A DNA stretch of 64,000 bases. It comes from Catajapyx aquilonaris (taxonomy: Eukaryota). The notes beneath the pieces are model-generated. The model had not been told where the DNA came from and made no database searches. It was given only the letters and a program-made list of their open reading frames with translations. Every line of letters starts with the position of its first letter. The first letter of the stretch is position 1. The DNA is taken from assembly GCA_000934665.2 (NCBI GenBank), contig KZ538311.1, positions 62,001 through 126,000 on the forward strand, read 5' to 3'. The translations under genes and the position numbers were made by a program. Positions 1 through 64,000 of this stretch are shown here, one piece after another.

Positions 1-1555
1 GGAGTGTTGGTGGAAGGGACATGTCGCCTTGGGATGAGGAGGATGGGGAGGACTGGGAAGACAGGAGACGGCGACACTACGGAAGGGAGTCCCCGCCTCC
101 AATGCGACGACCTCCGCCTCCGACCTGGGAGGAGGAAAGGAGGTGGCGAGATTACAGCTACGACGACGGGCGCAGAAGGTACCGGAGAAGGGATGACTAC
201 AGGCGGAGAGAACCCTCTTGGGACGAGGGGCGACGCAGGAAGGAATCCTCCTCCTCCTGGGAGGACACTGACCCGTGGCGTGGTGGCACTGCATGGCGGA
301 GGGACGAAGAGTATGATGACGAGTATCCGCCAGTGTACCAGCGCCGGAGGTATTGCCGGCACAGGTTGTTATCATTTTCATTTGGGCACTGTTTTACACA
401 TTTCGTTGTGAACCATTCCTACCAACCCTGATCAGGCAACAGCCATTCCATCACTCTCTTCCGCCATTTGTATACTTAAGTGTGGCATACATTTAGCTAC
501 CTAATGACCTGATTAATTGTTCCTAACCTAATATTTTATCTGTTCGATGAGCACCGATTTGGTTGATAGCACTCATTTTTATTGGTGCGTATTTTTTAAG
601 GAAGTCTTTCGGTACAGCTCAACAGGTAGCAAGTTTCTATGATGTGAATTGATAATTTTGCGTGCAGTTGTTTAATTTACTTGTGCTGCTTCATTACAGT
701 GACGAAGAGCCAGCACGGCAGAGTGCTGGGGAGGAAGAATATCGACGACCCCGTGTATCCTCAGCAGACCACCGCAGGTATCGTCGCAAGGACTACGAGG
801 ACTATGCGACTACCCGATCTGTGGACGGTGGATACAAGTCGGCTGGCCGCTCTCCTCTTGAGGGTTCGTCTGGCGAAGATCCATTCACACCCACGCCAAC
901 AACAGCGCGTCGGCCAGCTAGTGCTGACGCCAAGCCTGCAACTCAGCGCCAATCACCGTTTGAAGATGACTTCATACCTCCAGATGCACCCGCATCGCGC
1001 CACAACAGTGACCGTGTCCATTCCAGCATGAGTGTGTCAAGTGACGTCAGTGACCACCGATCACCACCTGACGAACGCCGAAAACCCCCTGAGGAACCAC
1101 CGAAGCAGCAATCGCTTGAGGATGTCTTCCTGCCATCTGACGCACCGACCAAGTTTGCTGACTTTGATGGCGCCTTCACCGGAACCAGCAGACCCAACGG
1201 CAAGACCCGGAGGCAGTCACAGTCACCGCAAGAGGACATTGCCAGAGAGCGTCCGAGGCCATCGAGAGTCAAATCATCCGGTTCTGTAATCATGAAGAAG
1301 TCGGAATCAGTGAACATATTCCAGAGGGAGAGCGACCCCTTTGACGACGACTTCTTCAGCTCACCGCTGGCGGAAGAGGATGAGGATGACGTCGAAGAGG
1401 ACGGAGAGGAGGGAGGTGCAGTTGAAGGGGAAGGAGGAGAGTACGAGAGGGCATCAACGTCATCCAGTGGCGGGGTTGGCAGCAGGAGGCATGTGAGAGA
1501 CGGAGGAGATTGGGAGCATGCCTTCCACGCATTCAACTTCCAGAAGGAAAAGTGA
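1..1555 (+). CDS. Dab: 3' part of a Disabled (Dab)-like endocytic adaptor protein (5' end outside window)
   Basis: R/D/E/W-rich exon open from the window start to a phase-2 donor (349 or 364), joined to acceptor cattacag|T at 700 and running to TGA 1553-1555. The C-terminus has AP-2-binding-type motifs EDPF, PFEDDF, FADFD and KKSESVNIFQRESDPFDDDFF, which resembles my recollection of the arthropod Disabled C-terminus. The PTB domain is not in the window, so the name is tentative. Confidence 0.55.
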
Positions 1556-2872
1556 AGGTACGTTTGATGCAATTACTCAAGCTAATTATCACATTGCCAT
1601 CTGACGCATGTTCTGATATTCTTTCCTTCTTTCGTTTCAGATGCAAGACCACAAGACCCAGTGAAAAAATAATAATTTTACAACTTGCCTCTTTGCCAAG
1701 ACATGAAAAAAGTGGTGCCATATTTCTAAAAAATAATAATAACTAATAATTCAACGGCAAAAAAGTCATGCTGTACAGGTGATATTTGTAAATCTGAGAC
1801 TATTTTGCATTTCATAGGACTTATAATGTTGTATAGCGGACGATGACTAGCGGAAACAGACAAATAATTTGCCGTGACTGAAACAGGCGGCTTGTTTGAT
1901 AAATAACGAGATTTGTGCAAAAAAAAAAGAAGATTTTTTGCTAACGGCTCAGCTTCCAGTTGTACATACATTTTTTTTTCCACCTTCCCTCCTTAACCTG
2001 TCTTTTTCCCTACTGTGCCGCACTTTTTAGCTTGCCATGTTTTTATATGCTCGATGTAACTCAAGACGCCCTCCCCCAAGTTTTTCATAGCTATTCCTGG
2101 ACTCTTTCTTCCCCCATCCCGTCATTAATGTCAGCCATGTTTGTTTTTATGTTCCTAAACGGACCCCGATCTCGCAAATCTATTTCAACTTGTTTTTTTT
2201 AGGATATGACGCTTTCTCGTAGGAATGTCGGACGGGAAAGTTTTGCGCAAAAACATCGCGTCATTCATTCTTACCACTTGGAAGCAGAAAGAATACTCTT
2301 AACTACACCAACTGAAATTACTACGCTTACGACGAAGTGGCAAAATCGTTGTGGTGTCAATTTTTATTTGTGAATATTGGAAAAATTTTCATGCTGGCAT
2401 GGCCAAAAGAAAAGAAAAAAAAAAAACGAAAGGAAACTCGCATGTAAATACACAAGCGTACATGAAACCATTTTGTCTTTATTTAACCATTTCCCCCTTT
2501 TCTTTACACTGTGAATGGAAAAATATTTTGATGTGCCCCTTTAGTAGTTTAGTGGAATGGTGATGTACAGCCAACAATGTCATGCCCACTGGCCCGCAAC
2601 AAAGGGCCTCAAGGCGGGTTGTTTGGTCTTTGGTGGAATTATGAATAAGGAATGTGGGAAGCAGCCAATAGTTCGCTCTTTAAAATTGTTTAACAAGAAC
2701 TTGAACAGCAATGGCAACAGAGCCTCGCAACCGTTTCATCCCATGCATAGCACAGCCAATAGATGCTACGGAAAGACACGTCATTAACAGCACAATTTAC
2801 CTGTGGAAATTTGAGTATTGCTGGAATGACATTGGATTTTCAACTGAGTAATGGCAGATGTTTGTTAGAACA

Positions 2873-5050
2873 TTAAAATTTGCAATCATCCATGATGTTG
2901 CGGTACTTTTTCTGGTCCTCCACCATAGATGTGTACACTATGTACTTCTTCTCGTGATACCTGCAAGACAGGAAAGCATGTGTCATGTACACATTGATTC
3001 TGGCTATAATTATTGAATACGTAAAAGTGGTATGCCTACTCCTTATCATCCATGTTGGGGTACACCACAACGCCTGACCCACCCATCTTCACCATTGCCT
3101 CCCTGGCTCCTCCCTCGAAATCCCCTGAAGCAACAGCTCCCATCATAGCCGCTCCAATCAGAACGGACTCAGATTCATAGGGCAGCAACACCGGTATTCC
3201 CAAGACGTCTGCGTGGGTCTGCACAAACAGCTGGTTCTTCCTCAGGCCCCCACATATCACGAGAGTAGTAATGTGGTGTCCGGCTGCTTGCAGGGCTTCT
3301 AATATGTGGCGAGTGCCGTATGCCAACGATTGGATTATGGAGAGGTACAGGCATGCTATTTCATCAACGGATGTTAGCAGGCTCATGCCACTTATCTGTG
3401 TCAAGGAGTGCAGTTAGTACATTAAATGTCAGTTAACTCAGCCATAACACACGGACAACTTAGTTGCATGCATCGAAACACCATGCACAAATGCCAAAAC
3501 TGAAAAATAATTTTTGAGATTCATGACTTCGGTTGGCCGCTTGTTAATAAATGTTACCAGTCAGTTCAGCACAAAATATAATTATTACCGGTACAACATC
3601 TTACCATTCCTTTGAGAGTGGGATCGGCCAGAGGAGACCTATTCCCATGAAAATCAGGCCTCACATGAAGATCTCTCGTCAGTCTGGCGATGCTTCCAAT
3701 CTTCCTGTCAGCAGCCATCTTTTCCAGCGCTTCACTCAACATGGCATCAACATGGCCTGACAGCTTCACCGTTCTGGCGCTGTTCAAGTTCCTCAATCCC
3801 AAGCGATCCTTCAGTTCGTCAAACGCGGGATGCGTTTCAACCAGGCATTCCATCAGGAGTCCTGAAGCAGACTGTCCCCCTTCAGCCACCCAGTAGTTGT
3901 CAATCATTGCTCCAAAGTACGGACCCCAAACGCCGGGGACGAATATTGGATTACGGTTTACCACCAAGTGGCAGGATGACGTTCCAGCAATAATGCTCAT
4001 GCGGCACTCAAACTCATCTCTGCTATCGCCTATGTGGCCCTTCTGCTCCAGGTTGCAGCCAAGGACACCAACAGCGCCAGCATGGGCATCGATCAATGAA
4101 GCGCCAACAGGGATGCCTGCAGGAAGCTCCAGAAGGTCAGCTGCTGCAGAGCTCAAGCCTTGTGCGATTGGGGTGCCTGGTGGGTGAACCTCCATACCTA
4201 AAGACACGAGATCATTATGGGCTTGACAGTCTGGATACTAACACTCCATACCGATTTTTCTCCAGTTGTCGTCAGCCAGATCTTCCAGCCCAATCAGCTT
4301 AACAAATTCCTTGTTCCAACCCATCCCGCTTCCGTCCTCCTTTACCTCATAGTTCCACTTGCACACCATGGAGCAGAGGGAGCGGGAGTCATGACCTGTT
4401 GCCTTCCAGGTCAGGAAGTCGGGGAGGTCAAAGAAGTACCCTGCCCTGTCCCAACAGGTCTCCCGCAGGTGGCGTTTAAGCCACAGCAACTTGGGCAGCT
4501 CCATCTCGAGTGACACCTTACCCCCGACATACTTCAGAACCGGATGGCCCGTGCTGTTTATCTCGTTCGCTTCGACACCGGCTCGGTGGTCCATCCACAT
4601 CACTATGTTCTGATCGTCATTTCCTAATGATTAAGGCGGTTAATTATGTGTTTACTTTGCGCATTATAAAAACCATACCATCGGGGCTGACTGTGACTGG
4701 CTTCCCGTCAGTGCCAATGCAGACTAGGGAGCAAGTCGCATCGAATCCAATCCCATGAATCAGATCGGCCGGTACATTGTGTGTCACTTCCTGCGTCAAT
4801 GACATAAGTTTGTACTAGTTTAGCATGTGTCCTACTGTACAAGTAATGGTTTCACCTTAATGACAGTACAGCAGGCATGCCATATGTCGTCTGAACTCTG
4901 CTGGTACAACCCTTCCATCGGAGACCAGGTTCGAATCTCGTGTACGGACGTGGCCAGCACCTTCCCTGCCTCGGACACCAGGGCCGCCCTCACGCTTCCA
5001 GACCCAACATCCACACCCACGTAGCACTTATCCGGAATGGTCATCTCCAT
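2873..5050 (-). CDS. FGGY: FGGY carbohydrate kinase domain-containing protein (D-ribulokinase-like), 6 coding exons, 571 aa
   Basis: Exons 5050-4856, 4790-4679, 4623-4252, 4197-3605, 3395-3040 and 2960-2873, all GT-AG with consistent phases, total 1716 nt. Motifs [78 protein letters not shown]. Confidence 0.95.
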
Positions 5051-5166
5051 GGCCGTCGGAGTGAACAGTCTCTCTGTCGATCCGCTGCTCTTCAGGCTGG
5101 ACCGCCTGTGATATCCAAACAATTTCTGCCAAAAAAATTAGCAATAATAACAACAACAACAACAAT

Positions 5167-5169
<3 letters not shown>

Positions 5170-5247
<78 letters not shown>
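5170..5247. repeat. (AAT)26 microsatellite preceded by a short (AAC)n run
   Basis: Perfect AAT tandem array read directly; it explains the poly-Ile ORFs in the track. Confidence 0.97.
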
Positions 5248-5248
<1 letters not shown>

Positions 5249-5438
5249 CCAGTATTGGAACATGAGCTACAATTTATTGCTGAAATTCCATAGAAGCAAT
5301 GAGCCAACTCTTGTTATGTTGTGTTATATGGAATGTGCTGTTTCTAATGGACCGTTAGGCACCAATTATTTGGCAGTGTACGCCCTGCAATTATACAATT
5401 TTTATCAGTTATTTAACTACGTACGTGCTGCGTTCGCT

Positions 5439-5720
5439 CCATCTTTGGAATCAGTGGGATGTTGCCAGATGGAGTTGTCCTGTCAGACAATAATCGAAAT
5501 GTAAATCTCAAATATCTGTTGGGTGATCTAAAAATTATTGCACTAAATTTAGTGTTCATAATTGCAATAGTTTCAATTTTGTTCCAGATATTTACATGGG
5601 ACAGAAATTGGATCGATCTGGCAACACCGCTGTTTCAAGATGGCGTCGAATTTTGTGGCGCGCATTTTTCGTGGAGGACAAAAACTTTTTTAAGAAACTT
5701 TTTGTCGTGTATTCTGGCGG
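5439..5720. promoter_or_regulatory. Putative bidirectional promoter (FGGY on -, probable RIPOR 5' leader exon on +)
   Basis: Inverted pair of ATCTGGCAACA (5470-5460 on -, 5616-5626 on +), each followed by YY1-like AAGATGG (5445-5439 on -, 5637-5643 on +). A + strand donor CGG|GTGAGC lies at 5720/5721. Confidence 0.5.
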
Positions 5721-8700
5721 GTGAGCCTGCCCCGGGCGTTGCCCAGGGGCGAACACGGACTGTGATCTACATGCGGGATGAACTGTACAACTAGCGACAG
5801 TCAGCAGGCAACAGATGCCAGTTGTTCGTGGTTTGTATTAATTTCAGGAAAAAATTTGTCAAAAATTGAAATCAAAGGCTAACTATTTGCTTGAGAATAT
5901 ATTTAAAAAGTACAATTTACAATACGATTTCAAAGCTGTGTGTACTCAAAAGTAATGCGCCGCCATACAGTTGTAAATTACTGTCCCGATAATATTATGT
6001 TCAAATAGTTGCTGTCAATCATAATATTGAAATCAGCGCTATGTAATTATGTTACTAGCTGCCATATCTCCAGCGCATGTCACATCACGAAACGTAATTA
6101 ATGAAAACTCAAACAGCCACTGATTTATTGGTAGTTTAATACACTGTCATATATAAAACATTATTATAACTGCCTCCGTAATTGCCACAGCTATATAGTG
6201 CGATATAAACTATTAAATAAATTGCTCTAAATTAATGCATCATATATACCGTGTGGAAAGTTACATATCACATTGCATTTGTTGCCTACTCGGGCGTAGT
6301 TTCATTAATGGATTGAAGTATTTGATGGTGATTTAATTAGGTATGCGAATTCGCTCATTGGCTGGCTATCTAGAGCAGATAATTGTGGCCTAACAGGTGG
6401 CATCCCATGCATTTTCTTCATGCAGCATCGCATGTTGCTGCCAAGAGATGGCAGGACTCTATTTAACCATCCTTTGAACCACAGTTTCACAAACCACAGC
6501 AAACCAAAATACTGTAATTTGTTGGTACAATTTCGCACAATAACACAGCATTTTCATACATCATTCAACACACACCTGGATTATATTTAGTTATTCATCT
6601 TTGACGCCCATTTTCCGATGAACCTTCTCTGCAATTTTTTTCATTTTTCTTTTTTTAACAAAATCGGACAATGGTTGCAACTCACGTTTACAATTTGCAT
6701 TCTGAATCCCCCACTTTTCGATTCATGGCCTGCGACATAAAAACTTTCCGGGCAGAAGATCCTTTTGTCGCGGAGCTAGATGGGAAGGAAAAATTAAAAT
6801 TCAGCTCATTGGCACACGATTTCAGTTTTTTTTCTTTCTTTTTCTACAGGGCATTTTGGTTTTTTTTTTTCAAAAAAAAGGGGGGGGGGGTGACAGATAA
6901 GCAGAGTGAAGGTACGCATATAAGTGAGCTTTTCGTCGTGCTTTCTTCCCATCCGAGATGACAGTGAAAGTCCACAGTTTTCTCGGTCGCGCACCAAAAC
7001 CACCGACGTGAAAACCAGTATGTAGCCCTACTATGCGGTTGGTAAACGTCCTATAGTGTGACAATCAAACTGGTGACATGACCTCGTCAATAATTACTGG
7101 AGGACAAAGTGTCTCCTTGCACTATTAACGCTTTAAAAATTTTAATATATCTGCATGGTACATCTGCTGGAGTTCTAAATTAACCCTGCGAAAATATTTG
7201 CAGTTTCAAACTGCTTATGGCCCATACTGCAATGGTCATTAACTTGGCGGCAGCTGCAGCTCGATTGCAAAATGGCATCATGCAGCCAAAACTTTTTAAC
7301 CACTCATGAAATTATTACACACGTGTATAATTATTACAGTGCAGCGTCTCCATCCGGAATGGTTTTCGCGTGCGGATCAAGAGTACATTGAACGGTAATG
7401 CACCCTCCTCATTGATTTTACGTGTCATATGCATATAAACCCCTCCCCTACATATACGTACTATACACACACTCTTCCATCACGCATTTTATAACATCGA
7501 TATAGGAGAGCTCTTTCTATCGATTTCAAGTGCAAAATTTTCCCTCAGCCTGAACAGCCCGGAAAAAGACCTAATAAATAGAGAACTCACCTAAAGGCGA
7601 GAAATAGTGCGGAGTGGTCAGTTCAGCCTCAAGGATCGACACTATCGGATTTTTCTAAGGGCTTCTTATCTACTATTTTTTTGCTATAGCTGTGATAGGC
7701 ACTTGGCCCGCATTCTACAAGGCCCTGCAGATAGAGCATGAAAGGTCAGCGGTATCGTCCACATTTTTTTTTATTATATGAAGATGCCTGAGGTTCGTTA
7801 CGTGTATCGGACCAGAAATTGGTTATACGTTTCCTTGCACACACAGACTGGATTTTAACAGCCAGAAACTCCCAGACGAAAAGAAGCTTTCCTGTCAAAA
7901 TCGATCATGTTTACCGCTTTTCTGGCCTTTTGTTGCCAGCTTCCAGACGAAGGGAATTATATTTCTGCCCTCTGAACCCTGGGAAGGAGGTGTTGAAAGG
8001 CTTGGTTTTTTTATAGACGTAGCAGGCGTTGAGAGGTCCACTCTATGCAGTGTTGAATTGGCAGTGAAAAGGGGTCAACGTCCCTAATCAATTTGGGCTC
8101 TCTTCTGGAGCTGGCTGTGAAAGTGACGTTTTTTTTTGAGGGTCCAGTTCCTTGACGAACTTGACACGAATTTTTTGGCCAAATCGGCAATTTAAAGGTG
8201 CCAGTCTTAAGTTTAGATCACACCAGGGTGGTATTCGGGTCAGGGGAAAGCGGCCAGTTTCTTTCCTTAATTGTTATCAAACACTTACCTTTCTTAGCGG
8301 GTTTACTAGCAAAACGCTACTGGTTTCGTGCTTGGCGAGAGTACAAGGTGTGAGATTGGTCACGTAAAAGATGCAAAAACGTGTGTTGGAATGCGGGAGT
8401 TTTAATAGGAGCCCCGAGTAGCATTTAGCAGGGCTTCCCAAGACGGCTGTATAATAAAAAGGACCAGGAAACTGAAACCTTCCTATATAAGGCATCATAT
8501 ATTTTCCTCCCATCTTGCAAATGACGGATCCGGGCTTGGGGGCAATCCGGCCGTAAGCCTTGATCCTTATCCCGGATCAGTTCACGCCTGTCTGCGATGG
8601 CCCACCGTGCATATATTGTAATCAAGAAACTCTGAGATGAGGAAGTCCTGCGGCTGGCAGGTACAAAAGTTACTGAAAAAAAATGCAAATTGATCACCCC

Positions 8701-11700
8701 CCTCAGGAATTTTTGTGGGGCTCCTATTAAGTCGTTTTAATTACCAAAATAAGTAGGCTATCTCAAGTCCTTGGTATGCAAATTTTTTTTACAATGTTTG
8801 AAACTAGAGTAACGACAACATTCACTATTTGATGTCTCATTTGCCCTTGACTTCACAGCCGTATGCCACGTCTTACATTGTTCAAGTTGCTGGCGATGAA
8901 ATGTATAGCTCAAGAAATATTTGAGGACATGGCTTGGAGACATATGGTTGTATGGACATAAATACGGTTCTAGATGACAGGGGGGGGTTTGATATGCTTT
9001 CTTCGTCATGTCAGCAGCTCCTAGAAACGGCTTTTTTCTCTCTCGTCCTTTCGCCTCACACACATAATCTACATATCCGCACTTTCACGTCTTGGTGCTG
9101 CTCCGTCTGGTTCCGCACGGATGCTCAATTAATATTCATGCATGCCTCGGGTTCAGCGTATGACGCGGTGTTAATTCACCTCTCTTTTATCCTCCGTATA
9201 TATTTTCACGCCTTGTCGGTTCCAGCCAAGGACGGTCGGATTGACTGCCAAGTTCCCCCCCCCCCCCCCTTTTTTTTTTCGCAACATAAGCGGACATATT
9301 TATAATAGCGTATCCACTCCAAAAAACATTGAGTCAAGGTGACAACCCCATACTTGCATTTTTGTTTTAAACACACTAACCTCACTCATGTGTGTTCCTG
9401 TCTCGGAAACAACTTTTCATCGGGAAGTTAGAGTGGAATCTGGTCTTGACTTTCTCTTGAATGGTCCGTTTTTTTCTCTTTCTGTCGTCTCCTGCAGGTT
9501 GTCTTTTATTTCTTCTCTTGCCACCTGATGAAACAAAGGGTCCAAGCCAGCAATTTCCTGCACATCCGAGACTCTCCCATTTAGCTTTGGCATCCTCCTC
9601 TTTCCCCTACTCCAGCATCCCTGTAGGTCTCTTGAGAGATCGGATGCAATCAGGTGTCGCGGAAGAAGTTGTCGTCGGATTTGTCTTTTTTTTTTTTTTG
9701 GAGGTGCATGCGCGCGCAGTGGGTTTGACAAATTGCCTCTCCTGGGCCTCGCAATCCTCAGAAAACGCTTTCGACCTCATAACCCTCAGGACGATAAATC
9801 CCTGGCACACGACACATGCCCGAAAATCGCCTTATAACCGCGTCAGGTAAAAGGAGAAGTAAATCCCAGAAATCACGGTGTGAGATTATACGGAATTAAT
9901 GGAATGGGACGAGCCAGACTGGAATGACAATGAGTGCAGATATTATCGTTTATGCTGTGCTGCAGTACCTGAACGAGCAAAAGATAGGTGCGTGGAGACT
10001 AAACTTCTCAAAATATACCTGCGGCGTCTTGATCTGATATGAACATGACGGCACCCTAGGGACGCAGTGTTGCCGCAGTTCTATCTTTCTCCTAGAATGT
10101 TTGTCCGACCTGATAGTACGACTATCTCTCACACTACCTGAGGGTGGCGGGAGTGTGCAGAAGGAGTATGCGCCATCTATGCGTGAAAAATACTACTGCG
10201 TGGTAAATCGGCGGGTCATCTCATTAAAAGTTGTTCGATTGTCACTGTCATACTGATTACAAAATTTTGGCAATGAGTTCAGTAGTTTCAGTAGCTTCTT
10301 CGATATCTTAACATTTCTGAAAGTGTTTATTTATTTATTTAAAAAAAAATAGATATATCCAAATCCGACATATGATACATCTAATGTTCAACAAATATTC
10401 CAGATTTTTCATTTATCAGTTGGCGATTCAAGATATCGAGCATACCTAACGTTGCCTAGATTCTGACGGTACATATTACAGTACTGGCTCAAAGTACAGC
10501 ATGGATGAGTGACTGCTGATGCGGTTATCGGAAGAAGAAAACATTCCTGACCTTATTTCCGCAATGAACCAGCAGCCTTCTTCTTCTCTACGTGTATACA
10601 GATGACTGCGGTTAACTGCCCAAGAGAAAGCATCAGCTCTCATAATCATTGTTATTAAAACAGCGATTCTGTAAGGAGGGCCTCCGATGAGTTATCATGC
10701 TACAGTTATGCAATCTTGATTAAGAAGTGAGGCAGCACGCTGTGTGGGCCTCCGTGCAAAAAAAATAGTGTGCAAAAAAAATTGGGACCCCGTTGCGATA
10801 TACACCGAAAGTTTTTGAGATGGCGCGATTGCATTTCAGGTGGTCGCTGTGGCGTCCAATTATGCAGCCATTCACCGATTTGTATGTGAAAATCATGCGA
10901 CACCCATGTTAAAATGGCGTAACATCCCAGCTAAGCGGTGTCGTTTTCACAGTCACGGTTGACAGATGCTGAATTACATTACAGGACGAATTATCGATAT
11001 TTTTTCCACTATATAGTCGTGGTAGCTACTACTAACACACTACTGCTGAAATACACTTTTAAAAATAGTACACGTCAAATTTTATTGGAATATGTATCGA
11101 TGTTGTTGGCTCATAAAATAATTTTATGTACAAAGACTTTTGTGCTCGTTTTCTGATTTGGTATGCGGAACTTGAATCGAATAGCTCAAACTGCTGACGT
11201 CTGGATCGAAACGTCTTCTATCAGACCTGCTTTTATCATGGGGATATTGCATGCCGCTCGTTATAAATCCAGAGACTCCATTCTCGTGCTGCGAACCCAC
11301 TAAATTTTGGCATGGTTCTTTTTTTCCCTTCCTTTGGTCAGCTTCATCCTTATTCCAGGCTTATATTGGGCATGTGACTGTATAGTTCACGTTTCCCAGG
11401 CATGTTCCTCTTGTGTTCTAGGTTGGGGAGAATGAAGGAAATGGGGAGGAGGGAATGAGAGAGGAGTAAACATCGGGTCTGTTGGGATTTCTGCTTCCTT
11501 ACATCCACTTCCGGGTGTCCAAATTGGACTGCCAAGCATAGGATAAAGGCGCGAAAAAGGATCTCTCGTACATGTGGGAAAGGAGCAAAAAAAAAGGAAG
11601 ACTCTGCAAATTTTTTTTTGCGAACCAACTTTTGGTTGGAGACAGAAAAAATAATGGGACGCCGAACCATTAAGTTGTCAAGGGAACTGGAAAATTATTT

Positions 11701-14382
11701 TGCGGGTTAAAAATAATGGCTAGGCGCACACTTTTTTGTGGATAAATTTTTATTACTGCAGTTCCTTTATTAATATTGCAGTTATTTGCGTTTAAATCAA
11801 GGCACTTATGGGAGCGGAGAAAATATTTTTTTGGTGGTAATAAACCGAATTTGTTGGCTGGTTGTGCAGCTGCATGATGCACTATGAATGAGGGGGCACC
11901 CAGCAGATTGAATCTAAGAAAATTGTTCAAACATTTCAAAGATTCGTGCGCAGAATATTTCACGCCCCTTCTTTCTCCTCCCCCAAAAAACTTGGAACAG
12001 TGTTTTTCTTTTATTCCCCCTCACCCCAAAAAGCGGGCTTCCTCGCATTCAAATTACTCTTAACACCCGCAGACCCCTCAGTTCTTGTTAAGCATAAACA
12101 TTCCAGCAAAAAAAGTTCCACTCCATTAATGTTTAATCCCACCAGATTTTCCTCATCTTCCACTGATGAGTTTTGGAAACTTATTGTTGTCGCAGCAAAA
12201 CTTACCAAAATTGCTGGCAGAGATTTCTGGATGTTTTTTTTTCTTCTTTTCTATATGAGTGACATAATGGTGTTTTAAAGTGTGAGAAATACTTGCGAGT
12301 TCCAAATTACTGTGGGAAGTAGGTGAAAATTTACTAGCAGAACGGCATGCCGCGGTGTCCTGAACCAAATTAACAGGAGGGTGGTAGTAAAAAGAAGAAA
12401 AAATAAGGGGGGAACCTGACTTGCAGAAAAGCTATCAAGGTTACCTGGTATCTGGGTCAGTTTTTGAGCAGGAAAAAATAACGTACGCTAAAAGCAAGTA
12501 GAACATGTTGTTATGGACCGTTCGGGTCATGTCTTACTCTTGCACACGTTTTCGGATATAATGAGCATGTGTTGATGAACTATAAAACCCGGAAACTGGG
12601 TACCACAACTCATTCTACTCCGGCTGAAGATATATGTGGCCTTCCTTTTATGATATCCTGACCTGGCGACTATAAATACTCGCATAATCAGGGGGGCTTG
12701 CAGAAGTGCTCTTTTGCAAAGGGTGTTATTCACTCACACTTGGACGTGTCACGCGAGATTTTGGCACATGGCATTTGGGACCGATTTATGCATGCAAATA
12801 AGGGGGCGGATGGGGGAGGAGAGTTTAAAAATATATTAAATTGTGCGGAACTGGTTTAACGCTGTAAATCACCTTGAGTGAAAGGTAGGTTATGTAATTG
12901 GCAACTTCGGCAATATTTTCAATATTTATAACACCTGGTTTGCGGTATAATGAAGTTATTGCTGGAACAGCATACTTTGCATTGAAGTGCGGCAATATTT
13001 TCCATACAATGGATTGCGTAGATGCGAACGAAAATGTCGCAAAACCTGTGATTTTCTTGGTTTATTCGGAGGGCTCAGGTAACTCAGACCACTTGGCTAC
13101 AGGGTTAATTTTATGTTCGTTTAAATGATCACATTTACCTGCCCTGAACATGAGCAATCGGGCTAAAAATTAACGGTAATATTCACAAGGTTAAAAATCG
13201 CCGGAAATTATTGATATCAACATCACTGGTCGCATATTTCATATCATCCAATCACAAACATGGAACCAACAGCAGTCACCTGTAAATTTGAACCTTCCGA
13301 TACACGGTACACCTAGTATTTACTAAGCAGAACATGAAAAAATTACGGCCCTTATCGATAAAGCCAAGCACCCAACTATAGCCTATATATAATAATAAAA
13401 AATCCGGATATCTTAACGGTATCAGGATGAAGTGGCAAGTAGGCGTTGAACTACTCCCGGATACTATTCTTAGGTCGAGTTATCTACAGTTACATGTTGT
13501 AATCCGCTGTTTATGACGAACGAATATTTATCCAGGCCATTTTTAAAATTTTTATTTGAATCCAAAGTTGATATCTGTGGGATTTTGTAATAATTTGAGG
13601 GGCATGCAACTGTCTTTTAAGTTGTTGTTTATCCCTATGTGCACCGTATGTTCCTTCTTGGAGTACACACAGTGTATAAAAAGCCCCCCTCTAGATCCTA
13701 GGCCCTGCACCCCCCACCCCCTATCGATCTTTCGTGGCGTAGCCGCAATGGCGCTCAAGTCGCCCATGGCTTCTCTCTTCCCCCAAAAAGCGCGTCCAGC
13801 AGAAGAGCCAGAGCAGTTAGTGTGGCTAGAGGGGCGCCGGGGTTGTGCCAAGTGTGCTTACCATAAAAAAAAAACAGTGTTCAATATACAGAGTGTGCGC
13901 GGACAGTGTGTGTGTACCCGCAGATGAAACACAGGCCTTAACAATGGACGGAACAATTCGGTAAGTGGGCATAACAATGATTGGCCCAGTTATCCACTTC
14001 TTGTGCAGCAGGAGCCGGAAAAACACTGGGGCTATTGTCATCATCACGGAGCTGGGTCACTTCCACTGAATTCGACCCGAATTTTTGCCCAAAATTTATT
14101 TCATTTAGAAACACATGCAGGGGGGCATTCGGAAGGCGAATCGATAGCGAAAAATGTCTGCAGCGTCGGGTTTTTCTACGTAACAAGATAGGGCAAAAAG
14201 GCCGCAACTGCAGACCCATTGACGGTGTGAGTGTGTGGGGAGGGTGCCCTATGCATAATGGATCGAATCAACCTCCCCTGGAGTTGTTTAGGCAAATTGG
14301 AAGCGCCTATTAGAACCGGGCTTATTGTTGCACAAACCAAGTTTCTGCGCACTACCATTCTGAATGAACTTTATGAAGGAGG

Positions 14383-14385
<3 letters not shown>

Positions 14386-14414
<29 letters not shown>
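14386..14414. repeat. (CA)n microsatellite
   Basis: About 14 CA units read directly. Confidence 0.9.
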
Positions 14415-14416
<2 letters not shown>

Positions 14417-17400
14417 AAAAAAAAAAGAGTTTGTAACAAGGAGGGAGAGGGGCCTGCTGCTGTTGGAATTGGAGTTGACAGAAGGCAGGGTTGCCACAGT
14501 TCGAAGGTCACATATTGACAGTGCCAGGGCCGGTAAAGTGTCGTCGATTAGGGCGATAAGCCTGTGGGATAAGATTAGCCGGATAGATTGATCATGGCAG
14601 CCTCATCCTGGTATTAATCCTTTTACCTGTCTGCATGTTGAGTAATGTGACTGTCTTCGTGTCGACAACTGCACGTTGCATAACCGGACATTGTCACTAA
14701 CAATATTGCGATAAAATAAAAATACAATGGGTGGAATTTTCTGTATCTAGCAGTAGGACGAAAATGATTCTGAACAAATATTTGTGCCAGTATGTCCTCA
14801 GAAATACGTAGGGTTGCGTAAAAGACAATTGTTGAGGACGTTTGTGTCGTAGGTCGTACTGCAAACATGTTTACGTGGTCCGTGCCATTTTTATTGCAAC
14901 CGCAACGCGTGGGTGGGGATGAGTCACTAGTTGTCACAGATACACAGCCGGTACACATTTACACTGGGGAAGCCGGCCATCAACTTTGCACCGTGTGTGG
15001 GGATTACTGCAGTGTACTGTACAAAATAGGGTATGCCTATATAGTGCAAAGGTCCGGAATGAAACGGGGAAGACTTGTCAAGGGGATGATCACAATGCAG
15101 TCAGGCTGCGACCCTCCCCATGACATTCACTGCAATCAATATTACTGGCTGCCTCGAAACCCAGACTACAAAAATTTAGTTGACCACATCCAACCAGTCA
15201 TGGCCGCAAGAACCAATAAGGGAATCGGGGAGGCTTCATAGCCCATGAAATTGCAGTTTTCGAACTACGGCCCGGGTCAATCCCATGAGCAATGCATTTT
15301 TTATTTTCTGGGTATGCTTCCGGATTCCAATGGCCGGGTCCGGAAATGTACGCTTGTTCCTATTTAAACCGTTCATAGTGGGCAGTCAGCGAACCTTGGT
15401 GTTCTGACCCTCATATATTAAGTCAGCCTCAAGGATTACTGGTTTGGCCCAGCGTCAAACCCGTCTCAGAAAAGTAAGTCTGAACTTCCCTTGATCGGTG
15501 CCAGATGATCCCCCCCAGCACCCTTGGCAGTTTTCTGTCCCCCTCCTGATGTCCATGTGTCGCCAGCTTGCACGTGGGGCTCGGTCCCATTCCAGACTCT
15601 TCATGGGATTAGATTCAAGAAGCTGCCCGAGTTTTATAGCCCCGAGAAAGGTTATCGAGAGCGCAACTTTCGTGGGGGATGTGTTTGCTGGGGAAGCGAC
15701 TCGACCAAATATGATCGCGTCATTTTTCTTTCCGGATGCGAACAATAGGAAATTTTGCTCTAGTTCGTTATGAGCAGCTCCCCTCGTCTGCTTCCCAGCA
15801 TCCGCACATTAATAAACTGCCCCCAACGGTGCAATTCGTAATTCGAGGCGTCGCCATAAATTTTGCGGGCTCATGGCGACAGGCGGATTGGACAGGTCGG
15901 CTTGTGTGCACCTCTTGTTATGTCCCTAGAGATAGCCCGGTTTTTGTCAAGCAGCCCCTTTCATACCCCAGCCGGACGTCGACCTCTATGTGTACATGTG
16001 TAATACGAGAGCAGGCCGATAGCTGCCAACCAGAAGCTGGACGGACAGCCAGCATAAAAATACGAGGTTTGAAAGTTTACCGGTGAAAGTTTTGGGGGGC
16101 AGCTTCCGGTGAAGAATTGTCGATTTTCTCTGGAGATAAGGTGACGACATCTTCTCTCCCCTGGGCAAAAATGGTGCGTATAACACCTTTCTCACGACTG
16201 GACTGTTCAGATTCACATGCACTAATGAAGGCTGCAATCACGACTCTTGCCTATAATTGGAGGAGGCATTTTCATAACGGGGTGTAAGTTTGTTGTGGGC
16301 GCGAACAGCACTAGAGAAAGAAAAAAACTATACGAGAGCTTGTTTTACCGGATTTTTCCTGGAGGGCAGGAACTATGCAGTGTAAGATCTCGAGCACGAT
16401 ATCGGTGTAATGGTTCTTTCCTGGGGCTTCTTCCCGACATATTATTTTTTTCCCCCCCTCTCTGTTTATGTTTTTGTTTTGCTTCACTCGCTCTCTAGCC
16501 ATGCGAAATGAACATGTTACTGTACCTAATTATTGAATAATGTTCGACTGAAGGGAATGACCGTGATGTAAGCTTGCTAGGTTATGCAACCAATATAGAT
16601 CGTCCAGTTGCTGCAGTGTGTTTCAGCGTATCCATTATTCATACAGTAATTACAATTACAGCTGCTACAGTGCTTTCAACTATTTATTTTATCAGTGAAG
16701 CGTGTGAGAATAATCCAGGTGTAAAGTTTTACAAGCGATAATTTAAATCCGCGTAAATGAAATGCTGCGCCAGAATTAAAAGAAAATAGCCGACTTTTAT
16801 CTCTTAATTATGTTGTGTTAGCAATGAAGTTTTGGTACGGGCACATGGTCCGTCGGAAATTCCTTGCGAAACATTACTGAATTATGCAAGCATCAGCAAT
16901 TTGCATGGCTGTCAAAATTATTCGCGGCCGGTCGGAGGGATTCATTGAATCATTGTCCTATGTGACAATTGTGCAAGCGATTTCACCGCATCCTGAAATA
17001 ACTTGTGCTTCGCATATATGCCTTTTGTCTCCATGCTTGCATTGCCAAACATCTGGCCAAAAATAGTCGATAGGTCAACCCCCACACCGTTGAATTATTC
17101 ATTTTTAATTATTGAAGTTTTTTTATTTAAAAGCACGGCTGGTATAGTCCGGTGTAGTTTAGCAATTATTTGGAGATGCGTTCTCCCCATGCAAATATGT
17201 AGATAGGGGTATTTTCAGCGTCCCCTCCGGGAATTCTGTCGCGACCAGTGAATGACGCAATGAATTGAGAAATCAATGCACCCCCTTTAAAAAAAAGTGG
17301 CCCTTCTCTTTTCAGAATTATAGACGCACTAATTGAGATAATAAATCCTATACCGGTACGCCTTTTGTGCACACATTCCCGCCACAACAATTAATCCGAT

Positions 17401-19150
17401 CAGAAAAAGGGGAGCGCAGCATCAAAAGGCGATGTTACATCAACCCTACAGCAAATCCCAAAATGATCGATGTTCGATCAAAATAATTGAATTCTGCAAC
17501 ATGTAGCTGGTTTATTTTAGGGGGCAGAGAGGTCCTTGGGGGGTGGGACCCCCAGAAGTGTAAAATTATTATGCGGTGGCATATCCTGGGTGACCTCTGT
17601 ATTCGACCCTCTCTAGAGAGGTGTATAATATAGAGAGGGGGGGTACCGCCTACAGTGAAAGGATGTGGTAATTTCCTTCGCAGGGACCGGATCCCAAATT
17701 TTGAAGGCAAATTCAATTCCACCTCCGACCGTGCGAGAAAAGGAGCTAATACTGTATTGATCCACTCATCCTCGGGTGTGTCGAGGTTGAGATGAGCATT
17801 TTTAGATATGTGTGTGTGTGTATGCCCAACCCCCTCTTTTTTCGGCTCATATATTCAAACAAGAGCTTCAGGAAGTTGTACCTTTGAGGTATTATGGGCG
17901 ACTCTGATTTATTCTATTCATAACTAGTTTTTTTTTCAGCCCACAAAAAGGTGTGCCTTACAGGCAAAGAGCAGCATGTGCAAACGCAGATATTACATGT
18001 GGGAAACTTCTTGCACAAAATTACGGAACGTTATGCAAATACTGTGCTCTGAACATATTTTTTTCCGCCACTAGTTTATGATAGGTTAACAAAGCAAAGC
18101 CTGTAATTTGATACACGCACAAGTACCGGGTGTAATATAATCACCACCCCGATTTTTTTTTGTTTTTGCTGTCTACACGTGGCATTTAATTAGCTCCCGA
18201 TCACTCCTGGACTCTATTTCACGATTGATGAACCTAATTAGATAATAATCGATCATGGGAACGACCTCATCACTCTTTCCCCCCCTCTCCTATCCCCTAA
18301 AAATAAGGTAACCTCCGACCTTGGCCATGATGGCACGTTCCATTAGCACGAGAGGGGGGGTGTTTCCGAAATGACCTCTGCAACGGCTTTTGAGTTTGTA
18401 ATGAGTGGTCCATGTTGAGGTAAGGCTTAGGAAAAGCTTACGGGTTCAGAGGGAGGGGGAAAAGTATCGATTTGAGGCAGTTGCATGGGTGACGGAACAC
18501 CCTCTCTGGCCTTTCAAAATGGGGCTTGTCTGCAGTGAGAGGTGGTCGTAGGAAGATGAGATGCTGTGATGGGGATCCTCCCATTCACAGGCCGAAGCAA
18601 AGACCTTGCTATTTAAGTGCCACACATGAGTTTAAAAAAAATTGGCCGGGTGTAAAATGTCCCAATGGTCCATCAGCATCCGACGGATTTTTTTTTTTGG
18701 TCCCAACTGGGAGCCAGCAGCTTTGAAAATTCCACTCGATTCAATGTTTAAAAAAAAGTGAGAGAAAAAGGTTCGATCCAGGGACGTCTGCCAAGAGTTG
18801 AAAAACTGATCCGGACTGCAATGCCGATTTTGTCTCCTTTTGTTTCAGACTATTTTGTAAGCGCAGGGTGAATCATACGACCCCGGGAAGTTAGCTTCAA
18901 TGTAATGAATGGGGGGGCCGACGAATTATCCTGCATTAAAACCGACCTTCAAAAGCTGCGTGGCTTCACAATCTGCATGACTCTACATTGTTATCAGTCC
19001 GGCCAGTGTCACCCAAGCATTGATCTTCTTAAGCTCTTATGTAATTATATTCCTCTTTTTTTCATTCGCAGGGTATGACGTAGCAGGCGCCCTTTCAACT
19101 TTCCCCTCCTTCCCTTTGTCCCTTTTCCTGTGTAGTTATCCCAGAGAGAG

Positions 19151-22100
19151 ATGTCCCTGAAGGAAAGAGCGGCTTGCCGGAGTCCTCTGGGATCCAGCAC
19201 TTTGCCCGCCGGATTGTCTCGGAGCAAGAGCTTTGGCGGACTCCTGGCCCATAAGCGATCCTCGTCCGGAGCCGGTCTACGGGACCCGGATAATGGCAGG
19301 TGAGTTAGTGGCCTACCCGTTTTCGGGGATATATCCGGGAAGGGATCTGGGGAGCACTTCCGGACCGAAGCCTTCTTTGTGCCAGCCCACAATGACGTGG
19401 GAGCAGCCCCTTTTAGTAAAACCACGGTGGGTTGGGCCCATTCAAGGAACACACAAACTACTAATGTATAAGGCGGTGCAATAAATCTGAAATAAATGTT
19501 TGAATAAATAAATGCCCATAAAACTCATTGCACAATGTTTCTCAAGCAGTGGCCTTCAACTATATAGCGAAAAAAGCAGTGGGTGTCCAGCCTTCTTTCA
19601 TATTGAAGCTCTCCATTTACTATTGAAGAGTTTCTTTGGACAAAGTGTCGGGTTTCACGCTAAGGAAGTGAAACTAGAGTTGAAAAGGAGATGCTTTTTC
19701 CCCCCCCCCCCTCCTCTCCTTTTCTGTTGGTTTTCTTTCCATTTCTTTTTCGTACCTGGTATCGTGCGGATCGTATACACGAAATGGATAGAACAATGAG
19801 ACACATCGTGTTATGCAACTTTCACTGCCGGTTGCATATCAGATGGCATCTTGTGAACCTCGGCAAGAAAAAAAAAAGACCCCATCGGGGAGGTGTGTCG
19901 GGTGTATTTTGAGACACTCTTGGAGGAGATTCTGCCAACAACGTGACCTGTGCAAGTTGCCCAAGGCTTCTCTTACACAATGTGGCACATCAGAGGATAA
20001 ATTCCAGATCCATGAGGTGGAATCACTGGGGACTTTTATCTTCATCATTTTTTTTCTCTCCTTCGTTTGAGAGAGATGAGGTGCACTGGGCAGGTGAAAT
20101 ATGGGCTCCCATTTTTCTTCGTTTTCCCGAACTTTTATGGGTATTAATCCCAATTGGGTGTGTCAGGTCAAGGTCATTTAGGAAGGACAGGCTGCATTAA
20201 CCTGGAACCGAGCCGCATCACGGGCGATTTCATTTGTCTTGGAAAATGATAGAACGATTTTCATGGTTGAATCAACAGGCTCAGTGAGGGATAACACAAA
20301 TCCCCTGCATTCGTGGCAGTTGATTATAGCACGGCTACAAAGTGAGGACTGTTATTTGAGCACACGAATAATGAAGACTTGTTATTTCAAATCGCAGGGT
20401 TGGGTATTACAGCGTCATTGGACAGGTCAATGCACTGGATTTGTTTTTTTTTCCAGGGCCCGTTTGCTTTGGACCTAAAATGTGCTTGGAAATAGGCTCC
20501 ATTTCCTTTACAGTAACCAGTACATATGTGGCCAGTTGCATGTTGACCAATTTAATGCAGGTGTAATAAATTAACGACCACGCCTGCAAAATGTTCGTGT
20601 GGCTTTATGCTCTCAAAAGCCTTTATTCCCAACCGTTGGGTTTTCGTTGAGACTTGGAGCATTTCCAGGGGGTGTTAAGCTTGCTCGTGTTATTGGTGCA
20701 CTAGGAGAAACGATCATTGATGTTTCCAAGTTCCGTTTGGCATTCGAAGGCATTCCAGTCCTTGACAAGTGTTTCTGGCGGCATCCAGACGAACCTGACC
20801 GTCAATGTCACCATTTGTACGGAAACGAGAGCAGGCTTGGACTTACGACTTCATTGCATTTTCTTGAAGACGTTCAGTTGGAAATTGTCAAAAAATCAGG
20901 GCCATTTTTGGGGGGAAAAACTAGCACCGGTACTAATTAGAAACTTTTTAATAACACTATCTGATGGCCCGACGGGGGCGGATGCTTGGGATACTTGGGA
21001 TGCACCATAAGTACCCAACACAACCATATTGCCTCCAATAGTTTTCCCTAGAAGCATGTAGGAATGTGTGGCATCTACGCTTCTCTAACCTCTTGTACGA
21101 TATTGTACGCAGATTCTCCCTATAGGACATGTCACCACATTTAATGGACTCGCGCCCTAATTAGCATAACATCCCCCCATTTTTTTTGAGAGCATGAGCT
21201 GCATCAGGTAACAAGAACAACGATACTTGTCTTTCGCCAACTTGGGCAAGCTTTCGCGAACACAATGGCCACAACCTCCACAAGGGAATCTATTTTGAGG
21301 AATTAACTTAATATACGTAGCCTAGTTATCAGCCGCATACTTGGCGCAATAATCGCACCTGTTATCTGTTTAAAAAACCGCTGGCGTCATTCATTGCGCA
21401 GTGGCAAAAGACAGTGTCAAACGGGACTGACGGTGTGTCGCATGTGTATACAAATTGGCTCGGGTTGGTTGATTAGTCATACACGGCGCATGCCAGGCTT
21501 TTGAGTACACATTTTACGGATCCGGAGTTTTTTATCTAGTCCGAGGCAGTGAGTTGTGGTGGCCAAAACATAGTGCGGTTGTGTCCCCCCCTGGTGATGT
21601 ATATAACAAAACGTCCGGAGTTGTTTTCCGGAGTCGTGTCAGCTCGGGTCTTATACTCTTTTTTTCGGTCGAAGGTTAACCGCTGCCGAAAACACTCAAG
21701 GGGATGGTTCTGTCATGTGTCATTTCGTATCCATCGTGACGCATGAGGGACGCGGAATTTTATTGCAGGATATCAGGTCTTATCTATAAGGTAACTTTTT
21801 TTTGTAAAAAAAACCTTATGTAGCAAGGTCAGGCCATGTTCTTAAAGCAGGAAAAAGTATGTGCCAAGTCGGTTTACAGCCCGGTACTTTCACTTTCTAT
21901 GGATCATTCAAAATGGAATTGGCTTTCCTGGTCTGGTCCGGATTTTTTTTTTCCAGGGGGAGCTCAATCTGGCGATTTGGGTGAAAAGGGGGGAAATGGT
22001 ATGGGGGTTTTGGGAATTCGGGAATCCGGTGCACAATTATTCCGGGGTCGTAAATCTCATCGGACCTGCCTCGTCTGCCATTTTTCATATGGATTTTTTT

Positions 22101-25100
22101 TTCTCTATATCTATTCTCGGTGATTACCCAGTAAAGTACGGTAAACTTTGCCCTTGGTTGGTAAACCCTGGGGCGTACCCGGTCCGAGTGTCGTCATACA
22201 GGGCGCCGAGGGAATTAACCTCCCCTCGCGCACGCTGCAAATCCCTATGCATAATTAGGAATTTAAATACGGTCCAGGGAAAATGCCAAGTGGGGGACAA
22301 CATGTGAGGGAATGACATAACAATGCAACGAATGTCATTAATGGAAGAGGCGGGGGAAAAAAATTCTTTTTGAGTTCGCAAAGAGAGGCTTCAAAATTGG
22401 ATTTGCTGTTTTCCTATCCCCATCGCGACGTCCCATCGGAATTCTGTCATGATTACATTTGGAAGGCAAAGAGGATTTCCACTAGCGCGACTTCTTAGCG
22501 TTTTATGGATAATGTCAGACACAGTCAAATTATCGCTGTTTCCAAAATAGCAATTCCTCTTCAACCGGTGCGAGATAAAAACAAGAGTATCCTTGAGCTG
22601 TCGTGTATTTCTGGAGCTCTTTCCGGAGAACGGGCGGCAAAAAAAAATCTATGAAGTTAGCTCTTGCGATTAGTTTGCTGATGTGTCTACCCCAGAAAGA
22701 TTGAAATGACAACGAGTGGGTGGTGCCGAGATTTTTCCGGATAATATTTCTTCCTAGAGTCAATGAAGTAAAACAAATTGAAAGGTTCCATTGGGAGCCA
22801 TTAAACGGTCGGGAAATATTTACAGCAGCGAGGTTTAGGCCCGTCTCATCCATCAGTAGCTTAATGTGCGCTGTAAATTTCCTAGCTACAAGTCCACCCT
22901 GTTTCATTTCAGTTTGGTTGCTTTTGCCATCCTACCCCCACACAAAAAAAATATGTAAGTCTTATTAGAATAAGAAAAAAAAATGTCGTTTTACAACCGG
23001 TGATGATTCCTTTGTCGTCGAAGGAAGTCATTTGCAAAACTAATTTCCCCGCCTCTGTCCCTAATGCTCTTCATTACGATTTTCGTCCGATTCCGCAGAA
23101 AGGGTTTCTTATAAAAAAAACCCGAAGTAGGAAAAAAAAGAGTAAGAATGTTACCAGAAAATCTAAGAAGTGGAGCACTTTTCGAGAGAGCTCACCATTA
23201 GCAGCTTCAAAGACACTTTCCCCCTACCGCTCTTGATTGCCCCAAAGAATCCTCTTTGTGTTGGTCCTCTCCCAACATCTCCCCTTATTTTTTATTTTTT
23301 TCTTCTTCTTTCTTACAAGGCCTTCCTGTGCTATTGTTGGGCAAGACCGGTGTTTCTCCATAATAAAACACGCGACAAGAGTTAAATCGGCACAGTTGAA
23401 TAACCACATCTCTCTCCGATGCCTTCACCCCAAAAATATTGAGGGAAAAGTACAGTATTAGGAAAGTGTGTTCAGTTTGAGGCAAAATGGCGAACAGGCC
23501 AGACAGGAAGAACAGTTTCCACATGTTTTTGTGCATGCCGACACCCAATTCGGTTCGACGGAGACACGAATTGGACGTGGAAGAGTGGGGCAGGTACGTT
23601 GTCATCATGTGAGAGTGACATGTGTCTGTCTGCCGGATTTTTCGGGCATATAATATGATACGTGTGTGTGTATGATTCGACCTAAATGTTCCAATATTTT
23701 GGCAGGAGTACGTGGACTGGCGGATACGTCCTGGGACAGGCATACAACAGCCCGGGAGGAACCCGAAAATTTTTGGGAATTTCGCCCAAGACCAAGATCC
23801 CTAAGTCTCCTAGACCCCAAAGAGCGCGAGATGTAGCCGCAGCAGTAGCCAGAGGACTTCGAGAGTGCGTGTCCGTCACCGAGGAGGACATCGGTGGATT
23901 CCGCACCTCGTTGGAGAACATCTCTGTGAATTCTCAGCAAGTGAGTAACCTTCCTCAGTAAGAACGGCATGTACTGATAGTGTTATCTGAGAAAACCGTA
24001 TGCAGTGTTTGCTCTTTTCACACACACACACACCTTTACGGCCGGGTTCAAAGTACGTTTTCTTCGCTTTGTAAACATCCGGTTTGCTAACGTTTGAATC
24101 AGTTTTTGGACGCGACGCAAGCTGTAGGCTCCCCCCTTTTTAGTGACATAGAAACAACACTTTTTGTTGATGAGCTCTTAATAAGAAATTAACGAGCCTT
24201 GGTGAAGCCTTTACAGTCGGGTGGATCATTTCCATACGCGGCTGTAGGCACGGAAATAACTATTTTCACAGTCCAGGAGCCCTACCCTGAGCAGGTTCAT
24301 GGTCAAGTTTATGTTCTGCGTTTGAAATATTTCACACTTGGACGCGTCACACGCTTCTATACACACTGAGGGAGGGCAGACTTTCCCAGTCAAGCGCACA
24401 TTTTGACTTGTGATTGCCAAGGGCATCTTTGGGCCAGCACTGGCTCAAGGCCGGATTTGAACCAATGAGAAGCTGGCCAGTGGCGTCACTCAACTAGCTT
24501 GGGTCCGATTTAAGCTAGTTGGCTCTGGACCAATGAGAGCTGGCTAGTGACGTCACTCGCTCGTCTCTGGACCAATGAGAGCTGGCTGGTAACGTCACTC
24601 AACCGTATTTGGACCAATGATAAGGCGGTTGACGTCACTGGCTCAATGAAAGCAACTGGATGGATCAAAGAGGACTTAATCGAGGTTGCGTTGGGGGGAA
24701 TTCTAAAAGACCCTGGCAATCTGCGAGGTGCTAGGAGCAAATTGATGGCACATACAAGAAGGAGAAATTGCGCTTTGATTCGTTGCAGACTGCGCCCTCT
24801 AACTCTCCCCCCCTCTCTCTGAGTTCTGTGTGATTATCCGGAATTAAGCCGCCTGAAATCGCAGGGCAGTCCCATTTGGCTTCGGCGCAAGACCTAATGA
24901 GCCTAACGAGCGCGGTAAACTCACAGCAAGAGAGAGAGAGACTCCTCTCTTCGTCTTTTCCTCTTGTTCCGTTTTCTCCCTTCTTCCGAGCATCCCAGAG
25001 CATATATTTACATGCTGGGGGGAAGAAACTTTGCCAAAGTCCTAATTTGATTCATTAGGTGACTATGAGTCAGTCGCGGTTTTGTGTCTTCCCCAGAGCT

Positions 25101-28100
25101 TTTCTTCAGGGAAATAAGAAAAATGAGGAAAGCGCCATCTTGCTCTGATCGCTCTAGTGAGCGCGAAATATCTGGAGTTTGATCCTTATTTTTTTTTAAC
25201 GGGCGAGGATGTGGGTCCCAGTGGGTGATGAATGGTGCTAATTTTGCTCATCTTTTGCCTCTGAGCGAAGGATCAATAGACATGGTTTGCTGAAGGGTGA
25301 AAGATGTAATTTCCGCTGCTCTCTCACTCTGTCTTGTTTTACACCTCTTCCAGTCGCAAGGAAAACTGTACGAACTGGAGAAGGTAAGGCGATTTCTTCC
25401 GCACATTTTGACACCGAAAAGGCATGCTCTGGCAAACGGCCCAGAAACTTTTAGCAAAAAAAAAAAAAAGTGCTTTTTGCTGTTATAGATGCACGTTATT
25501 CCGCTCCAGCATGGCCGTAACCTCAATTTTTTCAGGGAAATGGCGTCAGAGGGGCAGCACCTGTTTCTGCCGATGGTGCTGGTGCCACTTTAATGGCGCT
25601 GTTTGGTGTAGACCAGCGCAAAAAAAGTCTGAATTTTTTTGTAACAAGTACAGGGTGTTTCTACTGAATTTCCTACTGTTGAAAGTTTACACTACCGTCA
25701 ATTGAGGCGAGATTGTGCCAGCCCATTTTTATGGACAAGAGTGGGCCCTACCGCGAATTTTCCGCGTAATTGGCAACCTTAACCATTCTTCAATGTAGCA
25801 AAAAATGCCTAAATTTGCTCCATTCCAGTATAGGGCGTAAAAATGTCCAGAAATTCGCTGGCACAATCTCACCACACCTTGCACATTTCTCACCACAATT
25901 GACGGTATATTTGTATTGTGAATGATGTGTTTTAATTTTCAAATGAATTTTAGTGTCCTACCAGCGAATGGTCATGTTGATACTGAACCGTATGATTTAT
26001 CTTATAGTGGTCGGTTGTTTGTTTACCACAAGTTTCCTCTGAGTCACCCCTTCTTTTTTGCTCTGAAAGTTTCGCATCCAGCCCCATCGATTTTTTTTTT
26101 CTCTCGCGAAAATCTTTTTTCGGCGAAATTATTTTGATCCCGAAGAGCTCGTTTAAACATGAGGCCGAGTACCTAGAAGATGCCACCCCCACCATCAAGT
26201 GAAGCAAACGTGTCCACCGGCTGGTTCAGGGAATTTAAGTGGGGAAAATGCAATAATGGTTCATGCGGAGGGGGGATGGATCGTGCCAAAGGCTAATTTT
26301 GCACGGCATCAATTTTGGTTATGTTCCCTTGGTTTTCGGGTAGTATCCCGAGTATAACAATGGGTTGATGCTCCCCCAGTTTCAACCAAGGGCAGCAATT
26401 AGAGCCTCCCTCTCCACGTGCACCGCACTTATTAGCTTCTATGAATAGGCGGGAATGTTGGGCCTTTGCTCCAAGAAGACAGGTGTTATTGATCCTCCTT
26501 GGTTGCTGGGGGTTGCTTGATAGCAAGTCTTGCGTGGTGCTGTCCCCGTCTGACTCAGAAAATAGCGGAGGTTTTCACAGGGGGGGGGGTGTAGGTATAG
26601 GATTATACCTGCATGGGTCGATGATTAGACTTGAATTGTGCTTCAATATGGCGCAGGTGTGTGGGCGTATCGTATATACTCTACTAGGGGAAGGCTAGTA
26701 TATTGATCGTTTTTACAGTGATTCATGATTCTTGAGGCGATTTGTTGCCAGGATTTTTTTGGGGGCGTAGGTGCGTCTTGGAGAAAACCGTTTCTATTGT
26801 TCCCAACGGGAGGGGAGGTACAGGTGCACACACGATCAATGCAAAAGATGATTTCATTGCTGGTTTATTCAGGACACGACTCGTGTCAAGGTGATTGGCA
26901 TGGAATTTATTGACGTAACATATACGTGTACGTGTTCGCATTTGAAGGATAGAAAATAATATAGTTAACAAAAAAATACTGTATGCAATCCCAGGCCAAA
27001 TTTGGGATATTTCGATCATAAAAATTGAAGATATAAATTGCATGAAGCGCTACTTTTGAGAAAAATCAACTTCGCTTTACGTATAAAGGCCAGATTTGCT
27101 GAAGAAAATCAAATCTACAATTTGATCCAGCCAATTCGGGAGCGCTGAAAAAAAACAACTAGAAATTGGTTCGTATTTTTTGTGCGCGCAGTATTCCAAC
27201 CCCACCCAATAATTGTTGGAACATCCTGTATACACGGTAATTCCGTAATTTCCGGTACTGATTATCCTTTATTTGGCAATCTGCTTTTTTTCCCCCTTTC
27301 CATTTATGCAAAAAAAAAAATGCACCTTCATCTCCTATGGATTAGGGAAGGGGGACTACTTATAGGAGCAAATTGGATTTGGAGTGGCAGAATAAGGAAT
27401 TGGACCAGGCTGGGAGACGGATTTGATTTCGTAGCAGGAGAATGCTGGCGGCGGAGGAATGGAGCTAGGCAGCAGGGGAAAGTGTTTATTTTTTAGTCTG
27501 GTTGACTGATTGCGCTTCGGATAGGGAATAAAACAGCCGTAAAAGGGGTGACATCTCCAGAGAGGAACTTGGCCCTGGGAGCCCGCAGGCTGAAAAAAAG
27601 AGTGAAGAGATGCGATCAGTCAGATTCAAAAGACAAGGGGTCACGCGTCGACATCTTTGTTTCCAGAGAAGGGAATTTCAGCCAAGTTGTTTCATGTGGA
27701 TTGCAGTGTAATCAGGCGCATGTCAAAGGCCGAAACTCCGGTTATTATTAATACTATCAAAACTTTTCAGCTGGAGAAGTCGCCGGCTGAATTTTGCAAG
27801 GCTGCTTGCTCTTGACTGCTGTATCACTTTGCATCCGTTTTAGATCGTCTCATGTAATACGCATGCTGTGCATGAGTCGCCTTGTTTTCTGTCTGGATGG
27901 AAATTATATAACATAAGTCCTGGGTGTCGCTGAAAATTGCTCATCAGCAAAAACCGCTGATCTGCTCATAAATATTTAACAGCAGGAGAGCTCTCCTATA
28001 AACCTGCAGCGGCAACGTGTGAATTATTAATTAAGAAAGAGCCGCGGCGGGTTGTGATTACAGACCGCGGTTTACTATGGGGACACCTTGAACAGGCAAC

Positions 28101-31100
28101 TTGTACTCGTTTTACGAAGGAAGGATTCGCTTTACGATGGTGGCCGGAATGGCTAACGAGCATCAGTGCAAAGCAGTGCAACTAATTATTATTAATGAGG
28201 TGCCTGCAGCCCTTTCTATTTGCCCAGCAATTATTCCCCGCGTTTATAGTTAACCAGTTATTCAAAATTAGAGTCGAGCCTCCTGCTGGTTACCCTTAGC
28301 TATGAAGTTCTGACGTGTCTAGTATATATGAGTACTGGCTAACCATGCTAATGATAAAAGAGGCGATTTGGCCCGTTTCTGAGCTAATCTGGCGCATAAA
28401 TGGCGGATCCTTCCTTCATCATGTTCATGCGACAAATTGCCCGACAGCAAGCCACCAGACTGGAGTAATTTTCAGCTCATTCAATTTTCTGGGCGACAAG
28501 TTGTCTTGATAGCGCTGAGTTTGCCTTGCAGCAACTGAAAGGTGCCGAGCGTCACCTGAAGAAACTGGAGTACCAGCTGAGCAAACTGGAGGAACTTCAG
28601 GACCAGTATGCCCTCCAGCAGAAGCTACGAGACGGGGTTCGCTCCATGGCCTATGCCTACGTCCTGTCTCCTGGAAAGGAAAAGGAAAGCGCTCTTCACA
28701 AGGTCCGATCCGGATATCGAGAATGCACGGAAATACTCTGCGCCCTGGAAGCACAGCTAGAACAAATGATGGGCACTCTCCAGTTCCAGATGAAAGGTAA
28801 ATAATATCCTTAGTTCGACACTGATAAAGGTGGGAATCTCACCACATGCTGTGGGTGCGGTTTCAAGAGGAAGAAGTTATCGATTGGTTACTCCACATGC
28901 ACCTTATACAAACCCTCCTTATATAAATGGGAGAGAATAAGCAGGGCAAGGGTGCAAATTGACCTCACCTCACTATACATAATGGCTAAACTTGCTTGTG
29001 GAGTAAACAGTCCATAACTTTCCTGTCCCCATCATGAAGACTTGGACAGTGCATCACCCTGTAATACTCTCCAGCTTCCCTTATCATATCCTTTTTCCCC
29101 CCAGTGGGTTACTTTCGGAGAGATATCCCGAGATATCCAATAAAGAAAACTTTTTCGAGGGGGGGGGGGGGGGGNGGGGGGGGCGGCCGTCTCTCGAATT
29201 TCTGATATGTTTAGTGGGCCGCGAGTCCAATTTCAGCTGGTTATTTTTCGGAATGGTAGGGGGGGAAAAGAAGAAGAAGAAGAAGAAGAAAAAAAAGAAG
29301 GGAGTTCGTGATTTAAGGAGGGTTCATTGAGCGTGACAAGTGACCGTTACCGCAGTTCCAAAAAAGTGATTAAGGACGCGTAGCCAAAAACCATCGGAGG
29401 GAACGTTGTGGAGAAGATGAAGAAAAAAGTAAAATTTTTGAGGCCACTCTCAAGCCAGGGAAAGTTGTGCTATCTCCTCCATTATGCTAACTGGAATCTG
29501 GGGAGGAAAAAAAAATATATGGGTTGCATCACGACAGAAAAATTAATTTCTTGGATTACCGTTTACCGTGCGAAATGGGCGGGCGACTTGGCGTGATAAT
29601 AAGTGGAAAGGTGCCTTAAAATATATGCTGGGGTAATTAATTCGATTTATCATATTTTTTTTAAAAGGGGGCGAGAAACGTGAGAGGATCATTACATGCA
29701 CATTTGAATGAAAAGCACGCCCAATTTCCCACCGTGTCTAGAACATTCCCAGTTTCGCTTTTTTGAGCATGATAGAAGTGGGTGTGGTGCAATAGACGCG
29801 ACTAGAATGCGCCATTTCGCAGGACAAGCAAACGCCCGGAAATGCCATTTTTTTTTGCGAGCAAATCGGAACCTAGTTGTGTGCCAGTTATCAATGCCAA
29901 GGTCTCTCACTCCATGCATGAAACAGCTCTCAGCACATAATATCCTGGGGGTTCTGTTGTGTTCACCTGATGGTTTATGTAAGCAGGGCACAGGTGTGAG
30001 GGGGCAGGAGTGGCAAAGTTGAGGAAGGACAAGGGAGGGGACCAGGTCAGGGTTTTTTGGGCACTGGACACGCTACACGACATGCATGTAAAATGAATGG
30101 ATTTCACATAAACCTGGCGTTTGCCCACAATCATCTGCATGTTGAAACAGAGATACTTGAAATAAATTGCATAAAATATGCAATACCTGGATTGAAATCA
30201 TGACCAGTAAAATATGCTATTTGTGCCAGATGTACAAAAAATTATTACTGGCAGAAAATATTATGAACTCTCTACAAGTGCGTGGGAGCATTACCATGTG
30301 GATGAAATATTTTCACTTGTGTTAGGAGGTGCGGTAATTGCCTTTTGTAACTTTGTGTCTTATTATGTTTTGCAGGGATTCAAGGTTTTGCGAGGCTGTG
30401 TCCAGGTGATATATTTGAGATCACTATCAAGCATGGAGGTCAGAAGTGGAAGAGCCGTGGCCGTGTGAGTAAGGATGGGCAGCAGGCATGGGACAATCCT
30501 CGGGCTGTGTTCAAGGGGTTGTTGGGGGAGGTCCTCTTCATCAAAGCCGTGGAAGTCAAGACATTAGGCAAGCAGGTTCTCCTGGGGAATAAGTTCTGCG
30601 AGACGCGTGACTTGTTCTGTGCCCATCCGCAGCTTATGACTGTGAACCTCAATCCCAGTGGGTCTCTCAAGCTCAACGTGATCGTCACCTGGAAGTAAGC
30701 CTCACGTTCTTGCATATACAATTTTGGGTGTGCGAGGAATTTATTTTGTCATTTTTTTCAGTCCAATTGATAGTGTTGAAGAAGTGGTGTCATTGAGGGC
30801 ACATGCGGTTACCACAGGATCACCTGGGAACAGGCGGAGATCGTCACCATCACCATCAACCACACTGCAGAATGTATTGCTGGAAACTACTGCTGTTGGA
30901 AGTGCGGTGAGTGCAATAGGCTTGAGACAAATAATTGTCGGAGCGTGAATAATACAATTAATTATTGTGGGACCTCATACACAACATTATTATTATTTTC
31001 ATAATATCATTGGAATGTAAAGCTTGGACTGCTAACACTGGAACACTGAATATTATTTTCCACATGGCCAATTCAGTTTCATGATGAAATTAGCACTTTT

Positions 31101-34100
31101 CAGCAATTAAAAGCATTGGGGCGAGAGATGACGCATGAAAAATATAGCCTGCCGAGTGGGCGGTATTTATCGTGATGCGCCGTGGCTGAATTGCTGCAGT
31201 TGGGATGTAGGTTTCAGAATTCAAATATGTGTTATGCAATAATATTTGTGTAAACTGCAGTCCCACTTTACATTCATGCAGTGCAAAAAAGGTTAAAGGT
31301 TATTTTATAGTCAGGCATTATGCTATTTGTAGAACTTGTCATGTATTATGCACTTTTTGGGAGTAGGCAGGAGTATCGGCACGTTCTGAGTGAGGGAGAG
31401 AGCAAAATCATGTCATGAAATGTATGGATGGGCCATGTGGGGCCATCCAGCAGAGTAGTGAGGTGACTTCAGCAAAAATTCCCAATCGGAACAAATTGCC
31501 TCCTTTTTCACTCCCAACTTCTGCGATAGTTCAATGACTGTTTATCCGACGTTTTTCCAATATTATTGGGTTCTACTACAGGGTGGGCCAAAAGTTCCAC
31601 CATCCACTTGTAACCTCAGTACCATGCAGTTTATGTCCAAATTGGCGCCCACTTGAGACACATTCCTGCTTTTCATTCACAGGATTCAGTGTCAAAGGTC
31701 ATGCAGAACATGTAACATTTCGGCTTGTGCTGAGGCACAGTGCATCAAACATTAATATAAAAATCGATACAAATGAGGAGTGTTGGTAGGTCCATGATTT
31801 TCTATGTATTAGTTGAGAACTTGTAACTTTTGTAAGGGACTGGTTGGACTTTTTGGTCCACCCTATACATTGATTTTAGAGCCAAGGGTAAAGGTCAAAG
31901 GGGCGCTTTTAAAAATTTGCACAAAAAGCTACCAGGATTTTATTGGCCTTGGCTGAGAAACACGCCAAGAACAATGCTGCAGTGTTATTTGCTCCATACT
32001 TCTTTTTTTCTCTCTCCGTAAGTTGATTCAATCAAACTCCTAAGTGTGTGCTAGCTGTCTAACTCGTATCCGCCTAACTTTGAAGTTCCTAAACCTCAAT
32101 GACCTGACTGGGATGGAGCAGGTCCACACCCAATTCAGTCTCCAGTTACTAGTTTGACTTTGGAATAAGGTTGGCACTCCCACTGGAGCAGAAGTTTGCG
32201 GTGAACTTTCAACCTTTCCCAGTTTAGGCCTATGCGCCTGTGTGCTTCGCAGTGTTCCGGCACTCCGCTACCAGAGAATGACATTGTTATAATTCAATGC
32301 GGATTACGTATAATTTGCAATATTTTTGGAATTAAGGCTGCTATTGTCACAAATGTTATATTGCAACCTATCACACTAATACGACTGCATTAATTCACCA
32401 GGGATCGTCATATGGCAGCGACAGCTTGTCTCCTGACCATGACAGCGGTCAGAGCTCAACATCCGCCAAGAGCTCCACGGTGGACAGTGCAAGCCCACTG
32501 TCCGAGTACCGCAACATGCTCAACCACACGGCTGCCAACAACCACTCAGGAACGGACCTTCTGTACCCCAAGTCTTTGAGACATTCTGTGCGGACAGACA
32601 GCAGTGACTCTATTGATCGGGGGTCATCAGATAGCAGGGAAGGAATGAGGGATGGAAGCCCCTTGCACTTAGATCGGGACTTGATATCAGACCCATCTGG
32701 AAACTTCACCCTCCGGAGAAAGATCGAAAATGGGGTTGAGAACAAGCGATATTCTCTGCAGGTGAGGATAACGCCAATGTGCGTACTCACATATGGGACA
32801 CTCTTCTGCAACTAAATTATTCAATAATATTCAGGTTCCTCAGCATGGTGGAATAACCACGGAAACAATGCTGGGTGGTGGCCATAACTTTGACAGGCCG
32901 AGGACGGCAGACTTCTCATATCTTCTCCGTGAGGCTAGAAGTGAGGAGGCTGTTGGACTTGGGAACATGTCCGGAGGTGAGGTGGGCCTGACCAGGTGGA
33001 CCGGTTGGCGAGATCATGATGATATGTCCCTCCGAGATGTGATTCAGAGGTTGAGCAGCTGCCTGGAGGACATCCAAGGACAGTATCCAGAGTTGCATGT
33101 TGTGGAGCTTCATGTCATAGAGCTGGAGGAGCTTGTCCGGGTTAGTCACGTTTTATTCAATACGGTACAACCTGTACGCAATCTCATGGAAATCATATCC
33201 GTTTCAGTCTTCGAGAAGCAGAAGAGGGTCAAACTCTTCAGATATAAGCTTAAGTGTTGAAAGTGCCCTTGAGTGTTTCGACTTCCTCAACACTGAAACC
33301 GATGAAGAAACAGACTTTGTTGATGCCATCCATGACTCAAAAAATGTAAGTCCTACCTGCTCGTAATAGTGTTGACTGTGAGGTGTAATCCATTTACGTA
33401 ATTTTGGAAACAGGTTAAACTTGACCCGGGTATGACTACCCGTACCTGTGACTCAGGAATTGGCTCCCTGGCACACCAGCTGACTGAGAAACACTGTAGG
33501 AATATGAGCCCGCCACCGTCATTTGGCCTGGTCACTGGCAGCCCGCAACTTGATCTGACTCTTCTCACCCACCTAAACTATTGCCAAAAACTAGTAGAGG
33601 TAATTTAAGAAGTTGTACATCATAAGGATTACTTTTTAATTGTAATGTTGGACCTTACAGAATTTGGGTTCATTTGGTCCGATGCGTTGGCGTGAGCGTC
33701 ATGCACTGGAGAAGCTCCAGAAGCAGGCAAAGGTGATTGGCAAGATCATCAGACATGCGAAGAATGGCAACACCACCAGCATTACAGGCATTAGGGAGCT
33801 TGGAAGTCATCCGCACCTGCAGGTATGTTCCATTGCTTTTCCGTCACGTAATGATGAGATTTATTTACAGTGATATTTCTCTGCAGGTTTTATGGGAGAA
33901 AGTGACAGACCAGGGTCTACACCTGTGTGTGACAGCAGATGAAGTTTTGCAAGGTTTGGAGCCTGAGTGTAGAGCAACACTTAAGGACAAGACTCCTGGG
34001 TTTTCTTTTAAAGGTACGCTGTATACAAAATACTGCCTCATCGAGTTGAAAAGTGCAGTCGAGTCTTAATATTTTGCCCTGCTTCTGGCTCGCCCGAAGT

Positions 34101-35341
34101 TGTGAAACAGCTACTTTATAGATTTTCTGACTGCACTTTTAGGCATTGCGATACTTTCGTTATGCTGTCAATGTGTCTAACAATTTGTATATTTCTGCAG
34201 TGACCAAACTACTGATCCAGCAAATGCTGGATATCCAAGCTTTCGACCCGGCAGCCATTGTGACTGCCTATCAATTCCAGCTTCACTTCCGAATGCATGA
34301 CAGGTCCTTAGCAAAGCACCTGGAGGAGCTCTCTGAGGAAGGTTGGTCATTTGTAATTATTACTGTAATAAAAATTAGATTTTAAATAGCCGTATATCTT
34401 GTTCGCTGTCATTCCCTGAGACATTGGTTACTTTCGGGATGACGGCAAAGTGCGGATGTATAATTAGCACTGCCTTCATGCAGAACTGGGCTAGCAGCCA
34501 AAATTTCCACTTCTCATCTACTGTCCGTATGAGCCGTGCCTTCCTGTTTCCCACCCTTTCATGTCATTAGGTAACACGGACAGCTCCCTTGCCAGAGTAT
34601 AAACTGCGGAATTATGCATTCAAAGATGTTAAACTACTCTGCTTCTACTCCCATTAGTGAACATCCTGCAATCATTCCAAACGGGGGACACCGATGTGAT
34701 AAAGGGCACCTTGACCCATATGACCTACTCCCAGCCTCCAAAGAGTGCGGTCACAGCCTTGGGTCACCTGCTGGTCGACCCGGAGACGAAGGTGCTGGCC
34801 ACCCACTTCCTGGAGGACATTACTCCAGAGTCGCCTTTCAGGCAGCAGGTCAGGGTTCAGATGACCTAATGCTGAAATGAAGTGTTTCGGGGGCTTACAC
34901 TAATTTCACTGAATTTCAGGTAGTGAATGTGATGACTGAAGCTCTAGAATCTTCCAACGCGATGGACAGGCGAGTGGCCTGTGTCGCACTGTCTATTGTA
35001 CAGGCATTTGAAAGTATACCACAGCTGGCCTATCTGGTGCAGGCTGACGACTCCGAAGAAGTCAGGTGAGATACAATTATTGATGCTCACAAGGTGCATG
35101 GAAATAGTAAAATGCTAAAATGCACAAAAATGTTTGCGGAATGTGAAGCTAGCATTTTCACCATACAATTAGCCATATTGTACATCGTTTACGATATCCG
35201 CCATCCTTTTTTAACACTTACGACTTCCGTTTCAGAAACGAAGCTAAGGATGCTCTCCTGACACTAGGGAAGGAAGGCCAAGAGGCCTACCAACAATCCC
35301 AACTTTCCAGTCATGGTTTTCAGGGACTAAGTGTAAAATAA
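19151..35341 (+). CDS. RIPOR: RIPOR/FAM65 family protein (Rho-interacting cell polarization regulator), 16 coding exons, 1001 aa
   Basis: Exons 19151-19299, 23706-23940, 25354-25383, 28532-28796, 30376-30694, 30762-30906, 32402-32761, 32835-33140, 33208-33345, 33414-33599, 33661-33822, 33887-34013, 34201-34341, 34658-34848, 34920-35065 and 35236-35341; all GT-AG with matching phases, total 3006 nt. Family motifs LSRSKSFGG (cf. RSQSFAG), LYELEKQLKGAERHLKKLEYQLSKLEEL, MKGIQGFARLCPGDIFEI, SLSVESALECFDFLN, and C-terminal helical EEVRNEAKDALLTLG. Confidence 0.88.
24438..24646 (+). repeat. Tandem array of four CCAAT-box + CRE-like composite units in RIPOR intron 2
   Basis: CCAAT at 24462, 24530, 24572 and 24614, each followed by TGGCGTCA, TGACGTCA, TAACGTCA or TGACGTCA (24481, 24548, 24590, 24630). 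The array is bounded by the direct repeat CACTGGCTCAA. Confidence 0.75.
25695..25905. mobile_element. MITE (Tc1/mariner-pogo-like, TA target duplication), about 211 bp
   Basis: TA|CCGTCAATTGAGGCGAGA ... TCTCACCACAATTGACGG|TA imperfect terminal inverted repeats, plus a subterminal inverted copy GCTGGCACAATCTC; no ORF. Confidence 0.7.
31579..31865. mobile_element. MITE (Tc1/mariner-like, CAGGGTG termini, TA target duplication), about 287 bp
   Basis: TA|CAGGGTGGGCCAAAAGTTCCACCA ... TGGTTGGACTTTTTGGTCCACCCTA|TA; imperfect TIRs of about 24 bp. Confidence 0.7.
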
Positions 35342-36779
35342 AAAGAAAAAAAAGAGTTAGGCAGCCTCTTAATCGGATGTACAGTGACGGGGCTTGCACA
35401 GTCCGACTAATATTTGTACATAAAGGAAACTTATAGACTGACCTAGTGAAAAAAAAGGGGGGGAATGACCAAGTTTTAGGCGGCTTTAGGAGAAAATTGT
35501 TCCATGCGGTGAATTTTTGGCCTGAAGCTTTCAAAAAGTCCATGTAAAGAAAAGCTATGCGTGTCTTTTTTTTAAGTTGTCCATCTTTGTACAGTGAAGT
35601 TTTAAAGGCGCGACTTGTTCCTCAATTAAGTTTCGAGTCGACACTGGCATTGCATGTTAAAGAAAATGTCTGTGTTAGATTAAGTTTTCCAGATTTGTGT
35701 TTAAGAGGACGTTTTCTGTTTAAATTGTTTGAGTTTAAACGAGGTGAATAATGTATTTCCAGTTACCAAAGACGAAGGAGCGATTCACGCTTCCGGTGCA
35801 GTTATTTTAGAAAGTTAACGAAGAGCTTTAATTTGTCCTTCTTGAGTAAAATGTTGCCAACTCAAGGTGCTTTTTTTCCTGAAATACTCAGAGTAGGTGT
35901 ACATCTAGGCCATTTTAAAAAAATCTGTTCAGTAAATTTCTAGGTGCTGCTATCCTGCTTGGTTTTTTCCCATAGGCAGAACAGGTGAATAATTGTTAAG
36001 TGCATTTCATAGAAATGGAAGTTTTAAATGTGATGCCAGATTGCACCTTTTATTGTGTCACGCCACCCTTGTGCAAAAGTGGTATTTTTTACTCTTTGGC
36101 AACAACGGACTGGTAACGGCAGCAACGAGTTAGCAGTATCTGTGTCTATAGATTTAAAAAATGGCCAAGTAAGTAGTCGGTGTTTACAGGAATATTAAGA
36201 AAATAAACTGAAATTGCTCACGTTTTGGGTCGACATGATGAACAAATCATGAGGTTCAGTGAGGTAAAGTAGCATTCTCGTGTTGACAACTGAGGTGAAA
36301 AGCTCGTTTTTTTTATTATTTGAGGCTAAAGTTCTGTCACTGTAATAATAATAATAATATTGAAAAGAGATTAGGGAAGAGGTCTGGTCACAAGAGGAAT
36401 CATGCATTTGCAGGAGCCTTGAGAATGAAAACGCTAGTAATAAATGTGCCATACATTCAGTGTGAGCGAAGTGCTTGTCAACGTTGTTGTTTTCCTTTTT
36501 CTTGCGTGGCTAACACTTGTTTAAGTTTGCCACATTTTCACTATGATGCGTACTAAAGGAAAGACTGGAAGTTTGCAGAGAGACCTTTCTATAGTGCTAA
36601 TGTCGTACTTGGAATCACACTATTCTGATACCTTTTTTTTTTGCCATTGCTCTTGCTACCATATTGATTTTTCTATCTCCCTCCACTTTGTTGGCAGCAG
36701 TGCATGTGAAAGTATACTTGGATTTACAATTTATATAATCAATATTGTCCTGACAGAATAAATGAGTTGTTTAGAGAGT

Positions 36780-38784
36780 TCAGTCCTCTTCATTCTTCCC
36801 ATTCTCATGGTGGTTTCCATTCACCTTCCCGTTGAGCGAGAGCTTGTCATCACGGTAACCATTTGGGTTAAGGGTTTGCCAGTGCCAGAAGTCACGGCCT
36901 GTAAAAGCAACATGCAATCTAAGTAAATGGCATCTGAAATACTAATGGAGTAACTACTAAAAGTCTTTAAATTTAACAGTACATGTCCCGTCATTACTTT
37001 TACTTGCCTTTCTCTACTATTTAAGCCATAAGCATCCCTACAATGCAGCAGAAACCCTAGTTAAAGTGTAATGTAATTCAAAGGGCTGTAAAATTTGTTA
37101 CGCTTGACGTACACCCATCACCGCAAGGAAAGAAAGTCATTGGCAGAAGAAATAACTTACACATCAGCTCCAAAGAGTACCGGGCATTCCAGCCAAGCTC
37201 ATTTTGGGCCAAGGCTGCATTAGCATACATGGAAACAATATCCCCCTCTCGTCGCTCCCTGATCTCGTAGGGAACACTGGCACCCGTCACCTTTTCAAAG
37301 GTTTTCACCAACTGCAGCACCGACACACCCTTCCCAGTGCCCAAGTTGTACGTCTGAAAAAAATGCAATGGAGAGAAATGCCATACTTACACATGTCAAC
37401 TACATCAAATTGGGGCTTCCACAAGAGTTCATTAGCGGCCTGCGTGGCTTCGCAAACCAAGGTGTCCACATCTCCCACGCGGCGGGGGCCCCAAGTGTAC
37501 GGGATACATGTCCCGGTAGTGGCCTCAAATATACTTATGAGGTTCAGAACTGACAGGCCAATACCCAAACCCAAGTTATATACCTGCAGACAAGGGGTGG
37601 AAATGGAGAGGTGCTTCCCAGTGTTTGCGCAATGGGGCTGCTTACCTTAAAACGCTGGTGATCCTTGAACAGCTTGTTGAGGGCGGCCACGTGCCCTGAG
37701 GCCAGGTCCATTACGTGGATGTAATCCCGCACCCCAGTTCCATCCTCAGTGTCGTAATCCCCTCCGAATATGACCAGCGACGGCTTCTTTCCTAGGGCTA
37801 CCTGAAGAAGCAAAGTGGGATCACACTGCCAGTCTAATATACAAGCAATAAATACCTGCGCAATGTATGGCATCAGGTTGGTGAATGCTTTGGTAGGATC
37901 CTCCCCAATGCGGCCGGATGGATGTGCTCCAACTGGATTGAAGTAGCGCAGTGCAATGATGTTCCACTGCTTCTCCGCAGCACTCAAGTCCTTCAGCATC
38001 TCCTCAATAAAATACTTGGTCCGTCCATACACATTAGTGACATTGCCCGTCGGGTGACCCTCCGTGATGGGGAGAGTGGCCGGGTTTCCATAAACGCAGC
38101 AGGAACTGGAAAACACCAGCTGGTAGCATCCGCTTGCCTTCATGGCCTCCAGCAAGTTGATAGTACCAGTCACATTGTTCATGTAGTACATCAGCGGAAG
38201 CTGCATAGACTCTCCCACTGCTTTCATGGCAGCAAAGTGAATCACGCAGTCAACCGGGTGCTGCAATTAAGTTCTACATGTCAACCATTTGGTAGTACGG
38301 ACCTCTCTCAACATTTTGAATAGTGGGCAGAATCTGTGAAATTAGTTATTTTATTAATGAAAAAGCAACCAGCTATTCCATGCTGAAATTAACAGGTGGT
38401 TATAAAATTAATGCAAACCATGGTACCCAGTATTTGTCAAGGTCTTGTTGATGCTTCACTGTACAGTTACACGGTTGAGAGGTCAAGGCTTCTACTTTCT
38501 ACACAAAACATGCTTTTGTTATACCCCCCAAAAATAGTACACACCTTCTGAAAAATGTCGGTGAGACTCTTGGAGTCGAGCAGGTCACACTGGTAGAAAG
38601 TGACCTTCTTTCCAGTGATCTCCTCGACCCTCTGGAGACTAGGAGCCACTCCTCCACCGTCGACACAGTTGGCAAAGTTGTCAATGGCCACAACATGATA
38701 CCCAGCATTCAACAGCTCGCAAACACAGTGGCTTCCGATGTACCCAGCACCACCAGTCACAAACACAGTCTTCTGACCCGACAT
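36780..38784 (-). CDS. GALE: UDP-glucose 4-epimerase, 370 aa, with two alternative versions of exon 4
   Basis: Exons 38784-38545, 38260-37856, 37801-37646, [37583-37391 OR 37353-37161] and 36898-36780; 1113 nt with either exon 4. Motifs [37 protein letters not shown] (YxxxK), [41 protein letters not shown] probable non-coding first exon ends at a GTAAGT donor at 39158. Confidence 0.96.
37161..37353 (-). CDS. GALE: GALE alternative exon 4b (canonical-like copy)
   Basis: tttcag|ACG...ATG T|gtaagt, 193 nt, phase 0/1, encoding [64 protein letters not shown]. Confidence 0.92.
37391..37583 (-). CDS. GALE: GALE alternative exon 4a (divergent copy)
   Basis: tgcag|GTA...ATG T|gtaagt, 193 nt, phase 0/1, encoding [64 protein letters not shown]; no stop or indel. 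Confidence 0.8.
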
Positions 38785-39938
38785 CACTAATACGCACCTG
38801 AAGAGTTAAAAATGCTGACGTGAGTAAAGGGAATGTGAACAATCCGGCCCGGACGAGTCTGGCAGGCGCCTCTTGATAAATATTTGGGAAGCCTCTCAAA
38901 AGGATTTGACATTGACCTTTTTGCTGCTGTTTGGTCCGCTGCACACACACCGGCTGCCTAAGGGGCAATGGCCATCCCGTCCATTAGCAAAAGGGGCTAA
39001 TGACCGTCGCTTTTTCAAGGGCGATGCTACCTCTCGTGAAAATATTTGCCAGAGAATGGACCGAAAATTTCATCCTTGGGCAAAAGTGACGTCAAAAACT
39101 AGTCACCAAATGATGTAAGATCACTCAAGGCTAATTTGCATAGCAGTGTCCTACTTACAACAAGCCGAATGATGAGTTGTCTGTTTTCCTTCTTCTTCTG
39201 CCCTTGTGCCAAATGCAGTGCTGTGGACAAACGTGTGCAGCCAACCAGACACAGATGATGATGGCAGGCCACTCACACAGCGTCTGGTGCTAGACTGCTA
39301 GCCAACAGTGTTTTCCTCCGTTTTGTGTGGCAGGCAAGCCACCCCCAAGCACCACAATGCCCTTGGAGGACTGCTGGCGAAAGGGGGGGAAAAAGGACCA
39401 CGGTTTTTGTCACGGTCGAAATAATAACAGGGGCCCTCAGTGGAAAAAAGTCATGTGAAAACGTGACTCAATATTTGTTTAATTACGTGACTGTACAAAT
39501 ATAACATTGAGTGGAATTTTCGTCCTGTTATAGTTACTGCTAATAAGTTAGCAGTAACTAGCAGTGAGATGAAAAATTCATTGTTTCTAATGCAAACGTG
39601 CAATAAAGAACCGGTTTGTTTAAAATTGCGCCAGAATTGTACGTGACTCATCCGCCAGAAATGTTGTCTGCGCAATAGAGAAAGTACAGCCTGAATTTAA
39701 TGACAGTACAATGATTAAAAGGCATTTTATTAACCAGTAGTTATGATCAATCAGTCAATTTGCAAACACGTTTAAATTTGCCTACTTTTTCTCCAGTGAA
39801 GCTCAGTGGTCGGGAGGTGTCGCCGTCTGTGGCCAACTGTGCCAACTACTCATTTAGTGCACAGTCTACATACGTTGCATCATTACACGTGCTGGCAGCT
39901 GTTTAATTGTTTGTCCAGAGTTTCTGGATTTTAAAAAA

Positions 39939-42027
39939 ATGTCCGGACCTGTGGAGTTCCAGGTTGTGGTGATGGCTGCGGGGAAGGGCTCCAGGATGTC
40001 AGAGGTCACAGCTTCCAGACCCAGGTGCCTCATACCCGTGGCCAACTATCCGCTGCTGTGGTACCCTCTCAGTATGCTCCAGAGGAATGGGTTCCAAGGT
40101 TAATTGTTGTGCAGAGCTTTCCAATTTGTGGGGTACTAACATGGCCAAGTTTTTTTTTTCCAGAGGTGATTGTGGTGGTGCCGGAGTCGGCCCAGAGCGA
40201 GGTGGCTGCCCTCCCTAAGAAGTATTCCCTGGCGCTGAAGCTGGACGTCGTGCCAATCAGTACCAACACCGACTGGGGGACGGCTGATTCCCTCCGGCAC
40301 GTACAGGACAGGATTAAAGTAAATGTGGATTAAACATCAGGAAAACAAATCATTTTTGATATAATTAATTCCAGACGGATGTGATTGTGGTGAGCTGCGA
40401 CCTTATCGCGGACATCAACCTGGCCGAGGTGGTCCTTCCGAGGCGAATTCATGGCGCGTCAGTCACTGCTGTCTATTCAAAGGTGGATCTACATCTGAAT
40501 AAGGTTCAAGTGCCTGGACCAAAAACCAAGCACAAGAATGGTACGCATTTGTAAAATTAAAAGTGTGGAAAGAAAAATTATCCATGCCGCTTTTCAGAGC
40601 GTGATTTGGTTGGGATTGACCAGAACTCTTCTCGGTTGGTTTACCTCACGTCCGAAGCGGACATTGAGGACGAGACTGTCTACATTAAAAGATCTGTACT
40701 TCGTCGCTACCCGCATGTGCGCTTCCAGACTGGTCTTTTGGATGCGCATCTTTATGTGCTGGCAAAGTGGGTGTGTGATTACCTCGCACAGAACCAATCA
40801 ATCACTGCCTTGAAAGGTGAATTGATGCCGTACCTGGTGCGCAAGCAGTTTTCAAAGCCGAAGGTGGAATCGCCGTCTAAGCCTACTGTTGCATCGTTGG
40901 TGTCGGAATCATTTGTTTCCGACATATTCAGCTTCTCAAAAGAGGATGAGAGAGCCGTTAGAATCCGAGAGGCTTCGTCCTGGACCGATCACAGTGGTGA
41001 CATGGACGGTGCGTATCACTCAGAGCAGATACGCTGTTATGCGCATGTGGTCCAGTCAAAATGTTTGAGAGCCAACACACTGCCTGCTTACTGTGAGGCC
41101 AACCGACTTGTGTCCAAAGACTGGGTCGATGTAATAGAAGGTGGGGTCTTGCGCCTCATACATCCGTCTAGTCAGGTTATGAGTACTCAGATTGGTCCGG
41201 ATTGCTGTGTGGGTGAATCGACAATCATAGCAGCAAAGACGTCAATCAAGCGATGCATCATAGGAAGCCATTGCAAGATTGAGGAGAAGGTTCGCCTGAC
41301 TAACTGCATTCTCATGGACAATGTGGTCGTAAAGGAAGGGTATGTTTATTATTACAAACAATAGAATATGAAGGCTACAGTGGTTAATATGGTCATCGTT
41401 TCATTGTAAATATATTAAATTGCGTGACATACTTAACTGCAATTAATATCTTCTGCTACAATGTGTACCGTATTATCACTTATTGAAAGAGAACTACAAT
41501 GAAATACCTGGAGCTAAAAGGTCATTTAAAAAAAGTGCTTCGTGCCATTATTCGGATAAATTTTTTTTTCTGAACTTAATCCGTAGTGTCATTAACATTT
41601 CAAAAGGGTCATGTTAGTTTTAATAGAAAATGTTATTTTTTCCAACTTTGTTCCTCTCTTTACAAGGTCGGTTCTGCAGGGATGTTTAGTATGTGCTAAT
41701 GCCAATGTGCACGAGCTGTGTGACTTGAAGGATTGCCTCGTTGGTGGAAATCACACTGTTCATTCTGGAAGTAAGTAGTGAGCTGACAAGGGAACCTCCT
41801 GAAAATGAATGTCAATTGGCAAATCATGACTGAATGCAAATTATTCTTCATGGTACGAGGAGACAAATTGCAAATGATCTTGATTTGCCCACCAGTTTTC
41901 ATTTTCAGAAGATTCCCTTGCAAGATTTATGCTATTTAGGCACAAGTACTTTCATGGCCCTTTTTTTTTTGCAGCTCGAAGCAGCAATGAAATTCTGGTG
42001 GATGTTGATCGAATGATGGAGATTTGA
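39939..42027 (+). CDS. EIF2B3: Translation initiation factor eIF2B subunit gamma, 6 exons, 459 aa
   Basis: Exons 39939-40098, 40164-40318, 40375-40540, 40598-41339, 41667-41770 and 41975-42027; total 1380 nt. Pyrophosphorylase-like N-terminus EFQVVVMAAGKGSRM...LIPVANYPLLWYPL, GTADSLR, VVSCDLI, LLDAHLYVL, LKGELMPYLVRKQF, a C-terminal left-handed beta-helix (IKRCIIGSHCKIEEKVRLTNCILMDNVVV), ending RMMEI. Confidence 0.93.
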
Positions 42028-42729
42028 GTACCAGCAATTGCTACAGTGATTGGTTAAAAAATTGCAATTTACATGACAGAAATAATAACTTTTACATATT
42101 TGTCAAATGCGTATGCCTATTATACTGTCAAATTACCTGTATGCCACAATTTGCAATTATCTCAACTTAAGGTCTTATCTGGTGCAAATGGCCACTGGCA
42201 ACAATGTGTCAGTTTATGATCTCCAGTATTTTCATAATTTTTCCCTCAGGCGTTTCTAAATGTAAAATTATGGGGGGCAATTGAATAATCCTCATAAATT
42301 ATCAAATCAGTCATGTCTGATTGGATTGGCTTGCTTCCAAATCACACATCATTTTGAAGGCGTGGAGATTTTTTATTATTCTTTTTATTATGCATGATCA
42401 GTTTCATTTTTTACACTAGTAATGACTGACCTGAATATCTATCCATCCATGTAAACATAACATTTCCTTGATTTGTTTGGCTAAATTAAACTGTCAATTT
42501 GATGCGAGTGTCCAGAGGCTAAATTGCAGCCCAATGGAGGCTGCACACAGCTGATCATTCGCTAACAAGCTTCACTGGGAAAAATTGTGATTTGTACCAC
42601 ACGCTTGTGCTTCCTGAAGTCACACTTTTCCACCCGGAGACAGTGACGGGAAGCGATTTAAGGGTGAGACAAATGTACAAACAAATTTTCCTTCATGGCC
42701 TGTAACCTTTCCTTTTGCACACACTAGAT

Positions 42730-43101
42730 CATAGGTGGGGAACCTTTTTTCTCCGTGGGCCGCATAGAGATTTCAAAAAAATTTGAAGGGCAGCATCTAA
42801 TAAAAGCAATTCAACTTATATAAAAAAGTTTACAGTAATTATAAATATCCATCGCTTTAAATAACTTCCATTAATTGCATAAATCATCATTAAATTGATA
42901 AAATTAGCTAAATATATCAATGAAAATGGCCTGTATAAATTTAAAAAAACAATGTTTTTGTGGATTTAAAATAATTAAAAAGAAAATCACAGGCATAAAA
43001 TTTTGCAATTTTAATTTTTTAAAACTTAAAGGAATTCCAAAATTTTTGCGCGGTCTGTGCAAGCCGGATCCGGCCCGCGGGCCGTAGGTTGCCCACCCCT
43101 G
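42730..43101. mobile_element. Non-autonomous hAT (Buster/Charlie-like) MITE, 372 bp
   Basis: Exact 8-bp target duplication CACTAGAT (42722-42729 and 43102-43109, central TA). TIRs CATAGGTGGGGAACC / GGTTGCCCACCCCTG, GC-rich subterminal GGCCCGCGGGCCG and an AT-rich interior. Confidence 0.88.
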
Positions 43102-43224
43102 CACTAGATGGAAGGAGCTTGGCGTTTTTTCGAGGGTGGGAAATTAGATATTTCTATGGTCACCATATAGGCCTATAAAAGGGCACAGCTATTAAGAATG
43201 TAATGGACATGAGACAAGGGTATT

Positions 43225-44510
43225 TATATTATTTTCCTTCCCCGTTCATAGGGCCATAGGCCCTTTTGGGGGGACACACACACAGGTTTACAAAATTACA
43301 CAAGAAAGAAGAAAAAAAAGAAAACGTACACTATGAACAGTTAAATCAGAGGTGGGTTGTCAGTAACAGTGTACCATACGCTTATGAACATTGGACAGAT
43401 ATTGGGTGAATTTGAAAGATTTGTTGATTCGATACAGTCATAAAAAAAGAAGAGAGTTGGTCAGGTGGAAAACGAAGAAAGGAGTGAAGGTATATAGTAC
43501 GTGGCGTATTAAATATTAAACATTCAAAAAGCATATGGAAAAAATCAAAATAACTGTTTAAATAACACCAATCACAAATGTCCTCACATAGTCTTATGCC
43601 CGTACCAGCTTTTATTGGGATGTAGGTTGACATGTTCCGTAAGTTTATGTGCATTTTGAGCATGGGCAAAGGCAGGTCGATAAAGAAATATGGCTCTTGA
43701 GCATATGTTGACTTGTATTGTTTGTAGTAGATGTATCTTTTCGTATTAGACAACCGGTTCAGAAAAAGGTTTTGCTGGAATTCCTCAGCTATTTGCAATG
43801 TTTGACTGGGATTGGATATCAAGTCATCCCATTTGACATTTAGTGAGTCAAAAAAGGTAGTACAGGATCTGACCCAATTTGCAGCCTTCTGCGGTAATTT
43901 CAAGTCTGCTTGTTTCGAGTAAACATACGCCACTTTCATAATTCTTTCATCGTGCATTGTTTCAAGCTTAATTATAAATTTGGCTATTTGTTCTAATAGG
44001 AAAATACTAACTGAGGTTTCAGCCGTTTCTGAAAAGACAAAATGTGTGGCCGCATATCTCGGGAGGCTTAAAAATTTCTTTAGAAAAGTACATTGAGTAC
44101 CAGCATTTTGGACTGCCGGGGGCCTCAAATTTGCTCACCATATGTCAAGACTGGCTTAATATGGGAATTAAATAATTTGATTGCAATTATCAGATCACGA
44201 ATTTTCAGTTTAATTCAGGTTGTCCAAACTGAATTTATTGCCAACATTGATTTTGTTTTTGAGAGATCTGCGGTGGACTTTGAGTTGCCGGAAGTTGTGA
44301 AAGGGACACCCAAGTAGGTGTACGAGGAAGTCATGAGAATTTTTTCCTTACCCCACCAAAAAGGTTCTGTTTGGATGTCTACCTCCTCTCCTAGGGCACA
44401 TTATTTTGGTTTTGTCTAAGTTAATTGTCAGTTTATTTAACGAAAAATAGTCTTTTAGGATGTTCAAATTACACTGAAGATATAGACTACACTTTGAAAA
44501 TGAGCATACT
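43225..44510 (-). mobile_element. 5'-truncated, degenerate non-LTR retrotransposon (LINE) ORF2 remnant
   Basis: RT C-terminal motifs LQCNLNILKDY...LTINLDKTKIM, YTYLGVPF and LFNSHIKPVLTYG, then after a frameshift FLKKFLSLP and a C-terminal CxxC...H...C knuckle (CDWC...FHMLFEC). In-frame stops are present; boundaries are approximate. Confidence 0.8.
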
Positions 44511-47281
44511 GTGGGAGTAATACGCAGGCATTCTTGCAGCACAGTTCAGTAATATTATGCAGCAAGCATTGCCCCTTCTAACTGCACAAATTTTATGGGT
44601 ATGTCGGGCCAAGAAAAGTCAACAGTTGGTTTTACTACAGTGCGTCTCAATAATGGAACTTGGCAGGTCTTAATCGTTCAAGTGCTCTGCTGGCAACATG
44701 CGATCTTCAATGTCCATCTATTAGCACGATCTACAAGTGCTGCAGAGGGATCAAGACAGCGCCAGAGTACTTCCATGATGTAATCCTCAGAAATTGTTTT
44801 GCCAACATGTGCTTTGCATATCTCAGGTTAGTAGAATACTACTCATGGTCTAATGGCTTTTGATATACATTATTTCCTTTTCGCCTCCCATTTAATGCAT
44901 CGGTGCTATGAGAGTGCTCGTCTTGCGTCTTCTCCTGGAATTGCCTGGAAGTTGTTTCCCATACAATAATTTATGAAGCAAGTAACATCTGCTGTTTCAT
45001 CGCCACTAACTCTAGATCATATCGAGAAATACCATCCAGAGTATATAATTTGTATCGTGTATGTATGCATCACAATTATTTTGAGAGTAGTAGTAATTTT
45101 AGCCATGACAATTTCAAATATTTGGTAGCCCATTAATTGCCTAATTATAGGGAAATGATCTAATTACACATTTTCATTACAAATCCCGGGTACGGTCCAA
45201 GGAGAGCAACAGCTTTATTATTCATTACACGGCTCCAAACCACGCATATGTTTCGGGCCCCACAGATTGTGTAATAAGAGAAATGCGTTCTGTTTTTTTT
45301 GTGATCCTCTCCCCAACGCAGAGGCGGCATAAATCCAGTGCTCACGACCCTGCAATTGGATGGTGGGCGTAATAATAAATAAGATGGGGGGAGATCCGGT
45401 TTGCGCTATCCGAACACCATCATGATGAGCATAAATCTGAGGGCTCTTCTTCTCCCGGAAAAAAATATCCTTCCTGCGCTGCGTAGGCTTAGGAAGCAAT
45501 TGCTACCAACGCCTGCATGGGCCTTCCCAATCTCATTGAAGAGGAGTTTTTAAAGGTGGGTGGGGAAAGTCCTTACCAACAACCTTAGAAGCATGCTCAT
45601 TAATCACAGGGTGGTGACTGTCAAGCCTTTTCCTTGCCCCCTCATGCCACCAACTCCATTTCTTATCCCTTCAAGACAGATGGAGTTCCACTTTGATCAG
45701 TCTTTTGGGAGGGGGGGAGAGCCCGAAACAAGGACCAGGCTTCCCTTCCGAAAAGTTTGGGAGTGACGGTGTTGCCAAATTTTTTTTGCAGGGTGCTAGG
45801 TGCAATTAACGGTGACGATGAGCATATCCTTCGGGGCAGGAGAGGAAACTTTTCGGAGGCTACAAAGGCTCCAAAACTTATTTTTGGAAATTAAATTTTT
45901 GAGGGTGTTGCAAGCCAAGGGGTTTTGACAGGCTCGAGCTACAAACGGCATCACGAAATGTTCCCATTGAGTTACAGAGAGAAAGAGAGAGAGAGAAAAA
46001 ATGGGGGCGAGTGGGATAAAAATCGATTCGAGTATAGTTGGCAATTTCGACATGTCGAGTATTGGGGGGAAAAAGGGGGGGCTGTCAATTTGCATTCAAC
46101 TATGAAAGCCATCAGCAGTTTGATGCCAGGCTATACACAAAAATCTGATTTAATCTAGAAAAAAAGGGGGGCAGGTTGGGAATTCGCGTTTTAAAAGTAC
46201 GTCAGAGTGAATTACACTTCAAAATTTGCAGTACATGGCTGAAGTAACGCTGTATTGGTAAAACACTTGTACGTCAATCAGTTTATTACTTGCTGTATCA
46301 TGAACAGTTTTTCAGAGTTAAAGACTGATGCCATAGTATGTTTCTGAAGCTTGCGGAAGTGTGAACGAAATTAAAATTAACATATACTTTTCGTACTGAA
46401 ACTGTATAAGAGAAACTGAGATTATCGGTTCCGACAGTAAACCACAAAAAATGCGCTTATAAAGTTACTTTATTTTACCATTCTCACTTTGCACGTACAA
46501 TTTTCCACCTAATGCCGTCAAAGTATAACTAATGAGCGGAAAATAATATCCCGAAAAAACGCCGGTTTACAATCGGAAGGGTCGCCACAAAATTCTCCTG
46601 TTGTTCATCAACCCTTCCCCCTTTAAAATGAGAGCACTTTTTTATCTTCATTATTGCAATGATCCCTTTGTGAGCACCGGCGCTGCATACTTGAAGCGAG
46701 TGAATCATTCAAGGGTTGTTAGGCGGTGCCTATGCAGCCTCACCCTGCTCTCTTAGCACAGATTGGGGAATACTTGGAGTGGCCTCTCAGAGGCTCGTTT
46801 TCAACACATGAATGTGTTGTTTTTTTTCATCCACTTTCTTTGCCCTCTAGTGGTCAATTTTGGCCGACTTCGGGGCACCTTTAGCCTCATCCTACTTGAT
46901 AAGAGACCCTAATTTGAATCCATTATCCTGTATATTCAGAGCCACCAACAATCCTTTCCTGTTCGGCAGGAAGTCTGCTTGCAAGGGGCTCATTCCTTCC
47001 ATATGGCAGGACTACCATTAATTTTATTTTACAGTGAATCGTAGCGGAAAAAATGTGGTCCTCACGCTGAATGGACCCAACCCCACCTTGGGAATGGCAG
47101 TGGTGCAGAAAATCGTAAAGTTGGGGGGGCCTTATCTGCATAGCAATGGTACCGTAGTGCAGCTGACACAAGTGCAGATATCCGACAGAAAAGCATCCGG
47201 GCCAACGGGTTAGTTCGGGCCCCACTTACAACCATCTAGTGACCTTACAACCGCCCCAAGGATTTACATCAGAGTCCCCCC

Positions 47282-47297
47282 NNNNNNNNNNNNNNNN
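47282..47297. other. Assembly gap (16 N) within a poly-C tract; a single N also at 29175 in a poly-G tract
   Basis: Ns read directly in the sequence. Confidence 0.98.
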
Positions 47298-50200
47298 CCC
47301 CCCCCCCCCCCAAAAAAAAAGTGATCGATTATTCCTTTACGGGTAGCGAAATGAGAGTTGAGACCTACTATCTGGACGGGCGCCTTATACGATTGCTGTC
47401 GTTCAACTGCAAGTAAGGTGGGGGGGTAGAAAGGATCGAAAGTGGAAGCCATCTTAAAAGCTTTCCCTAGAGCCAAGAATCAAGATCCTGATGGAAGATC
47501 GGAGACTCTATACTATATACCTCCCCGCTTTAATTGTGTACGTGGATTTCCTTAGAGACGTTGCTTGTTGCCTTTTCTCAACTTTGTACCGCGCCGCCTC
47601 TCTCTAACTCAGCTTCGATTTACACTCTGAAATTACATCACGTGCGCCAGAGATAGAGTTGCCAAGAGGTGTCAGATAATGGCCGTCTGATAACAGTGTC
47701 AACCACCAGAGAGTTTTTATAAGGGAGGATAATGAGGTGTGTTCGAAGGTGTCCTATGCGTCCGTTTAGGTCGTGCCATCAAGCAAGATGTGGCGTCGTT
47801 ACAAGCACTGTGAGGGAATGGAGTTGTGTTAGAGACACTGGGAGGTTTTCCAAGAATTCTTGGGTGCTCGTTGGGTTGCATCATGCAAGGATGAAACAAA
47901 GCGTTAAAAATTACATCTCACATTTGATTCAGCAGTGGATTCCAATTATTTCGGTAACGAATCTTTGAAGACCAATAATAATTGACATCTCTACATAAAG
48001 CAAGAGTTCACGCTCAGAATTTGTTGGTGTTGTTACGACACACCCTGTACAGTTCAAAAAGGGCCGAACTTCTTATCTGCTGTGCCCATCAAGCACTTTT
48101 CTCTCCCAAAATGACCGCTGAAGCATCGCGCTCGTTAAGGCAGGGCAAAAGGCTCGAGTAAACCCCCTCCCGCCCTTCTGAATGACCACAAGTGGACTCC
48201 AGGTTTTTCATTATGGCGTCGACCGGACCCCCCTCTAGTAATAATCATGGAGGATGTGATAAAGCTGGGTGCGAGCTATAAAAACCGCACAAGTGGAGCA
48301 AACGGTGGAAGGGAATAAGAAAACCTCCCCCCTTCTTCATCCAACCAACCCCACTCTCTTCTTCCAAAGTGATTGACGGTTTTGGCCGCCTTGTAATTCA
48401 GCTCACAAGCAGCCTAGGCAAGGTTTAAAGTTCGAGAGAAGGGAAAATGTGGCACGCTGATTTCCATGGGAGTAATCAGAGTGCGCAGTCTTGAAAGCCA
48501 AGGAAGAAGAGAGGGTGTGGGTAGGGAGAGGGGATGTTATAGCGGTCCTGTGGTAATGGAGGCGATTCAGAGTAGCGATACGATCTTGGGGAGAACAAAG
48601 TTCGTTAGACTGGGGAGGGGGGAGGGGGAAAGAAGAAAGAAAGAAGAAGGATATAGGGACGCTTTTGCTGAGACATGACTATTGTTTTATCCGTGAAAGT
48701 GGTGTGTATACAGCATCGGCGCCTCCGATGCCAGCAAGGAAAGTCAAGGGATTTGTCTTGGTGGACATCTTTGAGTGGGACCGAAAACAGAAGAAGAATG
48801 CAGGACCTGAGTATACACCGGTGCACAAAACATTCAATAGGATTTGGAATTTTGCTGCCCTAAAAAGTTATTTAGAGCACGTACATTTGTACACATGCAT
48901 CATGCTACATTCAAAACCAGGATGTGCAAACAGCTGTTTGACTTCCACAGCTATTAGTTCGCATTTAGGTATGAACAAAGCCTGCTGTGCCACTATACGT
49001 ATTATGTAACTAATTTTAGACATTTTTGTGGGGATGCGAATTTTTATTAGTCGTACAGTACCAGCAGCTCAGAAAAATAATGTTGCATGATGCCACTCAA
49101 CCCGGCTGAGTGCCACGTTATTAATTTTGTGTGCAGTAACTCAGCAGTATTGTAGGTTTATAGGACTGCCTTTCAAACTTGTCTCCGATATACCGAAGAA
49201 CGATGTTGACGTCAATATCGCAAAGTCTGACCAAAAACCGGGTGTATTTACGTTGGACATATCAGAGACGGATCCTTTTTCTGTGTGTAAAGAACCCATT
49301 TCCTATATTATATGAGTCGCATCAAAGGGCTCTAAATAAAAAAAAAGGAGAAGCTTTCTCTCTATCAACTGCTAGACATCATGGCTTTAGGCTACAGAAG
49401 AGGAATGAGTGGCGTTTCCTTCTCTCGCTTCTGGTTTTTTCTCTCTCCGTTTGACCTCCCAGTTTCGACACACAACACTGTAACTTCACAATAGGGTATA
49501 GCTACTTGAAGAGAAAAGCGCAAGGTATTATGTGGACTTTCTTGCCTTTCCCGTTTCGAAAAGTTTGGCTGAAAGGCAAGGCAATTAGGAGATCCGTAGA
49601 AAAGCTCTGTCGTTGAAAGAAGCCCGAGTCTTTAAAAAAGCGAGTGTTCATTCCTGTATTCAAAATTGCAGCCTTTTAGTTCAGCTTTCTTATATACGCG
49701 CATATATTTATGCACTACCAATTTTCATGGGAAAATGAAACAGAAAATTATTCATTCCTCTGCCTAATTTTATTCGTTTATTCAATCGTTTTATTCAATT
49801 CGTATCAGCACATAAAATTATTCATTTCTCTATATATTTTATTTACCTCGTATCAGTGTATGAAATCATTCTCTTCGTCGTATTATAGGGCATAAAATAT
49901 CAAATTTTGTGCGATTGCGATTACGCTCGATTCATGAGCTGGCTCGACTCTAATTAGACGAATTTTATTCCGACAATGAATTCCTGGAGTAAAGGGAGCT
50001 CGACAATTTCTCCAGCCCTGATTGCCGCTGACAGCCGGAATAAGGCAACCTGGAAGCTTACAGGCCGTTAACTAGACGCAGCCTTGTTTTTACGACTTCT
50101 ACTCTCTCCAGAAAGCATCATGCAGACGCCTACAAAAGGTGTATAAGTCGACTCAGAAAGACTCTTCCTTTTTTTTTTGAGGCCCACTTTCTGCATTGCG

Positions 50201-53200
50201 GAGAGCATTGTTACAAGTCGTAAAAATCGAGGGGGTGATTTACACTGATCTCCTTCTATTTTTGCACTTTGTCAATATTTTTCGAGTCCATCCGATATAT
50301 CCAAGGCCTTGAATGGTAGCTTCGATCCAAAATGAGACATTGCAAATAGGGTGGGTGGCATTATATCAGGAAAAAAAAGGGGGCGACTTGGAAGGAGGGA
50401 TCTGAAGCATCCAAGTGCAAGTGATAGGTGTCGTGTGTAAATCGCAAGGAGCGGCTTTTGGCCAACGTGGTTTTGGCAAAGTGGACTGCTCCTCTTTTTT
50501 TGTGCAAAATTCCAAGAGGCATTGTATACTATCGACGTTTACTTAGAACGATGCACTAATTACGCTGCTAAATGAGGGATGTAAAATTATACTAATTATG
50601 CCCCCCCATGGCCTGAAAAAAAAGAATATGTAATATATTCGGTCATTTTGGGGGAGGACGAATCTTTTTTGGCAGCATCACAAAGGGGAGGGGGGTGATT
50701 AATTCGTATTTTAACCCCGGATTTGACACAGGGAACTCTGCCAGAATTTGGCTCAGGGTACACCAAAGAAGAAGTTGCGGGAGGAGATAAATGTAATACC
50801 TTTTGTCAGCCCTTTCGGCTGGAGCAATAAAAATCGCGGTTACGTAAAGTCGTTCCTGGTGACGTCATCTGAGCCTGGGGATTTTTGCATATCCTTGCCC
50901 CGAGAATGGCGCTATTCTGTTGACGCTTTACTATTGATTTTGCAATGAAAATAGGCACGCACGTAGCTGCATTAATTTTGATGCCCCCTCCTCCCCACCA
51001 CCCTCCACATCCTCTTACTAGAAATTCAATATCAGAATATCTGGCAGTACCTTTTTCCCCAATGATACTCATAGGAATATCTCTAATACTGATGCAAGGA
51101 AATGGCAGGGTTCGCTTTCATTTCCTGCATCTCTTCAGTGTCTGATACTAAAAATGATGGTAACGACATTTGGAGCGATTTTTTTTAAAAAAAGTGGTGT
51201 GGTGAATCAGTTAAATACACTTTATTTCATAGTGTGAGGGAAGCTGTGCAGATTCTACTGTGGGTGTATCTATGCAGTTCTATCCCCCTCTGGCCGAGAG
51301 TGGAACGGGCAAGCCTTCCGCTCAATATAGGGAAAGGAAGGCCGAGGAGCAAAAAGTGATTCATGACAGTCCAACTACATAAGATGTGGCCCCAGACCAG
51401 AAGGAGCTAGGAAAAGAGAGAGAAAGAGAAGGGGGTGAAAGGATAGTAAAGAAAGAAAGAAAGAAGTGATGGCAGATGCTTCTCTGGACCAGGGAAGCTG
51501 GCGACGGCCCCTGGAGAAGAGCACCACCCCCCTTCGGATTGTGACAAATCAGGACGCGTTACTTTTTGTCACCTCTGATTCTTGACAGGTGTCCAGGATG
51601 TCGTCCTGGAGAATGCGAGCCTTTCTCTCGGGAGGTTGTGGTGGCGCTTCGACGTCGTTTCGGTCAAGAAGAAAAGAGGAGCAAAAAAAAAATTTGATTC
51701 AGACATTCATCAAACAACTCCGAAGATGGCTTGATCATGTTACAGTTTACAGAAAATGTGTAGGATTTCCGTGCAAAAAAAATATTTGCTCCTTCATTCA
51801 ATATTAGCAATAAATCTGCTAAAGAGTTAGTTCTGGCAGTCAGATCAGATATAAACATAATGAGTGGAATTTTTCTGAGCTAGCAGTAACTATAGCAGTG
51901 GGACCCAATATCAATGAGGTTTTTTTTTAAAGAGGCGCATAATTATTCTTGGCATTTCAGAAACCAATACATTTTACTTTGACATCATGATCTGCCTAAC
52001 ATATAATTTATTATGATAATTATGTGATTTTAATTAGTTATTTTTGATTTGGCGTCAAGCAGTAGCATGTTATCAATATTATTGTGTGAGCCGGCTGAAG
52101 AAAGACCAACTATACCAAGTTTTTCAAGAGAGCAAGTTAAAGTTACGGCTGCTGTCTGATACTGTTTAAAAATTATTTAAAATGCTGCTATAAATAGGTT
52201 TATTCTAGAAAAGTGTGAATAAAGTAGGATAGCTGAAACCAGTGTCCGTGTTAATAATGCAACCTATAATTCAGTGAACCCTGAATATAACGGAATTTCT
52301 CCGGCCTGTTAAATTTTCTTTAATTAATAGTACTCCGTTTCATGTTACACGAGAATTGCACTGAAATCCTGGGTCGAGACCAAACAAAAATTCAAGCTTC
52401 ACGCACCTTCATGTCTCTAATTCACTCAAATCGGCCCTGCATTTGAAAACGCAATTTATGTAAACACGAATATGTTTGCCAGGAATTATGAATGCTGTTT
52501 ATATCACCCTTATGTATTTTGCGTTGTTGCCAGTGTATGTATACCATGCGTTCCTAACAATGAGGATTTCATGCATGAATTGTGTGGCTGTTTATTCGTG
52601 CTGCATAATTTGACGCCTGTACTACAGTTCGCCCCACTTTTATTAATGATCCGCAACGAGGGAGACACCATCAGCGTTAAGTTAAATGCTTACCAATTAG
52701 TCAAGTGTGTTAGCACTTCAACGTTAGTGTGACTTGTCAACACGGGACAGGAAACCCAAATTATAATTCAATATTTGCCAAACGTCGCTCGTACTTCACT
52801 CCTGTGTCAGGTCATAGGATTCTCATAAAGCCTGCATTATGTTTTGCACCGCATCCTTTTTTTTCGGATGCTGAAATTACGATGTACTGTACGTATCGCA
52901 ACCATTTACAATTTTAATACGCTGCCAATGAAAATACGGCCGATTTAATGAGGATGACCGTGGGAATAATACAAACACCCAAACTCCCGCAACACCACAT
53001 TTTGAGGTACATAAGGATCATTCGGCGGCATGTCATATACTCTCATTTTTGGTCGGAGGAACTAATCGACGTAATTTTGCTAATTACCACCGGATTGACC
53101 TGCACGTGAAATAATGGCGTATTGTTGCTGTGGTAAACTGGCTTAAATGTATGATGATGAGGAGCCGCTTTTGCTGGCGAAATTATTGAAACGCATTATC

Positions 53201-55936
53201 CGAGAGATGCAGTGGTTCATTCCAGAGCGTGACCGAAAATTGGTGTGTTGGGAGGACCCTCCAGATTTATGCAGGCTCCTCCAGGAATATTGTTGTCGTG
53301 TGACCCACATGGTGCTCCAGCACTTAGCCATAAACCATAGTTAATGTTTGCCAACGGTTTCCCCAAAACCCCGATATTTTATTGATACTAAGCTCAAACC
53401 GCTGTACATTTCCGAGGCACTGACTTTAAATGACGTACAGAAAAAAAAACTGCTTCGCTTGGTAACTGTGGAAATCTAACAGACCGCAAAAATGTTGGGC
53501 AAGCACCGAATCTGGATCAGAACCTAGATTTTTCCTCTCAAGAAAACCTCTCAAGGACAAGCTCGTAAAAAACCAGAGAGAGAAGTTTGTTGTGCACCCA
53601 CCCACCCACTGAAACGTCCTATCCAATACGGCCTGGGTTGTATACATGTAGAGCGACATCCAACTCTTCAGGGGAATTCCTCAATTAGTTCCCATCACCA
53701 GCAGGATAGGAATGATGCCAATCAGACAGGATAAGAGCCCAGTCGAAATCTTCTGGTAGTTCAGAACCTTTGGATCTATGTTAGACTGGAACAATAATTG
53801 GCTGGATTATAGCAAAACCTTCATTGTGACAACTTGCAGTCCCCCTAATAACAATGTGTCCACTCCCATCCCACGTGATGGTGGAAACGTACTCTGCTGG
53901 TCTGAGGTCTGATGGCAGCAGCTTCCTCTCAGAAAGTGAGCCTCTGGATCGATGGCGGCCTACATCGGGTCTCGGGCCGTGACAGAGCATACATTTGCTT
54001 CCGTTCAAAAGTGTCTGCCTGAATACCAAGAGAGAATCATAATACAAAAAGGAGGGGTTGGACCAGCAGATGAAAAATGGCCACGAAAAATGAGTGGCCC
54101 GGGCGAAAGAGACCAAGAAAGTAGTAGCTAAAGAGGTGGAGATGCCATCGGAGGAAAAACCAGACATTCTTACATGTTATCAGCTCATTTTTTTAAATAT
54201 ATTTTAAGAGATAAGCTCATCCTACAGATAAGCCTAATCATCCGAGCTGTTGAATACGATTCTGTCCAGATTTTATAGGACACTGTTAGTACTGATAATA
54301 GACAGGTCTTGCGGATTAGTGGGAGTGGTTTGGTGTTTTTTTTTCTGTTGAAGGAACGAAAGGGCCTGGTTTTCTGCAGGGAGGTAAGGATGCCAAGGAA
54401 GGAGGCCTTCCATACTAGCTGGCAGACTGCCAAATGGTTCCTTTCCGCCTCCGCCAAAACCTTCACCCCTTTTACCCCACCCACCCCCACACCATAGACC
54501 TACTTTGCTCCACATCACTATTTATCCAGGAGGATACTACCTAGAGCTGTTGCTCCAAAAGCAGACTGGATCCATTGCTAGTGTTTGCAAAAGCGGGAGG
54601 GGGGGCGGGAGGGTACAGTACGGTGCAAAAAGGTACATATAATGTGGCAGGCCGGATCAATCAATAGATTTAGGCGAATACATTATCCCTGCCCACTAAC
54701 GACATCGGGGGCCATTGTTGCGGAAACCGTCTTACAAAATGAGCAGAAACGTTATGGGATAATCGTCCATTAGGTGGAAATGATTTATTCTGAAGGATTT
54801 TAAAAAAAAGGAGAGAAGAAGATGGTGGAAATGGGGCTGAATGCACTCCATCTCTGTCAGTCCATAAATAACCTGGAGGCTTGGAAATTAAAAATCGAGA
54901 ACTAAGGTTCGATTATCGTCATGGCCAATTTTGCCTTGTACCCATTTTTCACGCTGCGATGCGGCATCCAGCAGCGTATATATACGCCGTTTTCTAGATT
55001 TTCTGCAAATGATAACCTCCTCACCTCGTCGCTTTGTAAACGTCGCTCTTTTTTTCCCCCCTATAGCTCTCTCGCACTCTTCATGTTTGCGCTTCGGTGG
55101 TACAGAGTTAATGAACCGGGTGATTGCTTCGACATTTTTTGCTGGGAACATACGATATTAGTTGCTACATAAATGGCTGTATTTTTATGTAATATTATTG
55201 TGATATGTCACAAACTATAGGAAAAAATAGCCTAGTTATTTTAGTAGGTCGTATGAATTAGGCCACATCAATTTGCAAGGATCCGAGCACTTCTTGCTGC
55301 AATCCGACACAATTCTGCAAAATGTGAAGCCCTTTTCTGCACCCGCAAAAAAAAAGAAAAGTTGTTTTCAGTGGTATTTGCCCCGAGTGTTATCCCTGAA
55401 AGGAAAGAATATTGCAACCGACATTCCAATTAGCCTTTTTCCCCGCTCCCTTACTCCCGCAGAAACTTACTTTTAGACGATATTTATATTCTTGCCGCAG
55501 AAATTGTGTCGCTCCCCTTCTTCTTGCTTGTGTGCCAATTATTGTCACAAACATGAAAATATTGCGCTGACTGTGAATGGAGCTGGAGAAAAGATTTTTC
55601 CCTCGGGCACTGAAAAAAAGAAAAAAAGAAGAAGATAAGGCTTGGGAAGTGCAGAGGGGGCGAAGAGTCCCTTATGATAAAGCCTCCCAACTTCTGACGA
55701 TCTATGCCATCGGAGTCTACTATTTACCTATCTGCAGGGGTCGGGGGTCGGAGGGGGGAATGGGGGGGAAAAAAATCTGCGGGGGAATATTTTTCGCTAG
55801 TGCCGCTAATGGCCCTTTCCTTTCCCACAGACTCTTTGAGGAGGGAAGAGATTTTTCAACAACAATAGTAGAGAAAGTAATCTTTCCGTGTCATTAACAA
55901 CACCTCCTTTTACCTAAAGCTTTGTTATAATACAGG

Positions 55937-55958
55937 CATAGATATTTTAATATCTATG
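55937..55958. mobile_element. 22-bp palindromic mini-insertion with 8-bp target duplication
   Basis: AATACAGG|CATAGATATT TT AATATCTATG|AATACAGG. Confidence 0.65.
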
Positions 55959-56375
55959 AATACAGGCATGATCGTTGGGTCCACATCATTGTTGGTATAT
56001 AATTGCGAAACATGTATTTTTGCGGTACATGCGGCCCTTAGCGGCATTGTTGGATTTAATTTTGATCGTGCCAATTAGTGCGATGTCGACTGCGGACAAT
56101 AGGCAAGCGATAACAAGAGATTGTGACATGTGCCGTGATTAATGGGACTGCTGTAATATTTTGAGCTGAAAAGGATACTTTATCCATTAGTTGTGCCGGT
56201 GATGAATAGCCCTGTAATGTACTGCGTATCGCTGGTCATGGTGAAGCCGATTGGAAAACGCAATAGAGAAGCAGGATGTCAGTTAATTATTTATATGAAA
56301 AACAAGCCGACATGAACATTATTTATTGTAAACGTCCTGTTAATTTTGATTCGATGCTATATGTACTATAGTACC

Positions 56376-56787
56376 TACATAAGGGTGCTTCTATAATGCA
56401 TCCCAAGCATGTGAATTCAGAACATAGTTTTGGAGTAATTTAGACATAATTAGAATACCCACGGAATAACTTTCTCAAAAGGTAGGCGATGACCTCTGCC
56501 CCTTACAGTCACACTAAGCGATCTGATTGGTGGAGCAGAGGAGGGGATCTGCTCCACCAATCAGAATGGTGGATACAGTGTGGTCCATAAGAATTGCTCT
56601 TTTGAAACCCTTGAGTGTATTGCTTAACCACAGAGGTCGCAATATTTAGGACATGCCTCTTTTTTTTTTTTGAAATGTTAGGCTATGGGAAGCCATTTTA
56701 TAATAAATTATTTCACAAACTAAAAATTATTCATTTATTCATTTTTAAGTTATTAGCTTCAATTTGTTTTTAGAAGCACCCTGTGTA
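56376..56787. mobile_element. Putative Tc1/mariner-like MITE with internal perfect hairpin
   Basis: Inverted AGGGTGCTTCTA (56382-56393) / TAGAAGCACCCT (56771-56782) with TACA..TGTA outer ends. Internal 18-bp perfect stem at 56522-56539 / 56548-56565. Confidence 0.55.
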
Positions 56788-59700
56788 TGTTATCACTGCC
56801 TAGCTACATTTCGCCTATTTACACCTTTACGAAGTGAGCTGCTCCAAAAAAAAATATGCGAAAATCCGCATCAAAAATTGAGGCCATCCGGAGCCCTTTG
56901 ATTGAGCGAAACCATGACGTGACCCCGGGAAATGCACATGGACAGAGGTTGCATGGTGCAGCGAGTATGTGCCGCAGATATTTCCGGTAAAGGCCCCGGA
57001 ACAATGACGTTATGAGATGAGGACGTGTTGAAGTGATGGGAACCCTCCCCACACCCTCCCATTCATCCACAACACACCACTTATCCTTGCGTGTTTGCGT
57101 GCAATGGGCGGCCAGATGAATTTCCATTGTCTACCAGGCCCCGCCGTATCCTATTTGACAGGGCTCATAGGCTTTGCGGCCTGTTTGAGGCCACCGGTCC
57201 ATAAAAAATTTTCCGGAGCAAGCTGGGCCAACCAACCCAAAGCCCCATCCAATCTCCTTAATTTCGGCCATTTTCAGTAGGAAAACCGGATACATGTACA
57301 CGTACGCGTCTAATACTATCATAGATTGGACCCTCTTGGCCTGCACCTCCCCCAACATTTGCATTCGTACACGGCAATTGGCCAGAGTTATTGCCGATAT
57401 CCAAGGGGGTGGGAAGTGTTTTAATGCATGCAAATGAGGCAGTACAAAACTGGCGATTAGGGAGTTTAACCACTCCTAATGGATTTCATAAAGGTGGGGG
57501 TACAAATCCGCAACGGAAGGTTTGAGGAGGGGCCGGAAGAGTGAAGCGGTTAATGATGGTCGTTCTGCACGGCTAAGTTCATATAATGGCACTCTATAAT
57601 ACTGTCGCGGTCCAAAGTACGGCGGATTTCGCATAGAGACGACGACGGGCTGCGTTTTATGCAATCTGGCAACACCGGAGATCTGCTATTGGTGGGAGCG
57701 GCGCATGCGCATCGAGTTAGCAACAGTACGCAGGCGCAACCGCAAAGGATCTCTTCCAGGATTGATATCGGTATCGATACTTAGACCATCGATACTTAGA
57801 CTGGTGTTCTAAGTATCGATACAGTGCAATATTAGACGGAAAATGTGTCATTTTTCCAATATTACTTTTGAAAACATGAACTTGAAGCTCATAAATATTT
57901 TCAGCACCTATAGGCTTTTCCTTCTGCCCGGGAAACGACAACTTATCCCGTCCTTAGAGTAATGCTTCTGTGACCCGATAGGTCCTCGTCCATAAATGAA
58001 TAATACGTGTACTCTAATGGTGGGACAACCATTGTAAAGTTACGCCGCGTCAGCCGAAAAAAAAAGACGGTAATGCAGTGTCACGCCCTGCGAATATCCT
58101 TATAACAAGGGGAGGGCCTTATAACTGTAGGAAATGGAAGTAGTAGAGGAGGCCCTGCGAGACAAAAGTTGTCAAGAAAACTCGGCTGAATTGTACACGA
58201 ACAAAGGGACTTTTGCGCAAAAATTGTCCCGAATGCTGCGCGTCCATATTTCGTCCCCTTTCGTACTTTTTTTCTGACTCTTTTTTTTCTTGCAGCTTGG
58301 ATCTCACTTGAAAACTGGAAGCTTGCAGGCGCGTTGCCAGAAAGATTTTCCCTGCACGCAGACTCAGTCTTAGAGGAGCCCAGGAGACGCCCGTGGGTGG
58401 CAGCTCAGGATGGAAGGCAGCACAAGAGGCCCTTTAAAAAAGCATCCTCACTTTACGTTGCTTCTTGCCCTTTTTTCTCTCTCTTGCCTTGGAGAGAGGA
58501 AATGGATGTGGTTGAGACAGGCCAAGAGCCTAGAGATATCTTCTCCTTTCCTTCAGCACCTGGGACTCAATGAAAAGATATGTGCTGGCCTAGGTGACAT
58601 GATGATTGACGTGGCTGCAGATATTGCGGTTCCAAATTGCAGTTTGTGGAATGTTCCAAGGTCGGGATTTGCTCAATCTGACGTTTGCTGGTGGCAAATT
58701 GCGACAGTAGTGTTACATCAATGTTTCAAGTGGCAAGGAGTAAATTTTTATGAAGCTTCTTCTTCACAACTTCTTTATCCGTACCAAGAGCTAATAACTC
58801 TTGTCCGTACTAATGTACCCGTTGCCAAAATGGGGGAAAACCTGCAATCAGTATGACTGACAATTAAACAATTATTTAATGAGATGGCCCGCCGATTTGC
58901 CACGTAGTATTTTTTTCACGTATAGATGGAGCACTCTCTCTCTCTGCAGTCTGCACACTCCCGCCACCGTGCGAGAGATAGCGGTACTATAAGACATGCG
59001 ACGGAGAGAATAAGCCTGTTAGGAGAAAGATACCTCCTCATCAGTGTGTAACAAGTATTTTTCATTTAATTTTGTCTCACCCTGTCGTGTGCATTGTCAG
59101 CCCATGTTAAACAACGATTGCAGGACAATGAATCGGATGCTACCACACTGTGCAGAAGTGGCGACTTTTGAGCTTCTGTTTGCTCGCGAGTTGGACATAA
59201 AACTGGCTGCACAATCGAGTGTCTGGGGGGAAAAACTCGCTGACCTGTAACGTAGAGCTGAAGCACGGCAGCACATAAAGGCAAGCACTTTGAGCCAGGA
59301 GCAAAAACCTGTCCGCCAGTTATCGGGGTCCTTGCAGCACAGTGCACCTTTACTTGGTGCATTGCGCATCCCACTTGCGTCAACAAACATTACGAATCAT
59401 TGTAACCCGTCAGTTCTGGAGATGGAAACTCTGTGAGTGATGGGTAACAAAACTTTGGGGAGAAAAATTGAAGTCGTCAGCTCGCTGTTTCCAGCAAAAA
59501 GAGGCTGGAAATGATGGGCTTAATCCACTTTACTAAACGGGAATGGGAAGCGATGAAATGTGATTAGCCGGCTAACCTGACACCTGCCTTGTCCGTTGAT
59601 TGCGTAATTTTTGCCACTGCTGGTGTGTGTTCTCAGGTGGTTTCTTTCCCTCCTTCCCCCTCCCACCCACCCACTCAGCCCTCCCCTCCCACTCTCTCAC

Positions 59701-62700
59701 TGAAAAGCATCGATCGTCCTGAGGCCGCATCATCCACGTAAGCCATCAACTTGCCCCAGATTCCCAACTGCTTGTCTTTGGGACTGTTTAATTGGGCGCA
59801 GGCCGGGCACAGAATAGCCCCGCTTCGTTTGTCAATTTGCCCGCGCGCCATAGCGCATGTTAAACCCTTATAAAATAATTGTCTCAGCGGGAGATCACAA
59901 CCGCTGCCGCATTTAACCAGGCGCCATTTTGGGGGGTGCGACGAGCCTTGTCCTCAACCACGAATTTCGGTGTTGTAGCAACCAAGAACACTCTGTACAT
60001 ATTCAAGCAGTCCTGTAAAGCACTCTCTCGGTGCCTCAGTTACTTAACACTGTTCACAATGTATCTTCCCAGATGGCCATTCTTGTGTACGTGTTAAAAA
60101 TAAGGTGTTTTGATCAAAATAAAATTTTGAAGATGGCTACAAAAATTATTTTCGAATGCAGAATGATCTAAGCATATGATTGGAAAGAGAGCTGTTACGT
60201 GTACGTATGTTTAATTTGTCATGCGTAATTATTGTAAAGAGTGGAAGAGCTTGAAAACATGTCCTGAAAAGCAGAGTTGAGGAGTGCCCGAAAGTATAGC
60301 ATGTAAGAGACTTAAGAAAATGAGCCTAGTATGAAACTAAGGAGAAGCTAAAGAAAGAGTGGAACTATAAAAAGTGGCTAAAGAGTCTCCATGTAAGAAA
60401 GTACCTACTCTTGCAACTACTTTTCACGTTGTTTCTAACTATATTTTCAACTTTTCCAGCTTTCATCTAAGGCTATTTTCATAGCAAGTTTGTTCAAGCC
60501 CTTGTCACTGGGTTTTAATTTTTGTTATTGCTTCCAATTAAGATTATTAGCTGACTTCACTTTAAAACATTTCCCCCAGCATCTCGCAATAATTGGCCAA
60601 TCAACCACGTTTTAAAACACACTGTGAGTGAACATCCCCAGCCAGGACACACCGTCTCATTTAACTAAGTTAGTCGCAGTGCCACATCCGGCACTTAGCC
60701 CCCCCGACGAGTCGTTCCCAACCACCACGTCCACTTGCCATCATTTTGGGTGCAAACCGCCCTCTGCAAGTGCATTTTGCATATTTCTGGCCATCCTCTC
60801 CCAGTGTGCTCCTCCACATCTGATAGTCACGCGTCCCATTTCTGGCGTGTCGGCTATCGGGCCATTCCAGCAGCCTCCACCATTTTTCCCTTGGGGACCT
60901 TACCCAGCCTCAAGTATATACACTCTCTGTATAGTACAGCAGTAAGGTGTGGGTGGAACGAGATGGATTCCGGGGATAGGGGAGCCGGGGAAAAGCCTAG
61001 CCCATTACTAGCTTGCGGTTGTGCTGCTTTCCCCTGGAGAGCATAGCTCGACACAAACCTCGGAGACAAAAGCAAGAGGAGCCGCCAGAAATGCAGCTCA
61101 CACTCGGAGAAAGAGACCTCCCACCGTTATGTGAGCGGTACATTTCCTTAATTACTGCCTGGCTGCACTATACACTCGCCTGCAGGTTACGCTGCTTATT
61201 GCATTCCAAAAATTGAAAATGTAGGAGGGGGAAAAGGGGGCGGGTCTGGTGCATTGTGTTTGAGTTTATGCAATCTTAAAATATGGGGCTCTAGGGAAAT
61301 GGGAGTATTTCATATGTTAGAGGCTTGTTTTTGAGTGCAAAGGTAATTGGCCCATTCTTTGTTGGAATATTCCATGCAAAGATGGAGCTAGATTTGTGTT
61401 TACGAGGTGTGATAATGCACGGAGTCGTCTGAGTGATGTAACAATGTAATTTCGACTTTTCTAACAATGGTTCGCTGCAGAGAAATTGGCTTTTATTATT
61501 TTACATCAATTTTAGCAAAATATTGATGTAAATAAATAAATGTAACATGGACAATCTCTCTGAAAAGACAGAAAAACTTTTTCCGTTTCGTAAGGAGGGC
61601 AGGCATTTTAGGGCAATATTTTCCTAAAATTCGAGGGGTCTCTGCAATGAAGGGTTCTATGCACTTACCTGGTTCATACTGAGGAGAACCCTTCATTTAT
61701 AAATCCCCAAATTTTTTCGCTCCGAATTGGGGAGAACTGATTGGGCCATTTGAGGCCTGACTTGGAATATTTACTGGGTCGATTTTTTTTTTGTGAGTCG
61801 CGGTCGCCCTTCGACCTGGCTCTCATTGGCGGGGTCAACCATGTTTGCAGTTGCCGAAATTAATGGCTTCCTCCCGCACACATTTCAGGAGCTGAGCAGA
61901 ATCGATGCTGAGACGCCTTCTCTCTTCCCTGACGGCTTGGTGAGTAATATTTATTTGACGTCGACGTAGCAATCGCGTCCGAAACGGGGCACAAAAGTCG
62001 ACATTTATTTATGGACAGGTCAACACTAAAGTCACCATAAAGGGACAGGATTGATTGATAGCTGTACACTTTCGGCGGACTTTCGGGTCCAAACGTCTCG
62101 TACAAACTAATTTATATGTGTTGAAACTCCATCAGGCAATGTTGATCGTATATTGGTCAAAATTTTATCAAAAAATAATATTATAATCGTGTCACATATT
62201 CAACTCTACTGCACAAGCCCGTCATCCCCCTATTGATTAAAGTGACGAGTTTCAACCCGATGCTAATCGGCTGCGGAGGTCCTCTGTGGCTTGAAACGTC
62301 AACAGAACAGCGGTTTACATGACAGCTATGTCGAATTTGGAAAACAGGTCGACCCGAAAAGAATTAATGTATTAAATACTTCCCGCCCCACGCAGAAAAA
62401 AAAGCGCAACTGACACCAATGAAATAGAGGACCCATTAAAATAATCCTGAAAATTACACTTGTCCATCTGAATAGATCGGACACATGTCTCCCAATATAC
62501 ATTCGAGTCGAAATAAGCACGTTAAGTTAGATCTATGTAACTCCTCCCTCTCCCTGTTTTTCTTTGGTGTCGACCCGATGGAATTAGTCTCTGGGAGAGA
62601 AATGAGATTGACGAGAGGTCTGTGACGTCATCCTCCCCTCTCCTCCTTCCCCCATCGCGCAATCTCATTCCTCCACTGCGGCTTTCTGCCCTGATTGACA

Positions 62701-63953
62701 CTCCGTAGCCTTCCGATTTTTCTCTCTTTTTTGGAGGACCTTGGCGAGCCAGCCAGGCAAATGGAGCTGCTCCTTAGACTTTTGGTCCAAAATTTCAGGC
62801 TCCCAAAATCAGAGCTCTACTCAGGGAGATAACAAATGCAAAACGCCAACTTTTGGACGCCCCCGGTTTGGTCCAAGCTGTTGCCTCAGGGTCAAGTGTT
62901 TGCAGAGTTTCGTGTTACATCCAAAGCCAGCAGAGGAAGGAGGGAGAATGGGGACAAAGTTTGTCGGAATTATTTTCTGCAAAAAAAAAGCACAAAGAGG
63001 AGGAGGAGGAGGAACAATCGGATGTGCGGATGACTCGAATTACGACTTAGGCTCTACCCACTTTGTGGCCACTAACATCCGACGATGCCAAACATTTCGT
63101 GCGAAATGGCAGAGCACACAGAAACACTTGTGCACACTAATTTCATAAAGATGGTCACACGGCAGTATATAGTTCCTGAAAGTAATGTTAGCCTACATCA
63201 TCCAGTATGATCCGGTTTTGTAATCAGATTTGGCTGGGTAGGCCCTGTACGGGGACTTGCCTGCTGGAGAAACTTTTATATTATTATTATTATGCAAAAG
63301 TTTTCCCTCCCATCGTGTCCTCCGCCGAGGCTCTTTGATATGTGCGAGGAATTTTGATCGCGGACCGACAATAGCCGCGGATTAAAACGGCGATCGGGCT
63401 TGAGTTCAGGTTAAACACAGTTCTTCTCCTTCGCCTTGGCTAATCCCAACGTGTTTGGCACGGGCTTGGAAGATCTTCAGTTTGGATTCGGGAGATAAAT
63501 TATTTATGAACCCGCCTGAAGGGTGGGAGGAGGAGCAAAGAGACGTATATTTTATGGAGAAAGAGAAAGAGAGAGAGAGAGAAAAAAAGTTTCTGCCAGG
63601 GTTTCAGCCTGGAATAACTGTAGTTTAAAGGATAACGCGGGTTGATCTGTTATGTCTGATAGAAGCTGTCTTCGTACTTGGAAGCTAAGGGCCTAAGGGT
63701 CTGGAGATGAGTTACAAGCTACAGATTTTATGTGCAATTTTTGGTGCAGTGTCCGACTAGTTGATTTATACTATTGAAAGGCTGGCGGTGCAGTGCATAA
63801 ATATCAAAACTAGAGCATACATTGCAATTTTTAAATTAAATTTTGTGCCTGCATCAGTTCCTATTAAATTAAATGTTAAGTGTACTCCCAAGTGTGCTGC
63901 TTAGGAGTGCAACTATCTAGTTTGGGTTAATAGCAGTATGACTTTCAAGTGAA

Positions 63954-64000
63954 GCATCGGTGGTTCAGTGGTAGAATGCTCGCCTGCCACGCGGGCGACC
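63954..64000 (+). tRNA. trnG-GCC: tRNA-Gly (GCC), truncated by window end
   Basis: GCATCGGTGGTTCAGTGGTAGAATGCTCGCCTGCCACGCGGGCGACC: acceptor 5' strand, D-arm with A-box, and anticodon loop CTGCCAC match metazoan tRNA-Gly(GCC). Confidence 0.9.

Follow-up and report, generated by a model that had tools for sequence, protein, structure and literature searches.

Does one GALE gene always mean one enzyme? As a rule, GALE is taken for a housekeeping enzyme with a single product, and a pair of similar exons in the gene of Catajapyx aquilonaris would let one gene give two isozymes. The gene lies on the minus strand of the stretch of DNA analysed here (64 kb, the window), where it spans 36780-38784 as a five-exon gene. 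Judged by its motifs and matches, it is an arthropod-type UDP-glucose/UDP-galactose 4-epimerase (GALE), an extended SDR. Coding exon 1 (38545..38784, minus strand, 240 nt) starts with the ATG at 38784-38782 and carries the GxxGxxG NAD-binding motif as GGAGYIGSH; it is supported by its open reading frame, by tblastn and by Pfam matches to Epimerase and GDP_Man_Dehyd. Exon 2 (37856..38260, minus strand, 405 nt) contains the catalytic Ser (in SSS), the YxxxK motif (as YGRTK) and the C2-pocket Asn (in TNLMPY). The Pfam Epimerase family matches exon 2 with E = 3.8e-28 and exon 3 (37646..37801, minus strand, 156 nt) with E = 1.6e-5. Searches by tblastn with two proteins of relatives, P0003 and P0010, support exons 1, 2 and 5, and the catalytic columns of the alignment are invariant (S132/S133, Y159 and K163 in P0003 numbering). 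An ESM Atlas search with exon 2 returned generic epimerase clusters, mostly bacterial.

The question arises downstream of exon 3, where the fourth coding exon stands twice. Exon 3 runs from phase 0 to phase 0, and its donor at 37646 is common to both copies. The first copy, the divergent exon 4a (37391..37583, minus strand), has the acceptor tgtctgcag/GTATAT and the donor ACATGT/gtaagt; the second, the canonical exon 4b (37161..37353, minus strand), has the acceptor tttttttcag/ACGTAC and the donor TGATGT/gtaagt. Either can be joined to the last coding exon (exon 5; 36780..36898, minus strand, 119 nt), which ends with the stop TGA at 36782-36780. [quoted passage not shown] 2011, PMC3228551). 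Both exons here are 193 nt long and encode 64 residues; both follow exon 3 in phase 0, and each leaves off after the first base of a codon, which exon 5 completes, so that, with AG acceptors and GTAAGT donors, either is in frame with exons 3 and 5. Their proteins align without gaps at 27/64 identical residues. The exon and junction coordinates of the preliminary description (4a, 4b, the donor at 37646 and the acceptor at 36898) all hold, and its account of equal length and phase, canonical splice sites, open frames and gapless similarity was re-derived from the sequence in full.

This similarity is far beyond chance: in 100,000 shuffles of 4b, no more than 14 identities were ever obtained, against the 27 observed, and BLASTP aligns the two exons at 26/60 identities with no gaps (E = 5e-19). 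At the nucleotide level, 97/193 positions are identical, distributed over codon positions 1, 2 and 3 as 35/64, 42/64 and 19/64. Third positions are thus near random while the protein similarity is kept, which points to an old duplication with both copies under protein-level constraint. The same had been proposed from the first look at the DNA, and it is borne out by the third positions, the shuffles and the conservation of 4a in other arthropods (see below). The pair could in principle be an assembly or recent-duplication artefact, or both exons could be constitutive and form an internal repeat. A nucleotide identity of only 97/193 speaks against any recent or assembly duplicate. The repeat version has a precedent in UniProt, where the models of Timema include both segments in one protein. 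However, these models (T. tahoe and T. genevievae) hold their frame only by means of a truncated 4a segment (59 residues in T. tahoe, ending in RRVGDVDSL in T. genevievae) and look like annotation compromises; the segment occurs only once in the GalE fold; and joint inclusion of 4a and 4b in Catajapyx through the canonical sites runs into a stop 23 codons into 4b. We regard both versions as extremely improbable. Exons 4a and 4b are tandem duplicates built in the way of mutually exclusive exons, and the pair is very probably real and conserved.

How would the choice between the two copies be enforced? The spacer between them (37354..37390, minus strand) is only 37 nt long and contains nothing but the donor of 4a (gtaagt) and, for 4b, the pyrimidine tract with cag. 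The introns of the gene measure 54, 62, 262 and 284 nt, all longer than the spacer. By the steric-hindrance mechanism, a spacer of this size would be too short to be removed as an intron. A second barrier would come from exon length: 193 nt is not a multiple of three, and double inclusion or double skipping breaks the frame. That is, joint inclusion meets the stop described above, skipping both exons shifts the frame of the last exon, and only splice forms with a single copy keep an open frame to the stop at 36780. Because of the short spacer and the broken frame, exactly one copy would be expected per productive mRNA. A too-short intron and nonsense-mediated decay (NMD) are both among the mechanisms of mutual exclusion given in passages of PMC6071210. 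Two-exon clusters kept exclusive in these ways resemble the GALE pair in their homologous exons of equal length and phase, short spacer and a length that is not a multiple of three; the GALE pair differs from them in being known here from sequence, not from observed splicing.

Mutual exclusion can also be imposed by docking/selector RNA structures. Between 36780 and 37810, a search for inverted repeats of this kind gave four pairs of 9-15 nt with 80-100% complementarity, which we judged to be at chance level, and the region appears to hold no convincing competing RNA structure. One of the four pairs joins the spacer (37372-37381) to the last intron (37006-37015). The textbook case of mutual exclusion by a too-short intron is that of alpha-tropomyosin exons 2/3. 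With spacers of 17-37 nt in this gene family (the shorter ones being those of relatives, below), the cluster would be a compact example of the principle, and it raises the question of where the 4b branch point lies; at such lengths, it must be situated very near the 4a donor or else upstream of it.

The preliminary description had named decay or absence of 4a in relatives, together with a lack of 4a transcripts, as an outcome that would count against its proposal. Instead, other arthropods have kept the 4a-type exon, and it is present in spliced products there. It is found in Daphnia carinata (XP_057367809.1, 'isoform X1'; 61% identical to the 4a of the window), in Folsomia candida ('isoform X2') and in the gene models of T. 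tahoe and T. genevievae, which place 4a-type and 4b-type segments in tandem. In two genomic open reading frames of other organisms, P0011 and P0013, the frame stays open from 4a across a spacer to 4b, and the read-through puts the spacer at 17 or 26 nt. A 4a-like motif is present in 30 of the 150 best among 1191 representative hits to 4a, with Leu in 26/30; two high-ranking representative matches, P0021 and P0109, proved to be repeat proteins unrelated to GalE and were dropped. In relatives, transcript-like contigs no longer than 1.2-1.4 kb encode complete or near-complete products of 334-357 residues that include a 4a-type exon, and on contigs of 45 and 192 kb, exon-1 reading frames belonging to that cluster continue into an intron.

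Spliced products of relatives contain one copy or the other. Those with 4a only comprise P0003, P0010, P0163-P0165 and P0081 (P0165 together with P0272), and those with 4b only include P0027, P0178 and others. Among the products retrieved from relatives, no same-species pair of a 4a-only and a 4b-only spliced product was seen, and the protein searches returned no product with 4a from Catajapyx itself. A metagenome search with P0010 gave 80 loci, all GalE relatives at 47-54% identity, and P0010-type transcript contigs were not among them; the comparisons below leave these loci aside. The RefSeq names 'isoform X1' and 'isoform X2' imply further isoforms in D. carinata and F. candida. The duplication probably predates the split between branchiopod crustaceans and hexapods, a taxonomic spread that rests on three named genera (Daphnia, Folsomia and Timema), most carriers of 4a being fragments. 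As for the earlier suggestion that such a pair was undescribed in GALE, the literature searched yielded no account of alternative or mutually exclusive exons for this gene, although the supplementary tables of genome-wide surveys of such exons might list it. The claim stands for that literature, but not for databases, as the automated RefSeq models of D. carinata and F. candida already contain the 4a-type exon.

Conservation elsewhere also bears on whether 4a might be an unused relic (a pseudo-exon) in Catajapyx, with only 4b being spliced in. The 4a copy is indeed the more divergent of the two: its best match to solved GalE structures has E = 1.3e-10, compared to about 1e-18 for 4b with human GALE chains over the same residues, and its tree branch is longer (0.62 vs 0.17). 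On the other hand, the 4a frame is open and in the correct phase, with consensus AG/GTAAGT sites, and all family-invariant residues are kept. Moreover, 4a is 58-66% identical to other 4a-type exons, at a depth where the constitutive exons reach only 68-74% and the two copies match no better than randomly at third positions; a sequence evolving neutrally would have lost such identity. We therefore consider a relic very improbable.

Comparisons with relatives further separate the two copies as old and distinct types. Over all 4a-type exons compared, the 4a of the window is 45-66% identical to its counterparts. Among four organisms, identities are 45-59% between 4a exons and 67-83% between 4b exons (67-70% for the 4b of the window against those of the three others), and in every comparison the 4a of the window is closer to other 4a exons (45-59%) than to 4b exons (34-47%). 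In a tree built by a quick search on 64 columns, the 27 4a-type segments fall on one side of a branch (SH-aLRT 92), and 8/9 arthropod 4b segments form a clade (SH-aLRT 95). By these identities, 4a is the faster-evolving type, and relaxed constraint would be another way to read its pace. Some bacterial GalE sequences are scored by a 4a profile as high as insect 4b exons are. An origin of 4a by horizontal transfer was considered and rejected, as 4a has the same length, phase and position within the gene as 4b, and neither copy groups within the bacterial sequences in the tree.

What does the exchange do to the protein? The two predicted products are enzymes of 370 residues, identical except for 64 residues that correspond to human 266-329. 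This swapped segment belongs to the UDP-sugar-binding domain. When aligned to human GALE chains, exon residue 2 is human 267, and residues 35, 38 and 42 are human Arg300, Asp303 and Cys307 (position 42 also aligns with Bifidobacterium Cys299). The codons singled out at the outset, TTG at 37460-37458 in 4a (Leu) and ATG at 37230-37228 in 4b (Met), are codon 42 of their respective exons and align with Cys307. The alignment likewise bears out the claim that both exons keep RRxGD and diverge right after it: the motif (human Arg300/Asp303, Bifidobacterium Arg292/Asp295) is invariant in 27/27 4a-type and 9/9 4b-type segments, and the strand that follows reads Ile-Val-Ser-Met-aromatic-Ala in 4b and Val-Asp-Thr-Leu-(Val/Ile)-Cys in 4a. 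Only positions 39, 42 and 44, immediately after RRxGD, are at least 80% conserved within each type and different between types. Leu occupies position 42 in 26/27 4a-type segments, a bulky residue as in group 1 GalE, although the 4a set behind the tree and the conservation table was picked by a motif over positions 42-44, so the near-invariance of Leu42 and Cys44 is partly built in. An enzyme with the 4a-type exon is predicted to adopt the GALE fold: modelled with AlphaFold2, the Daphnia isoform of this type has a mean pLDDT of 91.4 (92-98 over the swapped segment) and superposes on human GALE (1ek6_B) with a target-normalised TM of 0.98 and an rmsd of 1.1 A.

Position 42 is where GalE specificity is known to be set. 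The C5-pocket residue (human C307, E. coli Y299) is described in part of PMC5349592 as the specificity position, at which single substitutions switch the human, E. coli and Neisseria enzymes. According to passages of PMC6668579 and PMC10482301, a small gatekeeper (Cys/Ser) is set against a large one (Tyr/Phe/Leu), and group 1 GalE, including that of Trypanosoma brucei, has a bulky Tyr or Leu at the C5 pocket. The same passages confirm what the preliminary description says of the T. brucei enzyme, which has Leu and acts on UDP-Glc/Gal only. By this logic, 4b would give a general-purpose enzyme, and 4a would give an altered sugar pocket, most likely restricted or biased to non-acetylated UDP-Glc/UDP-Gal like the Leu-bearing trypanosome enzymes. 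Taken as a whole, an old tandem pair used in a mutually exclusive manner to make two isozymes is the explanation that we hold with good confidence. That the sugar pockets of the two isoforms would be catalytically unlike in some respect seems to us slightly favoured, and that this difference would lie in the acceptance of UDP-GlcNAc/GalNAc specifically is a reasonable but tentative reading, less likely than not. In the published sources we found no characterised GalE with Met at the gatekeeper. As neither Leu nor Met is a small residue, the published contrast makes the Met of the canonical form an oddity in its own right, and different specificities are no simple consequence of the exchange.

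It is quite possible, if not our preferred reading, that both isoforms are made and that the swap leaves sugar acceptance as it is and adjusts something else: kinetics, equilibrium, stability, the response to temperature or redox state (an additional Cys is invariant in 4a), or tissue-specific regulation of enzymes that are otherwise equivalent. The UDP-binding and structural invariants are kept in both exons (at 18/64 positions, 4a and 4b share a residue that is conserved to at least 80% within either type), the gatekeeper is bulky in each, and the C2-pocket Asn, located in constitutive exon 2, is shared by the two isoforms. In addition, 4a and 4b differ over the whole exon and not just at the gatekeeper (e.g. 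at positions 6, 10, 36, 43, 54, 57 and 60). Against this, the only strongly type-specific positions (39, 42 and 44) cluster on the C5-pocket strand, and position 42 is where exchanging one residue changes which sugars the human, E. coli and Neisseria enzymes accept (PMC5349592, in part).

The preferred reading, two isozymes with distinct sugar pockets, can be set beside systems already characterised. Human GALE (Cys307), E. coli (Tyr299) and Neisseria (Ser299/Phe300) share the family and fold, and the 4a/4b difference aligns at their specificity residue. However, their alternatives reside in different species, alleles or paralogues, whereas here one gene would offer the choice by putative splicing, and the residues are Leu and Met instead of the tested small-versus-aromatic contrast. 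The GalE of T. brucei and T. cruzi (group 1a) has Leu at the aligned position, as do nearly all 4a-type segments. In trypanosomes, however, the C2 pocket is occupied by a large His as well (PMC6668579, in part), whereas the Asn is kept here in both isoforms, and overall similarity is low (36% identity between the 4a-type model and 1gy8). Outside the family, the mutually exclusive exons 9/10 of the pyruvate kinase gene PKM swap a ligand-binding segment, with a known allosteric consequence. There too, a tandem exon pair swaps one segment of a housekeeping metabolic enzyme and yields isozymes from one gene, but in a different enzyme and in the vertebrate lineage.

The boldest extension is that many pancrustaceans divide the two essential activities of GALE by splicing, with 4a (Leu/Cys) confined to UDP-Glc/UDP-Gal and 4b (Met/Ala) being bifunctional and also making UDP-GalNAc; we think this unlikely, if worth stating. 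If true, exon choice would set, for each tissue or moult stage, how the UDP-Gal pool is balanced against the UDP-GalNAc pool and how much is drawn from the UDP-GlcNAc that chitin requires, and the pair would constitute a several-hundred-million-year-old splicing switch in the active site of a Leloir-pathway enzyme. The exon pair would also serve as an experiment of nature, open to direct testing, on the part that the C5 pocket plays in sugar specificity. At the level of annotation, it already matters: the Timema models fuse both exons in an over-long protein, and others show one isoform only.

UDP-glucose 4-epimerase (GALE) is encoded on the minus strand of the window at 36780-38784, with boundaries that can be read directly from the sequence. 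Exon 1 (38784-38545, with its ATG at 38784) carries the GGAGYIGSH motif, exon 2 (38260-37856) carries SSS...YGRTK, exon 3 lies at 37801-37646 and the last coding exon (exon 5) at 36898-36780, with the stop codon at 36782-36780. The exon translations match Pfam Epimerase and GDP_Man_Dehyd. Between exons 3 and 5 are two tandem versions of the fourth coding exon, a divergent copy (4a, 37583-37391) and a canonical copy (4b, 37353-37161). Alternative splicing of tandem, mutually exclusive exons is widely known, and pyruvate kinase M, a metabolic enzyme that exchanges a ligand-binding segment in this manner, is a famous precedent for GALE 4a/4b. Judged from its sequence and distribution, the pair in GALE is real and conserved, and apparently undescribed.

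As the preliminary description had claimed, 4a and 4b are homologous exons of equal length (193 nt each) with proper splice sites (a pyrimidine tract and AG upstream, GTAAGT downstream), and the frame of exon 3 stays open through both alike. Their translations of 64 residues each align ungapped with 27 identities (BLASTP E = 5e-19), a number that none of 100,000 shuffles attained (highest 14). At the DNA level 97 of 193 bases are identical, distributed over codon positions 1, 2 and 3 as 35/64, 42/64 and 19/64. Saturated synonymous sites together with a preserved protein are what an old duplication leaves behind when selection acts on each copy, which bears out the proposal that both had been kept intact.

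How one exon per mRNA might be enforced is suggested by the layout of the gene. The other GALE introns measure 284, 54, 62 and 262 nt, and the gap between 4a and 4b is just 37 nt; this spacer holds the 4a donor and the 4b acceptor tract and nothing else, and is below the shortest real GALE intron (54 nt). When the four splice forms were joined by script, exon 3 + 4a + exon 5 and exon 3 + 4b + exon 5 were each open to the normal stop and gave a 370-residue protein, joint inclusion shifted the frame and met a stop 23 codons into 4b, and skipping both put the last exon out of frame. Exclusion would thus have two components: a spacer too short to be spliced out, and frame-shift decay of the double and null forms. 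Both are published mechanisms for clusters of two mutually exclusive exons (PMC6071210), and we infer that they operate here. A search for competing RNA structures around 4a/4b returned four short inverted repeats only, which we regard as chance. Published criteria (PMC3228551) define mutually exclusive exons by equal length, the same splice pattern and frame, homology and one exon per transcript; 4a/4b show the first three, and the last is supported only indirectly.

The swapped segment bears the residue that governs substrate specificity. Aligned separately, 4a and 4b match the same residues in solved GalE structures: the best match of 4b is human GALE (E about 1e-18; exon residue 2 is human 267), and the best matches of 4a are bacterial GalE (E = 1.3e-10; human GALE, 3.4e-6). 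This register places exon residue 35 at human Arg300, residue 38 at Asp303 and residue 42 at Cys307, equivalent to Bifidobacterium Arg292, Asp295 and Cys299, so that the earlier assignments of the RRxGD arginine and aspartate and of the differing position hold. The codons at this position were also correctly placed (TTG at 37460-37458 in 4a, ATG at 37230-37228 in 4b). What the preliminary description said of the gatekeeper, including the Leu of the Trypanosoma brucei enzyme, agrees with the published record (PMC5349592, PMC6668579, PMC10482301). Position 42 is Cys307 in human GALE and Tyr299 in E. coli, the E. coli Y299C exchange leads to acceptance of UDP-GlcNAc/GalNAc, and Ser/Phe exchanges in Neisseria have the same effect (PMC5349592); human C307Y abolishes UDP-GalNAc activity, and a Bifidobacterium paralogue with Leu290 is predicted to be group-1-like (PMC6668579). 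Drosophila GALE combines the two activities, both of which are required and play different developmental roles (PMC3359975).

We slightly favour the view that the sugar pockets of the 4a and 4b isoforms are unlike in some property. That the 4a enzyme, with Leu, is closed to acetylated sugars is a reasonable reading, though one less likely than not. It is not secure because Met, the residue of the canonical arthropod exon, is large as well, and because no characterised enzyme with Met at position 42 was found in the literature searched.

A position-by-position comparison of 27 4a-type segments (those with a 4a-like motif after RRxGD) with 9 arthropod 4b-type segments found 18 positions conserved and identical across both types, including RRxGD, the ELxW motif and the final Met. 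Just three positions reach 80% conservation or more inside each type and hold different residues in the two types, and all lie on the strand after the UDP-binding motif: position 39 (Val in 26/27 4a, Ile in 9/9 4b), position 42 (Leu in 26/27, Met in 8/9) and position 44 (Cys in 27/27, Ala in 8/9), the 4a counts at 42 and 44 being partly built in by the labelling motif. Looser differences (4a versus 4b) are found at positions 6 (Leu/Ile, Thr), 10 (Leu/Ile, Val), 36 (hydrophobic, Glu/Asn/Asp), 43 (Val/Ile, aromatic), 54 (variable, Gly), 57 (Pro, Ser/Ala) and 60 (Asp, Ser/Thr). One 4b-type exon (P0027/P0030, RREGDIISIYSD) has Ile in place of Met at the specificity position, so the canonical exon is also variable there in some lineage. 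An AlphaFold2 model of the Daphnia 4a-type isoform has pLDDT of 92-98 across the swapped segment (mean over the model, 91.4) and superposes on human GALE with TM 0.98 and rmsd 1.1 Å; from this confident model and close superposition, the 4a version is predicted to be a normally folded epimerase.

Exons of the 4a type occur well beyond the window. Among 37 longer candidate proteins, the one match to 4a at E <= 0.001 was Daphnia carinata XP_057367809.1 ('uncharacterized protein LOC130688820 isoform X1'), whose exon-4 segment shows 61% identity with 4a, including one 12-residue stretch that is exactly the same. Used as a query, this segment added one cluster of seven proteins, of which five, at 334-357 residues, have a 4a-type exon spliced onto the last one (on 1.2-1.4 kb contigs) and two are 84-residue exon-1 ORFs continuing into the intron (on contigs up to 45 and 192 kb). 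Most simply, these represent a spliced mRNA plus its intron-containing gene, which would mean that a 4a-type mRNA exists in that organism.

A scan of 1.84 billion representatives with 4a gave 1191 matches at E <= 0.001; of the top 150, 30 have the 4a-like pattern after RRxGD (Leu in 26 of them). The majority of the 30 are short ORFs in which ...MC-K/E is followed by meaningless sequence, as expected from read-through of a GTAAG/GTGAG donor. In two of these genomic ORFs, P0011 and P0013, the 4a-type exon reads via 5 or 8 extra codons directly into a 4b-type exon, so the two types adjoin in those genomes too, 17 and 26 nt apart. These spacers happen to be in frame, and with such lengths the branch point of the downstream exon cannot sit at its normal place within the spacer. 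The repeat proteins P0021 and P0109 (876 and 462 residues; 10 and 6 matched stretches) also ranked within the best 150 matches to the 64-residue query and were set aside as spurious repetitive-sequence matches with no relation to GalE.

A profile built from 20 4a-type fragments gave 106 matches at E <= 1e-5 among 7999 scored candidates, and 12 of the matches were fetched. A 4a-type exon is present in Folsomia candida 'UDP-glucose 4-epimerase isoform X2', in two transcript-like products (P0163 and P0165) and in one further spliced product (P0081). The Cephus, Diachasmimorpha, Macrosteles and Phthorimaea proteins are of the 4b type only; their genomes may still hold 4a. Both types occur in one over-long protein in Timema tahoe (P0161, A0A7R9FNI6) and T. 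genevievae (P0162, A0A7R9JQV7). These models, of 455 and 481 residues and labelled 'UDP-N-acetylglucosamine 4-epimerase', fuse a shortened 4a-type segment in frame with a full-length 4b-type one, carry additional residues at the C-terminus, and look like mis-annotations merging two mutually exclusive exons.

For the four organisms with both exons available (the window's, P0011, P0013 and Timema), identities are 45-59% between 4a copies and 67-83% between 4b copies, and the window's 4a is closer to other 4a copies (45-59%) than to 4b copies (34-47%) in all three comparisons. In a maximum-likelihood tree from a quick search (43 segments, 64 columns), a branch with SH-aLRT 92 separates the 27 4a-type rows, which had been picked for similarity and assigned to their type by motif, from all the others, and eight of the nine arthropod 4b rows, the window's included, form a clade (SH-aLRT 95). 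The named 4a-type carriers span a branchiopod, a springtail and a stick insect, so the duplication most likely predates the Branchiopoda/Hexapoda split, which is several hundred million years old. The constitutive exons of the window's GALE share 68-74% identity with every named arthropod protein and 54% with a nematode protein, figures that place the organism no more closely than as arthropod-like.

The suggestion that the pair was undescribed stands for the literature searched: searches of article full texts yielded no account of alternative or mutually exclusive exons for this enzyme. It does not extend to databases, where automated RefSeq isoform models of Daphnia carinata and Folsomia candida already include the 4a-type exon and the two exons are wrongly joined in the Timema models. 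The apparent novelty lies in the occurrence of such exons in GALE and in the specificity residue being part of the exchanged piece.

Two minor observations concern the flanks of the gene. On the 3' side (36195-36509), stop-free frames with YYYYYY runs (minus strand) and NNNNN runs (plus strand) point to a short AT-rich trinucleotide repeat. On the other side, a plus-strand ORF at 39936-40103, starting MSGPVEFQVVVMAAGKGSRM, matches Pfam NTP_transferase (E = 2.4e-6); its product could be eIF2B-gamma-like or resemble a sugar-nucleotide pyrophosphorylase. This ORF and GALE are arranged head to head, with about 1.15 kb between it and the start codon of GALE, a layout in which one bidirectional promoter region may serve both genes.
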